A stretch of 64,000 nucleotides of DNA, taken from contig OX597837.1 in the NCBI GenBank assembly GCA_951406725.2, forward strand, positions 16,864,001 to 16,928,000, written 5' to 3'. Positions 1 to 64,000 of the stretch are shown one piece after another. The DNA comes from Octopus vulgaris. Taxonomy: Eukaryota. Numbering within the stretch: position 1 is the first letter of the stretch; every line of letters starts with the position of its first letter. Under the pieces are notes generated by a model. The model was not told the origin of the DNA, did not search any database, and worked only from the letters and a program-made list of their open reading frames with translations. The position numbers and the translations under genes are program-made.

Positions 1-950
1 ATACCCACATAGAAATTAATTAAATATATTATGATTATTAATCTAAAAATCCCAAAACAAATCAAACATTAAATCGACTACGCGCCTTTCATGACTATAT
101 GTATAAATCGATAATATTAATTCAATTTTAAAATGTATAGCCACTCTTCAGGTAAAAAATAATTTTAAATAAATGGAGATATTATAAGTAAACCATAAAT
201 ATATAAATATATGTATCTAAACAGTAAATAATCCAATAAAATTGAACAATATTAATGAAAAGCAAAAACATTACTTATCTTAGTGATGAAAACCAGTTAA
301 ATGAAATTTTAAACTTTACACTAACAATCTAGCGTTGTAAAAATTGAGTATAAAATAGTTGTAGGTTATGTAGTGTACGAACATAACTAGAATAAGATTA
401 AAGCAATGGATTAATAAAATAATTTTAAGAATATATTTTAATTTATGAACATTTAGTTCATTTTATGTATTTTTATGTTTTTTTTACATATAATGTCGTA
501 GTTTTAAATTATTGAGAATTTAGAATTATTTCACCGTAAATGGTATATTACGTCACGTTTATTTTTATTTTTATTGTTAAATATGAGATAATTTTTTTTT
601 ACAACGCTAGACTGTTAGTTTAATGTTTAAAATTTCATTTAACAGGTTTTCATCACTAAAATAAGTTATGGTTTTGCTGTACATTAATATTGTTAAGTTT
701 TATTGGATTATTTACTGTGAAGATACATATATCTATATATTTATGGTTTAATTATAATATCTTCATTTATTTTATATTATTTTTTACCTGAAGAGTGGCT
801 ATAAATTTTTTAATGGAATTAATATTAACTTTTAATATTTTCGATTAATATATTTAGTCATGAAAAGTGCGTAGTCGATTTAATGTTTGTTTCTTTTGTG
901 ATTTTTGGATTAATAATTAAAATATATTTAATTAATTTCTATGGGGGTAT
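1..950. repeat. AT-rich foldback element (imperfect inverted arms ~1-345 and ~595-950), probable Penelope-type inverted pseudo-LTR pair; runs off the left edge
   Basis: atacccacatagaaattaattaaatatatt at 1 is the near reverse complement of aatatatttaattaatttctatgggggtat ending at 950; ccactcttcaggtaaaaa (~141) mirrors tttttacctgaagagtgg (781); (CT)n(TA)n follows. Confidence 0.8.
786..875 (+). ncRNA. Degenerate minimal type I hammerhead ribozyme motif (mirror copy on the minus strand at ~76-153)
   Basis: CTGAAGA (788-794), stem II gtggcta/tagtcat, GAAA (862-865), GTA (871-873). Stem I is only 2 bp and position 15.2 is non-canonical. Confidence 0.45.
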
Positions 951-1004
951 TATAGATAATATGTTTCAGTATTGATTGAATAACTAAATAGCGGTTTGTC
1001 TCCA

Positions 1005-1007
<3 letters not shown>

Positions 1008-1097
<90 letters not shown>

Positions 1098-1185
1098 TAT
1101 ATAATATTATATTATATTATATTATATTATATTATATCATATCATATCATATTATATTATATTATATTATATTATATTATATATA
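1008..1185. repeat. (CT)n, (TA)n and (ATATT)n microsatellites
   Basis: Directly visible. Confidence 0.95.
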
Positions 1186-1222
1186 CATGTATAGTTCACA
1201 TATGAGAATCGGATGTTCTCAG

Positions 1223-3330
1223 TATAGGGGACGATTGGGAGAGTTGAGCCACAACAATTTTCCCTAAATCTATAAATTATAAAAAGTAATTACTTCCACC
1301 TATTTGAAACACTTCTAGAAATATTTCTGCTAATCTAACACATTTAACAGGTGTAGGCAGTTTATTACAGTTATATTTTGAAAAGATCAATTTTTACACC
1401 AAAAAGTAGAAGTTGGGTTTGCAGGTAAGTATGTTCATATTTCTGTAGTAGTATGTAGTTTATCATATACCTATATCGTTTTTCTATCATTGTGATCGTT
1501 AAAAAACGTATAACTAATGTTACAGTTACAATGATGAATGCAGTTAAGGCGGAAGGAAATGGGAAGAGTTGGGACAATTAAGCAGTGTCTCAACTCTCCT
1601 TTTATTAATGCGTGGTGCAAAAACAATTTTAACCTGTTAATTTCATTACTTTCTGTGATAAAAGCAAAAACTCTGGTAGTGTTTGCTTTCGTGTTTAATT
1701 GCCTTAAAGCTAAACTGTAAAGGATTAAATTTTGATTTGCCTGCCTTTATACTGGCCAAAATTTGCCCATGTATTGACTTTTTCAGATGCCTCAGAAATA
1801 TGTTCAAACGACCAATCGTGGGGCTGCAGAGGACGATTTAAGTAGGGCCAGAGATCGTGTTAGGGAAGGATGCAGTATCATTGCTACTACTAAGGATTTC
1901 AATACAGCAAGAATGACACTAAAAAGATATATAGACAAATGCAATCAACAAAATGACGAGTAAAGCGAAGTGTTTGGGTTCAAAAATTGCAGGATAAAAA
2001 ATGACATTTTCATCAGAGATGGAAGCTGAGTTATCGACTCACATAAAGACATTAGTCGAGCAGTTCCAAGAAACTCACACGAAATAAATGCTATGAGTTG
2101 ATAGTGGAATATGCATTAAGAAACAATGTTACGGTACCTGATTCTTGGTAACAAAACGGAATGACTGGTGAGCATTTTTAGATGTCCTTGAAAGAAAGAA
2201 ACCATCTAGCAATTCGAACGCTAGAGGCTACATTTCTTGCAAGAGCAAGTGCGTTCAATCGCTATACTGTTGGCAAGTTTTACGACAACTTAAAGAGTGT
2301 TATGGACCTGCACAAGTTTGAATGCCACAACATTTATAACGCAGATGAAACCGGGTGCACAACTATGCAGCAACCTGAAAATGTGGTTGCTGCACAGGGA
2401 GTGAAACAAGTAGGGTCTATAACTTCCGGCGAGAGAGGACAACTTGTAACAGTTGTGTATGCAGCTATTGCAGCAGGAAGTGTTGTTCCACCACTGCTGA
2501 TCTTCCTATGAAAAAACTATAGAGATTATTTTATCAAAGGTGGGACTGCAAGATGTATCGGAGGAGCCAATTCCAGTGAAGGAATTAATGAAGATCTGTT
2601 TGCGACTTATTTAAAACACTTTATAACCTACACCAGGTGCAGCAAAGAGAAGAAAGTGTTGTTAATTTCGGAATTCACAAAACTCATGTATTTCTTGTAG
2701 CTATTGACATGGCCGAGAAAAATGGGGTGATATCATTAACAATACCTCACACAAGCCACAAGTTCCAACCGTTGGATGTGAGCAGCTATAAGTTATTCAA
2801 GATGGCATATAGTCGACTGGTTGATAACTGGATGCGTTCCCACCCCGGAAAGTCGATTACAATTTATGACATTACTGAGTTTCACATGCTCAGATGCATT
2901 GGTCTTACTGCTCAAAACATTATCTCTGGGTTTCAATGAACGAGAATTTATCCCTTTAATCAAGATGTGTTCTGCAGTAGTAACAGATCGAGATCTTCCA
3001 GCATCATTTCATGAAAACATAGCGGATGTTCTCCAATCAAGTCTTCAAGAAACACCAGTTTCTTATTCAATGACAGAGTCACCCAACATTTCATTGAAAC
3101 AATCAACTTCCACCGAAACTGCTACTCCGAATATCGAACGAAGTGGAGTTCTCAACGCTTCAAAATAAAGCACAAATCATTTATATGTAGTTATGTGTTT
3201 CATCTTAGCGTACAATCAATTATAATATCACTTATCCCAAGTCCTCCCGTGTCCAACTCTTCCCTATACATGTCCCGACTTTCCCCACCCCCTGGGAGGG
3301 TTGGGTCAAGCCACAACCTTTTAAAAAGCA
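1223..3330 (+). mobile_element. pogo/Tigger-type (CENP-B/DDE_1) DNA transposon, degenerate
   Basis: Terminal-like tataggggacgattgggagagttgagccac at ~1223, with related subterminal motifs at 1561 and inverted at 3230-3310, around a transposase pseudogene. Confidence 0.75.
1787..3168 (+). pseudogene. pogo-like DDE_1 transposase pseudogene (stops and frameshifts)
   Basis: MPQKYVQTT HTH-like N-terminus from 1787; YNADETG and SGERGQLVTVV in ORF 2182-2511; PHTSHKFQPLDV in ORF 2637-2939. Confidence 0.9.
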
Positions 3331-3391
3331 TGCTTTTGTTTCGGTTTACACCCATTTGAAACTATATACCTGCGTTACAAGTCTATGAATG

Positions 3392-5185
3392 TGTAGAGCG
3401 ACCGTACGTAAAGGAGATGGTGACGAAATGTCTCCTTTTAAACGCCGTACTGTTGCCTACAAAAGAAGCCAAAATACACGGAATAAAAAAATACCAGTGC
3501 CAAGAAAGAATAAGGAGAAAACACAACCGTATAAGGTAAGAGAGAAAAGACTTTATTTAGAAATGTATTCGTGAAGAGCAGAGTGTTTGTCTATGATGGT
3601 AAAGGTGTTGGTGTCGTCGCTGGCTGTGCTCTGTGGTCAGTGGTGAGAACCAAACACCGTCTGTCGCTCTCAGCAGCAGGAAGCAAAAAAAAAAAAGATT
3701 AGCAGTAAAAGCTAGCTGCTGCTGATTACTGCACATGAGCATAAGGGACTTCCGGCAGGCCTTCCGGAAGACACTAATCCTTGCACATGCGCAGATGAAC
3801 ATCCCAAAATGGCGTACGACGTTATTTGTACTGCATATCTCAGAGAGAGCGGATGCATTCCACCAACGCTACAGAGCCCCGCTTCAGACGTTTTGTTGAA
3901 GACAAAACGACGATAATAAAAAAATGGACATAACTGTAGCGAAAGGTAAAATTAGAACGGTTAATCAATTAAACTGGCACTGGCTCACCATTTTGTAGAC
4001 ATTCGAATGAACGTAAGACTGGCTGAGTCTAATATCGGCTGCATGTTAGAAAACGAGGGGTTATGACTTGTAGAGCGACCGTACCTAAAGGAGATGGTGA
4101 CGAAATGTCTCCTTTTAAACGCCGTACGGTTGCCTACAAAAGAAACCAAAATACATGGAATAAAAGAATACCAGTGCAAGAAAGAATAAGGAGAAAAACA
4201 CAACCGTATAATGTATAAGAGAAAAGACTTTATTTAGAGATGTGTTCGTGAGGAGCAGAGTGTCTGTCTATGAGTGCGACAACAGTGTGTGTCTGTGTGT
4301 GCGTCACAAGTGTGTGTATGTGTGCTAGCAGAGTGTGTCCGTGTGAGCGATATAAGTGTGTACATAATAAGACAGGCCGTCAAACTTACAATGTGTGCGT
4401 ACAAAATAAGGTGTAGGTGTGTGAGATAATACAGAGCATAGAAAGAGTCTATAACAGGACACTGGATGAATGTTCAGACAAGATGTTGATAAATACCAGT
4501 TCGGCGTAAGACATACCATAGTTAGTTCTGCAACAGAGAGGTTCGTGACAAAGTGGAGAGCCGGTTGAAACTCATGTCGAGTAAGCGGTTGAGGCTTCAA
4601 TCCTATGCTGTGTTACTTTGGTACAGAATGTTCTCGTAGGTAGACTGGAGCTGTTAACCTTGGTGAATATTCACAACAGCGTGAAGTTAAACCTGGAACG
4701 ATGTTAATGTTGGTGTGTACTTATTGGTGTTGGTGGAGACGACGTGAAGTTGAAGGGCGATGATAAGCTTAAGGCGACAATGGAGAAAAGTCCTGTGATG
4801 TTGCATGTTGGTGTTGGTATACGTAGACATGTTGGTGAAGTCGATAAGCTTAAGGCGACGGTGATGGTAAAGGTGTTGGTGTCGTCGCTAGCTGTCGCAG
4901 GAACATGGCTGTCTCTCTCGAACTGGCTGGTCTGTCGCTGGATGCTCCGTGGTCCATGGCCGAGGACTAAAGACCGTATGTCGCTCTCGGCAGCAGGAAT
5001 AGCGGCAAAGGCTAGCTGCTGCTGATTCCTGCGCATGCGCATAAGGGACTTCCGGCAGGCCTACCGGAAGACACTAATCCTTGCACATGCGCAGATGAAC
5101 ATCCCAAAATGGCGTACGACATTATTTGTACTGCATATCTCAGAGAGAGAGAGAGAGAGAGCGGATGCATTCCACCGATGCTACA
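3392..5185 (-). mobile_element. Non-autonomous two-LTR element (TRIM-like): LTRs 3392-3873 and 4069-5185, 195-bp internal region, TSD aatg
   Basis: Both LTRs start tgtagagcgaccgtac and end gctaca; aatg flanks both outer ends (3388-3391, 5186-5189). Orientation is inferred from minus-strand AATAAA and a PPT-like gaagcgggg. Confidence 0.85.
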
Positions 5186-5278
5186 AATGTTACAAGTTGG
5201 TAAAGAATCCTTTCTTATGCACAGAGAGTCTGTATCATATTGAAATGTAAAAAATGACCCAGCTCTCCCAAGCTTCCC

Positions 5279-5521
5279 TAAATGTAAGGATAAACAAGTT
5301 AGGCAAGTCGATATACAAAGAAGATTAAATACATTTAATACAAAATATGCACATATGTTTACATAGAAAAAGGCCCGACTTACACAGAATAGACATGATA
5401 TCAAGAATTAGTCTACTCTGTGTAAGTCAGACATTTTCTATGTAAGCATACATATTTTGTATTAAGTGTATTTAATACTCTTTGTATATCGACTTGTCTA
5501 ACTTGCTTATCCTTACATTTA
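5279..5521. repeat. Imperfect inverted repeat, ~110-bp arms
   Basis: taaatgtaaggataaacaagttaggcaagtcgatatacaaag mirrors ctttgtatatcgacttgtctaacttgcttatccttacattta. Confidence 0.85.
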
Positions 5522-5888
5522 TTCCTATACACACATACGCGCACGCACGCACGCTCACACACACACACACACACACAAACACAAACACACAAACACACAC
5601 ACACGCGCATGCACACATAACCTGGAACCCTTATAAAAGGTACACGAACACACACACACACACACACAAATGATGCACAGAGAAATATGTCATAGAAACA
5701 ATTATGTCTGAATAAAATATGACGGGTTGGTCATGGCTAGAATGCTTTGATCATAACTCTGCATGGTAAGAGGTGAACTGGGGTCTAAACAGCAGTAACT
5801 AAAGCTTTATACGTCTTGCAGCAAACATTTTCCCTTTTTCTTGTTTTCTTCTTTTGTCGATTGCTCTTGATAATACCCCAAGGACACA

Positions 5889-6405
5889 TCTATATATATA
5901 AAACTGTAGTTGTGTGAGTGTCTGTCCCCTTCGATTTAGATTCCTAACTCCTCCCACATTTTGCGGTGCAGTTTAACCAAATTCGGGTATCTTATAGTCG
6001 TGATTAATATCGAGCCCGTCTGGCTATTAGCGCGCGTCTACGATGAGTCTACGATTTTAAAAATAATTTAACATCATTTTTTATTCCATTTTAATGCATA
6101 ATTTTTCGTGTGTCGATGGCGGCGGAGTTGGCGTCCACGCTCAAACACCTGCACCTGTGTTTGCTTCTCCCCCTTCTTCCCTCCCTCGTGAAGCTGTGGG
6201 GAAGGGAGTTTAAGGAAATCAACGTTGTAATGCGTTGTCAAGGAGACCAGCGTTCTTTTAGAACAACGACTTCATGGCTTGAAGACACCAAAACAGAAAT
6301 GGCTAAGAAAGCCCGAATTGGCATCTATAAGGGAAGTAACTCTCTAAAAATGCTTATATAGTTATTTCCCTTACAAACCCGAGCAACGCCGGGCGATACT
6401 GCTAG
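5889..6405 (+). mobile_element. Non-autonomous Helitron
   Basis: A|TCTATATATATAAAA 5' end; 3' hairpin cccgagcaacgccggg then CTAG|T; inserted between A and T with no TSD. Confidence 0.85.
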
Positions 6406-6414
6406 TGTATTATA

Positions 6415-7140
6415 ATTAGTAGTGGAGGGAGTGGTGGTGGTAGTGGTCGCGGTAGGTGGTGGTGATGGCGGGAGTAGTGCTGGTGGTGATGATAGTAGTG
6501 ATGGTTTGTGGTTGTGGTAGTGGTGGTGGTGTGATGGTGGTAGTGTTCAATATGGTCATGATGATAGTGATGGTGGTGGTGTTGGTGTTGGTGGTGGTGG
6601 TGGTGGAGTGATTATGTGGATAAGGTGACGCGGGAGGAAGAAGAGGAGATGGCGGAGGAAGAGGGGCGGTGAGGAGGAGGAGGTGGAAGAGGAGGAGGTG
6701 AGAGGCTTGCAAACACAGAACGTTAAGCTATATCCATGTAAAAATTTTCTTTCACCTGAACAACAATTGGTAAAGGGATGAAGATATGAAAACAAAAGCA
6801 AATGAATGCAGCATTATAATAGTGCATCTATCACCACCATCTTTACCATTACCACCACCACCAAGATCACCACCATCATCATCACCAACACCACTACCAC
6901 CTTCACTACAATCACCATCACTACCAACGCCACTAGTGCCACCGCCACCACCACCACCATCACTACCACTAGCAACCACCATCAGCAAGCATTACTACCA
7001 CCACAATCACAATCATAACCATCATCATTACCGCCACCAACACATCCACCACCATCACCATAAGATCCATAATTACAAACATCATCACCGATTATTATCA
7101 TTACCACCGACACTGTCATCATTGTCGTCATCTTAGCTAT
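6415..7140. repeat. Low-complexity (GGT/GTG)n and (CCA/CAT)n tracts
   Basis: Directly visible; source of the poly-T/P/H ORFs. Confidence 0.9.
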
Positions 7141-7369
7141 CATGATCAGAATCATCGAGATTATGAAGGTCATCAACATTAACGGCAGTTCTAGCAACGA
7201 TAAAAACAACAATAGCAGTCGCAACAACAATGGCAACAGCAATAGGCCAATTAATGAGCGGCACCACTTCAAGTCGATGAGATTTATGTTAGAGGAGCAG
7301 CTTAATGACCGTCATTGTACTACTCTGCATCATGACCGACAGCAAACACAATGGAGTACTAGTTCAGAT

Positions 7370-8555
7370 TACTGAGAACCAGACAACGAGATGTCGATGA
7401 GCGAACTCGTCGCTCAAGCCCGTGTGTCGACGTCAAAACACCGTGCGGAATGCAGTGACAATGGCAGCTATGGAAGCTCACGGCGTCATGCGACGATCGA
7501 CGAAGAGTGAGGAGAGAAAAGTCACAGTGGAGCGGCCGCGACTGTTTATGGACCGGTATTTTAAGTGTTAGGGACCGTACATGGCAAGGGACTGCAAGGA
7601 GTCGAAGCTCAGACCCATTTTGCTACCGGTGCAAGCAGACAGAACATATAGCTAGAAACTACAGCCAGGGAAAAAAACCACGGTTGAAGTTGCTACCTCT
7701 CAAACTTCCCTCGTGAGCAAGTAGAGGCTCTCGTACAGTTGCTGCCTATAGTTGAAATCTTGATTGGAGGAAAGGCGTTCAAAGCCCTCGTGGATACAGG
7801 TTGTACAACGTCTCATGTGACCCCAAAGGTGATTAAAAAGTGGAAAGAGACGAGTAGTGTTAGGGCGGTCGACAGCAGCCAAATTAGAAATAAGGGTAGC
7901 AGTGAAGTGGAGATGGTGGTACGGGGCACAACACTAAGGCTGCGAGTAATTTTCATCGACCATGTGGAGATCAACCGCCTAGGAGGTGTCATTGTTAGTG
8001 AAGACATGGTTTCATTTGGTGGTGCAGGAGCATCATGCGCTGTGCGTCTGCAACAAGAGAGTGGGAAGAGCCTCGGGTAGAATTGTTCTGCTTATACCAT
8101 TGATGATAAAGATTTTCAGGTGGTGTTCGACGGTCAGTGGTGGAAGGTTGAGTGGCGCTGAAAAGGAGAGCCCGGCCCCCGACGCTGAGGAACAAGTAAA
8201 GCTGTTATCAGCATAACTTGAAAGGAGCGAGTTTGGAGGAGAGGTGGAGATGGATCAAGGAGGGTATTCTAATTCCGTGGAAGGAGAAAGTGAAGAGCAG
8301 TGTGCTACCGCTAACGGCAGTGGTGCAGCCAGCGAAAGGTAAGGTCTGACGGGGTGGCTTCGAAGAGACGAGCGGACGGAGCAAGCTGGGAAGATAGAGT
8401 GAGGGAGAAGATGGTGGAGATGACGCAAGAGATCCTAGAGAGGGTAAGAGTAGAAGACCCAGTAAGAAGAAGCTGGCATGTGCCCAAAGTGGAGAACGGG
8501 ACGATATTGTGCGTTCGCGGTTTACTATGAGCAGAATCGTATGATGAAAACCTTT
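7370..8555 (+). pseudogene. Gypsy-type LTR retrotransposon gag-protease-RT fragment
   Basis: Degenerate zinc knuckle CYRCKQTEHIARNY; aspartic protease motif ALVDTGCTTS (ORF 7739-8080); RT N-terminus-like WIKEGILIPW...VLPLTAVVQPAKGKV near 8250-8345. Confidence 0.85.
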
Positions 8556-8557
8556 TG

Positions 8558-9387
8558 AAAAATATTCTTTTCTACTCCAGGCACAAGACTCGAAATCTGG
8601 GGGAGGAGCCCAGTCGATTAGATCGACCCCAGTACACAACTGGTACTTAATTTATCGACCACAAAAGAATGAAAGGCAAAGTCGACCTCGGCGGAATTTG
8701 AACTCAGAACATAAAGACATACGACATACGACAGACGAAATGCCTATTTCTTTACTACCCACAAGGGGCTAAACACAGAGAGGACAAACAAGGATAGATA
8801 AACGGATTAAGTCGATTATATCGACCCCAGTGCATAACTGGTACTTATTTAATCGACCCTGAAAAGATGAAAGGCAAAGTCGATCTCGGCGGAATTTGAA
8901 CTTAGAACATAGCGGCAGACGAAATACCGCTAAGCATTTCGCCCGGCGTGCTAACGTTTCTGCCAGCTCGCCGCCTATAGTGAAAAAATATTATCTACTT
9001 TAGGCACAAGGCCCGAAAGTTTTGGGGGCGGTGGCCAGTCGATTAGATCTACCCCAGTGCGTAACTGGTACTTATTTAATCGACCACGAAAGGATGAAAG
9101 GCAAAGTCGACCTCGGCGGAATTTGAACTCAGAACGTAAAGACAGACGAAATGCCTATTTCTTTACTACCCACAAGGGGCGAGACACAGAGAGGACAAAC
9201 AAGGACAGACAAAAGGATTAAGTCGATTATGTCGACCCCAGTGCGTAACTGGGTGTTTAATTTATCGACCTCGAAAGGATGAAAGGCAAAGTCGACCTCG
9301 GCGGAATTTGAACTCAGAACGTAGCGGCAGACGAAATACTGCTAAGCATTTCACCTGGCGTACTAACGTTTCTGCCAGCTCGCCGCC
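8558..9387 (-). mobile_element. Tandem multimers of tRNA-derived SINE family 1
   Basis: Minus strand ggcggcgagctggcagaaacgttag (A-box-like), gagttcaaattcc (B-box), and gcctttcatcctttcg...gtcgat central domain; four B-box modules in two dimeric units. Confidence 0.85.
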
Positions 9388-9942
9388 AATTGCGAAAAAA
9401 ATATTAACTACAATTGGTTGTGTGGCTTTAAGTGACGAAAAAAGATGATCATTTTAAGAAATCAAAATATTTTGGTCTTTTTAAGCGAAAAATATTATTT
9501 GGACTCAAATGAAAGAGTTCATTGAGATGAATATTTTGGAGAAAACTCCATCTAAAATATTAAGCATTAAGAAATTATGATTCTTGCGATTTCAAATTAA
9601 TTTTATCATTCTGTTTATGCACTAAAATATGTATATATTAAAATAATTTTGAAATGAAAATTCCATTAAAATAATTAATTAGTAATCATATGATTAGAAT
9701 ATAACATTATTTTATAATAAAATTTGTTTGACAAATATTTGTAACTGATATGCCGTTATTCATCTTTCGTTATTTTTATGGCAAACAAAATTTCTAAGTT
9801 TGAACAAAATCTGTATTTAGAAATATTTACAATAGTATCATTTTTTTCAATTATAAAGGTAAATATGATTAATTAATAATAGAAGCATAAAAGAAATGAA
9901 TTTGCATGAGGGATAAAGTGGTTAAAACGAATATTCAGTAAG

Positions 9943-10610
9943 TACATTAAAAAAAGTGTCCGACTTTATTTTTACCGCCAAAACTAATACCGTATGGGTA
10001 AAATCCTTTGGTGGGAAATGACGCCATCCTTTCTGCACATGCAGGAAATTCTCGGGTATAGACTGCGTCATTTCCCGGCGTAAGCCTAGAGTACAGACGT
10101 CTAGTGCACGCTCGTCGGGTTTTCGTTTTCACGCAAGTTGATTGAACGCGACAAGCTTGGTGATATTCATGTTCAAACCATCCAGAAGACTCAGCAGGCC
10201 TTTGGTGATGATGCCATGGGCAAAACTCAGATGAAGGAGTGGTACAACTGCTTCAAAATGGCCGCGTCGTCTACAAGCCGAAACGAGGAGCCGGCTAAGG
10301 TTCGGTGAATAGTCATGGAAGATCGTCTTGTAACAATCTAGGAAATTGCTCACAAAGTGGGAATAAGCACGGGGTCAGTGCATTCCATTTTAATGGAGGA
10401 TTTGTGCAATGAGATTCGTGATGTTGTGCGTCGAAAGCGGCTGGATATGTGGGCGGGGAAGAATTGGCAATTTCACCATGATAATGCGCCCGCTCATTCC
10501 GCCCGCATAATCCAAGCTTCCCTGGACAAGAACAACACCTCACTTGTTCGACAGACTCTCTACTCACCCGACTTTGTAGCGTGTAACATCTGGCTCTTTC
10601 CCAAACTTAC
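9943..10610 (+). pseudogene. mariner-type transposon remnant with internal deletions
   Basis: FGDDAMGKTQMKEWYNCFK HTH region; WQFHHDNAPAHSA and YSPDFVACNIWLFPKL in ORF 10357-10680. Confidence 0.85.
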
Positions 10611-11248
10611 TGGTGCTACTATTCCAGGTCCACTCCTACCTGGAATAGTTGCATCTGTGAGAGAACCAGCTATGAGTTAACTAGCAAATGTGATGGCAAT
10701 CCATCTGAGTGTGGGACACAAAAATACCTTTGGTTGGTGCCAGAGCATGCAGTAAAATAACTGGGAGTGAGGGATCCTTAGCTGTTGTTACAACATACTT
10801 CTAGGAATGGGACACTGATTTAAAACTAGCTTTTTACTGTCATTTCGCTTCAGCCTGTCACTAGGCACTAATCACGGAGATTCAGAGATTGGCACATATG
10901 TTATACAAGCATTTATCAAGAAAATCCAACGATGTACAATTGCTTTTTCATGGTGACCTCATATGTCATTCCATTTTTTGAAAGTCTTGTAGAATTGGAA
11001 GAGTGACGACGTGTGCAAATCTAACCAGTTGGAAGTGCACAGTAATTTACAACTTTTGTATCACTAATGCTTCAAACCATTAAGATCTGTAACGATTAGT
11101 CACCTGAGAGGTCATGAGCAGAAAGTCAGAACTGCTATTAACAATGGGGTAGCATAAGGAGACGGCTGTCATCTGTAAAGCTGGAGAAATCACCTTACAC
11201 GCACATACGCACACGCACGTACACACACACACACGCACGCACGCACGC

Positions 11249-11300
<52 letters not shown>

Positions 11301-12064
11301 TTTTATTTGAAAGGAAATATTTTTCCTTATCTCATCGTGATAAGATCTTTTGTTGACAGTTTACTTTATGAATACCTTCTGTCTCTCCCGGGTATTTACT
11401 CATGGCATGTAACCGAGGCTAACCTATCTGTTATTGTTAATTTTTGTTATTGTTCTCATTCTAAAAACCGAATAACCTTGATATGTTTCATTTACATTAC
11501 TAGTTTTCGAGATCAAATTCTGTTAGTGATAACGTTTTTTCTTATGCTTCCGAACATGGTATGGTGTAATTTGAATGAAATTTGGCTACTAATTTTGGCA
11601 TGATGATGAATAAGTAAAAACGTACTCCACGCATGATGTACAATATATGGTTTATTTAACCGTAACTTCATTCTCGTGACTCAATTTTCACATCATACTA
11701 ATCACTGTGACGTGAAATTTTATACGAGTGGGAACATAAAGGCTCCCTCCTTGATTCGTTGTTGTGCTATTTAGACCTGGACCAGCCTCAGTTGAGTAGA
11801 ACTGTGATCGAATTTTTCTGCTCTGGCCATCCTATCATATTATATTCTAGGAATTGCATTATCCAATGTGGCCTCTCCGACGATTTTTTTTTCTAGAACA
11901 GTATAATGAGTTTAGGGAGATTTGTTAGCCTCTGCGTGATCGATCGTTGGCCGTTTGCTATGATGAGCAAAGTGTTGGTATTAGTAGTAAAAGGGATTGG
12001 GGGTGGGGAGTTGAGACTGTGTTTGAATTAATGTCTTCAATAGAGAGCTTTTGTTGGGTTTTAG

Positions 12065-12240
12065 CTGAACAGGTCGACCCCATTACTTTTCAGTTTTCAT
12101 TTCCATCTACCAAATATACTGAGAAGGCATTGGTAGGACCGGGACTATAGTAGAAGACATTTGCTCAAGGTGCTTCAGTAGGACTGAACCTGAAACACGT
12201 GGTTGCAAAGCGAGTTTTTTAACCACTCAAACTGCACCTA
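12065..12240 (-). mobile_element. Degenerate SINE family 2 fragment
   Basis: Reverse-complement similarity to 24079-24230 (ttccatctaccaaat...ctatagtagaagacatttgctcaagg...ggactgaacc). Confidence 0.7.
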
Positions 12241-13199
12241 TTATATCAGTGTTTCCATTAGGTTAATGTTTCTCACCCCAGCCTTCGCTTCGTTTCTCTC
12301 ACTCCTCCACATCATATTCCGCACACAACCAAAGCCAAATTTCACGAAAAGAAAAAAAAAACACAATACGTAATAAATATTCTTCCAAAATACAAAAAAT
12401 AACAATAACAAAAAGAACATATAAAGCCAAAAATGTTTAACCCAGAAATTGTTGAAGTGGAACATGGAACATACACACTGAAACTCTCTCTCACACATAC
12501 AAATGTTCTCATCGCCCACACATTTCTTTATGGATGTTACCTCAGCCACCACCCTGGAATGTTAAAAATGGCTTTACTTTGCAAAGCTATCTATGAATTT
12601 CACGATCATTTAAAGTGAAAAAAAGCAACTATTTGCAAATACTTCGGGTGAAACAAAAGCGACATTTTTATATTCACACCTGCCTGTCTGTTTTTCTCAG
12701 TCTTCCAGTCTTTCTATCTTTCTGTATTACTTTCTCATTCACGTTCTCTCTCTCTATCTTTAACCACCACCGATCTGTTTGAATATGTAGCAACCAAATC
12801 TCCCTCCCTCTATGTAATTTACACACGATCAAACAGATGTTTCGAAACATTTCTGCTAAATCTGCTAATTAACACGAAACACGAAAATAAATACGAAATA
12901 ATAAACGAAATAATAAACACGAAAATATATTTGTCTTTTAATTTTATTTTTAACCTTTCTCACCGCTAAAGAGCCGGTTTCCAAACCACAAAACTCTTTC
13001 ACTGGAATTAAAACATCAATTGGATAACCATGTATGTATGTATGTATGTATGTATGTATGTATGTATGTATGTATGTATGTATGTATGTATGTATGTATG
13101 TATGTATGCATGTTTGTATGTATGCATGTTTGTATGTATACATGTATGTATGTATGCATGTTTCTTTCATTCAATCTTTCCATCCAGCCCTCCACTTCA

Positions 13200-14140
13200 C
13201 TTCCACTATCTCCAACACTCTGTCTCCTTCCTCGACATTTCGGTTAGCATTCTTCACTCCACTCTTACCACCTCCATTCACTACAAACACACAGACTCAC
13301 ACTCATACCTCAACTTCTCTCCCTCCCACCCAGAACACACCAAGCTTTCCATCCCCTATTCCCAATTCCTCCGTCTACGTAGGATCTGTAGTGACGACCA
13401 TGACTTTGAGACTCAGTCTCAACGTATGGCTCACCACTTCATCCTACGTGGATACCCCCTCACCACTATCCACACCGCCCTTGCCAGAGCACGTTCCGTG
13501 GACCGTGTATCTGCTCTCTCTCCCCGAACCCGCCCTGTAGTCTCCCGCCTCCCTTTTCCCCTCACTTACCACCCCACGACCCTACCTCTCCAACGCACCA
13601 TTCTTCGAGCTTTCCGTCATCTCCAGTCCGACCCGTCCACTTCACACCCCTTCCCTAACCGACCCCTCCCCTCTTTCAAACGAGCCCATAACCTTCGAGA
13701 CCTTTTGGTCCATAGCTCCTTCCCTGACCCTACCTCCCAACCTGGCTCGTTCCCCTGCTCCCGCCCACGTTGCCGCACTTGCCCTTACCTCTCCAACACC
13801 ACCCTCCTCACTGGCACCCATCATCGACCCTATCGCATCATCAACTCCTTCACCTGCACCTCAAGCAATATTATCTATTGCGTCTCTTGCTCTCTCTGCC
13901 ATTCCCTGTACATCGGACAAACGGGACGCCGCTTGGCTGACCAGTTCGCGGAACATCTTCGTGACATCCGCCTTGCGAACGACACACCGGTCTCACGCCA
14001 TTTCCGCTCCACCGGTCACTCGTTGCAACACCTGTCTGTGTTCGGTTTGTCCTTACACAGAGGCCATCCGGATTCCCGTTTGCGCCGTGAACAGGAATTA
14101 ATCTTCTCTCTTCGCTCTTATACGCCATTTGGTCTCAACT
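13200..14140 (+). pseudogene. Penelope-like RT C-terminus/thumb plus GIY-YIG endonuclease (open over this span, N-terminus missing)
   Basis: FLDISV...YKHTDSHSYLNFSPSHP...SIPYSQFLRLRRICS; CSRPRCRTC; FTCTSSNIIYCVSCSLCHSLYIGQTGRRL; REQELI...PFGLN, all within ORF 13030-14607. Confidence 0.93.
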
Positions 14141-14730
14141 CTCCCCCCTCCTCATCTAACCCCCTCTCCCCCTCCTCATCTAACCTCCCCCCGACCCCTA
14201 CTTCTCTTCAGTCCTTCATCCTTTCACCCCTACTCCTCTTCCTTTCTTCCCTCTTTCTCACTCCCTCCTTCCCTCTTCCCCTTCCCTCTTTCTCTCTGCT
14301 CCCTCACTCCCCTTCTCTCTCTCCCCCTCTCCCTCCTCCTCCCTCCTCCTCTCCCCTCCTCTTCTCCTCTCCTTCCTTCTCCCCCTTCCCCTCCTCTTCT
14401 CCCCTTTCCTTCTCCCCTCTTCTCCCCTTTCTTTCTCCCCCTCCACCCTCTTCACTCATCTCCTCTCTCTACACTACACCATACGACTTTACACATCACA
14501 TCATATATACATATACACGTCCAGACCTCTCATACGCACTAATACTCTCTCATACACACACACTCTTATGTTGGAGCGAGGTCATTCAACCCTATTATCT
14601 CCCCTAATTTCGCTCTTGCGTCTCACGTTTGATCTTTGACTTCTGGCCGAAATCAGATCGTCATGTTGATTCGCTAGCCTCTGCACGTATATTTTTTTCT
14701 CTCCTTCTTTCTGTGTTTTTTCTCTGTGTA

Positions 14731-14768
14731 TCTTTCTGTTGAAGAGCGTAGGCTCGAAACGTTAAAGA
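14731..14768 (+). ncRNA. Minimal type I hammerhead motif in a Penelope pLTR (A6 changed to U)
   Basis: tcttt-CTGTTGA-A-gagc-gtag-gctc-GAAAC-GT-ta-aaga. Confidence 0.7.
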
Positions 14769-14997
14769 CTTGTCTTATTTATATTTCCTGAGCGCCATAC
14801 TAATACAATTGTTTGTTTGTATTCCACCTGCCTTCGTCTTTTGTTTATTTCCGTAAACCTGCCTTCGTCTTTTGTCTATTTTCATAAAGCTTCCCGTTAT
14901 ACATGTATGTGTTCATGTATGTATGTATGTATGTATGTATGTATGTATGTATGTATGTATGTATGTATGTATGTATGTATGTATGTATGTACGTATT

Positions 14998-15736
14998 AGT
15001 GACGACTCCGGCGCTCGGGCTATTCAGGCTTAGCCCGAGTAATAAATTTAGTAAAGTGAACGTGTATTTGCAGGGCTGATTTAAATTCTATCAACACTGA
15101 CATCAAGTATGTAAATTCAGCCAATAACTCGGGCTCTTTTTATTGAGCCTGGTCGCAGTTCATTTATTTTCCTTCAGTGTCTGGCGGTCGTCTTAGAGCT
15201 GCCCTGTATTTAAAAAAATATCATTCGTAGCAGACATTCTATCAACATCATTCATACGCGCCTAACTCGGGCTCAGAAGTTACAGCCCGAGTTGTTATCT
15301 ATGATCGTCTTCAAACAATAAATTTCTATAGGGATTAGGATTTAAATTCCAATCTATGAAATGTTTCCGTTCTAAAATATTCTTAAAGGAACGAAAAATT
15401 ACCCAGCAACTCAGGTTAATATGAACGAGCCTGGTAGGTATCTCTTGTCAAGAGTACAGGCGATAATCAGATCGCTAGTGTTTGTTGTGCACTCCTCTGA
15501 CGTTATTTGATTGCTGTTATTCTGTGCATCTGTGAGTAAAGATCAGTTGTGTTTTGCAGGATTGTTTTATTTTTACCCTTAATTTAGTGCTAGATAGAAA
15601 GGAAAAGTCATTTGGGGCAATAAATAAAGCGGGAAAATGTGAAATTCTTCGAGTGTCTTATGCGAAATCTGTGATGAGCCCGAGTGACGAAATCTGTAAT
15701 GAACCCGAGTGACGCTGATGACCCGGAGTCACCTCT
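14998..15736. mobile_element. Non-coding MITE-like element with short TIRs and many cccgagt/actcggg subrepeats
   Basis: gactccgg (15004) and ccggagtc (15723) are inverted; cccgagt or its reverse complement recurs about 6 times; (TATG)n-like flanks. Confidence 0.55.
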
Positions 15737-15834
15737 GGTATCCATGCATGTATATATGTATGCATGTATGTATGTATGTTCAGAGAAGCTGGCGTTTATA
15801 GTGGTACATAAGTTTTCTTCTATCCTAATACCTT

Positions 15835-16837
15835 TGTAGGAAATACGACCGTATGTGGAGGTTGGCGACGTAGGTAAGTCACACGGTCGCATCCCTAACG
15901 AAATAAGATAAGCCATAAATACAATTTATACAATGCAGTGCCAACAGAATATAGATGAAAGACGACGAGCCGTTCCACTGTTTGAGAGATAAGATTTTCT
16001 TTACAATGGTGTTAAGGTTAGAGGGTTGTGAGTGCTAGCAAGCGTTGTGTATGTGCGCATGCAACACGTGTTTGTGTCTGTGTGTTCGTGTGTGTGACAG
16101 ATACAATAAGGGTGAATGCGTGTGACATAGAAAATACAGAGCATAGAGTTAATGGTGGAAATTGGCTTACAGTTCATAAGGTACACGATGTGTAAGAGTT
16201 CCATATCAAGATGTGTCTCGGGCGGAGACCGGTTGGGCGAATTGTTGTCGAGCCGCGGTCGTGGTCTCAATCGCCGAGCTGGTTCTCTTAATATAGAATT
16301 CTTCAGATGGACTGTTTCTACTTGGTAAAGGGATTCACTCTAACAGCGTGGATCTTTGAAGTTGGTGTGTACATGTCTGAAGTGGACGATGGTGATGGCG
16401 ACGATGGTAGAGACGACATGAAGTTGGTACAATGATGGTGATGACGGCGGCGGAGATAGAAGGCGTTCTGTTGCGATTGTACATTAGCGTCGTCGTGGCT
16501 GATCGTCTGTCGCTGTGACTGGAACATGTTGAGTAGCTCTGTGGTCAGAGGTTAGTCCTTAGAAGGACTAGAACCAAAGACCCAAGTATACTGAGAACAC
16601 TCCCTTATATACAAGTAAGGTGGCTCAACAGAGCATAGGAAAAGGGACCTTAACCAAAGGCCGTGATTGGTTGGCTTTGGCCAGTGGGGCGGAATAAGTA
16701 GAGACAAATCGCGCCACATGTCAACCAATCAGGTCAGTGGTCACAACAGGAACAACTCGGCCAAAGGTGATTGTAATCTCAAACGAGATCATTCCTGCCG
16801 TGTCTCTCAAACAGTGAGGATATCAGAGACCGCTACA
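15835..16837 (-). mobile_element. Solo LTR, TSD cctt
   Basis: tgtagg...cgctaca with cctt on both sides; similar to LTR 4069-5185. Confidence 0.85.
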
Positions 16838-17015
16838 CCTTTATTAGCTGTTTATATTTGGCGGCAGATTTGATGGGAAAGTTCGACTAATGTTCCTTGT
16901 ATTGAAATGCATACATTGTAAATAAAGTCTTCTTTCTCAAACAGTAGAACGGCTTGTTGTCCTCATTTATATCTTTTGAAACTGTATTCTATATCATGTA
17001 TATGGCTTCATATTA

Positions 17016-17968
17016 TGTTAGGGACCACCGTGCGGCGTACAAAAGGAGACATTTGTCACCAACTCCTTACGTACGGTCATATATTTCTTACACTGGTTTA
17101 CAGTGTACAAAGTGAAAGTGTTGTGAGTGCTAGCGAAGCGTTGTGTCTGGATGCGTGCGACAAGTGTTTGTGTCTGTGTGTTCGTGTGTGCGACAGAAGG
17201 TATAAATAAAGGTGTATGCATATACAACAGAAATACAGAGTATAAGATGAATGTCTCACCATATTGAGTTAAGATAGAGTTAGTTTACCAGTTCATGAAG
17301 TACACAAAAGTAAGTTCTATAACAAGATGTTGGGGGTCTCGAGGCAGAGGCCAGTTGAGGCACATGTCGTGCCGCGGTTGGGGCTTCAATGCCGAGCCGA
17401 GTCTCTTGATATAGAAAGTTCTTTCAGGTAGACTAACTGTTTTTCCTCGGTGAATGATTCACACAAACAGCGTGGAGTTAAACCTGTGCGAATGTCGGGG
17501 TTGATGTGTACGTGTTAAAGTCGACGAAAATGGAGACAACGATGGTGATGACAGCGCCGGAGATGGAGAAGACCTACGTTGCGGGTGTACATTAGCGTCG
17601 TCATGGCTGAAACGGGAGCATGGCTGGCAGGCTGGTCGTCTGTCGCTGGAATTGGAACATAGCTGAGTAGCTCTGTGGTCAGTGACTAGACCTTAAAAGG
17701 TCTGAAGCCGAAAGACGTAGAATAGTGAAAGCTGGCCTATTTAAAGGGTTAAAGTGGCTCAAAACAGGGCATCTGAAACACAGTGTCACGAGACCTTATC
17801 TAATGGCCGTGATTGGTTGGCTTACACACTGGCGCGAAATAAGTCGAGAGACGAACCAATCAGAGCAGTGGACACAACAGGGTCAAACTAGCCCAAAGAT
17901 GGTTGTAATCTCAAACGGGATCATTCCTAATGTGTCTCTCAAACAGTGAGGATAGCAGATATGCTACA
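17016..17968 (-). mobile_element. Solo LTR related to 15835-16837 (TSD imperfect, tatta/gatta)
   Basis: tgttaggg...atgctaca; long shared blocks with the neighbouring LTR (tgtgagtgctagc..., gtacattagcgtcgtc..., tgtctctcaaacagtgaggat). Confidence 0.8.
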
Positions 17969-18129
17969 GATTATTGTTCCATGTCGGGTCGCTATATATA
18001 GATAGTGGAAAGTAGGGTGACAGAGGTTCTACTTATGCAAAGGTCGTGGGTTTATAAAAGCATTTTTCTACATTCAGTAACCAAATATGAACATTTCTTT
18101 TGGTCAAATTCCATCTCTATATTGCAGAA

Positions 18130-18530
18130 AATATCGGTTTCAAATTTTGGTACAAAGCCAGCAAGTTCGGGGTATTTATTTTATCGACCCCTGAAATAAT
18201 GAAAGGCAAAGTCGACCTCGGTGGGAATTGAACTCAGAACATAAAGACGGGCGAAATTTTGCTGAGCATTTTGCCTGGCGTGCTAGCAATTTTGCCAGCT
18301 CACCGCCTTCTAAATCCTTCCCTAGTCATATAGATACATAGGGTCGGTTTCTTGGTCTTCGTGGTGCATATATACTCTACTAGACTCTGGTCCATCGCAG
18401 GATTACTCATTTTTGCCAGCTGAGTGGACTGGAGCAACCTGAAATGAAGCGTTTTGCTCCAGAACACCACACGTCGTCAAGTCCAGGAATAGAAATTATA
18501 ATCTTACGATCATTAGCCCAACACCCCTCC
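18130..18530 (-). mobile_element. SINE family 1 copy (18130-18310) followed by another SINE fragment
   Basis: gaaaggcaaagtcgacctcgg...gaactcagaac...gccagctcaccgcc, then cagctgagtggactggagcaacctgaaatgaag. Confidence 0.75.
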
Positions 18531-18820
18531 ACTTATGTAGCAGAAAGTATCATTCACCCAGATGTTTCTTACCATTGCAAATGCTTTGAGCGTAGATTTT
18601 TGGATTGTCTACAAAGAAATGGATTACGTTGGTGTCTCGTACTGTTGTATACAAAAATATTATTTACAATCAAATTATTTTCTTTGTATACATGCACACA
18701 TGCTCAAACAATCCTGCGCGTGCGCACACACACATATATGTAAATAGTTAGGGATTACCCCAAAACGATTACCGGTTTGCTCTCAGGTATTCAAATTATG
18801 TTATTCAACAGCTAACATAT

Positions 18821-19697
18821 TGTTACGGAGATAAATAAACGGGAAAACGTTATGCCCTAGTTCCGTTGGCTAGGGTCGAACCGGCGGGGGAAAAATTGTT
18901 CTTTGTCTTGTCAACGGCAAGGGAAATTAATGAGTTTAGGAAGTACCTCTGACCCTTACACGTTCAGGGAAAGTTGAAAAAAAAATGCCACCCTTTAAAA
19001 TGCGACGAACTGGTGTTAGAGGGACAGACAGCAAAGGGCCGGAAAAGAGTTCGGTTGGGACAGCGAGTCGATGCAGACGGCCAGCGAGGAGATGATAGTG
19101 GCAAGAGGCGAGGAAGACAGGCAGGGAATATGAGAAATTGACAGGCGAGAAAAGAAAGAAGATGACAGCGAAGGAGCAGAGAGAGACACGCGAAGAAGTT
19201 GGACTACTATAGTGGGTTCAGAAACATTCGGCATTGTTGTTTATGTTTGGATTTGTGTTTCTATTTGTGAAGAAAAAAATAGAATTTGTAAATGTTTAAA
19301 GAAAATTGAGAACGAACTCTCTGTGTAAGAAAAGAAGAGAGAGAAAAGAACATTAAGAAAAGAGAAAGACTTTGTTGTGATTCTGTATTGTGTTGCATGT
19401 CAACCAATTGATTGTTTTTAACTCGGTATTACGTTTGATTGATTTTGTAAAGTTATAAATTGTTAAATGTCTGTTAACCTTGTTTTTAAATGTATTTGAA
19501 ATGTTTCAGTTGATGTTGTAAAATTATATAAATTGATGTTAAATGTAAGCTGTCTCTCTCCTTTGTTGTTGTTGCCCTCGGTTACTGGTTTGCGTTCGCT
19601 GCCCACTCCCGCTTTCTGTGGTGGATTTCCGTTTGACTGAGCGTAGACGTCGTCGCCGACTTAGGGTCCTGAGTTGAGTTGAGCGCCCGTCCTAACA
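18821..19697 (+). mobile_element. Solo LTR, TSD atat
   Basis: tgttacgga...tcctaaca inverted termini; atat on both sides; non-coding. Strand is tentative. Confidence 0.8.
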
Positions 19698-20190
19698 ATA
19701 TAAATCCAATAAAGGTAGTGCTATGCAGCTTCTTAGTCATTTGTATCATTAATATTGTTAATGTGTGTGTGTGTGTGTGTTTATATGTATTCAGGAAAGA
19801 AATATACTCTACAAAAACCTGCGGTCAAAATAGTTACCAAACATCTTGCGCCTGGTTGTCATTGGATTCTGGCTGTTAGAAGCTGGTATGTATATAGCAC
19901 AAGCGCTCTGCTCTGATCTCCGTGTGCCGATATTTCTTCAAAGTCCTGCGGCGATGAGCACTGATTTGACGATTTGTAGGTATACAATCGCTTTTTACAT
20001 GCAAGTAGCTTAGGGCTTATCAAACGTCGTTGTCAGTTTTCGGAGCAGAATCTGGTTTGAGCAGAGTCTCTTGTGATTGAAGCGACCCTTTTAAGGGAAA
20101 ACATTGTTCACCCAAATATTGGTAGAGGTCTAGAAAAGATGACCCTAAGGTTATCTGTTCTACCATCAAATTGGTCAACTACCTGCAGCG

Positions 20191-21390
20191 ATGGCCGTTC
20201 AAACTGGCCGGAGAATCAAGAATTTCCAGAATTTTCAAAATAATAGAATTTCTTTGAATATTGCTACATGGAATATTAGAACGTTTCTTGGCAGGGATTC
20301 ATCCTCGATTCTAGAAAGCAGAACTGCTACTGTAGGCGGAGAACTGAGCAGGCATAATGTTGGTATAGCCGCACTCTCTGATGAAGGTCGTATATTAAAA
20401 AGGAGTGCTGGCTATACGTTCTTCAGGAAAAGGAAACCAAAAGGGAGAAAGGGAATGGCGGAGCAGGCTTTGCAGTCTGGATAGAGGCCACTAAGCGGCT
20501 GGAGCAGCCACAAATTATTGGTGATTGAATTCTACACCTGAAGGTTCTGTCCAGGGGACGTTTCATAACTATTATTACAATGTATGCTCTTTCCCTGGAT
20601 AGAAGATTTACGAGGGTGTATAATTTCGATCCCACATACCGATAAGATCTCGCTGGTCGGAGATTTCAATGTACGTATGGGAAAAGACCACAACATTTGG
20701 GTTGCTTTGGGACATCATGGCATGAACAGGTTGAATACTAATGATCTTGTTTTGCAACTATGCACTGAATTTGAGTTGGTCATGTGCAATACTTTCTTGA
20801 AACAAAAGTATATCCATAAAGTAACATGGGTACATCCAAAATCTAAGCATGGACTTGAATTATAACATCACCAGAACGAAATACCTGCAGGATATCCGCT
20901 CCGAAAGAGTTGTGCATGGTGCAGAATGTGGTATAGACCACAAACTTGTACGTGGCCAGATGACAAAAAATGCAGAACAATAGAAAAGTGAGGACGGCGG
21001 GGTCAAACGTATAGATATCCAAACTAAAAAGCTTTAAAATGCAGGATGCTCTTCATAGTGCACTTGACAATGTTGTCTTTGAAAGAACTTGGGAAACTGT
21101 CCTAGGTACAGGTTTACGATGCGGAGCTTGATGTACGAGACCATAAGAAGATAAAATACCGAGACTGGTTTGATGATGATAATGTTCCAATTACCAGACT
21201 CACTGAAGAGCAAGTAAGAGAAGTGCCTTCTTGCAGAAGATCCAGTGCGGGTCACTTCTGAGAAAGCCTTCAAAGAGGCAAAGTCAAAACTCGAAAGATA
21301 AACAGTAATTGGTAGTTTGAAGTTTCAGCGGAAATGCAGACATCTTAAAACTGCAGAGACTCGAAGGTATTATACGCTACGTCACAGTAG
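20191..21390 (+). pseudogene. RTE-type LINE 5' fragment (APE endonuclease), degenerate
   Basis: LNIATWNIRT, GIAALS, GYTFF, VGDFNVRMG, CNTFLK...KVTWVHPKSKH, DHKLV motifs. Confidence 0.85.
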
Positions 21391-21399
21391 ACCGAAGGA

Positions 21400-21960
21400 G
21401 CGACAAATGGTTATGCAGAGACTCGAATGAGGTTCCAACAGTCATGCATACTAAGCTCCCACCAATTGTGATGGTTCTATGAATCGTCAGCAACGAAGGA
21501 AATATGCTTCCACACTTTTTTCACAGAGCTTAAGAGTCAATGCCGCTGTCTACACAGAGGTTTTGGAGAAAGTTGTGAGGCCCTGAAAAGACAGAATACA
21601 CAACGGAAGACTCTACTCTCCAAACAAAACACTGCGCAGTCTCATAAGGCTAGGACAACGCAAGCGTAGATTCGTGCCATTCTCCATGATCATGTTCTCC
21701 CACACACATGGCCTCCTAGCTCACCAGACTTCAATCCACTGGACTATTATGTAGGGGACGTAGTCGAGAGAAGTCAATCAACAACCCCATAACACCATAA
21801 AATCTCTCAAGTCCGCCATAATCAACATCTGTTTCGGGCATATAAACGCTTCCAAACCTATATTGAAGCAACCATTGATGCAAACGGTGGATTCATAGAA
21901 TAGTTGTGATAAAAGGATTCTCAAGATAATTTGTACCAATTTGTTTTCATATACAGCTGT
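21400..21960 (+). pseudogene. Tc1/mariner superfamily (maT-like) transposase 3' remnant
   Basis: WPPSSPDFNPLDYYVGDVVER at ~21708-21770; AQSHKARTTQA upstream. Confidence 0.8.
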
Positions 21961-22445
21961 CCTTTGGTGAGCTACGCGTATACGTCCTTTTCTACGTTCA
22001 TTCAAATGACCTATAAAAAACTGACTCAGCTCCATTTGACTTAAAGATTCGTAGACACGAGGGACGAACCCATCTCATCAAATATTAGATGAAGGGTAAC
22101 AGATCTGAGACAAATTCAAGGTGGGTTTTAGATGTTAGCCTCTATTAGCCAGCTCTGATCACATGGTGATAATGTTACGGATGCGACACTGGATTTTTTC
22201 TTTGTTCTTAGTCCCACGTGCTTGGACAGTTGTTGGTAGTGATTGTTGCAATACTACAATATCGATCCTATCAACTGCCTTCTATGAAAATCCTAGACTA
22301 CACGGGTATGACAGCCAATAACATTTAAGAGAAGGTATACACAGCATAGGCATTCCTTCAGGTGTAGGGATTGACACTCCTTCAGGAGTAGGAATAGGGA
22401 AAAATCCACCTCCCTGTCCCCCTTCATCTACTGAATCTACAACCA

Positions 22446-22785
22446 TCAGAACGATTTCTCCAACATCAAATGAAATATCATTGGCATTCCCCCAACACAT
22501 TACTCATATGTAACTCACAAATGCAAACTATCTTCGTGAGAGACTACACATACTCCACTAACCTGAAATATCCATGAACTATCTTATTGTTGCCACCAGA
22601 TACACTCTGTTAATGAACTTTAAGCCATTGTAGCTGACAGTCCAGATATGCTGACTTAGATCTGGCTATCCCACACATATGGACAAAGTATTTAATTACT
22701 GTTGCCCGTATTGACTACGACCATCAGAACAACTTCTCCAACATCAAATGAAATATCATTGGCATTCCCCCTACACATTACTCAC
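22446..22785. repeat. Direct duplication of ~60 bp
   Basis: tcagaac..ttctccaacatcaaatgaaatatcattggcattcccc..acacattactca at ~22446 and ~22724. Confidence 0.8.
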
Positions 22786-23162
22786 ATTAACCGTCCGTGT
22801 TGGTTATCCAGTCTCAATTTTTACGTACACCCACGTAAAAACAGCTGACGTTACTGGGCTAAGATTCCACTGAACGATGACTGAGTTACTAATCCATGGC
22901 AACACCACACCCAACCACTTCACCGCAGCTTGCCACCAATATAGAGGGAGGTTTCTGCCATCATCTTGTGCGAGTACGTAGGTGTAATAATACTCCTGTA
23001 GCATTAACAATACGTGACCTGAGCTGACCAAAAGAGGTCTATCTAGAAGCCGTCCTGTTTGTTTTAGATCCATTACACATCTTCTGATATCTGATATATA
23101 CGTGCCCATGAAGCTTTAAATCATATGGAGCTGAGTCAAACTGTTGTTAACACGCACACTCA

Positions 23163-23208
<46 letters not shown>

Positions 23209-23383
23209 TATGTGTAGGCAGGAATATATGTGTCGTCTGTGGATACAGTACAAATGTATTTGTGTGTGTGTGTGAAGCAATGTGTAAGCCAGTACATAAG
23301 AGCTATGTGCATGGATGTAAACGTGTGTGTGCACGCGCCTGCATGTATAATTGCACCTATGAGCTTAAAATGTACGTATTATA

Positions 23384-23414
<31 letters not shown>

Positions 23415-23446
23415 ATCAAAATAAGCAACAAGGATATCCAAAGGTA

Positions 23447-23536
23447 ATGCAGTATGATCGTTTCATGCGACTTCATTTAATTAAACAATGCAAGTATTAC
23501 ATCAGTTTTAAAATGTAGAGCAATCTTCAGCTGCAT
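23447..23536 (-). ncRNA. Type I hammerhead motif (G16.2 changed to A)
   Basis: Minus strand atgcag-CTGAAGA-ttgc...gcat-GAAAC-gatc-ATA-ctgcat; 6-bp stem I. Confidence 0.7.
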
Positions 23537-24078
23537 ATGGAATTTTTTAGTTAAACTGAAAAGATTCATTTTTATACTTATTCCATTTACCAACATCACA
23601 AAGAGGGTAAGTATAGAACAGAGAGACCAGTCTCATCAACAGAAACATGGTAGTAAATGATATTTTTTCATGGATACACTACTTATCACTGAATTTACTT
23701 TGTTATTTAGATTTACTATTGGGAGGGGGTTTAATATAATTCTATTAAGTCTAGTGGGGACAACAGTAAGAATCTATCCTACCTAGATAGAGGAAGAGAC
23801 AGTTTAAGTGGTAGATCCATAAATCAAGCTCTCTTTGAAGAACCTCTTCTAGTACAGTTGACTGTATTTCAGCTAAAATTAGTAGACCAAAGCTGATGGG
23901 GTAGGGAGAATAGAAACTTCCAAATACTTAACTATTTAACATCCATAATGCTACTTGTGATTTGAAATAAATAGTTTGATCATTTCTTCACCCGATATTA
24001 AACACTAATCTTACACGACAACTCCCATGATAAATAAATATTAATTTAATCTAGTAATTATAAAATTATAATGTAATA

Positions 24079-24499
24079 GGCGTAGGAGTGGCTGTGTGGT
24101 AAGTAGCTTGCTTACGAACCACATGGTTCCGGGTTCAGTCCAACCGCGTGGCATCTTGGGCAAGTGTCTTCTGCTATAGCCTCGGGCCGACCAAAGCCTT
24201 GTGAGTGGATTTGGTAGACGGAAACTGAAAGAAGCCTGTCGTATATATGTATATATATATGTATGTATGTGTGTGTGTATATGTTTGTGTGTCTGTGTTT
24301 GTTTCCCTAGCATTGCTTGACAACCGATGCTGGTGTGTTTACGTCCCCGTCACTTAGCGGTTCGGCGAAAGAGACGGATAGAATAAGTACTGGGCTTACA
24401 AAGAATAAGTACCGGGGTCGATTTGCTCGACTAAAGGTGGTGCTCCAGCATGGCCGCAGTCGAATGACTGAAACAATTAAAAGAGTAAAAAAAAGAGTA
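24079..24499 (+). mobile_element. tRNA-derived SINE family 2 (CORE-like), apparently full length
   Basis: gtggctgtgtggtaag A-box, gggttcagtcc B-box, cttgggcaagtgtctt central domain, internal (TA/TG)n, aaagagt tail; inserted in the Penelope-like element. Confidence 0.85.
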
Positions 24500-26517
24500 A
24501 TTATTAAGTATTGACAGTTTTTTTTTTCCAAAGGATTCTAATAATTCTAGTATCTTATACATTATAGGGATGGAAAATATAGAAATAATTTCATATTTAT
24601 ATACATATAAATCAAATTAATATAAATCTATAGTTAATTAGTAAATAGTAATTTATTAGTATTAATAAGTTAAATTAAAGGAATATGCTAGACATTTCAT
24701 TTACTTTCTGCATGAGAAATGTATTTACTTGTGCTATAAAATAGATAGTGAATTATAACAGTGTGGTTCATTATAGGTTAAGTGTGGATCGAATAGAAAT
24801 GTATTATCAGCAAGATGATAAAATGGGTAAATGAGTAAGATAAAATGGTTTAAAATTTTAGTGGAGGAAATTTAAATCAGCAAATTGAAAAATAAAATAA
24901 CTTTAGAATATAGTAGATAAGGGGTAGACTAGATTTGTATTCTAAAAACTTATTATAGGATATACCTAGCTTATTTATAATAGGCGAGGTAAGATTCTAT
25001 AAGAAAATACTTAATAATTGCATTATAATTTTATAATTACTAGACTAAAATTAATATTTATTTATCATGGGAGTTGTGTAAGATTAGTGTTTAATATCGT
25101 GTGAAGAAATGATCAAACTATTGGTTAAAAATTTTATTAATAATAAGACCATTATAAAAATAGAAACTAAATAACATAGATATTATAATCTATTCAATTA
25201 TCAGGTTTTGAATATTAATTAAGGGGATTTAGAAAAACTTTTTATGAAAATATTCCTAGCAAATAAGATATTAATTACACACATAACAAAAAAAAACTTT
25301 TAAAATATTTTAAAATATAATGGAAGGGAGGCAACCAAGATGAAAGTTCTTAGAATTAGGGATATTCAAATTTAGTATTCAAGAATGAAGTATGGTTTAT
25401 ATGGGGCATAATAATTTAGGCCAGTTAGGGATAATATTTTTTTTTTAAATGAGGGAAATTATGTGTCGTAGAATTCTTGCAGAAATAGATATGGAAATTA
25501 CCAATTCCTTAAAACTTTTTGTAGATTAAGTATACGACTTTTTATTAGATATATGGAATTTATGTAATAGTTATAGAAATTTAAAAAAGATTTTATTCTA
25601 CTTCATTCAATTTATTTATGCTACTAAATTTCTTAATAATTACTGTAGATTAAATAAAAACTAGTAGGGTATATTATTTCCTTATTTGATTTCAAAACAT
25701 TTAGATTTAAAATTTAGGAATAGCCAGAATGCTATTCTTTAAAATATTTAAAGGTACGGGTAGTACAATGTATGCAAAATACTCCTAGATCAAAATGGTT
25801 ATTCAATAAGTTTACATTATCTCTGTGTTTCAAAATTTCATATATCTCTATAGAACAAAGTTCACATCCTTCTCTACTATTTTTATAAGGCTTGCGCCTT
25901 TCTTATTCTATCCCATTTAAGGCTAAATCCGATATTTTTTCCTTTCAACTCCCAAATTTTATTTTCTGCAGATATACCCCTTGTAAATTACGATATGGCT
26001 ATTGTTTCATTGCTAAACTTCGCTAAGATAAGCTATTATTTGAAGTCATTACTGTACATTTATAAATTACGTTTTGGACCAGACACCGACCAGATACCGG
26101 ACATCTGGACCAAATTCTCAAGATAATTTGTACCAATTACAGCTGGGGGATGATTTCTGATATTAATATTATTTGGGAACAAGTCGTTTTTATTGTTATT
26201 ATTAAAACTATTATTAACATTAGTAGTATTCCTCTTATCTATAATTATATTGTTAGATAGGTTATGGTTGTTTGTTTCTAATTTTTCCTCCATTCCCTCA
26301 CTGTTCACATTTTTATTATTATCATTTATATAATTGATATTATTATTATTATTGTTTATATTAATGTTGTTGTTGTTGTTGTTGTTATTATTATTATTAT
26401 TTTTTTTTTTTTTTTTTAATGAAACTGGTCTCTCTGTCTATATACTTACCATCTTTGAGATGTTGGTAATGGAATAAGTATAAAATTGAATCTCTTCAAT
26501 TTAGCTAAAAATTCCAT

Positions 26518-26607
26518 ATGCAGCTGAAAATTGCTCTACATTTTAAAACTGATGTAATACTTGCATTGTTTAATTAAATGAAGTCGCATGAAACGATCGT
26601 ACTGCAT
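26518..26607 (+). ncRNA. Type I hammerhead motif (G8 changed to A)
   Basis: atgcag-CTGAAAA-ttgc...gcat-GAAAC-gatc-GTA-ctgcat. Confidence 0.7.
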
Positions 26608-26760
26608 TACCTTTGGATATCCTTGTTGCTTATTTTTATTATAATCACCCCATTTTGAATTATATGGATAATACCATACCAGATTCTGGTGTCTTTAACT
26701 TAAGTACCATATTCAACTGAATCTAAATTTTTACTGAGCTTATATATATATATATATATA

Positions 26761-27953
26761 TCTGCAGAAAATAACCCCTTGTAAATTACGATATGGCTAT
26801 TGTTTCATTGCTAAACCTCGCTAAGATAAGTATTTATTTATATTTATATTTATATTTAAGATCTTCAAATTGTTAATTTTAATATTGTATAAGTCTTTGG
26901 TGTAATAATATTTTCCTTATGTAAATATCGTTGTTTATGTAATGATCTAATTATCGTAATTTTCTATATTATTAGATATTAAATTTAAGTTTATTCGTAA
27001 GATATTACTTAGCGATAGATTTCTTATTTGATAGCAAGCATACGAGGTGTATTAAGTTAGGCTTTTGTATATACATGTTTTAATAGTATTAATTGTAGTT
27101 TTAAATTTATAATTAAATTAGATAAACTTTGATAAACTTAGATATGTTTCGACTAAAGATTGGTCCAGGCCATGTCTAATTTAATAGCATAACTTAGTTA
27201 TTTCTTTAAATTGATATTCGGTAGTTATTCCCATTGATAATTATATTTATAGTATTTATTCGATACTATATTACTACGAATTGATTATTTCTATAAGTAT
27301 TTTACATAAGATTTCCGAAAGTTCGCTTAAGTTTGTTTATTTGTATTTTGAAATTAGCTATTTCATCTTTAAATATGAAAAGTTAATTTATTAGGTTTTT
27401 ATTATATGTGCATATATATTTATTTATAGAGATTATTTTAGATCTTAATTATATTTATACACATTTATATATTTTCATTGAAAATTTATATATATTAGTC
27501 ATTTTTAAATATTTATGTAATTAGATATAGACTAATACCGATATTAGATTATTGGTGGGTTTCCTACCTTATTAATTAAAATTAATATTTAACATTATAG
27601 TCGATTTTGATATAATCATAATTGTTAAGTTTTATATTTCTAGTTTGATAATAGAGTTTATTATAAGTAAAATTATTATATTATTTATATCTTTTATATC
27701 TTAAAAATATTGTTTAAATATTTCTGATTATATTTTAGATATTTCAATTAACCTGAAGATTGACTGTAACCATAACTCGAATTATTACGAATTGTACAGC
27801 CATGAAACGATCGTAGTGTTTTACTCTTTATTTTTTATTAAACTTTTAATACTTTTTATATATATTTAAAATAATATAAATTAATTAATTTTATGTATTG
27901 GCTTATGTTTTTCATTGTTTGATTTGCCTAATAGTGGTTTTATCTCTAATTTA

Positions 27954-27960
<7 letters not shown>
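26761..27960. mobile_element. AT-rich Penelope-like remnant between (TA)n tracts
   Basis: Starts with a direct copy of ~25965-26032; carries a hammerhead motif near its right end; no intact ORF. Confidence 0.55.
27751..27817 (+). ncRNA. Minimal hammerhead motif with intact core and weak stem I
   Basis: ac-CTGAAGA-ttgactgta...tacagccat-GAAAC-gatc-GTA-gt. Confidence 0.6.
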
Positions 27961-28019
<59 letters not shown>

Positions 28020-28412
28020 TTAACAGCCCTCATCGTTTATTTTTACTGTGTTATTCTCTTTGTTCTTACTGTCCTGTTCTTGTTACCACTTTTACCCCTC
28101 CGCAAAAATCCCAAATTTTATTTAATTTGCCTTGCGGGAAGGACTGTTTCAATGAAGTCGCGTCTTACCTTTGTAACGCAGAGTAGACGAAACAGGGACA
28201 ATTGAAGAAGGGGAATATTCCTTGTGTTGTATATCTTGTATTGTTTTTTCGTTGTTTGAAAAAAAGTTCGTTTCCATGTTTTTGTTTTTATGTTTTCTTT
28301 TCTCATAGTGTTCAACGTTTTTTTGATGTCCTGTACCCATATATGCATGTATATATTTATGTAGATGCAGGTATGTACATATATGTATATATGCATATAT
28401 TTATATACTATT

Positions 28413-28420
<8 letters not shown>
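28020..28420 (+). mobile_element. (TA)n-flanked interspersed repeat family (related copies ~32100-32320, 39545-39970, 45598-45995)
   Basis: Shared ttttacccctccgcaaaaa...gaagaaggggaat.ttccttgtg...gatgtcctgtac and tatgcatgtatatat.atgtagatg blocks. Confidence 0.7.
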
Positions 28421-28475
<55 letters not shown>

Positions 28476-28601
28476 TTATATTATATAACAGCAGGAAATT
28501 GCATCAAAAAATCATCACAGCAGATATACGTCCAAAATAATATTGTATTTATTGATAGATGTATAAATATATAAAGTATGGTTATTTAAAATTTTTAAAT
28601 A

Positions 28602-28690
28602 TCTTACGATCGCTTCATGAATGTATTATCTTTCGAAATGAAATCTAGAATTGATAATCATTATTAGGTAATACATCCACTCGTCAGAGA
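28602..28690 (-). ncRNA. Type I hammerhead motif, GAAG variant
   Basis: Minus strand tct-CTGACGA-gtggatgtatta...taatacattcat-GAAGC-gatc-GTA-aga; 12-bp stem II. Confidence 0.7.
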
Positions 28691-29238
28691 AAAGGGGGTG
28701 AATTTCTGTGTAGTTAATCGAATGCTATTTAAGAATATATGAAAAAGATGTTTAAAGATGTATAAAAAGTTACTGGCATAGATGTGTGTTGGTACAATCT
28801 TGTGCTAAAAATTTTGAAGAAATAATATGCATCCATGGTAAAATTCTCTGCAGTAATCCATAATGGCTGTTTGTAAATATAAATCCCATAATTCTGTTCT
28901 CTTCAATGTGTGATCCATAAATGCAGAAAATAAAAGTAGTTAAATCTTTGCCTTTTATACTTATTGCTTTTTTATCAATGACGCAAGTATTTTATTTCTT
29001 TCTTTCCCTTTTTCTTTCTCCCCGCCACCTCCATTCTTTCTTTTCTGAACGTGTGGCGTAATCTGTGTCAGTCGTGACGTAAGATTTTTATGAATAAAAT
29101 AGCTTGAATACATTTACTCTCACCCGCCTTCTCTTCTCGCTGCCTTTCCTCAGTATACTTTACATTATTTTCGTTAACTTATTTACTATTTTATTTGTGC
29201 GTCACCATCGCCTCTTCTAGGTTGACAAAATTTGAAAC

Positions 29239-29308
<70 letters not shown>

Positions 29309-29344
29309 GCTGTTGCTGTTGTTGTTGTTGTTGTTGTTGTTGTT

Positions 29345-29515
29345 AAGGCTGCGAGCTGCCCGTTGACATATTCTGAGTCAAATTCTGCCGAGGTCGACTT
29401 TGCCTTTCATCCTTTCGGGGTCGATTAAGTACCAGTGAAACTCTGGGGTCGATGTAATCGACACATCCCCGCCCTTGGGACAAAATTTGAAATCCTCATT
29501 ATTATTATTATTATT

Positions 29516-29563
<48 letters not shown>

Positions 29564-30440
29564 GCTGTTGCGGTAGTTAGTTTGCCGTTAGGTTCTGAAT
29601 TAAAATTCCGTCGAGGTCGACTTTGCCTTTCATCCTTTCGGGGTACTAGATAAATTAAGTACTAGTAGGGTCGATGTAATTGACTTACCTCCTCCCTCGA
29701 ACTTGCTGGATTTGCTGCCCTTAAGGAAAAGTTTGAAATCGTTATTATAATTACTGTTAAGGCGGCGAGCTGGCTGAAACGTTAGCACACTGGGCAAAAT
29801 GCTTACCGGCATTTTGTCCGTCCTTACGTTCTGAGTTCAAATTCAGCCAAGGTCGATTTTGCCTTTCATTCTTCCGAGGTTGATAAATTAAGTATCAGTT
29901 GAGTACTGTGGTCAATGTAATCGACTCATGCCCTCCCCCAAAATGGCTGCCCTTAAGGAAAAGTTTGAAATCGTTATTATAATTACTGTTAAGGCGGCGA
30001 GCTGGTAAAATCTTTAGTACGCCGGTCAAAATGCTTAGCGGCATTTCGTTCGTCATTACGTTCTGTGTTCAAATTCTGCAAAGGTCGGCTTTGCCTGTCA
30101 TCCTTTTGTGGTCGATAAGATAAGTATCAGTTGAGTACTGTGGTCAATGTAATCGACTAGACCCCCCGCAGAAAAAAAAATCAGGCCTTGTACCTTTAGC
30201 TGAAAGGATTCTTCTTCTTGCTGTTATTATTTAGGCAACGAGCTGGTAAAATCTTTAGTACGCCGGTCAAAATGCTTAGCGGCATTTCGTTCGTCATTAC
30301 GTTCTGTGTTCAAATTCTGCAAAGGTCGGCTTTGCCTGTCATCCTTTTGTGGTCGATAAGATAAGTACCAGTTGAGTACTGGGATCGATGCAATCGATTT
30401 TTTCCTTCCCCGAACTTGCTGGCCTTGTACCAAAATTTGT
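29345..30440 (+). mobile_element. Head-to-tail array of about five SINE family 1 copies separated by (ATT)n/(GTT)n or short spacers
   Basis: Repeated ggcggcgagctgg...gttcaaattc...gtcgactttgcctttcatcc units at ~29345, 29580, 29760, 29993, 30234. Confidence 0.85.
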
Positions 30441-30446
30441 AATTTG

Positions 30447-30539
<93 letters not shown>

Positions 30540-30813
30540 TAGCAAATCTACCCATCTACGATAGAGGCATAAAATGAGGGAGGGAAATCACAACAGCAGT
30601 ATGTATTGAAAAATGTGTAAATGGATTTTAATATCAATATGATTACAAAACTTCTTTGTGGACGATATTTTGTGTGTTATCGACACTAATTTTCAAGTTA
30701 CTGGAGTCCGTTCCTCTACTCACAGAGACTTATAACTGACCGTGTGTAAACATTGGAGTGGGTAAAATACACCTACACGATCTAAAGTCTGGCCTTGTGC
30801 CTTATTTACAGGG

Positions 30814-31705
30814 TTGCTTGATGCTGTCAACAAAACTGATACATTAATACCTGGAAGAAGAATTATTTTCCCACCAACCATCACCGGCAGTCCAAGATTT
30901 TACAGCGAGGCCTTCCAAAATGCCATGGCAATAGTAAGAGCAATGGGAAAGCCAGATTACTTCATCACATTTACCACAAATCCAAAATGTTCGGAGTTAT
31001 TGTCCGCCCTATTTCCTGGGGAGCATGCACAGGACCGACCTGATATTGCCTGTCGAGTATTCAAAATCAAGCTCGGCGAACTTCTCCATGATCTACTGAA
31101 AAAAACACGTTCTGTGAAGAGTCATCGCCTATACACTAACTATTGAATAGTAAAAATGTGGCTTTACAAGCGCACATATACTACTTATCATGGCTAATCA
31201 TCATAAACCGACTGTTAAAAAAATCACAGACAAAGTAGTTAGTGCCGAAATACCCGACAAACACCGAAACTCGGAGTTAGTCAACTCAGTTATGGCACAT
31301 AATATTCATGGTCCATGTGAAGCATTCTGGAAGTTGTATGGATTTTACATACACCAAAAGTATCCTACAGTCGAAAAACTTCCCTGTCATTTACCTGATG
31401 AGCAGACTGTACAATACGACTCGACTTCTGTCGCTGCGGCTCTGGGACGCGGACCACCGTTAACTAAACTGACAGCTTATTTTCAAACACGACGAAAAAG
31501 CCCGACAGATAGATTTTATACCGAGATTTTCCTAAATATTACACCTGGAACAATAAAACCAAGTCGTAGCAAAAACGAAAACGAGGTACAACAGATGATA
31601 GTGATAACGTCAAAACTGATACTATCGGATGAATCCACACATATCATATAGTGCTCGTCAGTCAGAACTGTTTGGCCTTCGGATATTCCTTCACCATATT
31701 AAAGA
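30814..31705 (+). pseudogene. Helitron Rep (HUH) domain fragments
   Basis: GSPRFYSEAFQNAMAIVRAMGKPDYFITFTTNP, DRPDIACRVFKIKL, AHILLI, SAEIPD, HNIHGPC, EAFWKLYGF...VEKLPCHLP. Confidence 0.92.
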
Positions 31706-32670
31706 ACGGTATAACGGAATGTTACTTTCCAGAAAGTTTTCCCGAGTCGCTATCAAATTGTAAGCTGTAATCCGTTCCAACGAGGGAAATGCATACCAAA
31801 GCATTATCTTCCACTTGTACTTGCACTTGTCTTGATTTCCGGCGAGCTAGAGAGTTCTTTATCTGTTCCGAAGCTCTCACTTGAGGATTTTTACGTGTTA
31901 CTTGGCGAGCTAGTGTATCATTGCTCTGTTCCGACGTTCTCACTTCTGTATCACGGCGAATTCTATAAGCTTCCATATCCTTGTCTGTATTCACTGTTAG
32001 ACTGTCTCTTACTTTTTATAGCGGCAGTTTTCCTGGTAGTCCTACCAATTCATGATTTCCGTTTCCAGGTCATAATGGCGAGGAACGAAGGAAAATTTAA
32101 TAAAGTATTACACAACTTTATGCAATTTCCTGTTCTTATTTCATAATATAATATAATATAATATAATATAATATAATATAATAAAATATAATATAATATG
32201 ATATAATATAATATTATATATATATAATATAAATAATATATAAATATATGCATATATACATACATATATGTACATACCTACATCTACATGAATATATACA
32301 TGCATATATGGGTACGGGACATTATGCATACAATCGTTATTGATAAAGTTCATAATAGTCATATACCGACTAAAGATGAGCCAAGGCCATCGCAATCATT
32401 CCTTAACGGCGTAATTCAGTGGAGAAGTTAATTTACTTCTCTTCGCTGCTTTTATTACGAGTTACCTCCCCTTAATTTTTATTTACTTTATGTACGCCCG
32501 TAAACTGAAAAATTACTTTCAATATCCACTAAATGATCATACTTTTTCACATTTTTTTTCGCTAAAAACCTGCCTGGATTACCTCCTTCGTAATCCCGAA
32601 AAACATCGTGACCATTGGTCCAGCCGTTTGACCATCAGGAGGGTACAGACAGACAGACGGTCATTACGTC

Positions 32671-33270
32671 TGTAACGAACTTAGTGAGTGTGAATATCTT
32701 CTCTTGTACTTTCGGGGTACAAGAAAGCAATCACTAGCCGTTGCTTTAATAATCCAGAATTCTACCAGTCAGAAACAACAAGATGCAGACGTAAAAGATA
32801 TATATACTACTTTATTCTCTTTCTTGGTAACTGTAACAATAAGTGGTTATCTGATGTCCTTGGTTCGGGGCGCGCAAGGCTGAAAGTTAATCGATTGTAA
32901 TATTTACAATGTTCAGCCGCCAAAAACAGAACGGGTTAAATATGGCGTCCGGAACAGGGAAGATGAATGTGGTCGGCAACAATTTGGTTAAAAGCTTTCG
33001 GCCGACTGCTATCAAAGCTGGACAGCGAGAATACACGTCCGTCTCCTTCGGTTGCAGCTGTCCCAAGTCGCCGCTGCTGCTGGACGCTGGTGGTCAACGT
33101 CTTACGACCCCCTTGCCTCGGCTAACTGCTACGTAGGCAAAAGGGTTCTTCTTCCGGTGCTTCGCGCATGCGCGAGAGGGCCCTTCCTCTCTCTGCCTTG
33201 GTAAAGGCACCAACACGCGCGAAATACAAATGGACGGTGCGCGAGCGCGCGCCGTTATAGGATCACTACA
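32671..33270. mobile_element. Solo LTR (600 bp), TSD cgtc
   Basis: tgtaacg...cactaca flanked by cgtc on both sides. Confidence 0.8.
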
Positions 33271-33305
33271 CGTCCATTGTAGTATGAGTATTAATATTAT
33301 TATTG

Positions 33306-33507
33306 GCGAGCTAATCATTAGTCCGCTGGGCGAAATGCTTAGCGGTATTTCGTTTGTCGCTACGTTTCGAATTCAAATTCCGTCGATGTCGACTTTACCT
33401 TTCATCATTTCGGAGTCGATAAAATAAGTACCAGCTGAACACTCGTGTAGATGTAATCGACTAATACCCGCCCCAATATTGCTTACCTTTGTGGAAAAAT
33501 TTGAAAC

Positions 33508-33562
<55 letters not shown>

Positions 33563-33565
33563 GTT

Positions 33566-33663
<98 letters not shown>

Positions 33664-33930
33664 GATGGCGAGCATGTAGAATCGTCAGAGCCTCAGACAA
33701 AATGAATAGCGGCATTTCTCCTGGCTCATTTTATTTTGAGTTGCTGTCCTGCTGATGTCAATTTTACCTTTCATTTCTTAGGAATCGAGGCAGTCAAGTA
33801 CTACAGTCAATTTAACTAACTAATATCGCTCTCTTCAAATCATTTGCCCTATACTTATACCTAAGTGTTTGTTCCGGTTCCTTACATTCTGAGTTCAAAT
33901 CTCGCTGAGATAACTTTGCCTTTAATCATT
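33306..33930 (+). mobile_element. SINE family 1 copies separated by (ATT)n(GTT)n(ATT)n
   Basis: ggcgagctaatcattagtccgctgggcgaaatgcttagcggtatttcg...ttcaaattcc; more decayed copies from 33665. Confidence 0.75.
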
Positions 33931-34366
33931 TCAGTGGATAAAATAAACGCTCTATCAGACATATGAGGTACTCCGATATTTCTTCAGATATCTGGGAGGA
34001 GAAGGCCTTTCGGCACGATGAACTGTGCCGATCTCTAAAGCTCGTAATTCCAGCAGAGAGAAAACGAAAAAGCACACGAAAGAAATCACTTCGCCTTTGC
34101 GCGAAGTAACTTTATCTGCAGCAGATGTCATCACTGCTGTAGATCAAGCGCAGGCCTTGCAGTCTATAAGTGAGCCTGCCAAAGATGATTTCTGAGCAGA
34201 ACAGTCAACGTCGACCTTCGATGGACAGCCTGTGACGACGACGACAATGAAATAGAATACCAAGCAAGGTCAATTTAATCAAACCAACCGCTCGCATAAT
34301 TTTGTAACCTTGTGCCTATGACAGAAATGATTGGAGTTATCGTTTTTGCTAGATTGGTCAGAAGAA

Positions 34367-35015
34367 CGAGGTGGTATCAAAGGGTTCCCGGACTATTTAT
34401 GTTTAATCAAAAATAACTTATTTACCTAAGTTTTAACATCATCTCCTTTGAAATAGTCATCTTGCGCAGCAATATACCAGTCCCAGCGCACCTACTATTT
34501 TTGGAATCCAGCCTGGAATTCGTTTTCCATAAACGAGTCAAGGACCATCTGTGATTCGCTCTGGATCTCGACAACGGTGTTAAAACAGGAACCTTTGAGC
34601 TGCACTTTCTTCTTGGGGAACAGATGGAAGTCTGCAACTGCTAAATCTGGTGAATTGGGCGGATGCGAAAGCGATACCATGTTGTTTTGAGCGAGAAACT
34701 CACGCGTGAGGAGAGCTTGGTGATAGCGTGCATTGTCGTCGTGAAGAATCCAATTTGTCTCGCTCCACAAATCCGATCGCTTTTTCCATCAAACACTTCA
34801 AAACGCGGCAGTAGAACTATCGATTGAGGGTCTGGTCCTGGGGGCGAAATTCTCGATGCACAATACCACATTTACGGGGATGACACTCGTACCAGGTCTT
34901 CCAAATCACTCATTGTCTTCCAGAGACGTTCTTCCGCTTTTGAAGCGCCCGTGCCATTCGAAACAATACGTACAACACATTGCTCCGCGCCGTAAAATTG
35001 CCGAAGCATACCCAA
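34367..35015 (-). pseudogene. mariner-type transposon remnant
   Basis: WILHDDNARYH...HPPNSPDLAVADFHLFPK (ORF 34495-34770); FEWHGRFKSGRTSLED; TIR-like cgaggtggtatcaaagggttcccggact. Confidence 0.88.
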
Positions 35016-35114
35016 TGTCGCTGGAGTAGACTTCCCAGGATTGCGGTTTCGATTCCCAGACCAGACATTGTGAGTGTTTATTGAGCGGAAACACCTAAAG
35101 CTCCACGAGACTCT

Positions 35115-35735
35115 GTTTTAAACTTCGTATACTGGTAGAATGTGTTTATAAAACATCATTTTCTCTTGTCTTTATTGAGAAAATTCTATAGCTTGTAAGA
35201 TATTTCGTCTGAAATTTCTTGCATTTCGGCAATTTTAACCAATCACTGACGTCCATTTAGGTAAATAACATTCTGTGCATAATGAATAAGTCCCTCATTT
35301 AAGAAAGAGATTGGGTTTATTTACATTTGTGAAGAAAAAAAGATACCCTTTCCCAACCCCTAACCCTAAATCTAAAATAGATTGAAATGCAATAGATTGA
35401 TACTAGGGCCATAATTATGGGTTACATTTTCATTTGACACCGCTAGAAAAAAATCCCATTTTCCGTAGCGGTGTCGTATGAAATTATCACATATAATTAT
35501 AACCCTAGTGTCGATCTATTGCATTTTAATCTATTTTAGATTTAGGGTTAGGGTTAGGGGTGGGGGAAGAGTATCTTTTTTCTTCACAAATGTAAATAAA
35601 CCCAATCTGTTTCTTAAAGGAGGGACATATTCATTATACACAGAATATATCTTACAAACTATAGAATTTTCTCAATAAAACCAAGAGAAAATGATGTTTT
35701 ATAAACACATTCTACCAGTATACGAAGTTTAAAAC
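35115..35735. repeat. Foldback (inverted dimer) of a non-coding element containing cctaaccctaa
   Basis: gttttaaacttcgtatactggtagaatgtg mirrors cacattctaccagtatacgaagtttaaaac; centre gacaccgcta...tagcggtgtc. Confidence 0.85.
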
Positions 35736-36419
35736 TTTTTAGTTACCTAGAAATTATGTTACAAAGTGCTGTTCAAAAGGAAAAGATCCAATATAAGTAT
35801 GCTATTAAAATAAATGATCTTTTATATGCCTTTTTAAAAATCACTCTGTTGCCCTAACGGTATTCCTTACACACATGCATGCACACACTCAGCGTCAGCG
35901 ATATACTTTTACAGATAGTAAGAGAGAGTGTGGTAAAAATGTATAGAGAGGGGTAAAATTTACCATGAGAAAAGCTATAAATCTGTTGCTGTCACAGATT
36001 TTGAAACTTTAAAATTAAGTGAACAATTTTCAATGGTGGTACGGTGTATTCTTTCACGGTCAATTCAAGTTTATGATTCATTTATTCTAGACATTTTTTT
36101 GAAAAATATTACAGTGGTTTAAAGTTTGATCATTTTTAACCAATCAGAAAACAGGATTTATGCGAAATAGTTGTCATAAAATGAAAATAAACATAAAAAT
36201 GAAAGCAATGCGTGAGAATTAATTATACAAGGAGAGCGAGTGTCAAAGAGTATAATAAATATAGAGCGATACACTGGTGTGACGGATAGAGAGTGGGAGA
36301 GTTGTTGATCTAAAAGTTAAGCTATTTCTCGTAGAAAATTATATATTTTTATTATTATATATGGACGACCTTTCTTTGGGACGCAGATTTCGAAAATCAA
36401 ATTTGTTTGTCTCGAGGGT

Positions 36420-37720
36420 GCACCGTTTCAGAGCCACATACTCACGCATTTGGTAAGAGTGCAGATTGCATCGAATATCAATCTGGAGGTTAAGACAAGT
36501 AGTAACGTCGGTTCCTACAGAACAGCCATGTTTAAGTGGCGATAAGCATTATTTCTTAGTATAGTTACTTCATCTCTTATAGAAATTTTCTAACTAGCTA
36601 ATTTGCTTGTTGTAAAATAAGTGATTAATTGAACTATTGCGATCTCTAGCGAGGATGACCACAAAGAGGTCCAAAAGTATTCTCGTGGCTGAAAGATGGT
36701 AGGGATTCACTTCGCTGCTTACAATATATATCGGATGCTGATTGCATCGACTAACTAGCTGGAGGAGGCGTCCTCCTGGGATTAAAAATAGCAGTAAGTG
36801 GCAGTAGAGATGAAGTGAACAGGGAGGAAAGGGTCAGTGACGTTAATGGCTGAGAGGCCCTACCGGAAGAGGAAGCGTGAGTGAGGTCAAGTGGGCGGAA
36901 GTAGGACCAGAGTGGGCCTCTTTGCCATCGGGCAGTGGGAGTGGAAGGAAGTATGTAGATGTTCGAGCTAGAAAGGTATTTTGCTGTAGGTTCTAGCGAT
37001 GGGTTAGACGGGTAGGGTGCATTTCGGATTTAACCCTGTTGGACAGTCGATACTGAGAGGTAGATGAATCGCGCTTTGTTCCTCATTGTTACAAGCTATT
37101 TCGGTTCTCGTATATATGTATTTTTCCCTTTTGTTATTGTTGTCCTTTTCCACGAGAAGTCAGCAAAAATAAGGATCGGTAGCGATGCCATAAGACCTTT
37201 CTGTGGCAAGGGAGATGTTATCGCCTGGATCCGTAAGAACAAGCTGCAAAGCATTGAAGATGTAGCAGGTTTCATGGATCTGTATCTGGATGAAAACGCG
37301 CTAGCGCTTATACCTCGAAATGGATGAAACAGACTAACTGGATGCAGAGGAGATTGACCGGGGCCTGGCGGAAGCCTTTTTGGGCTAAACACACGTACAT
37401 AATCACACACACTCGCATTTGGTTGGGGCTTACTCTCCTGCTGGCAATATATATCGGGTGCAGATTGCATCGAAAAACCACCTGGAGAAGACATCCACCT
37501 GAGGTTAAAATAGCAGTAACGTCGGTTCCTACGGAACAGCCATGTTTAAGTAGCTGTGAAGATGTGCGAGCTAGAAAAGAAATTTGCCGTAAGTTCTAGC
37601 GAGATGGGTAGGGAGCATCTCGGATTTAACCCAGTTGGACAGTCGACACTGTGAGGTATGTGAATCGCGCTTAGTTTCTCATACTACAATTCTCATATTA
37701 CAGTGGCGATAAGCATTACT
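36420..37720 (+). mobile_element. Degenerate Gypsy-like LTR/gag remnant with internal direct duplications
   Basis: AIRPFCGKGDVIAWIRK...IEDVAGFMDLYLDENALAL gag-like peptide; 36440-36535 resembles 37408-37550; 36958-37092 resembles 37560-37689. Confidence 0.6.
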
Positions 37721-37795
37721 TCGTAATTGTAATCATTTTAGATAACTTAAAAGGCAAACAACAGATGTCATATTTCATTTAGATATAGTAATTTA

Positions 37796-38236
37796 CTAGC
37801 AAAGATACCCGGTGTTGTTCGGGATTAACATAGTATAGTTTGTATACACACACACACATACATACGCATATATATATATATTTTATAAAGGGCTTAGTAA
37901 AATAAATTACTTTGCCACATACTGAACTCATTAGAAATAGCAGCCAAAAAAAAAATTTTTTTTAGCCATTTCTAATACTTAAAGAAAATTTCTCTCAGAT
38001 AGTGTTTACTCAAAATAAACACTATCTGAGAGAAATTTTCTTTAAGTATTAGAAATGGCTAAAAAAATTTTTTTTTTGGCTGCTATTTCTAATGAGTTCA
38101 GTATGTGGCAAAGTAATTTATTTTACTAAGCCCTTTATAAAATGTAATATTTTGAATTCGCCTTAAATGGTCCCTTTACATACTGAATACTTGGTGAAAT
38201 TGATTAATAATTAATTAATTTTACCCTCAATTGTTG

Positions 38237-38277
<41 letters not shown>

Positions 38278-38960
38278 CAGTTATGTTGAAACAGGAAAGT
38301 GTAGCATTGACGGCAAAACATTTGTGGAGTAAATTTCGAAGCTTTGCATAAACGACAATTTGAGTTTAGTACATCAATTTGGATAGAATAATCATTTTTA
38401 TATTAATGGGATGGATCATACCTGAGAGCAACTCCAAGTACTATGAAGATCGAATTTGTATGTAGTCTGCTTCTGAGAGCTATTCTATCGGACCTCTGTG
38501 TAATCTGGCGTGCTAAACATTGTTTTAATGATTCAGCATTAAGTGCTGCAACATGCCTTTGCTAATCTTGAAAAAGTCACATTTCCATTCTGTCTTGAGA
38601 CTCCATTTGATGTACTGCAGCATGCCTTTGCTAATCTTGAGAATGTTTCATCTCCCTTCTGTCTTGGAACCCCATCAGACATGCTGCAACATGGTTTTGC
38701 TGATGTTGAGAAAGTCTCCTCTCTTTTCTCTCTTGACATTGTACTTGACGTGCTGCATCATGTGTTTGATGATCTTTGGAAAGGGTCATGTCCCTTATTG
38801 AGATTCTATTTGACGTGCTGCAGCATGCTGTTGCTGATGTTAAGAAAGTTTCGTGTTCCTTATGTCTTGAGACTCTCGCCTTCGATTTTCTGCACTCCCC
38901 ACTTGCTTTATAAGTGTTTCTGGAGAGATTAAGTTTTTTCTTTGGTGGCATATTGTTTTT
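37796..38960 (-). mobile_element. Helitron derivative: 3' end at 37796 and N-terminal repeat region at 38520-38950; 5' boundary not determined
   Basis: Minus strand cccgaacaacaccggg hairpin plus CTAG|T; MPPKKKLNLSRNTYKA followed by ~62-nt repeats (ERRLSQHQQNHVAA-like). Confidence 0.55.
37880..38143. repeat. Near-perfect palindrome, ~128-bp arms, 7-nt loop
   Basis: ttttataaagggcttagtaaa...gatagtgttta-ctcaaaa-taaacactatc...tttactaagccctttataaaa. Confidence 0.97.
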
Positions 38961-39433
38961 CAATATTTTAAACAAAAAATTATGAACATAGAAAAAATAT
39001 ACATTAATCTGTATTTTTGTAAGCAGTTGAGTGTAGTATGTCTATATTTCTGTATGCAGTGTAAATTAACCAAACATAAGCAAATTGTAAATACCTTGCA
39101 ACTTTTCAACTGCTGCGATAGTTATGAACTGTTAATTGAACGGCAGATGTGTATTTTTATATAACTTGGACTTTTCACGTAATTGTTTTTTATCAAGAGT
39201 TTCAGTTCCAGGCGTTCTCGTTACATATGTATATGAATATGTAGATGTATGTGTGTGTTTAATAATGTACGTAACGAGCGCGCAAACACACATACACTCA
39301 CAGACACATACATATTCATATACAAAATGTGACGATACGCACACATACACTCTCACATACAGTCACATACGCCACAGAAACCGGGAAACCAGGCCCATGA
39401 ACCTGGCTAGGCTTGAAAAGGGCGACGTTTATC

Positions 39434-39477
<44 letters not shown>

Positions 39478-39480
39478 GTA

Positions 39481-39545
<65 letters not shown>

Positions 39546-39969
39546 GCACTTCTTTGTTACGTCCCTTTTTGTGTTACATTTTTTTGCTCGTTTACCCCTC
39601 TACGAGTTATTTTATTTTAATTCTCTCGTAGAAAGGCCTAGCTTGACCTTACGTGTTCTGTCTCTGCCTTCGAAACACGTGTCTGCTAGCGACAGCTGAT
39701 GAAGGGGATTTTTCCTTGTGTAGCATGTCCTGTACTTCGTTTTTCTGCTGCACATAATTGTTTTTCCCGTTTTCGTTTTCGTTTCGTCTTGTTCCACGTC
39801 TCTGTCCTTCTGTTGTAACAAAATGTCTTCTCCGTTTTCGTTCTGTTGATTTTTTCGTTTTCTTGTGATGTCCTGTACTTATATACATATTTATATATGC
39901 ATGTATATATACATGTAGATGTCGGTACGTACATATATGTTTGTATGTATGCATATATTTTATTTATTA

Positions 39970-40014
<45 letters not shown>

Positions 40015-40020
<6 letters not shown>

Positions 40021-40721
40021 AAATAATAAGAGTGAAAAATTGAATGTCAATTTAAAATCAGTGGCCTATCATATTGAAAAATCTGAAGATTCAGAAAAAT
40101 TATATTACATATATATAAGAGGGATGACCACTAAGTGGACATCCATTATGCTACAGGTAGACCCCATATTGTCTGACCACTAAGAAAAGATTGTTCTCAA
40201 TAAAATTCAGCAAACGCCAGAACGTAAGCGAGCAAGACAAATGAAACGATACAAAATATAAAGATTAATCACAAACCCAGCTTCATTGTTACCACTTACG
40301 TAATACTTACGTAAATGTCCGCAATTCATCAGTGTGATCGTCATAGGAAAATATAATTTTCATAACTATACATGAGACGTTCGCATGAAATTGAACATGC
40401 ATATAGTTCTACCAATTACATTTGGGGTTATATTTCAAAAGTTTTCGTTTTGGTGTGCCAAAATACCAGAAATAATTCTACAGAAAATAATTCTCTGCCG
40501 TGAATTGTGTTGGTTAGAGAACATAGTTATATAAATTTAGATAATAAGGGAGCAGAATTGAATATTAATTTGATTAATATCAATTTAAAACCAGTGGCCT
40601 AGCATATTGAAACATCTGAAGATTCAGAAAAATTATATTACATACATATAAGAGGGATGACCACTAAGTCTGGCGTTTGCTGAATTTTCTTGAGAACAAT
40701 CTTTTCTTAGTGGCCATCTCT

Positions 40722-40725
<4 letters not shown>
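40015..40725 (-). mobile_element. (TA)n-flanked pLTR-like composite with direct and inverted internal repeats
   Basis: 40020-40136 resembles 40540-40668 (direct); 40178-40221 is inverted relative to 40669-40713; contains a hammerhead motif. Confidence 0.65.
40268..40338 (-). ncRNA. Type I hammerhead motif, GAAG variant
   Basis: Minus strand atcaca-CTGATGA-attg...caat-GAAGC-tgg-GTT-tgtgat; perfect 6-bp stem I. Confidence 0.72.
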
Positions 40726-40787
<62 letters not shown>

Positions 40788-40790
<3 letters not shown>

Positions 40791-40938
40791 GCTTGCTTAC
40801 CAGCGACAGAGTTCCGGGTTCAGTCCCACTGCGTGACATCTTGGGCAAGTGTCTTCAACTATAGCCTCGGAGCAACCAAAACCTTGTGAGTGGATTTGGT
40901 ATACGGAAACTCAAAGAATCCCGTGGTATATATGTATA

Positions 40939-40983
<45 letters not shown>

Positions 40984-41227
40984 GTGTGTGTGTATGTGTG
41001 CGTGTGTGTGTGTGTTTGTGTGTCTGTGTTTGTCCCCCTAGCATTGCTTGACAAAACGATGCTTGTGTGTTTACGTCCCCGTCGTTAAGCGGTTCGGCAA
41101 AAGAGACCGACAGAATAGGTACTGGACTTACAAAGAATAAGTCCCGGGGTCGATTTGCTCGACTAAAGTTAGTGCTCCAGCATGGCTGCAGTCAAATGAC
41201 TGAAACAAGTAAAAGAGTAAATGAGTA
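40788..41227 (+). mobile_element. SINE family 2, 5'-truncated
   Basis: Matches 24100-24499. Confidence 0.85.
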
Positions 41228-41319
41228 TATATATATAAGGTTAAAAAGGAACACACGAGTTGATATATATGGAAAAAGTCAAGACAGAAAATGCTAAAAT
41301 AATTTTATAAAAAACATTT

Positions 41320-41355
41320 CAGTACCAGTTTCAGTCATTGGGACTTTTTCAACTG
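41320..41355 (-). ncRNA. Minimal type I hammerhead, U3-A8 variant (inverted copy)
   Basis: Minus strand cag-TTGAAAA-agtc-ccaat-gact-GAAAC-tg-GTA-ctg. Confidence 0.7.
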
Positions 41356-42004
41356 TAAGTATGGAAAACAATTAAATTTTGGAAAAATTAAAAGGAAAGT
41401 TTTTTAAAAGAATATTTGCATAGTGTTCAAATACAAGTGGCATTTTTCTTGTTTTTGCCTGTTTCTCTCTGTCTTGTTTAGTCTTGTGGGTTCGAGGTCC
41501 TTGTGAATTCTTTGTAGGGATGAAGAAGAAGAAGAAGAAGAAGAAGAAGAAGAAGAAGAAGAAGAAGAAGAAGAAGAAAAAGAAGAAGAAGAAGAAGAAG
41601 AAGAAGAAGAAGAAGAAGAAGAAGAAGAAGAAGAAGAAGAAGAAGAAGAATGCGTGAGTGCCATGACAGTAGTATGCTGAATGGTCAACTGCCCCAAAAG
41701 TGACCCGCTGTGGATGGTAGTAGTGATTGAATTCCTGAAACATCTCTTTTGAATGTTTTGTTTATAAAATTTGTGTAGTTGTTATTTTAAACAGCAATAG
41801 TGGTAAAGTTATGAAGGAGGTGGCGGAAAGGGGGAAGACAAAAAAGAAGAAGAAGAAAGAGAAGAGAGAATAAGAAGAAATGTAGGTAGTAGGATAGTAG
41901 TAAGGTGTTAAATGGTCAAGTGGCCTAACATTGACTCGTTATGGATTATAGCAGTGATTGGGACTGTTTTTTAATGAATTCTTGGGAATCTCTTGAGTGT
42001 ATCA

Positions 42005-42026
42005 TCTGTGTATATATAAGGCAGGA

Positions 42027-42078
<52 letters not shown>

Positions 42079-43679
42079 TGAATGTAGTTTATGCACATCC
42101 ACAAATTAGCACGCATGTCGCTCAAATTTTAGGAGGACATTTGTCACGATCCTAGCTGTATTTTCGTCGAATTATTTTACCCCGAGGCACCCGCGAATAG
42201 CGGTAAATAATTTTGAGCCATAACTTCAATTTTCACGGCGGAGAAACCCACTGTAGTGACGTCATTATTGTTTACAAAACATGAATTAAATCCCCTTCTA
42301 GCGACGGTGTAAAGAGAAGGAGGGAGAGAGAGGGAGAGAGAGAGAGATAACAGATTTTTTAAATTTCGTCTTTACTGAGTGATTGACAGACAAAAACAGA
42401 CAGACAGGTGTTGTTATGTATGTATGTATGTGTGAAAGGCTTCAATCACAGACACACACACGAGCATGTGTGTGTACAAAACACATGCTTGTAATGTGTG
42501 TGTTGACCGTATATATATATATATACACAATATAAACGATATTCTCCGTTTCTCCACAACTAATTTCCAAATTAGCTGAATCCGTTGCTCTACTCAGCGA
42601 TATATAGCTGGTCGTGCGTGAACATGGGGGATAGCAGAGGTTATCAGAGCAAAAGATCTACGTGTTGAAGATAGACACGCTCCTTAGCAAACGATCAGCT
42701 ATTATTTTGTAAACAATGTTTCGAAACTATTCATGTTTTCGAATGGAGAGATCTGACTCTCACATCTCTGCGGGAGAAGGTAGGTTTCTCTATTCTTGTT
42801 ACAAAACTTACGTCCGGATGCCAAATTTGTTTCAATTGATGGTATTACTCGGGTAGGAAGTGGTGGTGGGACAGGGGCAGGGGCAAAGGCGTGCAAAAAC
42901 ATGTATGCAATAGGTGTATGTACGTATATTTTGTGTGTGTGTGTTGCCCATATATATATATACTTAGTTGTGATCTGAACAGATCGGGGGGCCCTTTTGG
43001 GCGTTCTAGTTTTCTTGCTGGAAGGGTTCCCAACCCATGGGCAAAGTGGGGTTACATGATGGGGGTGGTGTTTTCAAAAGGGTTGGCATATGCAACCTGA
43101 TCACCTCTGCCGATCAAACTCCCAACCCATGCGCTCCCGTGGCGACACTGATTCTGCAGAACTGGGTTGGGTAAGAAAACCAGCTTTAAAGCATAAATAT
43201 AGATGTTTTTGAATCAGCAATGTTCGGTTAAGTCCTATTTGGGATGAAAAATCAATAAACTGATTCCTTATGGGATTTTCCATTTAATCAGAATTTAAAA
43301 AATCGATAAACCGATTCCTTATAGGACTTCCCACTAAAATTGGTTACACCCCATTTTCAACCATAACGTCCACCAATTTTGATGTATTTTGTTCAAACTT
43401 GATGCCAGCATTACTTAGGACTCATGGGATCTTTGAATGCTTTTAGTTCTCCAAAAAACGAAAAAAAAAAACAATCGATGAGTGGAAAAAATCGATAAAC
43501 CGATTCCTTATGGGATTTCCCAATCAAATTTTCTACAAAATTTCACCCAAAAGTTTACCAATTTCAACGGATTTCACTCAAATTTTACGTCGACGTTACT
43601 TAGTTTGCTTTGAAATAAAGAGCTTGATTATCTTAATAATCCTAACTTAATCCCGAGCAAAGCCGGGCTATACTACTAG
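42005..43679 (+). mobile_element. Non-autonomous Helitron inserted in the Penelope inverted arm
   Basis: A|TCTGTGTATATATAAGG start; cccgagcaaagccggg hairpin plus CTAG|T end; the uninterrupted site is seen in the mirror arm at ~44500-44530. Confidence 0.92.
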
Positions 43680-45064
43680 TTTTTTTATATTTGCGTGTGT
43701 ATTTGTGTTATACTAAGACCGTGGTGGATATGTCGTTTGTTGTAGACGCGTTCAAAAGGGGTCTGTATCTTGTAATAAAGAGAGTCTCTTTACTTATTCG
43801 TTGGCTACAGGTTGTATCGTCCCTGAATTGGTAGAGGGGAAAAATTCTGAAGCTTGGATTTTTATTATTGGCGAGAATGAAGCCTTCGACAACATCATTC
43901 AAAACATTCCCCTGCTTAAAAAAGGACCACAGAATGAACTTAATCTTCCAAACACACACCATCATAAAAAGCAAGAGACAGCCCAAATCTATGAAAAGTC
44001 TCCTAACACAAGCCCGAATACGCTCAACAACACAGAAGCCGACAGTAAAAAAAATGCGGAAGACCCAACTATAAGATATGCGTCAATTTAATTGAGGGAT
44101 CAGCGGTCTCCTTCAAACAGGGACAACGTTCGTTTCACAGTGAAAAGCAACTTCACATGTGCTTCGGAGAACCTGATATACGCACTAACCTGCTCTGGGT
44201 GCCAAGAGCAATACATAGGCCAAACAAAAAACAGTCTACGTAAAAGAATGGCTCTGCACAGATCCCAGATCCAAATTCCCCAAAACAGAACAATAGCATT
44301 CAGCCAACTATAGACATTTGCGCCAATAATAAAATTCCAAGCTTCAGAATTTTTCCCCTCTACCAATTCAGGGACGATACAACCTGTAGCCAACGAATTA
44401 GTAAAGAGAATCTCTTTATTAAAGATACAGACGCCTTTTGAATGCGTCTACAACAAGCGACATATCCACCACAGTCTTAGAATAACACAAATACACACGC
44501 AAATATTTAAAATGATACACTCAAGAGATTCCCAAGAATTCATTAAAAAACAGGCCCAATCACTGCTATAATCCATAACGAGCCAATGTTAGGCCACTTG
44601 ACCATTTAACACCATACTACTATCATACTACCTACATTTCTTCTTATTCTCCCTGCTCTTTCTTCTTCTTCTTCTTTGTCTTCTCCGCCATCTCCTTCAT
44701 AACTTTACCACTATTACTGTTTAGAATAACACACAAATTTTATAAACAAAACATTCAAAAGAGATGTTTCAGGAATTCAATCAGTACTACTATCCACAGC
44801 GGGTCACGCACGCATTCTTCTTCTTCTTCTTCTTCTTCTTCTTCTTCTTCTTCTTCTTCTTCTTCTTCTTCTTCTTCTTCTTCTTCTTCTTCTTCTTCTT
44901 CCCTACTAAGAATTCACAATGACCTCGAACCCACAAGACTAAACAAGACAGAGAGAAACAGGCAAAAACAAGGAAAATGCCACTTGTATTTGAACACTAT
45001 GCAAATATTCTTTTAAAAACTTTCCTTTTAATTTTTCCAAAATTTAATTGTTTTCCATACTTTA

Positions 45065-45100
45065 CAGTTGAAAAAGTCCCAATGACTGAAACCGGTACTG
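45065..45100 (+). ncRNA. Minimal type I hammerhead, U3-A8 variant (sense 3' pLTR)
   Basis: cag-TTGAAAA-agtc-ccaat-gact-GAAAC-cg-GTA-ctg. Confidence 0.75.
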
Positions 45101-45182
45101 AAATGTTTTTTATAAAATTATTTTAGCATTTTCTATCTTGACTTTATTTTCCATATATATATATATATATGGTGCTATGTGA

Positions 45183-45458
45183 AGTCGCATGACTCAGTGG
45201 TTAGAGCGTCGAGCTTATGATCGTGAGGTTGTGAGTTCGAATCTCGGACTGAGCTACGTATTGTGTACTTGCTCCAGTTCACTCAGCAGTATCGGCCTTT
45301 GCCTTTCCCTTGGCTAACACTGGTGACGTGGAGAGGGGAGGCCGGTATGCATGGGTGACTGCTGGTCTTCCATAAACAACCTTGCCGGGACTTGTGCCTG
45401 GGAGGGTAACTTTCTAGGTGTAATCCCATGCTCAGTCATGACCGAAGGGGTTCTCAGC
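45183..45458 (+). mobile_element. tRNA-derived SINE family 3
   Basis: tgactcagtggttagagc A-box, gagttcgaatc B-box; body matches 48703-49010 in reverse. Confidence 0.85.
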
Positions 45459-45488
45459 ATATATATATATATATATATAGATAGATAT

Positions 45489-45564
<76 letters not shown>

Positions 45565-45999
45565 AACTTACTTAGAAGTGGATGCGTGCGTTCTATCATA
45601 TAATAACAAAATTATAAATAAAACATATGCATATATACATACATATATGTACGTACCTACATCTATATGTATATATACATGCATATATGAGTACAGGACA
45701 CCAAAAAAAAAACGTCGAACACAATGAAAAACGAAAATATAAACATAAAACCAAGGAAATGGACATTTTTCTTAAACAACGAAAAAATAGAGTACAAGAC
45801 ATACAACACAAGAAGATTGTTTTTACTCTCCTGTTTTTGTTACCATTTTTACCCCTCCGCAAAAAAATCTCAAATTTTATTTAATTTGCTTTTGCAGGTA
45901 GGACTGTTTCAACGAAGTCGTGTCTCGCCTTTACCTTCGAAACGCAGAGTAGATGAAACAGAGGCGGCTGAAGAAGGGGAATGTTCCTTGTGTGGGTGC

Positions 46000-47190
46000 T
46001 AAAAGGTTCCTGGTTTTGGGTAAAAGAACATACAAGAGGATCGGTAAATTATGATTTTATTCAACATATTCTCCGCTCAAATTCACATATTTATTGCAGC
46101 GGTCTTTCAGTTTTTCTAAACCCTCAGAATGTTTGGCGTGTAGCCAGGCTTTTCGCGACACCCTTAAAACCAGGAACTTCTCAACACCTCTTCGTAGATT
46201 ATTATATCTAAATGAAATATGCTAGTATTGCTCGAGAATTCCATCTTGCATTACTTAAGTTGGGTATTTTTTGAAACTTTATAGTAGGAAATTTTCCGGT
46301 TTCTTCAAAGAAACAAAAAACTCTGGTCAAATGAAATAGAAATTTTATGTCATTTCTCCATCCTGCTGATTCAGTAATCTTTTCTTCACCATTGTTGAAA
46401 TTAGTCTAGAGTTTCTCGTAACTACTTAGAAACTCTGGGATGAATGTATATTCAATATTGGGAGATGACTTTTTTCTCCAAGTACGTTATCCATTACAAC
46501 ACGAAGAACTCTGTCAATGATATGATGCTGACAACCAATAAATGGCGGTTTTTCAAACACTTTTGGGCAAATAGTCTTTGGAATTGAATGACAATACCAT
46601 TTCCTTTCCCAATGTTCACACTCGTTGTATCAGCGACAATCATCTTTACACAGTTCCATAAATTGTATTCATATAAAACAGCTGTTATTCCTTTCTAAAC
46701 AGTATTGGCTTTTCCCTCTGGTAATTGGAGTGCATCTAACTTAACTTCTCTCTGTTCATTCAAAATGCAATGACCAGTTTTCTAAATGTAGTGTTTTCTT
46801 CATTTTCTTTTTTAGTTTAACAGCTTCTTTGATAGTCGGTCTGTAAATACCAGATTGGGAAGGAGTCTCGACATTTATTCTCTCTTGAGGTAATTGTCGA
46901 CAAACTGTTGCTGTTTCAGGGCTGATAGCTTGGAAGATATTACTAACTTGGCTGCAGTTCCAGTTTTGCTATACTTCCTCCTTGTTTGTGTGGATTCTTC
47001 ATCTGATTTTTCGGACTCTTGATATTCACTTTCGGTCTTTGCTTCAGACGTTGACGGTGACACTGGAGTTGCTCTGGTTGAAGTTGACATTAAGAATACT
47101 TTTCTTTTGGATGGATAATTTTGGAACTGGCTGCCTTTCCAGTTGTAGACACACAGGATGTCGAAATATCGTTCACTAGATGACAATGGC
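46000..47190 (-). pseudogene. DDE-type DNA transposase remnant with CxxH motif (superfamily not resolved)
   Basis: Minus strand LDALQLPEGKANT..., MIVADTTSVNIGKGNG, FIGCQHHIIDRVL at ~46500-46740. Confidence 0.65.
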
Positions 47191-47244
47191 ACTCTATTAT
47201 TATTATCATCATAATCATCATCCTCCTCCTCCTCATCATCATCA

Positions 47245-47294
<50 letters not shown>

Positions 47295-47349
47295 TTTATA
47301 CTATATGGGTTACGATATTATGAAAATAAAAAAAAGAATGCATAAAAAA

Positions 47350-48694
47350 TATCACTGGAAGTTCGTGTGTGCCCCAACTATTTGCCTTTCTTCCCGACAA
47401 AAACGAAGCCTTGTATCATCGTCTCCTGTCTTCTGTGTGTGATTTAAGGCCAAATTGTTGACTTGTAGCCTGTCTCATGGACTCTGAAAAAGCTTTCCAT
47501 CGTGCATTTGTTTCTCTATTTCCGTATTCAGAAGTAGTTGGGTGTGTCTTTCATCTCGGATAGTCTTGTTGGCGGATATGTGCACTTGGTGAGAGTATGA
47601 GTTACAACACAGATGAAAGTTTTCAGCTTAAAATTAAGTGCTTTTGTGCTTTAGCATTTTTGCCAATTGAAGACGTTGTCAATGTATTTGAAGGTTTGTT
47701 TGACGATGAAGACATCCCTTCTGAGTTTATCACATTTGTAAGGGGGTGCGGTCCTCGTCGGCGAAGAGAAACCCCACATTTTCCTATACAACTCTGGAAT
47801 GTACGTCTTAAAGGACTTGCCAAAATCAAATAATTCTTTCGAAGAGTTCCAAAATTCTTTGCGCTCATCACTAACATTCACACATCCAAATTTGTGGAAA
47901 CTATGCACTGCCCTTAAAGCTGAGGCGGGATTAAGCCAGACAAAAATTGCACACATTCGACGTAGAGAAAAAAACCTTTTCTACTCTAGGCAAATGGCCC
48001 GAAATTTTTGGGAGGGGGCCAGTCGATTTGATCGACGCCAGTCCGCAATTGGTACTTAATTTATCGACCCCGAAAGGATGAAAGGCAAAGTCGACCTCGG
48101 CTAAATTTGAACTCAGAACGTAAAGACAAATGAAATACTGCTAAGCATTTCTGCCAGTTAACCGCCTTAGACCTATCAAATTATTGATGCACAACTGAAG
48201 AAGCTAGTTCAGGAATATCAAAATGAAAACCCTCTGCAATCTTTAAGAAGTATTGTACACAATTTGTCTTAAGAAATTTTTTTTAAAATAAATTAAACTT
48301 TCTTATCCTAACTCTACTTCACAATGTACACGCTGTCAATTTTCATCCTATTGCCATAATAAAATGTGTGCTAAAATTTAATCTTTTCTTTCTTTATCCC
48401 AAATTATATTATTTTTGAAATTTTGTGATGAGTCTTTTCCATAGATTCTTGCTCGATGGGAGGACATTAAAGTGATCCCATCTCAATTTAAGTAGATTCT
48501 ATTTCAACTTCAGACTCTCTCACTCTTCCCTCTCTCTCTTCTTAAGGCTTGAGAAACAGACAGACAGACAAATTAAATAAACATGGTGATTATTAGTGGG
48601 GGAGGCTTATATTGGAAGTCTGTCCATGGGTGGAATTTACCATGGTGGAATATACCGTGGTGGAATTTACCTATGGTGGAATTTATCTAGAACC
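47350..48694 (+). pseudogene. MULE-type transposase remnant with repeat-containing terminus; SINE family 1 inserted at ~47975-48170 (minus)
   Basis: LLPDKNEALY, MDSEKA, GCVFHL, ALAFLP, FPIQLWNV, PKSNNSFEEF; four ggtggaat(t/a)ta units then tctagaacc at 48629-48694. Confidence 0.8.
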
Positions 48695-48702
48695 ACACAT
48701 AT

Positions 48703-49010
48703 GCTGAGACCCCCTTCGGTCATGACTGAGCATGGGATTGCACCTAGAAAGTTACCCTCCCAGGCACAAGTCCGGCCAAGGTTGTTTATGGAAGACCAGC
48801 AGTCGCCCATGCATACCGGCCTACCCCCTCCACGCCACCGATGTTATCCAAGGGAAAGGCAGGGCCGTACAGCTTGGCACCTGTGACGTCACTGAGTGAA
48901 CTGGAGCAATATGAAATAAGGTGTCTTGCTCAAGAACAAAACACACAGCCCGGTCAGGGATTCGAACTCACACCTCACGATCGTAAACTCGACCACTGAG
49001 CCATGCGCTT
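48703..49010 (-). mobile_element. tRNA-derived SINE family 3
   Basis: Minus strand gcgcatggctcagtgg...gagttcgaatccc. Confidence 0.85.
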
Positions 49011-49086
49011 TCACCACATACACACATACATACATACATACATACATACATACATACATACATACATACATACATACATACATACA

Positions 49087-49320
49087 TACCGTAAATCCTC
49101 GAGTATAGTCCGCCCTTGAGTATAATACGCAGGGGATTTTTAGGGGGGTGTACCACTGAAAAACCTAAACCTTGTGTATGATAAGCACCCCTTCTCTAAC
49201 TTGAGTCGTGCGTAATTAAGCCAGCAGCACCTAGTCGAACAAACACTTCCTTGCATGCATAATACAATAATGGTGATGTTCTTAACTGTTATATCGGAAT
49301 GTAAATACGTTTGCAAATTG
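49087..49320 (+). mobile_element. Terminal fragment of a TA-targeting DNA transposon (Tc2/pogo-like TIR)
   Basis: ta|ccgtaaatcctcgagtatagtccgcccttgagtataatacgca. Confidence 0.5.
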
Positions 49321-49321
49321 G

Positions 49322-49670
49322 ACAAACACTCCCTCTGGCAGGTGCCAGAAATGTAGCGAAGACTTTGCCTGGCTGGTTGTAATGCCATAGTTTCTTGTTG
49401 ACGTCTTTTCTTGTCATTCCATTTCTTCTCTCTCCCTCTATCACTCCTTTGTGTTCCCTCTTTTACGGAACGTCGCCAATCTCCAAGGTTGCTGGCAACT
49501 GCTTCCCAGTTGCTAATATTGATGTCGCAGGCCTCCATGTCCCTTTTGCAAACATCCTTGTATGAGATGGCTTGGACATGTTAGCCGTATGGAAGATGGC
49601 AGAATCCCCAAGGACATACTCTACAGAGAGCTTGCTAGGGGCACTAGGTCTGTGGGAAGACGTTCATACG
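49322..49670. mobile_element. RTE LINE 3' fragment with inversion
   Basis: Plus strand RWLGHVSRMEDGRIPKDILYRELARGTRSVGR (49562-49660); minus strand YKDVCKRDMEACDIN..WEAVA..WRRSV (49322-49562). Confidence 0.85.
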
Positions 49671-49748
<78 letters not shown>

Positions 49749-50270
49749 GAGTGAGAGAGCAGTGCATCCCATCTGGGGCAAAATATACGAAGCCCAGTAT
49801 AGCCATCATGACTATCCGTCTGATAAGGGTACTCTAGGCACATGCATCACAACCATATATGCGCGACATGGTGATCTCCTATCAAGATAAACAGCACATG
49901 ACCTTGCAGGTGGGGCCCAGTTAGAATTTTCTTCTGGTCGAGTAGCCCATCTTGCTCAAAAGGTCCCCGAATAATGGTTGTTTGAGGATGTTGAACGAAA
50001 CACCCATGTTTCCAGAGGTAAATTATTCAAACACCAAAGAATCCCTCTAAACACATGGCTATAATGCTCCCCCACTACTTCTGCTCGTGATTAGAGCTAC
50101 ACATATCGTCAGCCACTAAGAGATATGCTCAACTGGTTAAGGTCAAACAACTGACAAGCAAATCTGTGGTATTTGGCAGAATATTTGCTGTAGCCTATCT
50201 TTTACACCAAGACAAAACAATGTACATGATAGCACTTCCAATCAGTTAAGATCAGAAGCCATGAGAGCCT
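49749..50270 (-). mobile_element. Non-coding (TAA)n-associated interspersed element, copy 1
   Basis: Highly similar to 54556-55087; abuts (ATT)n at the same nucleotide (att|gagtgagagagcagtgcat). Strand is tentative. Confidence 0.8.
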
Positions 50271-50362
<92 letters not shown>

Positions 50363-50401
50363 TATTGTCATTATTTATTATTTTTGTTGTTGTTCTTGTT
50401 G

Positions 50402-54555
<4,154 letters not shown>

Positions 54556-55205
54556 GAGTGAGAGAGCAGTGCATGCCATCAAAGTGACACTGGGGTAAAA
54601 TATACGAAGCCCAATATACCCATCATGACTACCCGTCTGATAAGGGTACATCAGGCACATGCATCACAACCATATGTGCGCGACATGGTGATCTTATAAA
54701 AAGATAAACAGCACATGACCTTGCAGGTGGGGCCCAGTTAGAATTTTCTTCAGGTTGAGTAGCCCATCCCCCTCAAAAGGTCCCTGAATAATGGTTGTTT
54801 AAGGATGTTGAAAGAACCACCCATGTTTCCAGAGGTGAATTATTCAAACCCCAAAGAATCCCTCTCAACACATGGCTATGATGCTCCCCCACTACTTCTG
54901 CTCGTGATCAGAGATGCACATATCGTCAGCCACTAAGGGACATGCTCAACTGGTTAAGGTCAAACAGCTCACAAGCAAATCTGTGGTATTGAGCAGAATA
55001 TTTGCTGTAGCCCATCTTTTATACCAAGACAAAACAATGTACATGATAACATTTCCAATTAGTTAAGAACAGAAGCCATGAGAGCCACTGCCTGGTACTG
55101 CATCAGGGCATCTTACTGCATCAGGGCATTTATACTGTATCAGGGCATTGGTACTGCATCAGGGCATTGGTATTGCATCAGGGCATTGGTACTGCATCAG
55201 GGCAT
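54556..55205 (-). mobile_element. Non-coding (TAA)n-associated interspersed element, copy 2, with terminal ~19-nt tandem repeat
   Basis: Matches 49749-50270; six tactgcatcagggcat-type units at 55091-55205. Confidence 0.8.
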
Positions 55206-55224
55206 TTTATTATTATTATTATTA

Positions 55225-58200
55225 CTTTTTTTTCTTCTTTCAAATTTGCTTCCATTTCTTGCTGAGTGTCTTCCCGACTCCTAGGGCAAAGAAACTCATA
55301 GTATACATTGGTAGGCCATTAAACCAAACTCAATAGTTCGTTCATTTTTTTTTTTTTTTAAAGTTGAATTAAAATACATGAGCAGCAACAGTTCTCACAT
55401 CGACAATGCTCTTCTCAATACGTGTGATGTACCAGTTAAGACAATGCAGGGATGGTAAGCCAGGGATCATTCTCATATAATTTTCGGTTCCCTTCTTGAT
55501 CATTCCTAGTGCTCCTACGATCACTGGTATTGTAACCGCCTTGAGATGCCACATTTTCTCAATTTCAATGAGTAGGTCTTTATATTTTCTGAGCTTGTCA
55601 AACTCTTTTGCTGAGATATTATGATCACAGGGGATACTCATGTCGATCAATAAGCAAACTTTATTGTTTTGGTCTTTCACAACAATATCTGGTTTATTGG
55701 CCTTGATGGTTCGGTCTGTATGTACTGGAAAGTCCCACAGAATGGTTACATTTTCTCCTTCAGTTACAGCCTCAGGGTGGTGATTATACCACTTGTCGGC
55801 AGTTTTGATATTGTAATGCCGACTTATTAGCCAATGTAGATATTGGCCAACTCTGTCATGTCTTAATTTATACTCCACTGGTGCTGAGACTTTACATCCA
55901 GAGATTAGGTGGTCCACTGTTTCAATCATATCGTTGCAGAATCGGCATTTTGGGTCTGCTCCATTTTTCATCACATTGGCCTGGTAGTTCCGGGTTAATA
56001 GGCTTTGATCTTGAGCAGCCAGGATGAAACCTTCGCTCTCTGCTTTTAGCCCGGAGCTCCGTAGCCACTGATGGGTTTGCTTCTGGTCAACATCAGCTTT
56101 TTTGCTGCGGGTCACATATTTGCCGTGCAGAGGTTTCTCCTCCCACCTATCAGCCAATTGCTCGTGCGCTTTTTTCGTTGCCATCATTTTCACCTTCTTT
56201 GCAACAATAGTTGCCGTACTTCCCTCGAGTTGTTCAGTTTGGGTATCCTGCACGAGATCAATAGCAAATTTTTTGCTCTCCTTTATGATAGAATGAAGCT
56301 TCTTTCGTCTCTCGTGATTTTCCACGAGCTTTAGCATCCAGTCATTCGATATTTCGAGATATTTGGCCAGTCCAATTGTGGTTGTTTTGTAAGCTAGTTC
56401 AAATTGGATCAGGCCTCGACCTCCTTGGGCTCTGGGAAGGTAAAGGCGATCTACGTCTGCCTTTGGGTGGTGCATCCTATTACAACTCAGCAGCTTGCGT
56501 ATTTTTCTATCTATATTCTTTACTTCACTCATATTCCAGTTCAACACATTGTAGCTATAAGTAACAACTGGAACTGCTAAGGAATTTATAGCTAACACCT
56601 TGTTACGTGCATTTAGTTCAGATTTCAGGACTGCACGAACTCTCCTATAACATTCCTTCCTGATTTTCTCTTTCATGCTTGCATGCTGAATACCAGAGCC
56701 TTCATTTATCCCTAAATATTTGTATGTTTGTTCTTGCTCGAGCTCTCTTATGACTGTGTCAACATCTAACACGACTGAATTTGTGGTCTTCACTTTCCCT
56801 TTCTGGAAAGTGGCCTTGGCACACTTCTCAAGTCCAAACTCCATCCCGATGTCATCGCTGAATGCTTTCACGGTGCGCAATAGGCCTTCAAGTTCATTAT
56901 TGTCTTTACCATAAAGTTTTAAGTCATCCATATAAAATAGATGGCTTATTTTTTTATTGGCAATTTTATACCCATACCCTGTTCTGTTTAATTCACTTGT
57001 AAGGGGTATTAGGGCTATGCAGAATATTAAAGGGGAAAGTGAGTCACCTTGAAAAATTCCACAGTTGATGTTTATATTTTCTGAGGCAAGTACTCCATTA
57101 GAGTGGTATAATTGGAGATTCGTATTCCACAACGACATATTGTGCTTCAGGAAGTTTGAAATCACGGGAAATTTTGAAGATGTCCAGCGATCTCAAGATC
57201 CATGGATGCGGTATACTGTCGAAGGCCTTTTTATAGTCAATCCATGCGGTGCTGAGATTTCTGCGCTTGTTGTGACAGTTCTCAAGGATCATACGATTGA
57301 TTAGCAGTTGATCTTTGCATCCGTAAGAGCCTCGGCGGCACCCTTTTTGTTCAATGGGGAAAATATCGTTCTTCTCCATGAATGCATATGTTTTCTCCGC
57401 CAGGATAGATGTTAGGATTTTATACGTGGTGGATAGACAGGTTATAGGCCGATAGTTTTTTGGAAGGTTGGTTTCGTTATTCTTCGTAGGTAAGTAATGC
57501 CACTTGCTAACCATTCAGGTGTTTTCTTTGGGTCTCTCATAATTCCATTGAGCAGCTGAACTAGCTTACCGTGTGCGCATGGGAGCGATGCGAGCCAGAA
57601 ATTCGGCACCCTATCTTTACCGGGGGATTTCCAATTATGGCCCTTCGTGAGTGCCTTTCTTAGGTCTGCTATTGTGATGTCTTCCCATGCTTGTTGTAAA
57701 TTTTGGTAGGATTCTTCAGTTTGTATAATCCAGTCTGCATTTATGTTGTACGTCTTCTTGTCACTCCAAATCCTTTTCCAAAAGTTTTGAACTTCTTCCA
57801 TGGGAGGGGGGTCTTTAACGGTTACTTTCTCCTTCCCTATTTCTCTGTAGAATTTTTTGGCATTGGATGTGAACAGCTTATTTTGCTTGTAAAACTTGTT
57901 TCTCTTCTCAAATCTTCGTATTCTTTGGGCTTTTGCTTGGACTTTTTGTTTCAGCGTTTCTTTTATTGATATCAGTTCTTCTCTTGGTGAGGATCCAAAT
58001 TTTCTCTTCATCTTTCTTCCTGTTCTGGATCTTACATCATTTCCACATATTAGTTCATTTAATATTGATATTTCCCCTCTCATAAATTCAATCTCTTTTT
58101 CAATTTTACTTCTCCAGGTTTGATTTCTTCCCAGGTTTTGTTTTCTTTGTTTTTTCGGGGGCATACAGCTGGTTTCAATTGCCCTAGCAGAAGCGTAAAT

Positions 58201-59166
58201 AATTTCATTTAACTCAGTAAAATCAGGTTTTAATTCTCGTATTATTTCATTTGTTACATAGTTGCCAATTTGGATTTGTTTTTTAGTTTGGTTTGTATTT
58301 GAGAGTTTATGAAGTGGTTCTCTATCATTCATACTTGTATGTCTTACAACTTCAAGCGTATTCAGGATTTTCTGCCTCATTTCTGCCATAGACTCTCTGT
58401 GTTCTCCAGCAAATGCGAGATCTTCAGTTACTGTTGTTTTCTCGTTTTCCTGGCTATCTTTAACAGGTACAATAGAGTATCTTCAGGCGTTTGCGTACTT
58501 TGGTCAGATGGCAGTCTTTCAATTAAGCCTCGTGGCGGGCTATACTGTTCATCTGATTCTTCATTTCCTTTGTGTCTTATATTTATGTCATTTTCCGTTG
58601 CGTGCTTGATCGCGCTTATTTCACTGTCTGTGAGTCTGTTATTTCTAAGGATATCCCTCCTCACATTTGCTAATTTGTTCTCGTCCAAATAGGGCCTACT
58701 GTCTTGATTCCGTGTTCTCCATATACTGTAAGAGTTTGCGGTGTGTCTCTCTTGAGATGGCCTACCTAATGCATAGTAATAAGCGTATATTACTTCTTTA
58801 TACTCTTCTCGGGTCCATTTGTTCCGCTTACATTTTTCTTTCTGTGGTGGTTGTGGTGGTGAACTTGGAGGGCTCGAGTTGGGGGATTTCCCGTTCAAGT
58901 GACCATCCATGTCCGTATTCGGAGAAGAGTTTGTGCCAGTTGATGACTTTTCGATCCCAGGCTGGCTCTTCCCTGGGGGACGCGCTTCCAGATTAACCAT
59001 AGGACAAGCGATTTGGTATACTGATTTAGTTTTCCTTTTAGTTTCCAAAAACATTTTGGTGCTACGATAATGTTATCATTTTTTAGCTTTGATTGGCTCG
59101 TGGGTAGACGGCCATCATTGCCGTTACAATTATAATCGTACCATTATAGCAGCCGTAGTCGGCTTA
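55225..59166 (-). mobile_element. R4/Dong-type non-LTR retrotransposon, family B, apparently full length with a few frameshifts
   Basis: ORFs 58428-59054, 57442-58389, 57098-57514 and 55369-57165 join into one RT-REL polyprotein: KWTREEY, NYRPITCL, WIDYKKAFDS, QGDSLSP, YMDD, CRFC..ETVDHLISGC, RHD, KPDIV; (TAA)n-like flanks. Confidence 0.95.
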
Positions 59167-59450
59167 TTATTGTTATTATCATCACCATTACCATCACTAT
59201 CATCATTATCACCACCATTACCATCATCATTATCATCATCACCATCACCACCATCATCATCAATGATATTGTTTTATGTGTAGTCACAGCAGTATCTTAT
59301 TATTGTTATTTTTGTTTTTTTATCATTATCACCATCACAGTAGTGTCTGTCTGTCTCGTTGGCTGGCTTGGTGGTTGGCTGGCTGACTGTCTTCAACACC
59401 AGAGTTCTTGCCTGTCAAATAATACTTTCTTTGTGTTGGTTGGACTCTTT

Positions 59451-59487
<37 letters not shown>

Positions 59488-59640
59488 GATAGATAGATTA
59501 TCAGCACTATTACTATCATTATTATCATCATCACCATCATCACCATCACCATCAGTGATATATTTTTTTTTAGGTGGGGTGCTATCGGTCAAAAAAAAAA
59601 GTTCAGATGTTTACTACTATTAGGCTTAAGAAAAATTAAG

Positions 59641-60391
59641 GAAGGGCTGTTCTGTATTGTTTGTGAATAGAGAAGTTGTGTTCGACCAGAGAGAATCTTA
59701 GCATCATCATTTTTTTTTTCCATGTGCGTTTGTGTTATTGCAATAAAAAGTGTTTGTATATTTCCTGTAAGGTAATATTGTGGAGGTTGAAGTTGACTTT
59801 TCTAGAGATGTTTGTATGTCCAGTTAGAAGAACAGGTGTGTTTTTACAATAAAAAGTATATGTTTACATTTATATTTGAATATTCAGGGAGGAAGCAAAG
59901 AAAAGTCAGATTTTCATAGAAAGTTTTAGGGTTTTGTAAGTCCACAAAAAGAAAAGCGTGATGTTTTTAGAGAGAAGAAAAAAAAAAGGATGTTTACAGA
60001 GGCAATTGTGGGTATCAAAGTCTTTAAATTGGTCGAATGTATGATTGAAAACTGTAGATATGTAAATTTGTAAATTTTCTTAACTTATTTTGAAGGGCTG
60101 TTCTGTATTATTTGTGAATAGAGAAGCTGTGTTCGACCAGAGAGAGTCTTAGCATCATTATTTTTTCCATGTGCGTTTGTGTTATTGCAATAAAAAGTGT
60201 TTGTATATTTCGTGCTTATTTTGAAGGGCTGTTCTGTATTATTTGTGAATAGAGAAGCTGTGTTCGACCAGAGAGAATCTTAGCATCATTATTTTTTCTA
60301 TGTGCGTTTGTGTTATTGCAATAAAAGGTGTTTGTATATTTCGTGCAAGGTAATATTGTGGAGGTTGAAGTTGACCCCTCTAGAGATGTTT

Positions 60392-60392
<1 letters not shown>
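59641..60392. repeat. Three copies of a ~130-bp unit
   Basis: gaagggctgttctgtatt.tttgtgaatagagaag.tgtgttcgaccagagag at 59641, 60092 and 60223. Confidence 0.9.
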
Positions 60393-60453
<61 letters not shown>

Positions 60454-60456
<3 letters not shown>

Positions 60457-61880
60457 TAGTTTTATTTTTATAGCGTGCTTTCACTTCACTATGAGCGCAG
60501 CTATGTCTACTTAGGGTATTTGATGTGATGCCCTTATGGTTACTGTATTGAAAGGGTTTTGCGTAGGATGTGTGCAGTTCCCAGCTGTGTAATTTTCTGT
60601 ATGTTATATATATTTGTAAGTCCTGGTGTTTTTGTTATGTGTTCTGAATATTTTTTATCATACATAATGCGCCTACTATGATAGGAATTGTTTCTGTTTT
60701 TAGATTCCACGTTCGAGTTACCTCTATTTCCAGGTCTTTGTATTTTGAAAGTTTCTCCATTTCTTTTAGAGAAACGTTGTTATCTGCTGGTATTGATACA
60801 TCAATTAGAAAGCATTTTTTTTCTTAATGATCTCTGATAACTATATCTGGCCTATTGGCCTTAATTTCTCTATCTGTGTGTATTGGCATATCCCAGAGTA
60901 TGGTTGCTTTCTCGTTTTCTGTGACCTTTTCTGGTGTGTGCCTATACTATCTTTTTTCTGTTGTTATTCCAGTGTTGGCATAGCTTCCAGTGTATGTAGG
61001 TCTCAACTCTGTTGTGTCTGTGAATATATTCCTTCTTAGTCAGGACTGGGCAGCTAGAGATAATATGATTTATTGTTTCTTGTCCATCTCCACATATTCT
61101 GCAGTTACTTTTTATGTTTCTTTTCATTATATGTTTTTGGTCATTTCTGGTGGGGAGGCTTTGGTCTTGTGCTGCAATTAAAAATCCCTCAGTCTCTGCT
61201 GTGAATCCTGAGCTTCTCAACCATTGCTGGGATTTTCCTCTGTCTATTTCTTTTGCATTTAATTTAGCCCAGTATTTGCCATGAAGGGGCTTTTCTTGCC
61301 ATCGTTTTATCATGGTCCGTTACTGTTCGAGTTTTAGCTTGGATTTCATTTGTCTTATAGCTTTAGTGGTTTCTTCTTCTTCATATTTGTTAGATAGTAT
61401 GATTTCTTGTTTGTATTTGTCAGCTTCCTTAAATACTGAGAACAATTTTCTGTTTTGCTCGTGTTTTATGGCTACTTGTATTAGCTTTCCTTGCTTCTGA
61501 AGTAGGCATTGTTGCAGTCCTATGGTGGTTATTTTATAATAATTTTCCAGCTGTATAAGGCCTCTACCACCTTCTATACGTTGTATATATAGCCTTTCTA
61601 TGTCAGATTTTGGTTGGTACATCCTAGATCCTGTCATTATTTTTCTTGTTTTCCTGTCTATTTTGGTTAGTTCATTTAGTGTCCAGTTAAGGATATTGTA
61701 GCTGCAACCTGGACGGCTAAGGTGTTAATACCTATTATCTTGTTTTTAGCATTGAGCTCTGTTTTTAGTATTGATCTAACTTGTCTATAGTATTCTTTCT
61801 TTATTTTCTCTTTCATTTGTGTGTGTTGTATCAAATCTAGTTCTTGGTTTCCTAAATATTTGTATGTCTGGCTTTAGTCT
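60454..61880 (-). mobile_element. R4/Dong family A, 5'-truncated diverged copy
   Basis: Same 3' end (att|cagtagttttatttttatagcgtgc) as 50464; near-identical REL peptides; (TAA)n on both sides. Confidence 0.93.
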
Positions 61881-61885
61881 AATTA

Positions 61886-61963
<78 letters not shown>

Positions 61964-61966
<3 letters not shown>

Positions 61967-64000
61967 TCCTTCGTAACACAACGTAGGTAAAAATGCACCG
62001 GAGTCTTTAGTCATCTTTCAAGTCACAACAAGGACCTCAAATAGATATTTTCCTTAAGATGTATGCTGTGCCCAATAAGGCTGCTTTTTGCAAGGCATCA
62101 ACCTTGCATGGGATTCCCAGTTGCCTTAAGAAGTCTTAAAGTTTCAATGGGATTGAGTCCAACGCTATGATCACCACTGGTATCATTTTTACATTACCCT
62201 CTCGCCTTCCATACAATCTTGCCATTTCCACTTTCAATTTGGAGTACTTGGTGATTTTTTTTCAATCTCTTTACTCACAACATTCATGTCATTTGGTATG
62301 GCTACAACAATGATCTGACAGTATTTGTCTCTCTTATTCAATATCACAATATCCGGCCGACGGTGTTCGATTACACGATCCGTCTGAAAATCATAGTCAC
62401 AGACTATCGTTACCTTTTCGTCCTCCTGCATAACTTTACTTGGTACATGCTCACACCCGTTCTCTGTTAGTTCATATTGATATTTACGGCATAAGAGCCA
62501 ATGAAGATACACACACTCTTTATCGTGGCGGCACTTGTATTCATTTTGTGCAAGGCTCTCACATCCAAAAGCAGGTTACATTTTTACCACACTCTTCCCA
62601 CAGAGTCTGCATTTCTGGGTATCAGAAGTTTATAGATGTTATACTTAACTTGAATTGGTAGCGAGAGCCTGGTCTTGTGCAGCAATGATAAAACTTTCGG
62701 TGGTACGCTTCAAATCACGTCGCTCAAAGCATGCATACGATGTTGTATTACCCTTAACGTCTTGTGTATTCCTTTCAAACTGTCCATGCATTCTCATTTC
62801 AAGGTCTTCTTTTCTCTTCTTCTCAGCTCTTTGGTTAAACTCTTCCTTGCCCATCATCTCATCTGTATTTACACCCATATCTTTCGTGGCATATTACAAC
62901 AGGTCTTCATCACTATTTATCAAATACTCGACAAGCGTTCTCCTTTCACTCCTTATACAATAACCTATGCTAATTAATCCTCTGCCACCATTCTTTCTAT
63001 TCATATACAGTCTGTTTAAGTTTGCTTTAGGTTGTAGCGCCCCATGCAGCGTCATCAACTTTCTCGTCCTTCTATCCAGTGTTGATATTTCCTCCTTAGT
63101 CCATTTGAGGATGGACGCACTATATCTGACCTCCGCAACTGCCCAGATATTCATTGCGGTAATCAAATTTTTGGCATTCAGGTTGGATTTCAACACCATC
63201 TTCACCCTTTTTTGATACTCCTCGCCGACATTGACTTTCATTTCTCTGTATAGAGTGTCATCCAGCTCCAAAATCCATAAGTATCTATACCCACTACTGT
63301 CGGGTCCACCCATGGTCTCTCCTGATGGTAACCGCAATCCTCTGCAGGCTGCTTTCTTCCCTCTTTTCATATTAAGTACTGAGCATTTCGTAATCTCAAA
63401 TTCTATACCGATGTCTCTAAAACACTTCTGGATTGTTTTGGTTATGGAATTTATTTGTTTTTCAGATTTCTCAAACAATTTCAGGTCACCCATAAACAGA
63501 AGATGGTTCAAAGATGGGCCTTTCTTCCCACATCGGTAACACATCTTAACTTTTCTAAGTGTCATTGTTGTGGGTATTAGTGCAGTTACAAAAAGTAACG
63601 GAAAAAACGAGTCACCTTGGAAGATTCCTCTTTTAATATTAACTTCTCTATGCATCAGAAAATTTGTGATGTTGTCAGCAACACCAAACACGTGCAGGCA
63701 TTCAGCGATCCAAGAATGAGGCTCCATATCATATGCTTGTATGATGGTTTTTACAATGCCTCGAAACTGTTTTATCGACGACTAGGCGATCCTTGGTACC
63801 ATGAGAACTCTTTCTACATCCTTTTCGTTCCCTTGGTAGTATTTCTCGTCCAGGAAGGTGTTTGTCTTTATCGCACATATTCCAGTCAGTATCTTCCAGA
63901 TTATGTTTAGGCATGCTATGGGACGGTAGTTTCCCAGAATATTCCGCTTTCTTCTATCCTTCCTTACAAGTGTTGTCTTCCCAGTCACCATCCACGCGGA
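61964..64000 (-). mobile_element. R4/Dong-type element, family C, degenerate, runs off the right edge
   Basis: NYRPIACL, GIFQGDSFFPLLF, LFMGDLKL, AAQDQAL, HRRPDIV; 3' end abuts (TAA)n at 61881-61963. Confidence 0.9.

Follow-up and report, generated by a model that had tools for sequence, protein, structure and literature searches.

A broken Penelope-like insertion in Octopus vulgaris with the U3-A8 hammerheads of its family, and U6 junctions that suggest cutting in the germ line

A 64-kb stretch of the 2.8-Gb Octopus vulgaris genome (GCA_951406725.2, contig OX597837.1, 16,864,001-16,928,000; hereafter the window, in whose coordinates, with 1 at its start, all positions are given) holds two hammerhead-like motifs with the core UUGAAAA instead of CUGANGA. 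Do these motifs represent a ribozyme that worked with its changed core, or what remained after one had failed? The initial annotation had favored the former, on the grounds that a compensatory C3U/G8A change occurs in both pLTR copies of a Penelope element. We put at about 0.78 the probability that the locus is a broken Penelope-like insertion with the U3-A8 hammerheads of its family and that, as judged from genomic sequence, the family ribozyme likely cut germ-line RNA 3' of A17.

The insertion and its two motifs

Self-comparison of the window resolved 41240..45155 into one broken, 5'-truncated Penelope-like element insertion with inverted repeat arms, and a descriptor search placed one hammerhead in each arm. 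The features are as follows.

43876..45155, plus strand: main copy of the 5'-truncated Penelope-like element, with the end of the ORF and the 3' region that includes the hammerhead, ending in (TA)n (tblastn, self-comparison)
44092..44435, plus strand: broken remnant of a GIY-YIG endonuclease with stops and frameshifts (Pfam PF01541)
41263..42004, minus strand: 3' part of the inverted 5'-truncated copy, matching 44512-45160 (93-97% identical outside the microsatellite)
43680..43879, minus strand: 5' part of the inverted copy, matching 44315-44512 and adjoining the start of the main copy (self-comparison)
41238..41263, minus strand: one-sided 'tail' of ~26 nt, in the left arm only (arm alignment)
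42005..43679, plus strand: 1.67-kb insertion of later date, which interrupts the inverted copy, begins with TC, ends in a hairpin and CTAG, and lies between A and T
45065..45100, plus strand: minimal type I hammerhead of the right arm, U3..A8 core at 45068-45074, predicted cut after A17 (between 45097 and 45098; descriptor)
41320..41355, minus strand: minimal type I hammerhead of the left arm, U3 at 41352, C1.1 at 41322 (descriptor)

The main copy aligned with the 784-aa RT+GIY-YIG frame of a sister family at 47-56% identity with frameshifts (tblastn) and with the sister family DNA at about 70-85% identity, and its endonuclease remnant scored 23.0 bits against PF01541 over 44092-44310 (cut-off 22.6); the RT linker C-x4-C-x2-C has decayed in the window copy. 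The sequence of the ~26-nt tail continues into the ORF start in tandem copies of the sister family, and the 1.67-kb insertion is presumably Helitron-like. Since the two arms differ by 3-7%, the insertion is old. The combination of pLTR tandems, an inverted 5'-truncated copy and a one-sided tail is that of EN+ Penelope-like elements. What had been annotated as two pLTR copies is not a pair of tandem pLTRs: both belong to a single insertion, one to its main copy and the other to its inverted 5'-truncated copy, and they occupy opposite strands. The two hammerhead motifs thus lie on opposite strands and face away from each other, so that no dimer is possible within one transcript. With its motifs placed in this way and its ORF broken, the locus in the window is itself likely an inert, dead relic.

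In the arm alignment both motifs read CAG-UUGAAAA-AGUC(n5)GACU-GAAA-C..G-UA-CUG, which is a minimal type I hammerhead with stems I, II and III of 3, 4 and 2 bp. The annotated UUGAAAA was found in both arms (right, plus strand, U3 at 45068; left, minus strand), and stems I (CAG/CUG) and II (AGUC/GACU) stood as claimed, followed by GAAA. Stem III was described correctly for the right arm only, where AC-cg-GU forms a palindromic ACCGGU; in the left arm, whose core is identical, it has decayed to AC-ug-GU. With this CpG-type change to ACUGGU the self-complementary hexamer becomes less stable (-3.2 vs -8.3 kcal/mol). The closing pair of stem II is A10.1-U11.1 in the window's subfamily, vs the usual G-C, and the extra base after A9 is absent, so this subfamily shows neither of the two consensus trends (G10.1-C11.1, extra base after A9) set out in PMC4209133.

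The motif in both arms is not a chance match. With positions 3, 7 and 8 left free, the two arm sites were the only ones that the descriptor returned across the whole window. After shuffling, a 3-8-paired motif was rare: 2 of 40,000 dinucleotide shuffles for 44900-45160 contained one, and none of 20,000 shuffles for 44436-45160. The assignment to Penelope-type minimal hammerheads is supported, as is the earlier remark that strict CUGANGA searches would miss the variant. An Rfam scan of 38000-50000 at E<=5 returned 64 matches, none of them to a hammerhead family, and the hammerhead fold was not the minimum-energy fold in its 60-96 nt context, where folding of the single strand was not significantly stable (z +0.55 to -1.18). 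Cofolding predicts a dimer through the palindromic stem III ACCGGU of the right arm and the consensus. A U3-A17 pair that extends stem I is predicted to be favored over the open core by 2.3 kcal/mol, with a predicted pair probability of 0.71 in the right arm; we infer that it may be the counterpart of the inhibitory C3-G17 pair described in PMC3884650 and may act as a brake on cutting.

The U3-A8 core within and outside the family

Among 825 family-context matches, 754 were U3-A8, 24 U3-G8, 14 C3-A8, 1 C3-G8 and 32 other, which establishes U3-A8 as the family consensus, a point that the initial annotation had singled out for checking. About 0.5 double changes to C3-G8 are expected under independent decay, vs the 1 observed; in the wider context that admits any stem II there were 3,414 U3-A8 vs 4 C3-G8 matches. 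A C3-G8 subfamily inside the family was considered and rejected: the two family matches with C3-G8, L129 and L132, are isolated copies in the number that decay would produce, and the C3-G8 matches L130 and L131 come from another repeat, lack a neighboring ORF match and are not family members. In contigs of four runs from four organisms, changes at positions 3 and 8 never exceeded 5%; one run had a depth of 3 there, and contigs drop rare variants.

The younger sister family has 784-aa open frames with RT, a C-x4-C-x2-C linker and GIY-YIG, and carries the motif in 23 of 29 loci, with U3-A8 every time. The linker of its ORF falls within the Neptune-type pattern CX2-5CxxC, a motif common to Neptune and Nematis (PMC8557442). 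The nearest homologues of the 784-aa frame carry PF00078 and often PF01541, and the nearest named protein relatives are from bivalves. Stem II of the sister family is closed by G-C instead of A-U and has a different, longer loop; on comparison of the aligned motifs, A10.1-U11.1 vs G10.1-C11.1 between the sister subfamilies reads as a double compensatory change within the lineage. Stem I is uninformative on compensation because it is invariant between them. A candidate subfamily combining the short loop with a G-C stem II was not found: the 97 matches with a non-A at 10.1 were mostly G-U, which is compatible with decay or an intermediate.

Positions 3 and 8 form a tertiary pair that belongs to the active hammerhead fold (PMC3884650). 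Our outside set consisted of 89 loci (377 kb) encoding related proteins. When positions 3 and 8 were left free, all 31 outside motif matches were Watson-Crick at 3-8 (27 C-G, 2 U-A, 1 A-U and 1 G-C, with one family represented by several rows), and the reversed outside sequence, used as a control, gave no match; a stricter scan of the outside loci added one U-A. At one outside locus (L146) a core with an extra U, overlooked by the descriptor, may be U3-G8, a combination that one family has in Fig. S3 of Cervera and de la Pena (PMC4209133). Several outside matches also depart from the trends at G10.1-C11.1 and after A9. On an RT tree of 28 rows, drawn from sequences other than named Neptune or Nematis reference proteins and midpoint-rooted for drawing only, the family fell within a 100/100 clade where C3-G8 is the state of 8 of 10 rows. 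U3-A8 required four changes on this tree, at least three of them forced by strong branches. The outside 3-8 pairing and the placement on the RT tree indicate that the U3-A8 swap is real, derived and recurrent, and that it represents true covariation vs the C3-G8 relatives. The claim that C3U/G8A is compensatory is therefore upheld by the pairing in the outside matches and by C3-G8 in close relatives. Selection is readable only across families and not from the two arms, and the argument that had been made from the presence of the change in 'both copies' does not stand: the arms come from one insertion with one template and are therefore not independent evidence of selection, and the genomic copies show scattered single changes like those of decay.

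U6 and other RNAs at the predicted cut

An excess of plain 5' truncation at the cut was not clear: a control position gave 28 matches and the cut gave 46, which include 11 instances of a single recurring internal deletion and a further 7 or more decayed or deleted full copies. In two of the 46, U6 snRNA preceded C1.1. When such junctions were searched for directly, 14 matches came up, and 8 of them were U6 joined to the Penelope-like element, all 8 at C1.1 and all with exactly five T and without extra letters. These chimeras occupy seven loci on five contigs and represent at least six events (two loci that lie 355 kb apart have a rearrangement in common and were counted as one). The letters that follow the cut assign at least four of the events to the window's subfamily. 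At five of the seven loci the Rfam U6 model scored above threshold; the other two have short U6 pieces. In control searches, U6 followed by the downstream anchor within 30 nt (about -2..+26) gave six matches, all at C1.1, the upstream anchor at -38..-10 gave no match, and the upstream anchor at -61..-33 gave one match, which is not U6. No U6 junction was found at about 80 neighboring positions, of which -9..-4 were covered by eye in 100 of 106 listed matches, and none of the 57 loci fetched from 174 U6 3'-end matches and compared with the whole element was joined elsewhere on it. If junctions were uniform, six events among ~87 positions would give p of about 2e-12, in a test that was designed after two chimeras had been found by chance. 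The five-T end was present in only 5 of 29 other U6 loci, vs all eight junctions (Fisher p=3e-4). There is no microhomology at the U6 junction because the element reads GGUA before the cut. In inverted chimeras U6 was found in both arms and is therefore part of the copied template.

Other sequences were joined at C1.1 as well: a piece of 18S rRNA at L250 (Rfam SSU 57.6 bits), a SINE-like sequence ending in T's at L265, and the element's own 5' ORF region at L248 and L272, as expected if the template had been circular. The spacer of L276 matched no Rfam family. In each of the three other recurrent or inverted U6 partner families that we followed, the junction was at the predicted hammerhead cut; their cores were C3-G8, U3-A8 with GCAA for GAAA, and, as read by eye, A3-U8. 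The U6 junctions are likely a DNA record of cutting by the family ribozyme in vivo. Within the literature listings that we searched, we found no published report of U6 joined at Penelope hammerhead cuts.

The simplest reading of this record is that the RNA was cut, ligated and retrotransposed. Hammerhead cleavage leaves a 5'-OH. Tandem pLTR-ORF-pLTR transcripts would carry two motifs, which likely pair via the palindromic ACCGGU or fold with the aid of the element's protein, and a minority of these transcripts would be cut after A17, which exposes a 5'-OH on C1.1. This end is likely joined by an RtcB-type ligase to cyclic-phosphate 3' ends, namely those of U6, an rRNA fragment and perhaps the element's own RNA, and the element's reverse transcriptase would copy the chimera into (TA)n sites. 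RtcB has been described to join U6, with its five U and cyclic phosphate end, to 5'-OH RNA (PMC6789731).

Cutting in the family was probably weak and inefficient, since U3 can pair with A17 and most copies stem from uncut RNA. None of 22 mapped long copies started at the cut, and all six among them with an upstream pLTR run upstream through the whole hammerhead, which indicates that the usual template was uncut. Uncut RNA was also the main template of an anole element in vitro, and hammerhead mutants had no effect on its insertion in vitro (PMC11167929). Contigs of four runs, presumed to be RNA, span the motif; contigs cannot reveal RNA ends.

The main rival to ligation likewise requires the cut: the ribozyme would cut, and U6 would be attached by template jumping of the reverse transcriptase from the cut 5' end. 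Most U6 retrocopies in the genome precede heads that we take to be SINE-like, with variable T runs and extra letters, so template jumping seems common in this genome, and the SINE-like sequence with terminal T's at C1.1 in L265 points the same way. We nevertheless consider this route unlikely for the U6 junctions, whose uniform five-T ends without extra letters differ from those of the other U6 loci and fit mature cyclic-phosphate U6 (PMC6789731).

It is distinctly unlikely that the motif has no catalytic activity and acts as a structural signal, in protein binding or dimerization, with the C1.1 end made by a protein nuclease or by an RT stop at a helix. The weak stems, the possible U3-A17 mispair, the plain truncations without excess at the cut and the low activity that minimal PLE hammerheads show in vitro (PMC4209133) would all agree with such a signal, but four families with unrelated stem sequence have their junctions at N1.1, the tertiary pair of the active fold covaries in every outside match (PMC3884650), and cutting of the anole element required the core and not the endonuclease active site (PMC11167929). 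A further reading, in which U3-A8 arose by two neutral changes towards A+T that became fixed in a master copy once ribozyme function was lost, is very improbable, and the junction data largely refute it. In its favor, A+T content is very high in the region, both changes run from G/C to A/T and the two arms are not independent. Against it, the cut site of U3-A8 families is marked by U6 junctions, U3-A8 arose repeatedly with the mismatched state in none of the 31 outside matches, and stem II took its compensatory double step between subfamilies with the core unchanged.

The core swap alone is ordinary, and Lunse et al. 2017 may cover U3-A8 motifs of such kind; what matters is the junction record. 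U6 at one bond in at least six independent insertions, together with U6 at the corresponding bond in three other families with three cores, provides a cheap sequence-only test of which minimal hammerheads are cut in germ cells. The junctions point to RtcB-type ligation of the product, a step required for the proposed circular RNA intermediates, and with the evidence from the family the question of cutting becomes testable. A wider proposal, which we hold tentatively and at a little short of even odds, is that minimal Penelope hammerheads with U3-A8 and other swapped cores cut in the germ line, that a host ligase captures the 5'-OH product (with U6, rRNA pieces or as circles of its own RNA), that U6 retrocopies form a genome-wide map of activity in vivo, and that U3-A17 is a built-in brake which keeps most of the template uncut. 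If this is true, U6 retrocopies would report the in vivo activity of ribozymes that are nearly silent in the tube.

Comparison with known systems

The U3-A8 swap is not new, and the window element is a new host of a published variant. Perreault et al. 2011 (PMC3088659) reported natural U3-A8 as compensatory and active in vitro; the core covariation is common to their examples and ours, whereas theirs are not tied, in the part of that paper which presents them, to Penelope-like elements or to dimer-dependent minimal motifs. The Cercyon elements of Schistosoma mansoni come closer, with about 1,300 U3-A8 hits in Cervera and de la Pena 2014 (PMC4209133) and, for family Sm4 in their Fig. S3, the identical heptamer UUGAAAA. 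They resemble our family in being type I, with short stems, a palindromic stem III, a place near the 3' end and pairs of motifs on opposite strands. In contrast to them, H17 here is A and can pair with U3 (two S. mansoni motifs listed there appear to have U or G), the window's subfamily has A-U at 10.1-11.1 and no extra base after A9, and the host and the element lineage are different, with genomic scars of cutting.

The element itself resembles EN+ PLEs of the Neptune/Nematis type (Craig et al. 2021, PMC8557442), since the order RT-linker C-x4-C-x2-C-GIY-YIG is that of the sister family, and 5' truncation, an inverted adjacent copy, a one-sided tail, partial tandems and (TA)n targets are shared with the family here. 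PAc, a Poseidon element of the anole (Frangieh et al. 2024; PMC11167929), likewise has a protein-assisted pLTR hammerhead near its ORF start and tail, and its main template is uncut RNA, as we infer here. The core of PAc is C3-G8, vs U3-A8 in our family, and, in the RNA-seq data described for PAc, no reads start or end at the cut, whereas here the genome carries junctions at the cut.

The closest parallel to these junctions is found in the U6/LINE-1 RtcB chimeras of Moldovan et al. 2019 (PMC6789731), in which, as here, U6 with a short U tract is joined without homology to 5'-truncated retroelement RNA and the product is retrotransposed. In the account given there the 5'-OH ends of LINE-1 are scattered and come from an unknown nuclease, whereas here the carrier is a Penelope-like element and the junctions fall on one bond, that of the predicted ribozyme cut.

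Joins at the predicted hammerhead cut

Junctions of U6 snRNA with hammerhead motifs were also found in other families of the octopus genome searched (G000):
G000:C10:96758534-96758666 and C23:13824481-13824573, second U3-A8 family (L373), GCAA replacing GAAA, with A17
G000:C6:133037413-133037592, L357 family, motif assigned by eye, A3-U8, GAAA with an inserted U, stem II of 2 bp

At both loci of the L373 family U6 is joined at the predicted hammerhead cut, and in the L357 family it is joined after UU. Two further families, L363 and L365, look like sisters of the L357 family and carry U6 similarly placed. Among the listed genome matches to the U6 3' end, most U6 retrocopies run straight into the 5' end of a repeat, the junctions containing T runs of varying length and extra letters; these repeats we take to be SINE-like.

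Partners other than U6 were seen at C1.1, the first base after the predicted cut, of the window's family. At two loci (L248 and L272), C1.1 and the 3' end are joined to the element's own 5' ORF region, a pattern that would be expected of reverse transcription across a circle junction. At two others (L247 and L276), head-to-head copies, each beginning at C1.1, flank a short foreign spacer; the L276 spacer matched no Rfam family.

Relatives of the element and states of the 3-8 pair

A coding-like sequence of about 1.2 kb was located in the younger sister family:
L125:3680-4870, lying after the pLTR and before the 784-aa frame

Its opening ATG lies about 120 nt downstream of the cut, and the stretch may represent either an independent ORF1 or an N-terminus that has been frameshifted. 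Penelope-like ORFs are also catalogued under bacterial metagenome-assembled genomes (L133-L141; proteins P0031, P0047, P0052 and P0106), where they are likely to be host contamination. Penelope-associated motifs with further core states occur on metagenome contigs:
L188:1969, A3-U8 core
L195:117, G3-C8 core

Watson-Crick pairing of positions 3 and 8 occurs in all four of its possible combinations. The hammerhead of a separate repeat (L130 and L131) is of the C3-G8 type; it has CAG/CUG and ACCGGU in common with the window family's motif, but its stem I is 6 bp long. No ORF match was found near this repeat.

Other repeats in the window

The window holds a tandem repeat and a second Penelope-like element:
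38526-38869, tandem repeat, five diverged units of 69 bp
13201-14130, ORF remnant of the second element, distant from the main family (27.5% protein identity)
~14732-14765, forward strand, hammerhead-like motif at that element's end, core CUGUUGA

This core has U in place of the conserved A6. The motif pattern has 26,755 matches across the genome, and position 6 among the first 100 matches listed is U in about 77, A in 20 and C in 3. The most abundant family seen may have a non-canonical hammerhead core.
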